In this document: positions 1 to 33,953 of the stretch, in pieces | How positions within the stretch are numbered: the first letter of the stretch is position 1 | How the letters are laid out: every line of letters starts with the position of its first letter | NCBI GenBank assembly: GCA_031971595.1 | Contig: DALYGI010000002.1 | Coordinates: 1-33,953, forward strand | Length of the DNA stretch: 33,953 nt | Direction of reading: 5' to 3' | Source: Prochlorotrichaceae cyanobacterium CTOTU29312 | Lineage (GTDB): Bacteria > Cyanobacteriota > Cyanobacteriia > Prochlorotrichales > Prochlorotrichaceae | Program-made: the position numbers and the translations under genes | Notes under the pieces: generated by a model | What the model was told of the DNA's origin: nothing | Database searches by the model: none | What the model saw: only the letters and a program-made list of their open reading frames with translations

Positions 1-2
1 CA

Positions 3-587
3 TTAAGTTCGGATCCCCAAAGTCTGGATTTATCCACTTCCCTGACGACGATCGTTGAACTCCTCCAATCGATCGCCCAAACCCTGGAGACGATCGTGCC
101 CCAGTTACCCATGCCTACGCCCCAGAGCTTGGGGTTTACCACCCACTACCGCCGGGAGATTATTTACTGTGAAGCCCATCGTGGCAGTTATTGGCATTTA
201 CGCAATGAATGGCAACAATTGATTCCTATTCACGGTCGCGCCTTGACTTGCATCGTTCAGGGCTTAATTACTCAGGGCTTAAAAACCGATGACCCGGAAC
301 CTAAACTACAGCTTAACGTCCAGGCGGACAAACTGTATGGGTTAGCATTACCCCTAAAAAGTCTCTTGACGACCACCTTGTTAACTGCCATCGACCAACT
401 ATCTGCCCAACAATTACAATTGCCCATTACGATCGAGCCGATAGAATTGCCAAATACCCAAGAGTTGACCTGTAGGGTCTACTATCAGGGTTCTTTGCTT
501 AAACTGCCAGAGATTGGTCAACCGTTGCCCCGGTTAATTAAACACATTCAAAGTAAACTTCAAGAATCTTTCCCCGGCCATTTTTGA
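3..587 (+). CDS. hypothetical protein, C-terminal part (gene probably continues upstream of the window)
   Basis: The frame is open from base 3 (LSSDPQSLDLSTSLTTIVELLQS...) into track ORF 96-587, so the listed GTG start is probably internal. No family recognised. Confidence 0.4.
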   Translation, partial: LSSDPQSLDLSTSLTTIVELLQSIAQTLETIVPQLPMPTPQSLGFTTHYRREIIYCEAHRGSYWHLRNEWQQLIPIHGRALTCIVQGLITQGLKTDDPEPKLQLNVQADKLYGLALPLKSLLTTTLLTAIDQLSAQQLQLPITIEPIELPNTQELTCRVYYQGSLLKLPEIGQPLPRLIKHIQSKLQESFPGHF

Positions 588-649
588 TCTTCAAGCGATA
601 TAACTGCTATAACTTTTCTCCCTATTCCTGATCCTGGAAGGCTAGACCT

Positions 650-1444
650 ATGCGATCGTTCTTTTCCCGCTTCTCCCTTGTCCCCCTAGTTCCCCTTACC
701 TTAGTCTGCTGGGGGAGTCTGGCGAGTTCTCTCCGTGCGGAAGATCTCAATGATTTACGACAACTCCTCACCACGGGCAACTGCGAAAACTGCGATCTGC
801 GCCGGGCGGATTTAGTGTTAGCGGATTTGGAAGAGGCAAACTTAACCGGGGCAAATTTAACCGGGGCGAATCTGAGCCAAGCGAACTTAACCGGAGCAAA
901 CTTGGCCGGGGCAAACCTGAGTGGTGCAACCCTGGTGGGCACCAACTTGATGGGGGCAAACCTGGCTACCGCCAATTTGAGTGCGGCGGATCTGCGGAAT
1001 GCCTATCTGTTTGCAGCAATTTTGGATGGGACGAATTTAGAGTATGCCAACCTTCAGGGATCCGTAGGGGTTCCCGCCAGTGCGGGACGCTTTGAGGATT
1101 TTCATAACTGGGGGGTGGCTTCTGCGAAGGCGGGTCGCCATGAACAGGCGCTGAACTACTATAACCAAGCCCTAGAGCGCAACCCTAATTCCGCGCTAAC
1201 CTATTTGAGCCGGGCCATTTCTCGGCAAAATATCAATGATACCCAAGGAGCGATCGGCGATAGTCAGAGGGCAGCCCAATTATTTGCAACCCAGGACAAT
1301 CCCCAAGGTCAACAGGTGGCGGAGAATTTGACCCTGGCCCTCCAGGAATCCCTGAAGCCAGCCAAATCCCAGGGTGGTTTTTTCAATAGTTTACGCAATA
1401 CGGTGCAGTCTGTGCCCCCCCTGCTCCTACGCTTTATTTTCTAG
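650..1444 (+). CDS. secreted pentapeptide-repeat protein with C-terminal TPR-like segment
   Basis: Signal-peptide-like N-terminus (MRSFFSRFSLVPLVPLTLVCWGSLASSLRA). A long run of A(N/D)LxG pentapeptides follows (ANLTGANLTGANLSQANLTGANLAGANLSG...), then a TPR-like stretch (HEQALNYYNQALERNPNSALTYLSRA). Confidence 0.85.
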   Translation: MRSFFSRFSLVPLVPLTLVCWGSLASSLRAEDLNDLRQLLTTGNCENCDLRRADLVLADLEEANLTGANLTGANLSQANLTGANLAGANLSGATLVGTNLMGANLATANLSAADLRNAYLFAAILDGTNLEYANLQGSVGVPASAGRFEDFHNWGVASAKAGRHEQALNYYNQALERNPNSALTYLSRAISRQNINDTQGAIGDSQRAAQLFATQDNPQGQQVAENLTLALQESLKPAKSQGGFFNSLRNTVQSVPPLLLRFIF

Positions 1445-1543
1445 ATATGCTAAAAAATGAGACAGTCCCTCGGATCAAGACCCAGCCTGATCGGGGGGAT
1501 TTGGAGTTTCGGTTAGAATGCGCTATTGAATAAGGAGGTTTCT

Positions 1544-1825
1544 GTGTCTGTTCAAACCCTGGAAAAAACATCTACGGTTCGTAAAATTGCCCCCCGCTAT
1601 CGGGTCTTACTCCATAATGATGATTTTAACAGTATGGAGTATGTGGTTCAGGTGCTCATGACCACCGTGCCGAGCCTCAGTGAAACTCAGGCGGTTAGTA
1701 TTATGATGGAAGCCCACACCAATGGCTTAGCCTTGGTGATTATTTGCGATTTAGAACCCGCAGAATTTTACTGTGAGACCTTAAAAGGTCATGGTTTGAG
1801 CAGCACGATCGAACCGGAAGAATAG
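1544..1825 (+). CDS. clpS: ATP-dependent Clp protease adaptor ClpS
   Basis: RYRVLLHNDDFNSMEYVVQVLM...AVSIMMEAHTNGLALV matches the ClpS core. AAGGAGG at 1532-1538 precedes an in-frame GTG at 1544, so I prefer that start over the track TTG at 1526. Confidence 0.9.
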   Translation: MSVQTLEKTSTVRKIAPRYRVLLHNDDFNSMEYVVQVLMTTVPSLSETQAVSIMMEAHTNGLALVIICDLEPAEFYCETLKGHGLSSTIEPEE

Positions 1826-1902
1826 GGACTGAACTATTAAAGTCTAAAATCTAAACGTCTAAAATCGAATAGCGGGAGCCCAAGTCCATTGAATTTCATC
1901 CT

Positions 1903-3069
1903 ATGAACGTAAACTTAGCATTGCGGAACCACCTAAACGATCGTTCTGCTGCTTCTATTCCCTTTGCCGAGTTCATGGACTGGGCTCTTTTTCATCCCCA
2001 ATATGGTTACTATAGCCAGGGCAAGGGGTTGGGACAACGGGGAGATTTCTTTACATCGGTACATTTAGGGCCAGATTTTGGCGAATTACTGGCTCAGCAG
2101 TTGACAGACTGTTGGCAGCAATTAGACTGTCCCGATCGGTTTGTTGTGGTAGAAATGGGAGCAGGTGAAGGGTTTTTAGCCCAAGATATATTAGCCTGCT
2201 TAGGCGCACAAAGTCCCGATTGTTTCCGATCGCTTCAGTATTGGATTATGGAGCGTTCCTTGGGTTTAAAGCAACAGCAACAGACTCGTCTAGAGCCATT
2301 TCTCGATCGTTTGCATTGGTTGAATTGGGATGATTTCCAAGGGTTAGAAAATAACGGGATTGTGGGCTGCTTTTTATCCAATGAATTGGTGGATGCCTTT
2401 CCTGTTCATCAGGTGATTGCCCAGGATGGACACCTTCAGGAAGTGTATGTGACCTGGCAGAACAATCAATGGCAAGAGGTCTATGGGCCCCTATCTGACG
2501 ATCGTTTGGCAACCTATTTCCAAGAACAGCAGATTGATTTAACCCAGCCCCCCTATCCAAATCCCTATCGGACAGAAGTAAATTTAGCTGCTCAAGGGTG
2601 GATTCATTCTCTTGCTGAGAAGTTAAAAACAGGCTATGTCATTACCATTGATTATGGCTACGATCGTGATCGTTACTATCACCCCCAGCGCAGCCAAGGC
2701 ACGTTGCAATGTTACTATCACCATCGCCGCCACGATAATCCTTACGTGAATGTGGGGGAACAGGATTTGACCGCCCATGTGAATTTTACAGATTTACAAC
2801 AGTGGGGAAAGCAGGCCGGACTCGAAACCTTAGGCTTCACTCGTCAAGCCCTATTTTTGATGGCATTAGGACTAGGCGATCGTCTTGAAGCACTCTCTTC
2901 CAAACCTCAATCTTTAGCCGCCCTTCTTCAGCGCCGAGATGCCCTCCATCAACTCTTAGATCCCGGCGGACTAGGTAACTTTTGGGTTTTGGTTCAGGGC
3001 AAGGGCCTAACCCCCTCCCAGCAGGATTTAAAGGGATTAAGGACAATCAGTTCCCTCAACTATGATTGA
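1903..3069 (+). CDS. class I SAM-dependent methyltransferase, MidA/NDUFAF7 (DUF185) family
   Basis: SAM-binding motif VVEMGAGEGFLAQDIL and the family-typical SNELVDAFPVH. Size (388 aa) is typical of the family. Confidence 0.75.
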   Translation: MNVNLALRNHLNDRSAASIPFAEFMDWALFHPQYGYYSQGKGLGQRGDFFTSVHLGPDFGELLAQQLTDCWQQLDCPDRFVVVEMGAGEGFLAQDILACLGAQSPDCFRSLQYWIMERSLGLKQQQQTRLEPFLDRLHWLNWDDFQGLENNGIVGCFLSNELVDAFPVHQVIAQDGHLQEVYVTWQNNQWQEVYGPLSDDRLATYFQEQQIDLTQPPYPNPYRTEVNLAAQGWIHSLAEKLKTGYVITIDYGYDRDRYYHPQRSQGTLQCYYHHRRHDNPYVNVGEQDLTAHVNFTDLQQWGKQAGLETLGFTRQALFLMALGLGDRLEALSSKPQSLAALLQRRDALHQLLDPGGLGNFWVLVQGKGLTPSQQDLKGLRTISSLNYD

Positions 3070-3692
3070 CGAAAATCCTTGTATTTAATCTTCGTAATAA
3101 TTCTTTCTCCACTTCTGGTTTTCAACTCTACCTTGGGTCTGGCGACAATTCCCTCTGCCATAAAATCCCCCCATTGTGACATAAATCCCGATCGTGTCTT
3201 CTCGACCATCTCTGGTAGGGTTCCGCTTCCGATAATGGGAACAACATCAATCGACAGTTGATGTGCAATTTGCTCGACATCTTTACGCTGTAACCACCAA
3301 TCTCCGACTTTTACATCAAATAAAACAAAATCCTGATCTTTCCGATAATTCCCGCCGCCTTTTTGTATTCTTGCACCATACCCTTCTCCGTAGAGACAAA
3401 CTCCGTCGCTAAAAATAGACTTAAACGTTTCAAGTTGATGCAAAAACCGCTCATTTAATCTTTGCACTAAAACCGCAGGAATTTGTGCGTCATTCGTTTT
3501 TCCGCCAAACGTAATCTGTTCCTTATCAAACATGACCCTGATATTTGTCCCATCAACCTTTTCAGTAAATATCCATTCATTCTGAGACAAGTATTCAAAT
3601 TCCGACAAAGAAAACTCTCCTTCTAAAAGGGTTTTATATTGTGTTGCAGGATCGCGTTTGAATAGGGTTTGAATTTTATGATATTCTTTCAT
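3060..3692 (-). CDS. minimal ATP-dependent RNA ligase-like nucleotidyltransferase (adenylyltransferase domain only)
   Basis: Covalent nucleotidyltransferase motifs in order: I EKVDGTN (KxDG lysine), III LYGEGYG, IV AEGIVARP, V ITKIKYKDF. AT-rich. GAGG lies 5 nt before the ATG at 3692. The 3' end overlaps the convergent gene by 10 nt. Confidence 0.65.
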   Translation of the reverse strand: MKEYHKIQTLFKRDPATQYKTLLEGEFSLSEFEYLSQNEWIFTEKVDGTNIRVMFDKEQITFGGKTNDAQIPAVLVQRLNERFLHQLETFKSIFSDGVCLYGEGYGARIQKGGGNYRKDQDFVLFDVKVGDWWLQRKDVEQIAHQLSIDVVPIIGSGTLPEMVEKTRSGFMSQWGDFMAEGIVARPKVELKTRSGERIITKIKYKDFRQS

Positions 3693-3834
3693 AGAACCTC
3701 AAGCAAGGGAATAAGGAGTTATACCACCGCCGTCTGCGCTCATGGGTCAGTGCCTTTCGTAGGGAGATAATACGAACTGTCTCTTCATCAGGCTCGGTGT
3801 AGACAGAGGGGTGAGTTACATTGCATAACGTATC
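3676..3834 (-). pseudogene. brnT-like (DUF497 RNase toxin) 3' fragment, copy 1, reading into the start of the RNA ligase gene
   Basis: Minus-strand translation gives ...HPSVYTEPDEETVRIISLRKALTHERRRR.... This matches the BrnT C-terminal signature (V.YTER...IRIISARKAT..ER..Y). A TAG lies immediately upstream and there is no start codon. Confidence 0.55.
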
Positions 3835-3844
3835 CTACAAGATC
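3732..3844. repeat. 113-bp direct repeat, copy 1 (partner 4107-4219, offset 375 bp)
   Basis: Near-identical to 4107-4219 by direct reading, with only a few mismatches near the left (low-coordinate) end. It carries the brnT 3' fragment plus the first 13 nt of brnA. Confidence 0.9.
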
Positions 3845-4118
3845 AACCTAGATGAGCTTTATGTGCCTCAGCATAAATTTTCAACGCCACAGACATCTGT
3901 TGTTTAGCGTGTACTCCTTGTGCCTGAAACCAAGCAAGTGTATCAGGATCGACTAAAACTGATACTTTTACGGGTGACTTAGGCATTCGCAATTGTGCTT
4001 TGGCAAAAAATTCCTCCGATAGGGGGGGAATATCAGAGGTGTCAATGTCTTCATCGCTCATCGCGTCGATTCTAGCCCAATCGGTTCTGGATGTATTGCT
4101 CATAGCGTCTGCGTTCAT
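3843..4118 (-). CDS. brnA: BrnA-family antitoxin (DUF4415)
   Basis: TDWARIDAMSDEDIDTSDIPPLSEEFFAKAQLRMP...VDPDTLAWFQAQG...ALKIYAEAHK matches the DUF4415/BrnA pattern. Confidence 0.8.
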   Translation of the reverse strand: MNADAMSNTSRTDWARIDAMSDEDIDTSDIPPLSEEFFAKAQLRMPKSPVKVSVLVDPDTLAWFQAQGVHAKQQMSVALKIYAEAHKAHLG

Positions 4119-4209
4119 GGGTCACTGCCTTTCGTAGGGAGATAATACGAACTGTCTCTTCATCAGGCTCGGTGTAGACAGAGGGGTGAGTTACATTGCA
4201 TAACGTATC
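4072..4209 (-). pseudogene. brnT-like toxin 3' fragment, copy 2, overlapping the brnA start
   Basis: The minus strand reads DTLCNVTHPSVYTEPDEETVRIISLRKAVTHERRRYEQYIQNRLG*. An in-frame TAG sits at 4210-4212 and there is no start codon. Only about 45 of the roughly 90 aa expected for BrnT remain. Confidence 0.6.
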
Positions 4210-4219
4210 CTACAAGATC
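4107..4219. repeat. 113-bp direct repeat, copy 2
   Basis: See copy 1. Both copies end at a GATC (3841-3844 and 4216-4219). Confidence 0.9.
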
Positions 4220-4448
4220 GGCGATCGGACTGTAGAAACACTCTAGCAACTTTTGCTGAAACGATCGCTCTTAAACCATAATAAGCTTGAGCTTTTGGGT
4301 TTCGTACCTCAACCCAACCTACGGCGAGACGATCGCACTGAGAAGTAGGTTAGGTAAACACAAAATCTAGGTGAGACAGGTAGGAGCGGGATAACGGTGA
4401 AGTTAGATGCCATACCGACCCGCTTCAATCAAAAGAATGATAAACACT

Positions 4449-5762
4449 TCACAACTCTTCGGTCAAAATATCACGGAGTGTTAGCAACCATTGATAACAA
4501 GGCTCATCTATTGGAGCGATGTCTCTACGTAGCTGTGCCAAAGACCCTGCGTAAGCTGTAATCCAAGCTACAGCTAGTTCCTGTTCTGAAGCAGCTTCTT
4601 CTGTGGATGCACGTTCAAACTGTTCTTCAACCCACTCTGCAAAAGTCAAGATTTCTAAAGATATTCCATAAATCTCCTCAATCTCTTCACATCTAGGCTC
4701 TAACTCATCAAGCCTTTCTGGTTCAAGGCTTGTGACGAAGCCAGCTCGCCTAATCGCGGAATGCACCTCCAATTTCTCTGATAATTCCTCAATTTCATCT
4801 CTTAAATATGACTTGCCATATTTGGCATCCCAAGCTTCTACAATTTGTCTGTCCTCTAAAAGCTCAATATCACCAACATTCCCATGCTTTTTATTAGCTG
4901 AACGCATTTGTGAAAGTGGCTTCAAATTACTATTAGGGAAAACTTGGTAATCTTGCATGGCTTGCATTAAGCTGTGCATAGCAATTTCCATTAAGCGAGC
5001 AGCATAATCAGATTGGTTAATGTGGCGGAGAATGAAGTTCAATGCAATTTCTTGATTGATAACTGTTGCTTCAAAAAATGTATTCAGTTCCTCAAGCGTC
5101 TGGGAAGCAAGTATTCTGAAATTTTGTGCTTGATTTAATAACTGTGAAAGAAGGTATTTTAATGCAATATCAGGAGATAATTCGCCTTTCTCTGTAGCTT
5201 CAACAATGCTTACCCACTCAGAACGCGCTCCCCGCAGATTTGCCTTATATACAGTTGAATATGGGTAGTTTTCTGCTAAGCTCCGAGTCATCATGAAACC
5301 GTCAGCATTTAGCCTGAGTAATTCATATTCTCGCAATACAGGTGTAATGTACTTCTTATCAAGAGAGCGCATAGAGATTCCGTCACGCCACGAAAAATCT
5401 CTTGTACTTGCGCTACCTTTATGTAATCTAATATTTTGCTCTGGCTCAATTGACTTAACGCACAACTGTAATATTGTAAGTCCAACTAATGCTCTACCAA
5501 CTTCGCTAGTTACTGACTGAATTAACCTATCTAAAAGTAACCTGTGCGTTTGAGCTAAACTTGAAAAGTCAAGATCTGAGGATCTATCTCTACAAGCTAA
5601 AATCTGTCTTTCTAAATAACCGTTGGAAAGTTCTACTGCTATTCTGGCATACCTCGCTTTTGCTGCTTGGCTCATGCCTCCTTCATGGAAGGTTTGAACC
5701 GTACCGTCAGCAAGAATTAATTCGCTTCTATTGGAATAAACTCTTAAATGTAATTCACTCAT
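4449..5762 (-). CDS. putative restriction endonuclease partner of the adjacent C5-methyltransferase (family not recognised)
   Basis: ATG at 5762 (MSELHLRV...) lies 7 nt after the methyltransferase stop (5770-5772). The track start at 5795 would overlap that gene. Same AT-rich composition. Candidate PD-(D/E)XK-like element GDIELLEDRQIVEAWDAKYGK. The function is inferred from context only. Confidence 0.45.
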   Translation of the reverse strand: MSELHLRVYSNRSELILADGTVQTFHEGGMSQAAKARYARIAVELSNGYLERQILACRDRSSDLDFSSLAQTHRLLLDRLIQSVTSEVGRALVGLTILQLCVKSIEPEQNIRLHKGSASTRDFSWRDGISMRSLDKKYITPVLREYELLRLNADGFMMTRSLAENYPYSTVYKANLRGARSEWVSIVEATEKGELSPDIALKYLLSQLLNQAQNFRILASQTLEELNTFFEATVINQEIALNFILRHINQSDYAARLMEIAMHSLMQAMQDYQVFPNSNLKPLSQMRSANKKHGNVGDIELLEDRQIVEAWDAKYGKSYLRDEIEELSEKLEVHSAIRRAGFVTSLEPERLDELEPRCEEIEEIYGISLEILTFAEWVEEQFERASTEEAASEQELAVAWITAYAGSLAQLRRDIAPIDEPCYQWLLTLRDILTEEL

Positions 5763-5769
5763 GATGCAG

Positions 5770-7779
5770 CTATAAAACTTTGCGAAGTTGAACACTTTTG
5801 GGATTAAGCGTAGGAAAGGCGTAGGGAATCAGATACTCACCTAAAGGAATTTGAGGGTTCGTATTATGGCTTCTAACTTCATAGCCAATAGCTCTCAAAG
5901 ACTCTAGGTAAGAAACAACATCTTCTTCATTAACACCCCAACACTCTGCAAATTCTTTTACTTTAAGTTGAGCAGAAGTAGCCATACATCTAGTTACGCA
6001 TTGAACAACTCGCCAAAATAAATTAACTTTTTCTTTGCCATAAAAATTCATAATTCCGCTGATACGAGCATTATATTGATAGTATCCAGATAACTGCACT
6101 AAATCTGCTTTTCCTGTCACTTCAGTCAATTTTTCTTCAAAAGCTTTCCAGAGTGATGTAAAGACTTGTGTGTCTAACTGTTTGGCGCATAGTTTCACTG
6201 AGTTTGTGCATAAAACCCAGTCATCATAACCACATGACGGATAAACATCAACGGAAAATCGATCTGGCTCCTCCCAATTGCTGTTAGTGCTTGCTTTGAT
6301 TATCCAGGAGGATGAGTCCAATTCACAACTGAGATAAATCTTGACACTATTAGCAACTGGTTCCTCTGTCCACGAAAAGTCATCAATAGATAAAAACCTG
6401 ACAAACTCTCGTTTCTCCTCATAAATAGAGGCATCTAAACCTTTGATTTTTCCTTGTTTAGATAGTTCAATAATTGCGGCTTCAGCTTTTTGAAGGTAGA
6501 TTTTTGTCAATTTTCTCTTACGTTGCCTGAAGCCTAATTGCTTGTCTTGAGGTAAATAAGCAAGATCAAAAGGTAAGCCAACATCCATGACCTGATCCAA
6601 GATGCTAAGGGCTAAAACTCTACCTAGTTGGGGAGGAACCGAGTTGCCAATTTGCTCAATAGCAACTTGTCTATTACCAACTACTTTATAGTCATCAGGA
6701 ATAGTCTGTAATCGTTTTAATTCAGAAATAGAAAATCTACGATTTTCCCAACTAAATGGACCAGTATATTGCCCACCTTGAGCCTTGATTGTTCGCACCG
6801 GCGTATCCGGATCTGCTTTATAAAGGAAGTCAGAAAATTTGGATCTCCAACTAAAAATAGGGTTGGGATAACCCATTTCTTTTGTATAAAAGCTGTAGTT
6901 GAGACCAGGAGGAATATCGTTAAGCAAATGACCAAATCTTCCACCCAATCCCGCTTCTATATCTGAAGTCTCCGAACCGTCAACAGCTTGGGCTGCGGAG
7001 TAGTACGGCTGTTGATCAAGGGAATCACAGCCATGAGTAGGATAGGGAAACAAGTATTTTCCCTGTTTCACTCCAACTATAAATAAGCGTTCCCTATGCT
7101 GGGGAACACCGTAATCAGCAGTATCTAAAATTCGGAAGTAAATACTATAACCAACTTCTTTGAATGCTTCTTGAATTTCTTGCCATGCTTCACCTTTGTT
7201 CGCACCAGTAATTCCATATACATTCTCAAATAAAAAACCTTTAGGTTGAAGTAACTTTAAGATGCGAACATATTCTTGAAATAGTGTCCCTCTCCTGTCA
7301 GTTGTTCCAGCCACCCCTGCTGCCCTACGTCCAGCCGCAGAAAAAGTTTGGCATGGTGGACCGCCGATGACGAAATCCACCTCAAGATCCGGAGCAGGAA
7401 TATAATTTCTAATGTCCATACATACTGGTTTAGAACCATCTAGCCACTTTCCTGGTTGAGAATTTTTTTGCAGTGTTTGAACGTATTTAGCTTCCAGTTC
7501 AACCATTTCAATTATCTCAAAACCAGCATCGTGGAACGCAATATCTAAACCCCCTCCACCAGAAAACAAACTAAGAGTTTTAACTGGAGTGATACCCTGT
7601 TGCCGCAACTTTTGACGAAGAGACTTACCAAAACTGTCAGTCCAAGCAGCCTCTTGTCTTACGTCGAGAATTGATAGGAGTTGTTGAAACCACTGTGGAT
7701 TGACTGGCTCGGAGTCAGATAGTTCAAGAGCAAGGGACAACTGTTGCATTACGTTTATTTGCCTGGGTACCGAAGACAA
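5770..7779 (-). CDS. DNA (cytosine-5)-methyltransferase with a C-terminal extension of about 270 aa and unknown function
   Basis: C5-MTase motifs in order: I FSGGGGLD, IV GGPPCQTFS, VI FLFENVYG, VIII QHRERLFIVG, X GNSVPP. The track start is a TTG; the first ATG (MQQLSLALE...) is at 7749. Confidence 0.9.
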   Translation of the reverse strand: MSSVPRQINVMQQLSLALELSDSEPVNPQWFQQLLSILDVRQEAAWTDSFGKSLRQKLRQQGITPVKTLSLFSGGGGLDIAFHDAGFEIIEMVELEAKYVQTLQKNSQPGKWLDGSKPVCMDIRNYIPAPDLEVDFVIGGPPCQTFSAAGRRAAGVAGTTDRRGTLFQEYVRILKLLQPKGFLFENVYGITGANKGEAWQEIQEAFKEVGYSIYFRILDTADYGVPQHRERLFIVGVKQGKYLFPYPTHGCDSLDQQPYYSAAQAVDGSETSDIEAGLGGRFGHLLNDIPPGLNYSFYTKEMGYPNPIFSWRSKFSDFLYKADPDTPVRTIKAQGGQYTGPFSWENRRFSISELKRLQTIPDDYKVVGNRQVAIEQIGNSVPPQLGRVLALSILDQVMDVGLPFDLAYLPQDKQLGFRQRKRKLTKIYLQKAEAAIIELSKQGKIKGLDASIYEEKREFVRFLSIDDFSWTEEPVANSVKIYLSCELDSSSWIIKASTNSNWEEPDRFSVDVYPSCGYDDWVLCTNSVKLCAKQLDTQVFTSLWKAFEEKLTEVTGKADLVQLSGYYQYNARISGIMNFYGKEKVNLFWRVVQCVTRCMATSAQLKVKEFAECWGVNEEDVVSYLESLRAIGYEVRSHNTNPQIPLGEYLIPYAFPTLNPKSVQLRKVL

Positions 7780-8054
7780 AGGGTACTCTTAGAGCGGAGA
7801 AAGATCAAGATTATCATTCACATCTCAAATAGTACAAGAGAACCAATGCGCTTCGATAGTGAACGGGCATCTAACAAGGAGTTATACGGCGAGTCGCCGC
7901 CTAGCTCCCTGGATTAAAAAGTATCTGAAACGACGATCGTTCCATCCCTGGAGACCACTTTACCCTACCCTAGCAGGAGTGTCAAAAATTAGCTCTGTGG
8001 CCCTGTGGCAAACCCGCTGAAACTTTTGCGTAAACCAAGATGGGCAGGGATAAG

Positions 8055-10832
8055 TTAAGAGTCTGGCTCGCCGTCCAGATCTTCCGCTAGCTCTAAATGT
8101 TCATCCTCTAGATCCTCTAAATCATCTTCCAAGTCTTCCACCAACGCCTCCGCCGCATTGGGCAATGCAATCACTTCCCGGATGGGGAAACGATCGATCA
8201 GTTGAATGGCTCGAATGGCATTCCGTTTCAATTCTTCCCCTAGGTGCGGCGCGTGGGGAATTTGGTTCAAAAAGTCCAATGTGCGGCGGATAATCCGTAC
8301 TACGTCCCCTTCGTCTAGGTTGGTATTGCTGCACAGTTCCATCCAAGTTACCCCCAATGCCCACTGTTCGCACAGCCCCACAAATTCCAGTTCGTACCAA
8401 ACGGGTAGGGCAATTTGTTGGCGGTGTTGGACTTGAAAGAGGCGGCGACGGGTGCTTCGCAGGGGATCCAAGGCTTCGACCACTTGGATGGGGACGGGGT
8501 AACGAATCCACACATCGGGGCGAGACACTTCTGCCACTAGGGCTTGGCAGGCGGCGGCTAAGTGGTGGGGGGGCAGGTCATCTAAGACACCGGAGGTAAG
8601 GGCTAATCCTAGCCAGAGTTCGTTGTCTCCCCGCAGGGCAGAAACCGTTTCCCCTAGGGGGGTGGGGTTTAAGCCCTCTAGACAGTCAAAGTCCCGCAGC
8701 ACGTCCATCAAGCTTAGAAATTCGTCCCAGTGCCGATGGGTGTACCGTTGCAGTTTTTCCCGACGATCGTTTAAGTCGGCTTCAATTTGTTCTAGGCGTT
8801 TTTGCCGCTTTAAGAGCCGCCCCCGGCTGTCCCAGTGGTGAACGGGATGGCTTTCCACTTGGCTTTGTACGGCGCTGACCCGTGCGGCTTGGGTTTGGAC
8901 TTCTTCGGCGGTGTCGGTTATGGAGAGGCTGGCACTGTGGCGAGAGAGTAAGTGGGCGACTTTTTGGCTGAGGGGCCAGGTGGTGCCGTCCCCTTTGCGT
9001 CGGTAACCGGGGCGGGGTTCTAAGCCACTGGGCAGAGGCAGGTGATCCACTTCGGACAGGCGGCAGAGTTCGCCGTGTAAGCCCACTACGTCACTGGTGG
9101 TGAGGATGTACCAATGGTTGTCCGCTGCTAAACAGACCAGGTAGGGATATTCACTGCCACTGGCTAATTTGGTAAACAGGACGGCGGGTAAGGGGGTTGC
9201 CACGGGAACGTGTTTCCCTTTGAGGCTCACCAAGGTTCCGGCCACCGCAAAGCTGAGAGCCACGGCCATGCTGCTGACGATGTGCTCCTCCGCTTGACCT
9301 TGGAGAATTTTGAGTAGGCGTTTTTCTTCCTTGAGGCGACCTTTGAGCTTTTCGTATTGATCAAACTGTGTCCAATCAATGCCCTCCAGTTGACCCAGGA
9401 GTTCTGATCGCTCCCGCTCTAGGGCAACGATCGCCTCCTGTTGGGGTTTGAGGGTCAGCAATGCGAGGTAGCGGCCAAAGCTGCGCTCTACCAGTTCTTT
9501 CGCTTGCTCCAGGGTATGAATTTGCAGGAGGTTCAGCACCATGCCATAACTGGGAGTAAACTGACTGACCAGAGGATCCGCTTTGGCGGTGGCCAGGTAC
9601 AGCGCCTCTTTAACCCCCTGGAACCGGCTCTGGACAATGACCACATAGCCCTGTTCATCCATGCCCCGCCGACCGGCCCGACCCGCCATTTGCAAAAATT
9701 CTGAGGGAAAGAGCAGGCGGTGACCCTCATCGGTGCGTTTGGAGAGGGCGGAAATCACCGTGGTACGGGCGGGCATATTGATCCCGGCGGCCAGGGTTTC
9801 CGTGGCAAAGACCACCTTTACGAGCCCCTGTTGAAATAGTTCTTCAATTAAGCCTTTCCAGGCTGGTAACACCCCCGCATGGTGGGCCGCAATGCCTCGC
9901 TGCAAAGCCTCCACCTGATTGGCCCGCAGGGCTTCCGGGTTGTACTGGGCAAATTCTTCGATGTGGGCTTTGAGAATTTCCGCTTCCCTAGGGCTAACCA
10001 AATTGAGATCGCGGCATTCCTCCACCGCTTTGTCGCAGCCCCGACGGCTAAAAATGAAGTAAATGGCCGGGAGCATCTGACGTTCCCGCAGTTGGTTAAT
10101 GGCAAAGACAATACTGGGGGCATCCGGTTGTTTGCGGGTGGGTTTGCCCTTGTCTTTTTTGAGTTGATTTTTAAAGCCAGGGTGTAGGGTGGTTCCCGAT
10201 GGATCCAGCAGGGGAAAGAGCCCTGCTTTACTGCAAAACCCAAAATGCAGGGGCACCGGACGAAAATCAGAATAAATTAAATCCGTGGGGCCATGAACTT
10301 CGCTAATCCAGTCCGTGAGTTGTTCACTATTAGCGATCGTTGCGGAGAGGGCCACCAGTTGCACCGTGGGGGGGGCATAAATAATCGATTCTTCCCAGAC
10401 CGTCCCCCGATCCCGATCGTTCATGTAGTGGCACTCATCCAGCACCACCGTTTCCACCCCTTCCATGGAGGTGCCCACCTGGCCAATGGGAGTGCCGTAG
10501 AGCATATTGCGGAAAATTTCCGTGGTCATCACCAGCACCGGGGCATCCCGATTAATGGAAATATCCCCCGTGAGCAGCCCAACCCGATCGGCCCCAAAGG
10601 TGTCCCGCAAATCCCGCAGTTTTCGGTTAGAGAGCGCTTTAAGGGGAGTGGTGTAGAGAACCCGCTTTTGCCGCTCTAGAGCACGATGGATGGCATATTC
10701 TCCAATCAAAGTTTTCCCGGAACCCGTGGGGGCACACACCACCACCGAACGCCCGGCCTCCAGCGCATCGATCGCTTCTTGCTGAAACGGGTCTAAGGGA
10801 AAGGGAAATAACGCGGCGATGTCCAGGCTCAA
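8055..10832 (-). CDS. Ski2-like DEAD/DEAH-box (superfamily 2) helicase
   Basis: Motif I CAPTGSGKT, II VLDECHYM, III LSATIAN, Ski2-typical AAHHAGVLPAWK, VI QMAGRAGRRG. Long C-terminal domain and acidic tail. The TTG start is uncertain. Confidence 0.9.
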   Translation of the reverse strand: MSLDIAALFPFPLDPFQQEAIDALEAGRSVVVCAPTGSGKTLIGEYAIHRALERQKRVLYTTPLKALSNRKLRDLRDTFGADRVGLLTGDISINRDAPVLVMTTEIFRNMLYGTPIGQVGTSMEGVETVVLDECHYMNDRDRGTVWEESIIYAPPTVQLVALSATIANSEQLTDWISEVHGPTDLIYSDFRPVPLHFGFCSKAGLFPLLDPSGTTLHPGFKNQLKKDKGKPTRKQPDAPSIVFAINQLRERQMLPAIYFIFSRRGCDKAVEECRDLNLVSPREAEILKAHIEEFAQYNPEALRANQVEALQRGIAAHHAGVLPAWKGLIEELFQQGLVKVVFATETLAAGINMPARTTVISALSKRTDEGHRLLFPSEFLQMAGRAGRRGMDEQGYVVIVQSRFQGVKEALYLATAKADPLVSQFTPSYGMVLNLLQIHTLEQAKELVERSFGRYLALLTLKPQQEAIVALERERSELLGQLEGIDWTQFDQYEKLKGRLKEEKRLLKILQGQAEEHIVSSMAVALSFAVAGTLVSLKGKHVPVATPLPAVLFTKLASGSEYPYLVCLAADNHWYILTTSDVVGLHGELCRLSEVDHLPLPSGLEPRPGYRRKGDGTTWPLSQKVAHLLSRHSASLSITDTAEEVQTQAARVSAVQSQVESHPVHHWDSRGRLLKRQKRLEQIEADLNDRREKLQRYTHRHWDEFLSLMDVLRDFDCLEGLNPTPLGETVSALRGDNELWLGLALTSGVLDDLPPHHLAAACQALVAEVSRPDVWIRYPVPIQVVEALDPLRSTRRRLFQVQHRQQIALPVWYELEFVGLCEQWALGVTWMELCSNTNLDEGDVVRIIRRTLDFLNQIPHAPHLGEELKRNAIRAIQLIDRFPIREVIALPNAAEALVEDLEDDLEDLEDEHLELAEDLDGEPDS

Positions 10833-10967
10833 GGGGAAACCCCAATACTTAATTACAAAACTTTTCTATTCTACCCGATCGGCGATCGTCCTAGGGAAAT
10901 CCCGATCTGCAACGATGCAACGATCCGTTGAACCTTGGTCAAAAAAGCATAGACCGGTGTTCTTGTG

Positions 10968-10997
10968 TTGACATTGTATATACAAATTTCTTAGAGT
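10968..10997 (+). promoter_or_regulatory. candidate tacAT promoter with palindromic operator
   Basis: TTGACA at 10968-10973, an 18-nt spacer, then TAGAGT at 10992-10997. The spacer contains the perfect 12-bp palindrome TTGTATATACAA (10974-10985). AAGGAG at 11014-11019 lies 8 nt before the ATG at 11028. Confidence 0.4.
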
Positions 10998-11027
10998 AGG
11001 AGAGTGTTCTAGCAAGGAGTACGTGCT

Positions 11028-11330
11028 ATGTATACCTCAGGGGCATATACCTCAGGGTCAGCTAGCCAGATCCGTGATGTCACAATCAATATCCGAGCGA
11101 AGCAGCACCAGCGGGATCTCATTGATCGGGCGGCTGAAGTGCAGGGTAAGAGCCGTTCAGAGTTTATGCTGGAATCAGCCTATCAGAAAGCCCAAGATGT
11201 GCTTCTCGATCGAAGTTTCTTTGGGCTAGATCAGCATAAATTTGAGCAGTTTCTGGCATTGCTAGATGCGCTCCCTACCGCAGATGAGAAACTACACACC
11301 TTACTGACCACTAAGGCTCCGTGGGATTAG
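11028..11330 (+). CDS. tacA: TacA-family (DUF1778) type II antitoxin
   Basis: INIRAKQHQRDLIDRAAEVQGKSRSEFMLESAYQKAQDVLLDR matches the DUF1778 ribbon-helix-helix antitoxin pattern. The 3' end overlaps the GNAT gene by 10 nt. Confidence 0.8.
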   Translation: MYTSGAYTSGSASQIRDVTINIRAKQHQRDLIDRAAEVQGKSRSEFMLESAYQKAQDVLLDRSFFGLDQHKFEQFLALLDALPTADEKLHTLLTTKAPWD

Positions 11331-11839
11331 ATCAAGGTCAGATCCGCCCACCGGAGAAACTGAGTCCGTCACACCCCATTGAAGACTTTGACTCAGGTAA
11401 TAGTCAGCTAGACGAGTGGCTGAAGCGTCGTGCGCTGAAAAATGAGCAGGAAGGGGCTTCACGCACTTATGTGCTGTGTGCGGGGGAAACAGTCATTGCG
11501 TACTACTGTCTCGCCGTTGGAGCGGTGGCACAAGCTTCGGCAACGGGTTCTATTCGACGTAATATGCCCAATCCCATTCCACTGATGGTCATTGGACGAC
11601 TGGCGGTGGATCGGCGTTGGCAAGGTCAAGGAATAGGGCGTGCCCTACTGCGGGATGCAATTCTTCGTACCCTCCAAGCGGCTGAGATTGCTGGCATACG
11701 TGCAATTTTGGTACACGCGATCTCAGAAGAGGCGAAGCGATTTTATGAGAAGTGTGGTTTCACTGCTTCGCCAGTGGATCCGATGACGCTGATGCTAAAA
11801 GTGAAAGATGCTACTGCCTCCATTGGTTTGCCAGTCTAA
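11321..11839 (+). CDS. tacT: GNAT-family acetyltransferase toxin (TacT-like)
   Basis: GNAT motif A (RLAVDRRWQGQGIGRALLRDA) and the C-terminal FYEKCGF. Typical size and overlapping arrangement with a DUF1778 gene. GTG start. Confidence 0.8.
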   Translation: MGLDQGQIRPPEKLSPSHPIEDFDSGNSQLDEWLKRRALKNEQEGASRTYVLCAGETVIAYYCLAVGAVAQASATGSIRRNMPNPIPLMVIGRLAVDRRWQGQGIGRALLRDAILRTLQAAEIAGIRAILVHAISEEAKRFYEKCGFTASPVDPMTLMLKVKDATASIGLPV

Positions 11840-11908
11840 ACGTTCTACGATTTATGTTACACTGATGCCAACATACCCTATAGTTAGCCGCTGGGGGAAA
11901 GAAATCCT

Positions 11909-12691
11909 ATGAAACGCAAGTTATTCTTTTTCATTGGGTTGGCGGCGTTGCTGTTTACAACACCTGTTAACGCCCAGGGCAAAGATCCACCCATTCCCGA
12001 TCTGCCGCCACAACACAGTTATGTAGTGGATACACTCAATTGGCTAAGCGAATCCCAAGAGCAAGAAATTAATACCATAGCAGGCCAACTCGATTCGGAA
12101 GGAAAAGCGCAGATTTATGTTGCCACTGTAGATAATTGTGGGATCGATAAAACACAATATCGTCATGATATTTTCAATTCTTGGGAAATCGGCACTCAAA
12201 AAAATAATGGTGGTTTATTGATTTTGGTTTGCTGGTATGGCGGAGATAAATCGCGGCGCAGTGTCGAAATAAAAACAGACACAAAGATGCAAATCATCAT
12301 TCCTGATGCTGTAACTGCGAAAACAGCAGAAAGTAATTTTGTCCCAGCGTTCCAAGAAAATCAACCTGGCACAGGGCTCGTAAAAATGGTTCTGATTTTC
12401 GACGGTATTATCCGGGGTACAAAATCAGCCCCACCATGGCAAACAATTGACAATTTATGGGTATGGGTAATCCTGTTATTGCCATTCTCCCTTTTGATTT
12501 TGCGTCGTCGTTTCGGTAGTGGTCGTCGTCTTTTTGGCAGCCGTCGTCGTTTCGGTAGTAGTCGTATTGGCAGCGGTCGCCGTTTCGGTAGTGGTCGGCG
12601 CTACAGCAGTGTTCGGAACTACGGCAGTGGTCACAGCGGCGGTAGTAAGAGCGGCGGTGGCGATGGTGGTGGTAGTTCCACCAATTTTTAG
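11909..12691 (+). CDS. TPM-domain (YgcG-like) protein with transmembrane segment and Arg/Gly/Ser-rich repeat tail
   Basis: Signal peptide, then a TPM-like core (YVVDTLNWLSESQEQEINTIAGQLDSEGKAQIYVATV). TM segment WVWVILLLPFSLLIL, then a tail RRRFGSGRRLFGSRRRFGSSRIGSGRRFGSGRRYSS...GGSKSGGGDGGG. Confidence 0.8.
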   Translation: MKRKLFFFIGLAALLFTTPVNAQGKDPPIPDLPPQHSYVVDTLNWLSESQEQEINTIAGQLDSEGKAQIYVATVDNCGIDKTQYRHDIFNSWEIGTQKNNGGLLILVCWYGGDKSRRSVEIKTDTKMQIIIPDAVTAKTAESNFVPAFQENQPGTGLVKMVLIFDGIIRGTKSAPPWQTIDNLWVWVILLLPFSLLILRRRFGSGRRLFGSRRRFGSSRIGSGRRFGSGRRYSSVRNYGSGHSGGSKSGGGDGGGSSTNF

Positions 12692-12845
12692 TTTTTGACA
12701 AAAAACGATCGCATCATTCCAGGTCACGCACCTCACAGGACGGTCTAAATCTTCAAAATATTCCTTGACAGCGTAGGGAATCTTCCACTAAAGAAGTACC
12801 AAAGCGATGGATTAAATCTTGGAGGGCTTGTCGAGGGTCTGCCAT
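12690..12845 (-). pseudogene. decayed remnant of an FGE-sulfatase (SUMF1)-domain gene
   Basis: Minus strand: a 30-codon ORF from ATG 12845 (MADPRQALQDLIHRFGTSLVEDSLRCQGIF*). After a frame change comes RCVTWNDAIVFCQKL, which matches the FGE motif VsW.dA.aFC.wL. This second piece abuts the 3' end of the TPM gene. Confidence 0.5.
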
Positions 12846-12904
12846 AGCTCAAAAAAGGTAAAATCTAAAGCTTGGGAATGCAAACTTTATAACCTGGATT
12901 TCAC

Positions 12905-12950
12905 CACAAAGAGACAAAAGCCTCGAAGGAATTCCTTTGTGTTCTTTGTG
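12905..12950. repeat. imperfect inverted repeat (16-nt arms, 14/16 complementary, 14-nt loop)
   Basis: CACAAAGAGACAAAAG (12905-12920) pairs with CTTTGTGTTCTTTGTG (12935-12950). It lies between two convergent genes. Confidence 0.6.
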
Positions 12951-13024
12951 CCTCTGTGGTTTAATCCTGAACTTTTCGGTTTATTTAATTCACGATCCTT
13001 ACCAACTACGGAGAGTAAACGATC

Positions 13025-13089
13025 GATCCCTGGCTTCTTGTTCAATGGAGTTGAAAGGTCTTCCACAAAACCAACAGAAACCCGGGATC
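13025..13089. mobile_element. 65-bp MITE-like palindromic element (same family as 33477-33629)
   Basis: Termini GATCCCTGGCTTCT (13025-13038) and AGAAACCCGGGATC (13076-13089) are inverted copies of GATCCCCGGTTTCT with 1-2 mismatches. The interior shares GTTGGTTTT (as reverse complement) with the unit at 33477. Confidence 0.55.
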
Positions 13090-13110
13090 GTTGTACGCTT
13101 ACGCTGCGAT

Positions 13111-15324
13111 CTAACCCAGTAACCCCAGCGATCGTTCCACTAAGGTCTGGGCCGTGATGCCATTAAAGGCCATTAACTCCCCTGCGGAGGCGGTGGTTTC
13201 ACCCCGTTTCCAAGCCACCACGTCACGGGGTTGAGTGCTACGCAGTAACACCGGCTCTAAGGGCGCACTGGAACCGCCACTCACCGCAATCAGGGCATCC
13301 CCTCCAAAGAGGGCACTGAACTCCTCGTTACTCAGGAAAGTGCCATCCGGCTCGGAGCAAGTATCCCAAGCCACGTCTGTGGGTCGATACAACCGTCGAG
13401 GGTTAACTACGGAAATGATCTTACTGCCAATCCCCCGATCGCTGAGTTGCTGGGCAGCGGCATAGACGGGTTGTAAAATCATGTCCCCAATCACTGGGAA
13501 CACTACGGTTTGAGTGCCGGATAACTCCTGAAGAACGATCGCTCCTTTCTCTAGGGCTTGGCGGGCTTGATCAAAGCTGGTATAGAGGGGCAGGGAGGAT
13601 TTGCTAGCAGTAATGGTAATACCTTTGTTCTTTTGAGCCAGTGCCCACTCGTAGCACACCTGAATGCTGTTGGCATCGGTGGGGAAGAGGGGAAAGACGT
13701 TCCCGTTCCGCATCATGGCGGCAAAGTAGTTTTCCACTTCTGGGCGTTGGTGAGTCCAGCCGTTGCGCCCCTGCTCTAGGGCTCCGGCGGTAAACAGGCA
13801 CACCGTTGCGGGGGTGGGATGACGCAGTTCGGCCATGGCTTGACACACGGTTTGCCACAGGGGTAACCCATTAATCACAAAGGATTCGTAGGAACACCAG
13901 AGGGTACGACCGCCAAAGAGGGCGAGTGCCGCCGCAAAACCGGCGCAGGCATCTTCACTGAGGGGCTCGTACACCTGACCCGTGGGGCCTTGATAGTACA
14001 CATCATCTACAGTGGGGTGAACAATTTTCAGGGCTTGGTTGATGTTGTTAATCCCAGAAGCGGCGTTACCATCCGCATTGGTGACCACAAAGCTCCGATC
14101 CCGTTGACCCACCTGGGCGACGATCGCTCCCATGGCGGTGGTGGCCACTTGCTTTTCGCCTACGCTATATTCCTGAAGGGTAACTCCCTCTAGGGACGGA
14201 AGCGATCGTTCAAATTCGGTGGCGACGGTTTTAGAGGCAGGTCCACCTCCCGATCGTTCATAGTTGGTGCGTACTAAATTCCAGGCTTCGGGGGATAGGG
14301 CTAACCCCTTGAGGGCATTGGCCATGTAGTCCTTCTCTAGGGTGTCACCGGGGTAAAGGTTGTGGGACTGAGCCCCCCGTTTGTGAACCCCTGCCCCTTT
14401 GAGTTGCTTGAAGATCAGCACCGTTAACGTGCCACTGAGGGCTGCTTTAGCGGCCTCATCCACTGCGGCCAGGGTGGCTTTCATAAAGGCTTGTCGCTGT
14501 GCCCAGGAGAAGCGGGTACTGTCTACAAATTCCCCGTCCTGTTGAGCATCATCAAAGTCTTTAGCGTTCACCAGTACTACTTTCTTAAAGCCGTTTCCTG
14601 TCCAATAGGCGATCATTTCCTCATTGGATTTCGTGGATACCATGCTGTGATGCTCTTGGGAGTAGCCATTCCACACCAGCACGGGCAGGAAGTTGGTCAC
14701 CTGGGGATAGGCGGTATTAAAGTGAGCCATACTACTCATGATGTAGGGCTCCCCTAGCCCCCCATCGCCGATCGTTACGGGAAAGAGGGTATCCCGATTG
14801 AGCCAAGCCCCGGCCATGGCGAAGTGTTGGCCTTGACCGAGGGGGCCAGCGGGGTTGAGCAAACCGGGAATAAAGCCGGAGAGGTGGCCCAGCAGTCCAT
14901 GGCGTTCCCGAAATCGATCGCCGAGGTTCTGCACTGTTTTGATGCCCATATCCTCTAGGGAACGATCGAGAAAGACCTGGCTATAGAAACCGGGGGCGTG
15001 GTGTCCCACTTCCGTAATGATGTGTTTATAGCCCAGCATCACCAGGGCTGCCATCACCTCCGCCACACTCGCAAAACCGCCCGGATGGCCCGACTCCTTG
15101 CTGCCGGTAATGTGTAAGGTCAGATAGCGGAGGGCATCCGCCGCCAACAGGGTCTGGCCGATCGCTGCGGGATCCGTAGGGTCTGGGATCGCCGTTTGTC
15201 CCTCAGGGATGGCTGGCTGTTGGCCCCACTGGTCAAAACCAGGTAAGGGATCGCCAAAATACTGGATCCCTTCACAGAAGGCGGGATGGGTGGATGGTGC
15301 AGAACCGGTTGCAGAAGTTGTCAT
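13111..15324 (-). CDS. transketolase-like thiamine-diphosphate-dependent enzyme (divergent)
   Basis: TK-type N-terminal motif SGHPGGFASVAEVMAAL, ThDP-binding GDG motif TIGDGGLGEPYIMSS, and Pyr-domain-like middle/C-terminal regions. At 737 aa it clearly differs from canonical cyanobacterial Tkt. Confidence 0.7.
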   Translation of the reverse strand: MTTSATGSAPSTHPAFCEGIQYFGDPLPGFDQWGQQPAIPEGQTAIPDPTDPAAIGQTLLAADALRYLTLHITGSKESGHPGGFASVAEVMAALVMLGYKHIITEVGHHAPGFYSQVFLDRSLEDMGIKTVQNLGDRFRERHGLLGHLSGFIPGLLNPAGPLGQGQHFAMAGAWLNRDTLFPVTIGDGGLGEPYIMSSMAHFNTAYPQVTNFLPVLVWNGYSQEHHSMVSTKSNEEMIAYWTGNGFKKVVLVNAKDFDDAQQDGEFVDSTRFSWAQRQAFMKATLAAVDEAAKAALSGTLTVLIFKQLKGAGVHKRGAQSHNLYPGDTLEKDYMANALKGLALSPEAWNLVRTNYERSGGGPASKTVATEFERSLPSLEGVTLQEYSVGEKQVATTAMGAIVAQVGQRDRSFVVTNADGNAASGINNINQALKIVHPTVDDVYYQGPTGQVYEPLSEDACAGFAAALALFGGRTLWCSYESFVINGLPLWQTVCQAMAELRHPTPATVCLFTAGALEQGRNGWTHQRPEVENYFAAMMRNGNVFPLFPTDANSIQVCYEWALAQKNKGITITASKSSLPLYTSFDQARQALEKGAIVLQELSGTQTVVFPVIGDMILQPVYAAAQQLSDRGIGSKIISVVNPRRLYRPTDVAWDTCSEPDGTFLSNEEFSALFGGDALIAVSGGSSAPLEPVLLRSTQPRDVVAWKRGETTASAGELMAFNGITAQTLVERSLGLLG

Positions 15325-15499
15325 AAGAATACCTACAAAATACCGAACTCAGCCCCGAACGATCGCTGCTTAACCCCGGCAGGGCATGGCGGCGGTGAAT
15401 CAACGGGCGTGAGCAATGCGGATAGCGTCTGTCTCTATCATCCCCCCATTGGGATCAGGGGGTCAATGGTTAAAGGATTGAAGAATTGCGTAGGAATCC

Positions 15500-15958
15500 A
15501 TGGTAATTGTTATCATGGGGATGTTATTGAGAGGGACTGGACTTATGGCTTTAAACAAGGCACTGGTGGGCGCTGGTGTACTGTTGGGAGGGACGATCGG
15601 AGTTTTGGGCGTGACCAATCCTTCCCCTGAGCAGTATGCGGATTTTGCGGCTCAAAAGGCGGTGAACTATTTAGAGACGGAAATATGCACCGCAAGCTTG
15701 CCGATCGTGGGCAATTCGTTTCAGGATGAGTGTGTGAAAACGATGCAGTCTCCCGATACTCTCGCCCAGGTGCGATCGTTAATGCTTGAAAATACCCAGC
15801 GTCAAAACTATTTTTTGTTTAGTATTTATAAAACAGATTTGAATATTCAGGACTTAGTGCCTTTTTTACCGGCAAATCTCCTACCCCAGTATCAGGCTGA
15901 GAGTCTGGGAATCTTGACGTTTTTCCATACCTTTACCACCAAAAAAGCAGAACCTTAA
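15500..15958 (+). CDS. small membrane-anchored protein, DUF4359-like
   Basis: N-terminal hydrophobic segment, then TNPSPEQYADFAAQKAVNYLETEIC, typical of a cyanobacterial DUF. A likelier start is MALNKAL at about 15545. Confidence 0.5.
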   Translation: MVIVIMGMLLRGTGLMALNKALVGAGVLLGGTIGVLGVTNPSPEQYADFAAQKAVNYLETEICTASLPIVGNSFQDECVKTMQSPDTLAQVRSLMLENTQRQNYFLFSIYKTDLNIQDLVPFLPANLLPQYQAESLGILTFFHTFTTKKAEP

Positions 15959-17103
15959 GATAGACAAAAAAAACTCTTCCTCCAGTTTTCGTGATTTCTC
16001 TCCGTTGGGATCCACAGAAATCATCGTTTCTCTAGGGCGGGGGGTGGTGAGGGTTATCAAGCATGGGTTCTGTTCCTTTCAATTCCGATCCTATTCTGTG
16101 GCTACAAAACCGATCGCTAAGGACTGAGGCGGTGGGTTGTAAGGCGGCTATTTTAAGTGATTTTCAGTCTGCTGGTCTGGCCGTTCCTCCGGGGTTTATC
16201 CTCTCCCCTCAGTATTTTCAGGCGTTTCTTCAGGGGGTGACCTGGCCGGTGGCCGGCCCCGCTTATCCGGCCCGGCAGCTTTGGCAAAGTGCGGAGGGGT
16301 TGCAGCAGCAGGTTGATGGGCTGGCGTTTCCCCCCCAGTGGGAGCGATCGTTGCGGGGGGCCTATGAAGATCTGCGCGATCGTTTTCCCAATAGGTTATA
16401 CATTTTGCGCCCATCCCTGGGATCCATCCCCACCACTGGACTGTTGGATCCCATTCTTCACTCGTTGGGAACGGCGGATCCGGGGCGTTTGTGGTTGCGT
16501 TTTTGTGAAGATCTCCGATCGCTCTATCGCCAATGTTTTCAGGCGCGCAGTTTATTGTATTGGCACTATCATCACCACTCCCTGGCCCATCTTCCCTTGG
16601 CGGTGTTGGTGCAGCCCTTATTGCCTGCGGTGGCCACCGGGACGATCGAAATCTGTCCTCAGGAGATGAGGGTTTCTGCCACTTGGGGGATGGGGGCGGG
16701 GTTAATGCAAGGGGAAAGTGTACCCGATCGTTATGTCTGGAGGAGGGCGGAGTGGGCGACGCTCCAACTGGGGCGACAGTCCTGGGTTTATTGGCATCCT
16801 GAAACCCCTGTGGCGGTGAACTGTCCGGTGGAGGTGTTGTCCCCTGGGATGCGATCGGCCCTGACTCTTCAGCGGGTGATTCCAGAGGCCAAACACCAGC
16901 CAGTTTTAACCCCTGACCAACTCGCTATGTTGCGGGAGGAAGCCCTGGCCCTCTTGTCCCTTTTTGCGGATCTGGGCTCACTGGAGTGGATCTTTTCTCC
17001 TTCTCCCTCTAATCCGGCCCATCTGGATCTGGTCTGGACTCAGGGCACGGCGGCGGCTCCGCTGGATCAGTCCTTTAAAACCAGTGGGAACGATCGTTTT
17101 TCT

Positions 17104-17148
17104 ATATCAAACCAACCTATATCCCATCAACCTGTATCCAACCAACCA
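17104..17148 (+). repeat. 3 x 15-nt tandem repeat inside the CDS (ISNQP ISHQP VSNQP)
   Basis: ATATCAAACCAACCT / ATATCCCATCAACCT / GTATCCAACCAACCA, read directly. Confidence 0.85.
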
Positions 17149-17523
17149 GACACCTTTATTCAAGGACAAGGGGCTTCTAAAGGGGTGCAAGTGGGGCGGG
17201 TTTATGGAATGGACGCTAGTTTGCCCTCCCAAGGGTTGAACCTCGAAACCTTAACTCCAGCGGTTTGGAATGGCAATCATGCCTCTAGGGAGTCTGCACC
17301 GATCATCCTGGTGGCGCAGCAATTAACCCCGGAGGTTTTTCCTTGGTTAACACAGGTTCAGGGGTTGGTGTTGGCGGAAGGGGGAATGACCAGTCATGGG
17401 GCTATTTTGGCGCGGGAACTGGAAATTCCGGCGGTGGTGGGGGTCGGTCTGGCAAATTTGCACTATTTACTCTCCCAATCTTGGTTACGGGTGGATGGGA
17501 CTTTGGGGCGGGTTGAGGTTTTG

Positions 17524-17931
<408 letters not shown>

Positions 17932-18760
17932 AGAGTTGCTTGACATCTTAAGTGGGATTCGCATTTTTGCAACCATCAACCAAGTTACCAGCCTAGGGGC
18001 GTTTCCGGCTTACCCGGTGGAGGGGGTGGGGTTATTACGATCGGAGTGGTTTTGTTTGGATTTGTGGGAGGGGCACCATCCCCAGCATTGGATTACGGAG
18101 GGTCGTCAGGGGGAGTTACAGCGGCGGCTACTCGATCGACTCCAAGGATGTATTCAGATGATTCAGCCCCGATCGTTGTTCTATCGCAGTTTAGATTGTC
18201 GGGCGGCGGAGTTGCAGTCTCTGGTGGGACAAGGGGTTTTTCCGTGGACGGTGGGGGGAACGTTTGCCCATTGTCGTGATCCGAGGGTGTTGGATTTGGA
18301 GTTTGCAGTGCTGCATCAGTTGGATCGGTGTGGTAGTCCTCTGAATCTGGTGTTGCCCATGGTGCGGACGGTGGCAGAGTTTATTTTTTGCCGCGATCGA
18401 TACCGACAGTTTTTAGAGGAGCAAGGTTCACCGGAACCGCTTTCCCTCTGGGTGATGGTAGAAGTCCCCAGTTTATTATGGCAACTGCCTGCCCTCGCGG
18501 AGGCGGGGGTGCAGGGGTTGATCATTGGCCCCGGCGATCTGGCCCACTCTTTGCTCGGCCTCGATCGGGGGCGATCGGGGGGCTTGGTGGAGGAGGTCTA
18601 CCATCCCCTGGTTCACCAAGTCATTTTGAATTTAGTGCAGCAAGCAAACCAACTGCAACTCCCCACCCTGTTGTGTTGTCACACGGAAACCCTTGCCCCA
18701 CCCTATTTAGCCACGTACAAACAGGCCGGGTTATGGGGGATTACGGCGGAGGTGCCCCAT

Positions 18761-19120
18761 TTACGGGCTTGGGCTTTGCAGTTGAGTTCCCAACCGGCTG
18801 CCCAGCCAGTTTAAGTAGGCTTCACTGCCTCCCATCACGGGAATCACTAGAAATTCCGGGAGTTCGTAGGAGTGGAGTGCCCTGAGACGCTCTTCAATGG
18901 CGGGTTTCAAGGCTAAACTGGTTTTCAAGATCAGTTGCCACTCCTCATCCTGTTGGACTTCCCCCTGCCACTCATAAACGGACTGGACGGCAAAAGAGTT
19001 AACGCAGGCGGCCAGCCGTTCTTCCACAAAGACTTTGGCGAGGGTTTGCGCCTCATCGCGGGAACCGACGGTGGTGAGGATCAGCACATAGGGGCAGGCG
19101 GAGGTCAACTCTGGGAACAT
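18761..19120 (-). CDS. cutA: divalent-cation tolerance protein CutA
   Basis: VLILTTVGSRDEAQTLAKVFVEERLAACVN...VYEWQGEV...EWQLILKT...HSYELPEFLVIPV matches the CutA1 pattern. Confidence 0.85.
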   Translation of the reverse strand: MFPELTSACPYVLILTTVGSRDEAQTLAKVFVEERLAACVNSFAVQSVYEWQGEVQQDEEWQLILKTSLALKPAIEERLRALHSYELPEFLVIPVMGGSEAYLNWLGSRLGTQLQSPSP

Positions 19121-19146
19121 AGGGGCATGGGGGCATGGGGGCAGGA

Positions 19147-19986
19147 TTAACGGGCTTCTCTATTGGGGGTTCTCCAAAGGGCATCGGCAACGCGACACAC
19201 CTGTACCATTTCCCGATCGTGAATTCTGAGGATGTCTGCGCCTCCGGCGATCACTTTGCAACAGGCGGCGGCAGTGCCCCACACCCGTTGAGCGGGAATC
19301 GGTTCATTAAGAATCTGGCCGATAAAGCTTTTGCGGGACGGCCCCACTAAGAGAGGGTAACCTAAGGCTTTCAGTTCCGGGAGGTGATGGAGTAATTGGA
19401 GATTGTGGTCAAAGGTTTTGGCAAAGCCAATTCCTGGATCTAAAATAATCTGCTCTGGAGCAATTCCGGCGGCTTTTGCTTGCTGGGCTTGGGTTTGCAA
19501 AAAGGTTTTAACCTCGGCTACCACATCTTGGTAATCCGTGAGGGTCTGCATGGTGGCGGGGGTTCCCCGGATGTGCATGAGGACGATCGGAGCTTGGTAG
19601 TGGGCGGCGATCGTCAACATCTCTGGTTCGTAGGTAGCACCGGAAATATCATTGAGCCAGGTTGCTCCGGCTTCTAGGGCAGCTTGGGCCACAGCGGCGC
19701 GGGTGGTATCAACGGAAATGGGAACGGTCAAACCCGTTGCTCTCAGGGCTTGGATCACGGGAATCACCCGATCGAGTTCTTCCTCAACAGAAATTTGTAC
19801 CGAGCCGGGACGGGTAGATTGTCCCCCCACATCCAGCACATCCACCCCACTGGTAACCAGAGCATGGGCCTGCTCGATCGCCGTTTCTAGGGTATTAAAC
19901 TGGCCCCCATCACTAAAACTATCGGGGGTAATGTTCAAAATTCCCATTACGGTGGTGCGATCGTTAGGAACAACGGAACAAGACAT
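19147..19986 (-). CDS. folP: dihydropteroate synthase
   Basis: GILNITPDSFSDGG, DVGGQSTRPG and LDPGIGFAK motifs. Confidence 0.92.
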   Translation of the reverse strand: MSCSVVPNDRTTVMGILNITPDSFSDGGQFNTLETAIEQAHALVTSGVDVLDVGGQSTRPGSVQISVEEELDRVIPVIQALRATGLTVPISVDTTRAAVAQAALEAGATWLNDISGATYEPEMLTIAAHYQAPIVLMHIRGTPATMQTLTDYQDVVAEVKTFLQTQAQQAKAAGIAPEQIILDPGIGFAKTFDHNLQLLHHLPELKALGYPLLVGPSRKSFIGQILNEPIPAQRVWGTAAACCKVIAGGADILRIHDREMVQVCRVADALWRTPNREAR

Positions 19987-19991
19987 GGCTT

Positions 19992-20022
19992 AATTATGAA
20001 TTATAAATTATGAATTATGAAT
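19992..20022. repeat. heptamer tandem array AATTATG (4+ units)
   Basis: AATTATG AATTATA AATTATG AATTATG AATG.... It spans the folP-ppk spacer and encodes the last ppk codons (HNS*). Confidence 0.8.
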
Positions 20023-22170
20023 GGGTTCTACACTGGCTAGGGTTTGTGCCATCAAAATTTTATGAACCCCCCGATCGTCTTCTTCGGGTTGGGGACGGCG
20101 CTGAATATAACGACCGTCACTTTGTAATTCCCAGGCTTGACGACGATCGTTGAGGAAGAGATTAAGTAAATCCTTGAGTTCCTGTTTTAAGGTCGGGGTA
20201 TCAATGGGAACGACGGCTTCAATGCGTCGGCTTAAGTTGCGGTTCATCCAATCTGCGCTACCAATATAAATCTCGTCTTCGCCATTATTGCCAAAGTAAA
20301 AGATTCGAGAATGCTCTAGAAAACGACCAATGACACTAATAATCCGAATGTTTTCACTCACGCCTTTGAGACCTGGACGCAGACAACACATTCCCCGCAC
20401 AATGAGGTCAATTTGAACCCCGGCTTGAGAGGCTTCATAGAGCTTTTTGATAATTTGAGGATCCACTAAGGAATTCATTTTGGCAATAATGCGACCGGGT
20501 TTATTGTCTAGGGCTAAATCACGCTCCCGTTCGATCATTTCGACCATCCGAGTTCGGAGGTTAATGGGGGCTACCAAAAGACGATCGAAGGATTGATTCC
20601 GGGCATAGCCAGTGAGGTAATTAAATAACTTAATCAGATCCCGACCGAGGCGACCATCACAGCTAAATAACCCCAGATCGGTGTAAAGTTTAGCGGTTTT
20701 AGGGTTGTAATTGCCGGTGCCAATATGAACATATAGCCGAATGGTTTTCTCTTCTTTTCGGACAATTAAAGTAGTTTTAGTATGGGTTTTGAGCCCCACC
20801 AAACCATAGACCACATGGACTCCCGCTTCTTCTAATTTTCGCGCCCAACTAATATTATTGGCCTCATCAAATCGTGCTTTTAATTCCACCAAAGCCACCA
20901 CCTGTTTGCCATTTTCCGCCGCTTCAATCAGCGCATTCACGATCGGAGAGTCGCCAGAGGTGCGATAGAGGGTCATCTTAATCGCTTGAACCTGGGGATC
21001 GTGGGCGGCCTGGGTTACAAATCGCTGTACCGTTGCCGAAAAAGAATGATAAGGATGATGAACTAACACATCTCCTCGCCGAATGGCTGCTAAAATGTCC
21101 TTGCCATTTCTCCAGGTTTCAGGATCCGCATCCGTGGGCTCTGTGAAAACATTCATGGCCGGGGGAACCACCGAAGACCAGCGTTGATCCTTGAGATGGG
21201 GCAGGGGCAGGCTGGTGATATTAAATAAGTCCTTCAGGTTCAAAATTCCCGGCAAACTATAGACATCCTGGGGTTCAACTTCTAACTCCTGCAAGAGTCG
21301 ATCGCGCATTCCAGCGGACATCGTATTTAATACTTCTACACGAACCACTGAGCCGCCTTTCCGTTGCTTACGCAGTTCCTGCTCGATCGCTAATAACAGA
21401 TCATCCGCCTCATCTTCTTCTACGGACAAATCTGCATTGCGAGTCACCCGAAAGGGATGACATTCTAAAATTTCCATGCCGGGGAACAAAGCTGATAAAT
21501 TATTGGCAATAATTTGCTCTAGGGGAACCCCAATCCAGACCGCATTTTTAAACTCTCCCTTATGCTCTAAGGGTAAGGAAACAAAACGGGGATCAAAATC
21601 AACTTTAACTCGCGCAAAGAGTTCTTTTTTCTGCTCGTCATTGGCAAGAATAATACCTAAGTTTAAGCTTTGGTTAGAAATGAAGGGAAAAGGATGGCCC
21701 GGATCCACGGCGAGAGGAGTTAAAACCGGAAAAATTTGTTCTTCAAAGTAATGATGATAGTAGTTTTTTTGTTTATCATCTAACTCCTGATAATTTAAAA
21801 GGTAAATGCCTTCCTTTTTCAGTTCTGGTACAAGAATCTGCTCAAAACAGCGATGTTGATCCTGCACCATCGGATCTAAAACAGTATGAATATCTCGCAA
21901 TTGATCACTAGGGGTACGCCCATCGGGGGTTAGGGTTTCTAAATTTGCTTCTACCTGTTGCTTTAAGCCCGCAACCCGAACCATAAAAAATTCATCTAAG
22001 TTAGAGCTAAAAATGGCCAGAAACTTTAGACGCTCTAAAAGGAGGGTACGATCGTCTTGGGCTTCCCAAAGTACTCGGCGATTAAATTCTAACCAACTCA
22101 ATTCTCGGTTAAAGTAATATTGTGATTCAGTTAGCTCAATGGAGTTTTGCACAGGTTTAGACTTAGGCAT
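20008..22170 (-). CDS. ppk: polyphosphate kinase 1
   Basis: YFNRELSWLEFNRRVL N-terminus, typical 720-aa length, two PLD-like C-terminal domains (HTKTTLIVRKE..., HSRIFYFGN...). Confidence 0.95.
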   Translation of the reverse strand: MPKSKPVQNSIELTESQYYFNRELSWLEFNRRVLWEAQDDRTLLLERLKFLAIFSSNLDEFFMVRVAGLKQQVEANLETLTPDGRTPSDQLRDIHTVLDPMVQDQHRCFEQILVPELKKEGIYLLNYQELDDKQKNYYHHYFEEQIFPVLTPLAVDPGHPFPFISNQSLNLGIILANDEQKKELFARVKVDFDPRFVSLPLEHKGEFKNAVWIGVPLEQIIANNLSALFPGMEILECHPFRVTRNADLSVEEDEADDLLLAIEQELRKQRKGGSVVRVEVLNTMSAGMRDRLLQELEVEPQDVYSLPGILNLKDLFNITSLPLPHLKDQRWSSVVPPAMNVFTEPTDADPETWRNGKDILAAIRRGDVLVHHPYHSFSATVQRFVTQAAHDPQVQAIKMTLYRTSGDSPIVNALIEAAENGKQVVALVELKARFDEANNISWARKLEEAGVHVVYGLVGLKTHTKTTLIVRKEEKTIRLYVHIGTGNYNPKTAKLYTDLGLFSCDGRLGRDLIKLFNYLTGYARNQSFDRLLVAPINLRTRMVEMIERERDLALDNKPGRIIAKMNSLVDPQIIKKLYEASQAGVQIDLIVRGMCCLRPGLKGVSENIRIISVIGRFLEHSRIFYFGNNGEDEIYIGSADWMNRNLSRRIEAVVPIDTPTLKQELKDLLNLFLNDRRQAWELQSDGRYIQRRPQPEEDDRGVHKILMAQTLASVEPIHNS

Positions 22171-22180
22171 AGTTTAAATA

Positions 22181-22222
22181 GTTTTGAGTTTTGGGTTTTG
22201 AGTTTTGAGTTTTGATTTTTGA
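22181..22222. repeat. heptamer tandem array GTTTTGA (6 units)
   Basis: GTTTTGA GTTTTGG GTTTTGA GTTTTGA GTTTTGA TTTTTGA. Confidence 0.9.
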
Positions 22223-22252
22223 TTGGAATTGAATCAAATTGAATTAAAAAAA

Positions 22253-22714
22253 TTATAAATATTTTTGAACGACAGCCCATCCACTCCAAGAGACTAAAGC
22301 CAGGGCAAAAAACAGTCCACCATTGATAAAAACATGCAGGGTACGGGCAGATTCATTACCATTAATGATTTGTCCAGCGGTGACGGCGGAAGCTAACACT
22401 AACCCCACCACTAATAACCCTAGGGGCAGGTGAACCGAATGCCCTAAGTTACCATAGTGTCCCACGGTTCCCACTAAGCCAATGAGGAGTAAGAGCAGAA
22501 CGAGGAGTAACAGGGCAACCCCGGAGAGGCGATGGAGAAAGCTAAGCCCCCCTAAAACCAAGACCGTGCGGCTAGAATCGGAATCCGTACCCAGTGAGCA
22601 TCGGGTACGAGCGATGTGCCACCCCGTAACGGCTTGAATGCCATAGCACAGCAGTGTAAAGCCCATCGACCACGCCGCAATGCGCCACAACCAGAGGAAG
22701 GAGGGAAGATTCAA
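22253..22714 (-). CDS. polytopic membrane protein, DUF4079-like
   Basis: Four hydrophobic segments with conserved-looking His residues. The family call is from memory of cyanobacterial DUF4079 and is tentative. Confidence 0.5.
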   Translation of the reverse strand: MNLPSFLWLWRIAAWSMGFTLLCYGIQAVTGWHIARTRCSLGTDSDSSRTVLVLGGLSFLHRLSGVALLLLVLLLLLIGLVGTVGHYGNLGHSVHLPLGLLVVGLVLASAVTAGQIINGNESARTLHVFINGGLFFALALVSWSGWAVVQKYL

Positions 22715-22801
22715 AGCAATACCTTTTAAGCAGAAGCTCCGAAATTGATTGCAAGAGCAGTCTACCGTGATTTAGGGGCAATGAGGTTAGGCTTTGGTAA
22801 A

Positions 22802-22829
22802 GTTTTGAGTTTTGAGTTTTGAGTTTTGA
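22802..22829. repeat. heptamer tandem array GTTTTGA (4 units)
   Basis: Direct reading. Confidence 0.9.
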
Positions 22830-22840
22830 GTGTAAACGAA

Positions 22841-23251
22841 TCAGTGTGGAGAGTTTTCTGGGCTCAGACGAGCGATCAGGGCTTCAACCCTTACCCTAAT
22901 CTCATCCCGCACCCGAGGAAAAATTTCTGGCTGTTCTGCGGGATCATCCAATTGCCAATCGTCAAAAAACTCTGTGGTGAGCCATTCTACAGGCAGGCTA
23001 ACGCCGCACCCACAGAGGGAAATCACTACATCAAAATCTTCCGGCTTAAATTCACTCAGGGCATTAGAAGTCTGATTCCCAATATCAATGCCCACCTCCC
23101 GCATAGCAATGATCGCTTCAGGTCTGACGCTACTAGCCTCTAAACCTGAACTGGTCACCAGAATTTTGCCTTCACCCAAGGCTTTAGCAAACCCCTCCGC
23201 CATTTGCGATCGGGCAGAGTTCTTTTTGCAGACAAACATGACTTTTTTCAT
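22841..23251 (-). CDS. arsC: arsenate reductase, LMW-PTP type (Synechocystis-like ArsC)
   Basis: MKKVMFVCKKNSARSQMAEG (CX5R P-loop) and SLCGCG Cys pair. The 39 extra N-terminal residues of track ORF 22841-23368 translate the heptamer array and overlap arsH, so I use the ATG at 23251. Confidence 0.85.
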   Translation of the reverse strand: MKKVMFVCKKNSARSQMAEGFAKALGEGKILVTSSGLEASSVRPEAIIAMREVGIDIGNQTSNALSEFKPEDFDVVISLCGCGVSLPVEWLTTEFFDDWQLDDPAEQPEIFPRVRDEIRVRVEALIARLSPENSPH

Positions 23252-23287
23252 AGGAAATAGGGGGTAGGGAATGGGGAATGGGGAGGA

Positions 23288-23315
23288 GTTTTGAATGATG
23301 AGTTTTGAGTTTTGA
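23288..23315. repeat. heptamer array GTTTTGA (3 units plus one divergent unit) in the arsH-arsC spacer
   Basis: GTTTTGA ATGATGA GTTTTGA GTTTTGA. Confidence 0.8.
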
Positions 23316-23339
23316 GTTAGGGAGGATTGGTTGGGAATG

Positions 23340-23960
23340 TTAACTGGATTCTTGTGCTTTGCGCTCACTGTGGCGATCGGTGAGATAGCCCACCTTATCC
23401 CGTAGCAGTAGGGTGAATTTATAGAGTTCTTCCATCACATCCACAACCCGATCGCGATAGGGGGAATCCCTCATAGTGCCGTCTTCGTTAAATTCCAGAT
23501 AGGCTTTGGCCACGGAGGATTGGTTGGGAATGGTGAACATCCGCATCCAGCGCCCCAGAATTCGCAGCGTGTTCACAGCATTAAATGATTGGGAACCGCC
23601 ACTCACCTGCATGACGGCCAGGGTTTTTCCCTGGGTAGGACGGATAGAGCCGATATTGAGGGGAATCCAATCGATTTGGTTCTTTAAAATGCCGGTGAGG
23701 TTGCCGTGCATTTCCGGCGACGACCAGACTTGCCCCTCTGACCATTGGCTGAGTTCCCGCAGTTCTTGCACTTTGGGATGGCTTTCGTCCACTAATCCCC
23801 GCAGGGGGAGGTCATGGGGATGGAAGAATTTCACCTCTGCCCCCATTTCGGTAATGATGCGGGCCGCTTCTTCCGCTAATAAACGACTGTAGGAACGCTC
23901 CCGCAGGGAACCGTATAAAAATAGAATGCGGGGGGGATGCTCAAAGGTTGGCGTTGCCAT
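23340..23960 (-). CDS. arsH: NADPH-dependent FMN reductase ArsH
   Basis: [23 protein letters not shown] and the rest of the ArsH-type flavodoxin-like fold pattern. Located between acr3 and arsC. Confidence 0.9.
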
Positions 23961-23965
23961 TGTTA

Positions 23966-25123
<1,158 letters not shown>

Positions 25124-25182
25124 GGTTCACTGCTCCGCTTGGGACTGGCTAGCGAGGGGCTAGGCTCGATCGCTTCTCTATT

Positions 25183-25210
25183 ATCATTTCAAGATTGGTT
25201 GATTTGTCAA
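25183..25210 (-). promoter_or_regulatory. candidate acr3-arsH-arsC promoter/ArsR operator region
   Basis: Minus-strand TTGACA (25205-25210) is followed by ...TGATAAT. Overlapping dyads are ATCA-N13-TGAT (25183-25203) and TTGA-TTTG-TCAA (25199-25210). TCATTTCAAGATTGG resembles the E. coli ArsR site TCAT-N7-TTTG. Confidence 0.3.
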
Positions 25211-25401
25211 GTCGTCTGGATGAGATGAAGTCACGATTGAGTTTTCAAAGGTTATAGCGCTAGCCTGGTGTTGAATTTATAAAATCAAATCAATAATAGT
25301 TGTTCTGTTTGGGCGATCGGTGTCCCCCTCTCCATACCCTGGGCACTTGGGGTAAACTATACGGGAGATCAAACCAGTGGCGATCGTCCCCCCTAAACCT
25401 G

Positions 25402-25600
25402 ATGGCTCAGAAAACCGCATTGCTCATTGGTGTAACCGAATACGGCGAGGGCATCCCCAATTGTCCTGGGATGAAGCCATAGCGTTTTGTCAGCGTCTCT
25501 CAGAGCGATCGGGAAAACCCTAGACCACTGGCATGATAATTATCAAGGCGCACCCACGGATGGATCGTCTCTAGGTAATTTTCCGACAGAAAAGGAGTAG
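25402..25600 (+). pseudogene. shredded remnant of a caspase-domain / FGE-sulfatase-domain gene
   Basis: Three fragments lie in different frames. MAQKTALLIGVTEYGEGIP is like a caspase/peptidase C14 N-terminus. WDEAIAFCQRLSERSGKP* is FGE-like. HWHDNYQGAPTDGSSLG...* is also FGE-like. Confidence 0.5.
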
Positions 25601-25678
25601 GAAGACTTTGATGCGTTAGCTTCTTCCTTGTCTTGACAGAGTGGCTATGATACTTTGAGATAATTAATTATGTTGAAA

Positions 25679-25775
25679 TACTCCCTTCCTGAGTCTAAAA
25701 TTACCTATGAAAAACGGGCGTAAGCCTTGCTGTTACGTGATCGGGCTACGGTATTCTTCTGGAAGGAAGGGAGTA
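25679..25775 (+). repeat. perfect 11-bp inverted repeat with 75-nt spacer, upstream of the orphan cassette
   Basis: TACTCCCTTCC (25679-25689) pairs with GGAAGGGAGTA (25765-25775). It is flanked by the 14-nt direct repeat TGATACTTTGAGAT at 25648-25661 and 25811-25824. Confidence 0.7.
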
Positions 25776-25835
25776 GTTAGACTGCTAAACCGATGTATCC
25801 TGTATTGACTTGATACTTTGAGATTGGAATAACTA

Positions 25836-26273
25836 ATGTGTACTCTGCAAGACGAGCCAATTTTAATTGATAGCCAGAAAGACCCTCCAATTACCTATAA
25901 GGTGCGATCGGTACATCGCAGAAGAGGAAATGCAAACAAATCGATATGGACAATAAAAATCCCTGAAGAAGTTGAGTGTTTTAGACAAACATACACCTCC
26001 CTTTGGCTTGAAGAGACTAAAGGATGGGGACTTAAGCTTTCTGCTACATCTCAGTTGGAAGAAGTAGGGGTTTCAGATCAAGGTCAAATTCTTAAGATTG
26101 CAAAATTCAGAGATGATGAAGCTGATGGCGTTTGGCATGGTTACCCAGCCAATTACTGTTATAAACCTCAGGACAAGCCATCTAAAAAGATTCTTCTAAA
26201 GTGGTTAGAGGCTGGACTCATTGATAAAACTCAGAAAAGTAGAATATCCCAGGGGAAGTTATGCAACCTTTAA
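25836..26273 (+). CDS. orphan 145-aa protein (cassette gene 1)
   Basis: AT-rich ORF whose last 13 nt overlap the start of the next ORF. No family recognised. Conserved-looking C-terminal stretch DGVWHGYPANYCYKPQDKPSKKILLKWLEAGLI. Confidence 0.55.
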   Translation: MCTLQDEPILIDSQKDPPITYKVRSVHRRRGNANKSIWTIKIPEEVECFRQTYTSLWLEETKGWGLKLSATSQLEEVGVSDQGQILKIAKFRDDEADGVWHGYPANYCYKPQDKPSKKILLKWLEAGLIDKTQKSRISQGKLCNL

Positions 26274-27490
26274 AAGTTAGTATTGAAGGTGATTTTTGGG
26301 ATTGTCAAATTTACCGAGGTCGTCTATATGCCTTTTACATGGACGGCTCATTAGCAGTTTATGACTGGAACAAAATAATTACCTCTCTTCACAATCAAGT
26401 TGAAGACTCGTTACCCATTGATTGTGCATTTAGAAGAGGTAATTATCTGTACGGTTCTCAGATTAAGGAGTTATTTAACTATCATAGTTTTAAACAGTAT
26501 CTTATTGAACGTTTCAACCAATACACTGAGCAAACTTTCGTCATAGAAAATTCAAAATTATCGGATTTTGAGCTTATTCGTTTGGATAACCCTTTTGTAG
26601 AACTTCCTAATGATACTGAAATTTTCGATAATAAGTTATATGCAGTAACAGATTCAGGATTTTCAAAAATTAGTGTTCACACTCGAAATCCTTTAGGTAA
26701 ACGTGTAACCAAATTCTCGGATGGTTTATTTATTGCCCTAAAAGCATCCAAGGGAACGCTAGCCTTGTCTGGAGGGGATGAAGGATTATTTGAGTTTCAT
26801 ATTCAATCTTCAGGAAAGTTCAAAGAACTGTTCACTGAGATTGAGAAAGATGCTCGACTTGAAAAAATTGAGAACAATCTATTTAGACTAAGCTCGCAGC
26901 ATTCTTCTTTTGTTAATTGGTCTTTTGCTAGTCTTTATAGCTCTTCCTATGTTTCACCCTCTTTTCTGGCTGCATTTGGGTGGAGAGAAGAAAAGGAAGA
27001 AGACAAGAAAATCTACAAAAGAGAGTTTAAAGGTGTTTTTTCTCAATCTGAAATTTTTACAGATGAGATAAGCTTTTGCTGGGGATTACAAGAGAAGATT
27101 TATAAAGCTGATACTCAGAATCGCAGAATTGATGTCGTTTCATATATTCAAAGTTCTATAAAGTTTGATTTCTTAGACTCTATTCAACTTGAGCAATGGC
27201 AAGGTGATATTATCGGTGGGGGGACAGCTTACTTTGGTGTGATTATTGAATTAGAAAACTCGATCGTTGTTGTAACGAGCAATAATAATATAATCACCAT
27301 TCCCAGAACTGCAAGCAGGTGGAGAGTTTACCCTCGATCTAGAAACTATGAAAATCATTTACATATTATTACAGATCAATACTTAGAAGTATATTCCTTT
27401 AATCACGATTATTTCGTATCTCAGGACAATAAGGTAGCTGGCATAAGGTATGTAGATGATTACAAGCGTTCCTGGACAAAAGTAGCTTAG
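26261..27490 (+). CDS. orphan 409-aa protein (cassette gene 2)
   Basis: A long ORF in roughly 30-38% GC DNA is unlikely to be open by chance. A purine-rich AGGGGAAG precedes the ATG at 26261. No Walker A, nuclease or other motif recognised. Repeated beta-strand-like segments (GRLYAFYMDGSLAVYDW, NKLYAVTDSGFSKISV, GTLALSGGDEGLFEF). Confidence 0.7.
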   Translation: MQPLKVSIEGDFWDCQIYRGRLYAFYMDGSLAVYDWNKIITSLHNQVEDSLPIDCAFRRGNYLYGSQIKELFNYHSFKQYLIERFNQYTEQTFVIENSKLSDFELIRLDNPFVELPNDTEIFDNKLYAVTDSGFSKISVHTRNPLGKRVTKFSDGLFIALKASKGTLALSGGDEGLFEFHIQSSGKFKELFTEIEKDARLEKIENNLFRLSSQHSSFVNWSFASLYSSSYVSPSFLAAFGWREEKEEDKKIYKREFKGVFSQSEIFTDEISFCWGLQEKIYKADTQNRRIDVVSYIQSSIKFDFLDSIQLEQWQGDIIGGGTAYFGVIIELENSIVVVTSNNNIITIPRTASRWRVYPRSRNYENHLHIITDQYLEVYSFNHDYFVSQDNKVAGIRYVDDYKRSWTKVA

Positions 27491-27596
27491 TGTGATCGCT
27501 CAACTGTTTTATCTTTTTTGCTCCGGTTTCAAATCAGAAAAATTGTTGGATAGTCGTAGATACGAACAACGATCGCTTTTGTATGGGGATCGCTTG

Positions 27597-28013
27597 TCAT
27601 TCGGGCTGGGGTGAGCAAATCCGCCCAGGCAGTCTAGGGCTGGAGCGACGGAACTCCGAGAGGTATTCTTCCAGTTCCACCAGACCGGCCAAATGCAGAC
27701 GATAGTAGATCCAGCGGCCTTCCTGACGCGATCGGACTAGGCCTGCCTGTTTTAAGGTTTTGAGATGGAAGGAGAGTTTAGATTGGGTGACGTTTAAACG
27801 ATCGCAGAGGTCACACACACACAGTTCTTCTTCCTTGAGGAGTTCAAGAACCTGCACCCGGATGGGCTCCGAAAGGGCTTTGAACAGGGTCGCAATGGAC
27901 AGAGGGGAAGGGATGCCTGGACTATCCCGAAGCGCTGACAGGGTTGTATTGGTTTCCATGGGAAGATCAGGGTTAGCAGCGATCGATTTTGCCACTCTAG
28001 TACCCCGATGCAC
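27597..28013 (-). CDS. arsR: ArsR/SmtB-family metalloregulator
   Basis: LLKEEELCVCDLCDRLNVTQSKLSFHLKTLKQAGLVRSRQEGRWIYYRL shows the CVC metalloid site and a winged HTH. A likelier start is METNTT at 27959. Confidence 0.85.
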   Translation of the reverse strand: MHRGTRVAKSIAANPDLPMETNTTLSALRDSPGIPSPLSIATLFKALSEPIRVQVLELLKEEELCVCDLCDRLNVTQSKLSFHLKTLKQAGLVRSRQEGRWIYYRLHLAGLVELEEYLSEFRRSSPRLPGRICSPQPE

Positions 28014-28096
28014 AACATTCTACTCATCAACAGCCAACCCACCCCTAGCCCCTCCGAGGAGGGGAACCGGAATGAACTTCTCTCTAGGTGGTGAGT

Positions 28097-28987
28097 TTAG
28101 GAGGGTTTCGCTACCTTTACGTTACGGGCTAAACCTAACAGTTCCAAACTCTTAATAAGCATCCAGGTCACATCAATTTCCCACCACTGCAATCCATGAC
28201 GGGCAGAATATTGAAACGCATGGTGATTATTGTGCCAACCTTCGCCGTAGGTCACTAGGGCAACCCACCAGCAGTTGGTCGATTTATCGTCGGTTTCATG
28301 ACTGCGATAGCCAAATTTGTGAGTTGCACTGTTAACAAACCAAGTGCAGTGATAAACCACCACTAACCGTACAAAAATCCCCCAGATCACAAAACTCCAC
28401 CCCCCCAGCAGGTACAGCACTACGCCCAGGGGAACTTGCATCGCTAAGAAATAACGTTCGCAAAACTGATATACGGGATCTTCGCTGAGATCTTTAGTGA
28501 AGCGGGGAATCTCAGTCTTAGCAGGCACGTCAAAAAATAACCAACCGATGTGGCTCCACCAGAATCCTTTGTTTGAATCGTGGTGATCGTTGGGTTGATC
28601 GGAATAGAGGTGGTGATGGCGGTGTAAACCAATCCAGGAAATAGGCCCCATTTGGCAGGCTAGGCTACCGCACAGGACAAAAAAGTATTCTAACCACAGG
28701 GGAACTTGGAAACTCCGATGGGCAATGAGGCGGTGCCAGCCCAGGGTAATGCCTAAGCATCCCGTGATAAAATGTAAAGCCAGGGTAATGCCGATCGCTT
28801 GCCAGCTAAAAAATTGAGGCAGGAGGGCCAGTAAGGCAATCAGGTGAACGCCAACCATGAACAGGAGGGTTTCCCAACTGATGGGAAGTTTTTCCGAAGT
28901 AGTCGCAACAGTCATAAAATCGGGTATGGATCGGTATGATGGTAAGTATGACGCAATAGGGGGAATCCTTGCTTGCCTCCTAAGCAT
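28097..28987 (-). CDS. desC: acyl-lipid delta-9 fatty acid desaturase
   Basis: Three histidine boxes: HRLIAHRSF, HRHHHLYSD and HNNHHAF. Possible internal start MTVATTSEK at 28915. Confidence 0.9.
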   Translation of the reverse strand: MLRRQARIPPIASYLPSYRSIPDFMTVATTSEKLPISWETLLFMVGVHLIALLALLPQFFSWQAIGITLALHFITGCLGITLGWHRLIAHRSFQVPLWLEYFFVLCGSLACQMGPISWIGLHRHHHLYSDQPNDHHDSNKGFWWSHIGWLFFDVPAKTEIPRFTKDLSEDPVYQFCERYFLAMQVPLGVVLYLLGGWSFVIWGIFVRLVVVYHCTWFVNSATHKFGYRSHETDDKSTNCWWVALVTYGEGWHNNHHAFQYSARHGLQWWEIDVTWMLIKSLELLGLARNVKVAKPS

Positions 28988-29054
28988 AACCTACTACCGA
29001 GCGTCAATCCAAATTCTACAATTTTTAAACTTTCATTTAAGATTTTCCTGACCT

Positions 29055-30602
29055 ATGCCTAATTCATTAACCCTTAAACCTGGAATGTCCTTAGGCAATG
29101 GGCGTTATGTCCTCGATCGCTTACTGAAACAAGGACGATCGAGCTTGACTCTACAGGGAACCCAGGTTTCTAATGGCCGATCGCTGCTGTTTAAGTTTCC
29201 CCTTCAGGATCAGGGACTCTTGACCGCCCATCAGCAACGTTTTCAGCATATTTGGCAGCGCGTTGGCCATTTTCAGCATCCCTACGTGCAGCAAACGGTA
29301 GACTACCTAGAGGAGCAAGGCATTCCCTGCTTAGTGTTAGAGCCCATTGGGGGAAAATCTTTGGCGCACCTGGTTACCCAGCCTTTGCCAGAGGCCACCG
29401 CCCTCCGGTTACTGTTTCAAATGGCCCAGGGAGTCCAACAACTCCACGATCGGGGGGTCATTCACGGGGATCTCAAACCCCAGAATTTGATTCAACACCC
29501 CCAGAGCAAAACGATCGTGGTGGTGGATTGGGGACTGTATTGGCAGGGCTGGAATAGTCAACTGTCTCCCTATAGTGCCCCGGAACCCTTTACCCCCCAA
29601 GAATTGCGGGTCAATTTAGATGTCTACAGCCTAGCGGCCTGTCTTTATACGCTGGTCACTGGCCATCCCCCCATTGCCGCTGCCCAGCAGGGTACAACCC
29701 CCTTGGTTCCGCCCCAGCAGCTAATTCCTAGTCTCAGCCCCATGACTCAGGATGCCATTTTGCAGGGCATGAACCTCAACCCCGATCGCCGTCCCAAGAG
29801 CGTGCAAGCCTGGTTAACCTTGCTGCCCCAGCCCTACGCTCCAGCGGCTCAATTGCCCAATCTTCAGGCCCCAGTCCCTTCTGGATCTGCTTCCCCCCAG
29901 GCGGCCAACCCCGTCAACGGAAACGCACCTCAACCCAATTCCCAAGCCATCCCCCAACCCCCAGTCAAGACCGTACAAACCCAGGTTGCCCCCGGATCCT
30001 CTAATTCCAGATCTGCTCCTTCCAGATCCGTTACTCCCGGAGCCCTGCGCCCCCTGCTCACGGGTCTGTGGGTCATGACGATCGCCGGGGTGTTTGGTTT
30101 TGCCCTAGGTGGACTGCTACGGTGGCAACAGACCCAAAATGCCTTTGCCCCACCCTTTTTAGAAAAATCCCAATCTTTTCCCAGCAAAACCTGGCCGGGA
30201 ACCCTAGATCTGGCCTTTCCAGATGATGCCCCATTACCGGAGACGGATTATGCCAGTGATAGCTATGAACCCTATCTAGACTGGTCACCCACCGTTCCCC
30301 AAGAAGAGGCCATTTATCCCACCGATTCCACGGATTCCTTAGATTCAACGGATTCTCCAGATTTGTTTGCGCCGGATCCATCCCTAGCTGTGCCGGAAGA
30401 GGGAAGCACGGAGGAGGGCAATATCGATCCATCCGAACCGATCGCGGATCCCTCAGAGCCCCTAGGCAATTCCCCTGCTTTGGAAGATTCTTTTGAAGAT
30501 CCTTTATATATTCCTTCTGAGGAGCCAGCCCCAGCGGAAGAGCCCCCGGTTGTGGCCCCTGCGGATAGCTCTGCTGCCCACCACCGTCAGAGATCCCCCT
30601 AG
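29055..30602 (+). CDS. Ser/Thr protein kinase with TM segment and acidic, proline-rich tail
   Basis: Catalytic loop HGDLKPQNL, DWG (in place of DFG), SAPE, and DRRP late in the kinase domain. TM segment LLTGLWVMTIAGVFGFALGGLL. Confidence 0.85.
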   Translation: MPNSLTLKPGMSLGNGRYVLDRLLKQGRSSLTLQGTQVSNGRSLLFKFPLQDQGLLTAHQQRFQHIWQRVGHFQHPYVQQTVDYLEEQGIPCLVLEPIGGKSLAHLVTQPLPEATALRLLFQMAQGVQQLHDRGVIHGDLKPQNLIQHPQSKTIVVVDWGLYWQGWNSQLSPYSAPEPFTPQELRVNLDVYSLAACLYTLVTGHPPIAAAQQGTTPLVPPQQLIPSLSPMTQDAILQGMNLNPDRRPKSVQAWLTLLPQPYAPAAQLPNLQAPVPSGSASPQAANPVNGNAPQPNSQAIPQPPVKTVQTQVAPGSSNSRSAPSRSVTPGALRPLLTGLWVMTIAGVFGFALGGLLRWQQTQNAFAPPFLEKSQSFPSKTWPGTLDLAFPDDAPLPETDYASDSYEPYLDWSPTVPQEEAIYPTDSTDSLDSTDSPDLFAPDPSLAVPEEGSTEEGNIDPSEPIADPSEPLGNSPALEDSFEDPLYIPSEEPAPAEEPPVVAPADSSAAHHRQRSP

Positions 30603-30639
30603 AGAATTAGGGGATTTAGTTCTTCCCCTTAGTTCATAT

Positions 30640-31608
30640 TTACCGGTGTGACCCTGCTCTACCGCCACCGCCACAGTAGAGAACGAGCAAGCTCAAAATC
30701 CCCAGGCCGATCGGATATTTGAGGAGATCGGGAATCCCCGGATTTGGGGACAAAAACCCCTCGATCGCTCCCGCAATAAACAACAGGGGCACAATGCCGT
30801 AGACCAACTGGGCCGCCTTGAGTCCGTACACATTGAGAGCATCCCCCCGGCGGTAGCGTCCCGGAAAGAGAATGCCCCTGGCAATTAACAGCCCTGCGCC
30901 CCCGGATAAAAAGATCGCCGGAAGCTCCAACGCACCGTGGGGCCAGACAAACGCCCAGAAGGGAAAGGCCAGATGATTTTGACTAATCAAACAGCCGATG
31001 GCCCCTAAAAAGACTCCATTGAGAAAGAGAACATAGGTACTGAATAGCCCCAGGGTGACCCCACCGCCAATGACCTTAAAGGAAACCCCCAGGTTATTGA
31101 TCATAATATTGGTCGAAGCTAGGGGTTCATTGCCCAAAATTGACCCCATCCACAACTCCCCCTCATCCCGCACTAAGGTTACCAAGTCCCCCGGCACCAC
31201 CAATTCCAAAAAAGTCGGATCCTGCCAAGAGAGCCACCAGCTAATCCCCGCCCCTAGCCCAAAAATGAGCGTTGCTAAAGCCGTATACACCCACGTTTCC
31301 TGAACGATCGCCGGGAACCCCTCCCGATAAAAAGCCCAGAGTTTAGCCCATTCCTGACGACGATCGCCCTGGTAGATTTGCCCATAGGATCGCACAATTA
31401 AAGTCTGTAAATTTTGGGTGAGCACCTGTCCCACCTGATGGGTACGGGCACGAGACAGATCCGCCGTAGTCGATCGATAGAGGCTAGCAAACTCCTTCAC
31501 CTCCGCCACCGATAGACTGCCCAACCCCTGCCGTTCCGATCGCTCAAGCAGATGCTCTAACCGTCGCCAAGCCACCTCTCGCCGGGCAATCCATCGCTTA
31601 ATGTTCAT
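30640..31608 (-). CDS. SpoIIM-like (DUF95) integral membrane protein
   Basis: N-terminal helical region (W..L..LL...ELKEFASLYR...DLSRA) followed by multiple TM segments, typical of this family. Confidence 0.65.
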   Translation of the reverse strand: MNIKRWIARREVAWRRLEHLLERSERQGLGSLSVAEVKEFASLYRSTTADLSRARTHQVGQVLTQNLQTLIVRSYGQIYQGDRRQEWAKLWAFYREGFPAIVQETWVYTALATLIFGLGAGISWWLSWQDPTFLELVVPGDLVTLVRDEGELWMGSILGNEPLASTNIMINNLGVSFKVIGGGVTLGLFSTYVLFLNGVFLGAIGCLISQNHLAFPFWAFVWPHGALELPAIFLSGGAGLLIARGILFPGRYRRGDALNVYGLKAAQLVYGIVPLLFIAGAIEGFLSPNPGIPDLLKYPIGLGILSLLVLYCGGGGRAGSHR

Positions 31609-31741
31609 AAGATCCCTTCAGCGTCACCTGGCTCACTTACCTAAATCACAAATAACTTAATAACTCGTTGCATTGTACAGCGATCGTTTCTTGCTATGAT
31701 GGGGGCCACCGCATCTCGGAGCATCAATCTCGGAGCATTCT

Positions 31742-32584
31742 ATGGTTTTTAATGCGACTGAACTCCTCATCACCGCCTTTGTCAATGAACTCAAACAGGG
31801 CTACCGTAAAACCTATGGTGGGTACCGTCCCGACTACGAAGATATAATCGGTTGGGTCGGCTCTATGGCCTTAGAAAATATTGCCAATAGTGATGCCCTC
31901 TATCACAACGTAGAGCATACAATCCTGGTCACCCTAGTGGGTCAAGAAATCCTGCGGGGTAAGCATATTCGTGAAGGCGGCGTAACCACCGAAGATTGGC
32001 TACATTTTATTGTCTCTTTAGTGTGTCACGACATTGGCTATGTGAAAAAAGTTTGTCGGCTCGATCGGGATGGGCTTTACGCCACCGGCCAAGACGGCAA
32101 AATGGTTCCCCTGCCCCCCGGTGCCACGGATGCAGCCCTCACCCCCTACCACGTCGATCGGGCTAAACTGTTTGTGGATGAGCGGTTTAAGGCTAACAGT
32201 TTTATTAATGTAGAAATTGTTAAGAAAAACATTGAACTGACCCGCTTCCCCGTGCCCTCGGTGGAAGATCATCAAGATACCAACCATTACCCTGGCTTAC
32301 TGAGAGCTTCAGATTTAATTGGCCAATTGAGCGACCCTCGTTACCTCAAAAAAATTGCCGCTCTCTTCTATGAATTTGAAGAAACCGGGGTGAATAAACA
32401 CCTCAATTATCAAAACCCGGAAGATCTACGCAATAACTATCCCAAATTCTATTGGCATGGGGTGTATCCCTATGTGCGGGATGCCTTAAATTATCTGGCC
32501 CTTACCCAACAGGGTAAACAAATTATTGCCAACCTCTATTCCAATGTCTTCATGGTGGAGCATATTGACTTCACCAATGTGTAG
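31742..32584 (+). CDS. HD-domain metal-dependent phosphohydrolase
   Basis: H...HD signature: YHNVEHTILV ... SLVCHDIGY. Confidence 0.7.
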   Translation: MVFNATELLITAFVNELKQGYRKTYGGYRPDYEDIIGWVGSMALENIANSDALYHNVEHTILVTLVGQEILRGKHIREGGVTTEDWLHFIVSLVCHDIGYVKKVCRLDRDGLYATGQDGKMVPLPPGATDAALTPYHVDRAKLFVDERFKANSFINVEIVKKNIELTRFPVPSVEDHQDTNHYPGLLRASDLIGQLSDPRYLKKIAALFYEFEETGVNKHLNYQNPEDLRNNYPKFYWHGVYPYVRDALNYLALTQQGKQIIANLYSNVFMVEHIDFTNV

Positions 32585-32625
32585 GCTGTTTAGTCCTGTT
32601 GAAATCAATCCCCTAACTTTCTTCC

Positions 32626-33297
32626 TTAGGTAGAAGGGGGAGGATTTGTCATAGGTACAAAGCGCACGGGAATAGTGGCCATTGTCCGCATTCCCGTATT
32701 CGTTTTTTCAATCACCATCAGCATCTGTTCCCGATCGCCCACAGGGATGACTAAACGCCCTTGGGGCGCTAACTGATCCAAGAGATCCGGGGGAATTTCC
32801 AAGGGAGCAGCGGTCACCAAAATGGCATCAAAAGGCGCAGCGAGAGGGCAGCCCTCATAGCCATTCCCTTCAAAAAGATGAACCGGGTGCAGATGCTGAT
32901 CCGGTGGCAGATCCTGATCATCCTTCAGGGCTTCAAGGGTCTGCCGAGCCCGCTGGGCAAGTTCAGGCACCACTTCAATGGAATACACCGCCCGAACCAG
33001 AAGACTCAGAATGGCGGTTTGATAGCCCGATCCAGTGCCAATTTCTAAAACCTTGTGTTGGGGAGACAAATTGGCCGCCTGAGTCATAAAAGCAACCACA
33101 TAGGGCTGGGAAATGGTTTGTTGAAAGCCAATGGGCAAAGCGGTATCTTGATAGGCATAAGGAATCTGATCCGCTGGGACAAAGTGATGGCGGGGAACCG
33201 TCAGAAAGGCCTGTAAAATTCTGGAATCTCGAATTCCCCTGGCCTGGATTTGTTCAGTCACCATTTTTTGACGCTGAAGAGCAAATAGTCCATACAT
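32626..33297 (-). CDS. pcm: protein-L-isoaspartate O-methyltransferase
   Basis: VPRHHFVP, TISQPYVVAFM and SAM motif VLEIGTGSGYQTAIL. Confidence 0.9.
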   Translation of the reverse strand: MYGLFALQRQKMVTEQIQARGIRDSRILQAFLTVPRHHFVPADQIPYAYQDTALPIGFQQTISQPYVVAFMTQAANLSPQHKVLEIGTGSGYQTAILSLLVRAVYSIEVVPELAQRARQTLEALKDDQDLPPDQHLHPVHLFEGNGYEGCPLAAPFDAILVTAAPLEIPPDLLDQLAPQGRLVIPVGDREQMLMVIEKTNTGMRTMATIPVRFVPMTNPPPST

Positions 33298-33476
33298 AAG
33301 CGTACCCTTGGGTGATGAGGATTCTGGGTCTGGTACACTAAGGCACAGATTAATCTACTATTAGAGGTGTAACCCCTACACGCTAAATTTTCCTATGTCT
33401 AGGCTTGCACCTGCATCGAGCATTTTAATAAGACTGTGGCCAAACCGTTTAAATGGACTTCTACCTCAGTGTACTA

Positions 33477-33542
33477 GATCCCCGGTTTCTGTTGGTTTTA
33501 TTCAGAGATTGTTGGACTACGTTGGAGAAGAAACCGGGGATC
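33477..33542. mobile_element. 66-bp MITE-like palindromic element, unit 1
   Basis: Perfect 14-bp terminal inverted repeats: GATCCCCGGTTTCT (33477-33490) and AGAAACCGGGGATC (33529-33542). Confidence 0.6.
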
Positions 33543-33564
33543 AAAACGATCGCTTTTAGTCTTA

Positions 33565-33629
33565 GATCCCCGGTTTCTTCTCGATTCAAAGCCAAGATTG
33601 AACAACGAAGATTAGAGAAACCGGGGATC
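33565..33629. mobile_element. 65-bp MITE-like palindromic element, unit 2
   Basis: The same perfect termini at 33565-33578 and 33616-33629. Confidence 0.6.
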
Positions 33630-33791
33630 TCGGTGCAATACCAACCAGACCAAGGTAAGGCATTAGCTGCTTAACAATGGTAGTTAAACTTTCGTCAAAC
33701 CTATGCCTCATTGTACTAGTGCCTCGTCCCATTACCTTTAGTTCTCCCTCTATTTCTTATTGTAAGCGCAACTTAAATCTTAAAGTGACAA

Positions 33792-33863
33792 GATCTGCGA
33801 TTTCTTGTAGAACGAAGTTCAATCTCTTGATGCGGTGTCCCCTCTCCCCAGAAACCAGGGATC
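33792..33863. mobile_element. degenerate third unit of the same element family
   Basis: GATCTGCGATTTCT (33792-33805, 11/14 match) and AGAAACCAGGGATC (33850-33863, 13/14 match). Confidence 0.35.
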
Positions 33864-33872
33864 TGACGTATT

Positions 33873-33953
33873 AAAACTCAAAACTCAAAACTCAAAATTC
33901 AAAACTCAAAATTCAAAACTCAAAATTCAAAACTCAAAATTCAAAACTCAAAA
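33873..33953. repeat. heptamer tandem array AAAACTC/AAAATTC (more than 11 units, truncated by the window end)
   Basis: Direct reading. It is the reverse complement of the GAGTTTT arrays at 22.2-23.3 kb. Confidence 0.95.

Follow-up and report, generated by a model that had tools for sequence, protein, structure and literature searches.

A cassette of ~1.65 kb in the genome of Prochlorotrichaceae cyanobacterium CTOTU29312 consists of two overlapping + strand open reading frames (ORFs) that are inherited as a pair and are foreign in composition to the DNA around them. We propose that the cassette is an autonomous, horizontally mobile conflict module from an undescribed family, most likely one for abortive-infection-type defence against phages or other mobile elements, a reading in which we place about even confidence. 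A preliminary description of this DNA, made from its letters alone, had suggested a toxin/immunity, abortive-infection (Abi) or other defence-type module. That suggestion is supported in that it survives the computational checks by which it could have been refuted; the activity itself is what we infer. If the cassette does act in defence or addiction, it brings to the prokaryotic conflict repertoire a new protein pair for which no link to described families was detected.

A foreign two-gene cassette in an ars operon

The cassette lies in a stretch of 33,953 nucleotides, analysed at its full length and referred to here as the window. Gene 1 (25836-26273, + strand) starts with ATG, encodes 145 amino acids and has its stop codon at 26271-26273, and gene 2 (26261-27490, + strand) likewise starts with ATG and encodes 409 amino acids. 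These two ORFs and the 13-nt overlap between them had been reported in the preliminary description, and their coordinates proved exact. The GC content of the gene pair is 0.362 compared with 0.498 in its flanks; in 500-nt intervals it is 0.35-0.37 over 26001-27500 and ~0.48-0.53 on either side. Together with the AT-richness of the pair in hosts of up to 65% GC, this local composition bears out the earlier claim that the DNA is foreign. A scarcity of the hexamer CGATCG had also been pointed out. The counts themselves are correct, with two occurrences in the cassette (25905 and 27261) and 14 in positions 1-2900, against a window mean of 3.3 per kb, or ~5.5 per 1655 nt. The depletion is mild and adds little beyond the difference in GC content, which it mostly restates, because other low-GC parts of the window also contain 0-3 copies per bin.

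Upstream of gene 1, an AT-rich region (25581-25835, + strand) contains sigma-70-like hexamers, with promoter-like sites (25655-25682 and 25673-25701). It also carries two repeats, one direct and 14 nt long (TGATACTTTGAGAT, at 25648-25661 and 25811-25824), the other inverted and 15 nt long (25676-25690 and 25764-25778). This region is presumed to be the promoter and leader of the cassette. Rfam and tRNA scans of the region gave no match. No target-site duplication was seen at the cassette, where the direct and inverted repeats are the sole local features, and no shared upstream DNA was found among six cyanobacterial loci. A mobile unit set by a conserved promoter, operator or flanking repeats was rejected because the upstream DNA differs among the cyanobacterial loci.

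The right boundary of the cassette is arsR (27597-28013, - strand; Pfam HTH_5/HTH_20). To its left lie acr3 (23966-25123, - strand; SBF family in Pfam), arsH (23340-23960, - strand; Pfam FMN_red) and arsC (22841-23368, - strand), which encodes an LMWPc arsenate reductase according to Pfam. These Pfam matches agree with the earlier placement of the cassette between arsR and acr3-arsH-arsC. The remnant of a larger gene (25402-25580, + strand), comprising its first 20 codons (25402-25462) followed by frame-broken fragments, joins the cassette in separating arsR from acr3-arsH-arsC. Window positions 23549-25462 have a blastn match of 99.4% identity in a contig from another sample (L059); the match ends at 25462, and the contig continues past it into an intact ORF of >336 amino acids, of which the window retains only the first 20 codons, identical in both. 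What had been described as a shredded pseudogene on the left of the cassette is, then, a real gene remnant with an intact counterpart. The intact ORF is putatively caspase-like, from SGHG and DCCCSG motifs read by eye. A derivation of the fragments at 25463-25580 from FGE/SUMF1 was considered and rejected, as a PDB sequence search gave it no support. Judged from these alignments, the remnant marks deletion activity beside the cassette. Contigs from other samples align to the same arrangement at ~99-100% nucleotide identity, with identical gene order in 7 of the 7 contigs long enough to show it, and on this comparison the cassette is fixed at the ars site in the window's own population across several metagenomes. 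The ars operon of this genome has thus been interrupted by a small foreign islet of putative conflict genes.

The two genes form a conserved pair outside described families

Searches of Pfam, NCBIfam, PADLOC, PHROGs and PDB sequences gave no match for either protein. The search of PADLOC-DB v2.0, which includes the PD-T4/T7/lambda systems and PDC candidates, was empty for both at E<=1, and neither protein matched a toxin, antitoxin or Abi family of Pfam or NCBIfam (such as PIN, RelE/HigB, HicA, Fic, AbiEii and HTH/RHH antitoxins) above noise. The matches obtained with both proteins and their divergent relatives were at noise level, namely DUF7035 (E 0.16) and FosA (E 0.13). Literature searches on propeller two-gene defence systems, the WHGYP motif and RM-embedded modules turned up no account of the pair, and the DefensePredictor paper does not mention propellers. 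Profile and structure searches, which the preliminary description had called for, yielded no housekeeping or other described family for either protein. The pair belongs to no described family, as had been supposed from the letters. No nuclease, NADase, protease or pore domain was recognised in either protein, which counts against a role in defence.

The word orphan, by which the cassette had been introduced, does not apply: gene 2 has >258 homologues, and gene 1 has 31 close homologues and 653 clusters at 50% identity. Whether the search is seeded on gene 1 or on gene 2, homologues of the two lie side by side at essentially every locus. Gene 1 is upstream of gene 2 in all 37 of the 37 gene-2-seeded genome loci with upstream sequence, and gene 2 directly follows gene 1 in 78 of the 81 gene-1-seeded loci with room for it; in the one exception examined in detail (L123), gene 1 is a truncated remnant. 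The adjacent, co-oriented arrangement recurs in distant taxa, as expected of a conserved operon, and is kept in plasmid and prophage relatives at 25-33% identity. Pairwise distances of the gene 1 and gene 2 proteins are correlated (mirror-tree, r=0.91, 34 pairs).

The hosts are Cyanobacteria, Bacteroidota, Planctomycetota, Omnitrophota, Chlorobiota, Bacillota, deltaproteobacteria and Thiotrichales, and the distribution of the pair among them is very patchy. Its GC content is 26-39% in every host, even where the flanks have 55-65% GC (L036, L043, L044 and L065). Divergent pairs are carried on four plasmids, from Agrobacterium, Sinorhizobium, Ruminococcus and Acinetobacter, one of them a 14-kb MOBQ plasmid. 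Pairwise identity is ~40% across phyla, with gene 2 better conserved than gene 1. For a phage sensor, such conservation of the two proteins is unusually high, a point that we count against the defence reading.

A conserved 13-nt overlap suggests translational coupling

The dual-coding overlap ATGCAACCTTTAA (26261-26273, + strand) comprises the end of gene 1 and the start of gene 2 and is 13 nt long. Gene 2 is read in the -1 frame with respect to gene 1, and its start codon precedes the gene 1 stop by 10 nt. Of 44 gene-2-seeded rows, 39 share this overlap, with either ATG or GTG in the start position; these are 37 rows scored as 13 nt together with L038 and L042, which have the same overlap sequence and in which gene 2 was called from an upstream start. 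In the gene-1-seeded set, a 13-nt overlap is the modal class (41 loci). The pair, including this overlap, is kept across at least eight phyla. No slippery heptamer of the form X XXY YYZ could be read in the gene 1 frame. A programmed -1 frameshift that would yield a gene 1-gene 2 fusion was therefore rejected, the more so because the gene 2 start, ATG or GTG, is always retained, and both observations favour coupling over frameshifting. The overlap is likely to be a termination-reinitiation coupling site. As a conserved dual-coding sequence that constrains the termini of both proteins, it offers a clean natural case of putative translational coupling.

Predicted structures of the two proteins

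The gene 1 protein is a basic (pI 8.8), soluble protein of 17 kDa in which no transmembrane segment or signal peptide was found. Across 115 sequences, the invariant or near-invariant positions are Y21, H27, R28, K35, W38, E45, F49, LKIAKF (86-91), WHGYPA (100-105), D113, P115 and W123. The AlphaFold2 (AF2) model has a pLDDT of 92.6 and a pTM of 0.87. Foldseek found no fold match for this model in the PDB (best E 0.8, TM <=0.25, probability <=0.21) or in BFVD (best E 0.44), and the PDB search gave no structural match to PD-(D/E)XK, HNH/His-Me, HEPN, TIR, SIR2 or barnase/RelE-like RNase folds. Profile searches of PDB sequences with gene 1 were empty, and 62 diverse relatives of gene 1 contain no Pfam or NCBIfam toxin or antitoxin domain. 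Gene 1 is thus a confidently predicted fold without a match among solved structures, and its partner is a dedicated beta-propeller. From their conservation, His27-Arg28, Glu45, His101 and Asp113 look like a catalytic or metal-binding centre. A structural Zn site formed by H27, C48, H101 and C143 was rejected because the cysteines are lost in divergent members.

The gene 2 protein is acidic (pI 5.6), has a mass of 48 kDa and is cytosolic; no signal peptide, lipoprotein signal or transmembrane segment was found. The preliminary description had called it all-beta and repeat-like, and the AF2 model (pLDDT 91.0, pTM 0.90) is a beta-propeller. Its ~28 strands fall into seven groups, corresponding to ~seven four-stranded blades as counted by eye from the DSSP string, and an inserted helical segment occupies about residues 36-103. 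A Foldseek search of the PDB gave 576 matches at E<=1e-3, which are propellers without exception, with a probability of 1.0. They include BamB, WD40 and Tako8 propellers, with TM ~0.40-0.48 and 7-11% sequence identity, as well as lactonase-like and tetrathionate hydrolase propellers. Membership of the WD40 sequence family found no support, with no Pfam match for gene 2 at E<=1 and an empty search of PDB sequences with profile A2. Conservation among 92 sequences peaks near the C terminus, in RWRVYPRSxNYENHLH ... SFNxDYFxxQxxKxxG (residues 353-394).

Genomic neighbourhoods and alternative explanations

Genes named for defence, toxin-antitoxin (TA) systems or mobile genetic elements (MGEs) lie within +/-2 genes of the pair at roughly one third of the loci examined, a raw proportion uncorrected for genomic background. 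In L001, the hsdS and hsdR genes of a type I restriction-modification (RM) operon flank the pair, and resolvase, integrase and NACHT genes are close by; in L019 a type I REase gene (R subunit) directly follows the pair. Its neighbours elsewhere include SIR2-pAgo (L029), PDC-M65 (L033), MzaE (L039) and HD-CE/HATPase (L012) genes. Among the 147 nearest neighbours are AbiEii, GajA, LmuB, HigB, Uma2 and integrases, with Gabija- and Lamassu-like ATPases and TA pairs represented. The Agrobacterium pair neighbours RES, caspase, HNH, Vsr and large helicase genes, and the Sinorhizobium pair neighbours DUF1998 and helicase genes and IS66.

TA genes are close to the pair at several loci. HicAB adjoins its closest relative (L060/L061); the pair is cargo, with HigB and PIN genes, of the XisC-excised hupL element, which is developmentally excised (L004); and it lies beside Unstab_antitox, PIN and HicB genes in L007. 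The pair could therefore be a TA-style addiction module without a dedicated anti-phage role, in which one protein is a toxin and the other its antidote, and loss of the module kills or arrests the cell and thereby stabilises plasmids, prophages and excisable elements. A minimal bicistronic unit of overlapping genes without its own recombinase, found often alone or beside TA pairs and carried on plasmids (including the 14-kb MOBQ plasmid) and the hupL element, would suit such a role, and strict pairing with putative coupling would suit co-production of an antidote. We nevertheless consider addiction somewhat unlikely, as either gene decays while the other is intact: gene 2 is interrupted or frameshifted beside an intact gene 1 in L042, L043 and L046, and gene 1 is frameshifted beside an intact gene 2 in L015. 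Some of these decays may be MAG errors; the ~550-nt insertion in L042 is not. Moreover, a 409-residue propeller is atypical for either TA partner, the pair has no DNA-binding antitoxin domain or known toxin family, and its location within a type I RM operon at one locus, and next to pAgo, Mza and Gabija-like genes at others, points to defence.

Many copies of the pair are lone 1.7-kb insertions between housekeeping genes, as in L064 (pnp, pair, rpoD), L062 (PEPcase, pair, Uma2) and L002, and the neighbours in an independent metagenomic sample are mostly housekeeping genes. The association with defence is therefore partial, and we count this against the defence reading. Neighbourhoods that hold housekeeping genes only would also fit a mobile accessory function outside genetic conflict, for example a two-subunit complex, with a small catalytic subunit and a propeller, that acts on or binds an environmental substrate or responds to stress and spreads horizontally through occasional usefulness. 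High conservation and many invariant polar residues are as expected of an enzyme with a fixed substrate, and beta-propellers are common enzyme scaffolds, with the lactonase-like and tetrathionate hydrolase fold matches as examples. However, the neighbour families include no conserved gene of metabolism or transport. The ars genes are absent from the families listed at the other ~120 loci, which also led us to reject a link between the cassette and arsenic resistance. Both proteins are cytosolic, lacking signal peptides and transmembrane segments, and the AT-richness of the pair in all hosts, its very patchy distribution, and its recurrence in a prophage moron site, an RM operon and TA-rich islets argue further against an accessory function, which we judge to be unlikely.

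Divergent pairs also occur in viral sequence. In L065, the pair lies in a P2-like prophage, flanked by gpS-like and gpV/W/J/I-like genes, a position documented as a moron site (PMC6823313), and in L066, a contig from IMG/VR, the pair adjoins an invertase gene and UmuDC-like genes. These two loci, together with the four plasmids, would be consistent with a factor that serves the mobile element itself, for superinfection exclusion by a prophage or plasmid or for anti-defence, and that chromosomes acquired secondarily. Such an origin is very improbable given that L065 and L066 are the only 2 of 2.9 million IMG/VR contigs to carry the pair, that tblastn of 50,697 sequenced phage genomes with the window protein and the L065 prophage variant gave no match, as did PHROGs, and that the great majority of copies are chromosomal without adjoining phage genes. 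When E. coli genomes were searched with this prophage variant, no match was obtained either.

A possible sensor-effector mechanism

Strict pairing, the conserved overlap, horizontal spread and the defence, TA and MGE context support defence as the function of the pair. In a working model, gene 1 and gene 2 would be on one transcript, and a ribosome ending gene 1 would move back 10 nt to reinitiate at the start of gene 2, giving a fixed ratio of the two proteins. The basic 17-kDa protein and the acidic 48-kDa propeller would then form a cytosolic complex; both proteins are soluble, and their charges are opposite. The gene 2 propeller would be the platform for binding and sensing, as sensor or scaffold, and gene 1 would be the effector, probably an enzyme acting on nucleic acid or a nucleotide that is held inactive until a cue derived from an invader is sensed. 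In its most specific form, this model describes a widely distributed anti-phage system that combines a small enzyme effector, with a fold absent from the PDB and a His/Arg-Glu-His-Asp centre, and a cytosolic propeller sensor that lacks an NTPase; we advance this form tentatively, as possible and short of probable. If it is true, both the effector class and the minimal sensor-effector logic would be new. Experimental work on the immune systems of Bacteroidota and cyanobacteria, in which the pair is common, has been scarce, and the 1.65-kb cassette is small enough for direct cloning and testing.

Comparison with known systems

Gene 2 shares its fold class with BamB and WD40 propellers (probability 1.0, TM ~0.40-0.48) but differs from them in its 7-11% identity, lack of a lipoprotein signal or periplasmic targeting, and extra helical insertion, and the resemblance implies nothing about function. 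In the bNACHT/Avs STAND sensors, a repeat or propeller is similarly the presumed ligand sensor coupled to an effector, and a NACHT gene is in the same island as the L001 pair. Unlike these sensors, the pair has no NTPase domain or Pfam WD40 signature, and its sensor and presumed effector are separate small proteins.

The PrrC/EcoprrI arrangement, in which a type I RM operon harbours a latent suicide effector, resembles the loci in which the pair is between hsdS and hsdR (L001) or is followed by a type I R subunit (L019). The hsdS-hsdR slot is the position of the prr locus. The pair differs from PrrC in lacking an ABC-ATPase or anticodon-nuclease domain, and its RM linkage, in only 2 of ~120 loci, is not a defining association.

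The AbiE, HicAB and HigBA modules are, like the pair, compact bicistronic operons with overlapping frames and without their own recombinase, which spread horizontally, are AT-rich relative to their hosts, and reside on plasmids and prophages and in TA and defence islets. In contrast to the TA and Abi families, to which it has no sequence or fold relationship, the pair has no HTH/RHH antitoxin domain, its propeller and sizes of 145 and 409 amino acids are atypical, and either gene is found decayed alone.

In E. coli, one defence system is a single protein that joins an Mrr-family nuclease at its N terminus to a 7-bladed beta-propeller (Vassallo et al. 2022, PMC9519451). The pair differs from it in being two separate, putatively coupled genes without a PADLOC match, PD systems included, and neither Pfam nor Foldseek relates gene 1 to PD-(D/E)XK or Mrr proteins. 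The layout is nonetheless the same, in that a small putative effector comes first and a propeller of ~seven blades second, in a context of mobile defence genes, and this precedent for a propeller joined to a nuclease in a validated defence protein (PMC9519451) supports the proposed defence reading of the pair.

A foreign gene pair between arsR and acr3

The ORF list reproduces exactly the two ORFs of the preliminary description, gene 1 (25836-26273, + strand, 145 aa) and gene 2 (26261-27490, + strand, 409 aa), with the ATG of gene 2 placed 10 nt ahead of the TAA of gene 1 to give a 13-nt overlap. Pfam agrees with arsR and acr3-arsH-arsC as flanking genes, identifying ArsR (27597-28013, − strand), Acr3 (23966-25123, − strand), ArsH, and an LMWPc arsenate reductase, with a desaturase and a Ser/Thr kinase farther right of the cassette. 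The composition of the cassette is foreign, as had been suspected: GC content is 0.35-0.37 in windows across 26001-27500 compared with ~0.5 on either side, and 0.362 for the pair compared with 0.498 for its flanks. The depletion of CGATCG cited as a further sign was counted correctly, with two copies in the cassette against 14 in the opening 2.9 kb (window mean 3.3 per kb), but tells little that the GC difference does not, since this motif is just as scarce in other low-GC stretches of the window. We saw no flanking repeats at the cassette that could define an element, and there is no tRNA or Rfam RNA near it.

The "shredded pseudogene" described to the left of the cassette is real. L059, a contig that comes from a different metagenome and represents another population, matches the window at 99.4% identity as far as position 25462 and then continues into an intact ORF of >336 aa (L059:1-1008, − strand, divergent from acr3), of which the window retains only the first 20 codons (25402-25462). 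Therefore, the window lineage had deletions directly beside the cassette. By eye, SGHG and DCCCSG motifs make the L059 ORF a candidate caspase-like peptidase. An FGE-like origin of the fragments downstream of the remnant was a guess that found no support. An identical Acr3 is encoded on at least eight contigs from several metagenomes, and of these eight, seven are long enough to show the cassette site. The cassette is at the same position in all seven, and those that were aligned match the window at ~99-100% identity, so that in this population the cassette is fixed.

Elsewhere in the window, a second low-GC stretch (3000-7800, GC 0.37-0.42) holds a C-5 cytosine DNA methylase ORF (5770-7779, − strand, 669 aa, Pfam) and, after it, a 448-aa ORF that matches nothing in Pfam (4449-5795, − strand), and is probably a restriction-modification (RM) islet gained horizontally. 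A very G-rich tandem array of ~27 copies of the 15-nt unit GTGGTTAGTGGGGGA (17524-17933, + strand) encloses a near-pure poly-G run of ~97 nt (17670-17766), lies in a 500-nt window with a GC skew of +0.855, and overlaps the long ORFs at 16063-17775 and 17396-18814. Short intergenic heptanucleotide arrays occur at 19992-20022, 22180-22222, 22801-22831, and 33873-33953, with units AATTATG, AGTTTTG, and, at the window end with 14-nt periodicity, AAAACTC/AAAATTC; a related 33-nt stretch lies between arsH and arsC.

The two genes travel together

The label "orphan" does not hold for either gene. Clustered at 90%, the relatives of gene 2 number >258; they come from cyanobacteria and, chiefly, Bacteroidota, and every one is annotated "hypothetical". 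Gene 1 has 31 close relatives, and when 1.84 billion representatives were scanned in full with HMMER, 653 clusters scored E ≤ 1e-3, almost all of which are stand-alone proteins of ~140 aa. Linkage was tested from both genes. A scan seeded with gene 2 and limited to a single genome from each species found 38 loci; their hosts are Cyanobacteria, Bacteroidota, Planctomycetota, Omnitrophota, Chlorobiota, Bacillota, one deltaproteobacterium, and Thiotrichales, and gene 1 is immediately upstream wherever upstream sequence is available. Seeding with gene 1 gave 80 metagenomic and two IMG/VR loci, and gene 2 lies downstream in 78 of the 81 with room for it; in L123, the only exception inspected, gene 1 is a C-terminally truncated remnant adjoining smpB. 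Homologues are thus neighbours in other genomes, and the operon is kept from Cyanobacteria to Thiotrichales with a recurring overlap. This overlap, ATGCAACCT(T/G)TAA, is shared by 39 of the 44 rows seeded on gene 2, and among loci seeded on gene 1 it is the commonest class, with 41 loci; the codon at which gene 2 starts is invariably ATG or GTG, and minority clades overlap by 4 nt or 1 nt. Pairwise protein distances for gene 1 and gene 2 are correlated (r=0.91), and the arrangement is retained in relatives with only 25-33% identity, found on plasmids of Agrobacterium, Sinorhizobium, Ruminococcus, and Acinetobacter and in one P2-like prophage. The Acinetobacter lwoffii plasmid pALWED1.4, from a permafrost isolate, is a 14-kb MOBQ mobilizable plasmid that carries a divergent pair (L147:232-1757, 135 and 373 aa, 4-nt overlap) among its few cargo genes, and could serve as a handy experimental source.

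In the core clade the GC content of the pair is 26-39% everywhere, also in hosts with flanks of 55-65%, as in L036 (0.37 in the pair, 0.65 in the flank), L043 (0.31 and 0.62), and L044 (0.32 and 0.55). The divergent prophage copy L065 has a similar gap (0.34 and 0.595). Ameliorated copies (0.52-0.57) occur only on Rhizobiaceae plasmids. No conserved DNA extends beyond the two ORFs, and no third conserved gene accompanies them. Together, these data show that the pair is real, selected, and co-inherited, and that it moves horizontally as a minimal unit.

A metagenomic protein of 226 aa, P0280, joins a full gene 1 homologue in frame to the last ~85 residues of gene 2; this natural fusion is probably a deletion derivative. 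A −1 frameshift fusion of gene 1 to gene 2 was weighed and set aside.

Predicted structures of the two proteins

The failure to recognize a family in the preliminary description was borne out: searches of Pfam, NCBIfam, PADLOC v2, and PHROGs give no match for either protein, Pfam has none for 62 diverse relatives of gene 1, and profiles of the families retrieve nothing from all PDB sequences. AlphaFold2 with the family alignment confidently models gene 1 as a mixed α/β domain (pLDDT 92.6, pTM 0.87). Foldseek finds nothing similar to this model in the PDB (best E 0.8, TM ≤0.25) or BFVD (best E 0.44), so that "no known fold" is relative to solved and viral structures only. Residues that are invariant or nearly so across 115 sequences are Y21, H27, R28, K35, W38, E45, F49, G78, A89, K90, F91, W100, H101, G102, Y103, P104, A105, D113, P115, and W123, and their His/Arg-Glu-His-Asp constellation resembles what may be a catalytic or metal-binding site.

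Gene 2, expected to be all-beta and repeat-like, is modeled as a β-propeller (pLDDT 91.0, pTM 0.90). Its four-stranded blades number about seven by our count, and a helical insertion occupies approximately residues 36-103. Its matches to BamB, WD40 proteins, and designed propellers have TM scores of 0.40-0.48 and 7-11% identity, and are therefore in fold class only. Gene 2 is better conserved than gene 1, also has many invariant polar residues, and is most strongly conserved in a C-terminal segment (residues 353-394). P0280 keeps this propeller segment, the suspected contact with gene 1. The gene 1 protein is basic (pI 8.8), the gene 2 protein acidic (pI 5.6), and neither has hydrophobic segments.

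Genomic neighborhoods

In L001 a type I RM operon houses the pair, with hsdS on one side and hsdR on the other; close by are genes for a resolvase, an integrase, a C5 methylase, and a NACHT protein. A 356-aa ORF between hsdM and hsdS of this operon (L001:4745-5815) has no Pfam match, resembles PADLOC type I methyltransferase models in their C-terminal part only, and is an odd additional component of the operon. In L019 a type I R subunit directly follows the pair, and other immediate neighbors are a SIR2-pAgo fusion (L029), the PADLOC candidate PDC-M65A/B (L033), MzaE (L039), and an HD-CE/HATPase protein (L012). The 147 nearest genes at 36 loci also include AbiEii, GajA, LmuB, HigB, Uma2, HTH regulators, and integrases. 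The genes hicAB come after the closest relative (66% identity), the Agrobacterium plasmid copy sits amid RES, caspase, HNH, Vsr, and a 5.8-kb helicase gene, and the Sinorhizobium copy adjoins DUF1998 plus a helicase and IS66. In Aphanizomenon flos-aquae (L004:6767-14722; also L005 and L006) the pair is cargo of a ~6.3-kb element that interrupts hupL, the NiFe hydrogenase large-subunit gene, and that carries an XisC-type (XisAC-type) recombinase, a HigB-like toxin, and a PIN pair; this developmentally excised element is loaded with addiction/defense-type genes. A divergent pair with a 4-nt overlap (L065:197-5243) occupies a P2-like prophage between a tail-completion (gpS-like) gene and gpV/W/J/I-like baseplate genes, a slot known as "orf30" that is one of the three positions at which P2-like phages are documented to carry morons (PMC6823313).

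In three contigs picked regardless of context the pair is a lone insertion, between pnp and rpoD, between PEPcase and Uma2, and, in the third, with an integrase two genes off. Among 125 neighbors in an independent metagenomic sample, only a minority are defense-like (SMC/AAA_15/AAA_21 ATPases, N6_Mtase, UvrD, Macro, DUF4917, integrase, and transposase). We estimate that defense, toxin-antitoxin, or mobile genetic element (MGE) genes lie within two genes of the pair in about one third of loci, as a raw share. The pair appears to favor variable, conflict-gene-rich parts of genomes, plasmids, and prophages.

A candidate conflict module

The best-supported reading of the pair is a conflict module, serving anti-phage or anti-MGE defense or addiction. 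The defense-type reading of the preliminary description outlived each computational refutation test proposed for it, and we give defense itself an even chance. A plain toxin-antitoxin (addiction) module appears less likely, because the positions of the pair inside an RM operon, next to pAgo, Mza, and Gabija-like genes, and at a prophage moron site favor defense and because one gene can decay while the other is intact, which is unexpected for a classical toxin and antidote. A ~550-nt insertion breaks gene 2 in a Nostoc MAG (L042:10330-10885) and gene 2 is frameshifted in L043 and L046, each with gene 1 intact, while L015 has a frameshifted gene 1 and an intact gene 2; some of these decayed copies may be MAG errors.

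As a defense module, the conserved overlap would provide translational coupling and thereby a fixed stoichiometry, and the small basic gene 1 protein could form a complex with the acidic propeller, the propeller acting as sensor or scaffold and gene 1 as effector enzyme. These roles could be the reverse; gene 2 is the more conserved and has many invariant polar residues.

We found no description of the pair in family databases (Pfam, NCBIfam, PADLOC v2) or the literature searched. It is one among many uncharacterized defense-island-associated pairs, and a strong, specific, testable candidate small enough for direct testing of its putative function. A compact mobile two-gene conflict cassette is a familiar kind of system; the components of this one are, judged by sequence, unrelated to any described ones, and gene 1 as modeled is without a structural neighbor among solved structures. 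Although the pair is not homologous to it, a validated defense protein of E. coli in which an Mrr nuclease is joined to a seven-bladed propeller (PMC9519451) provides a functional precedent for its effector and propeller layout.
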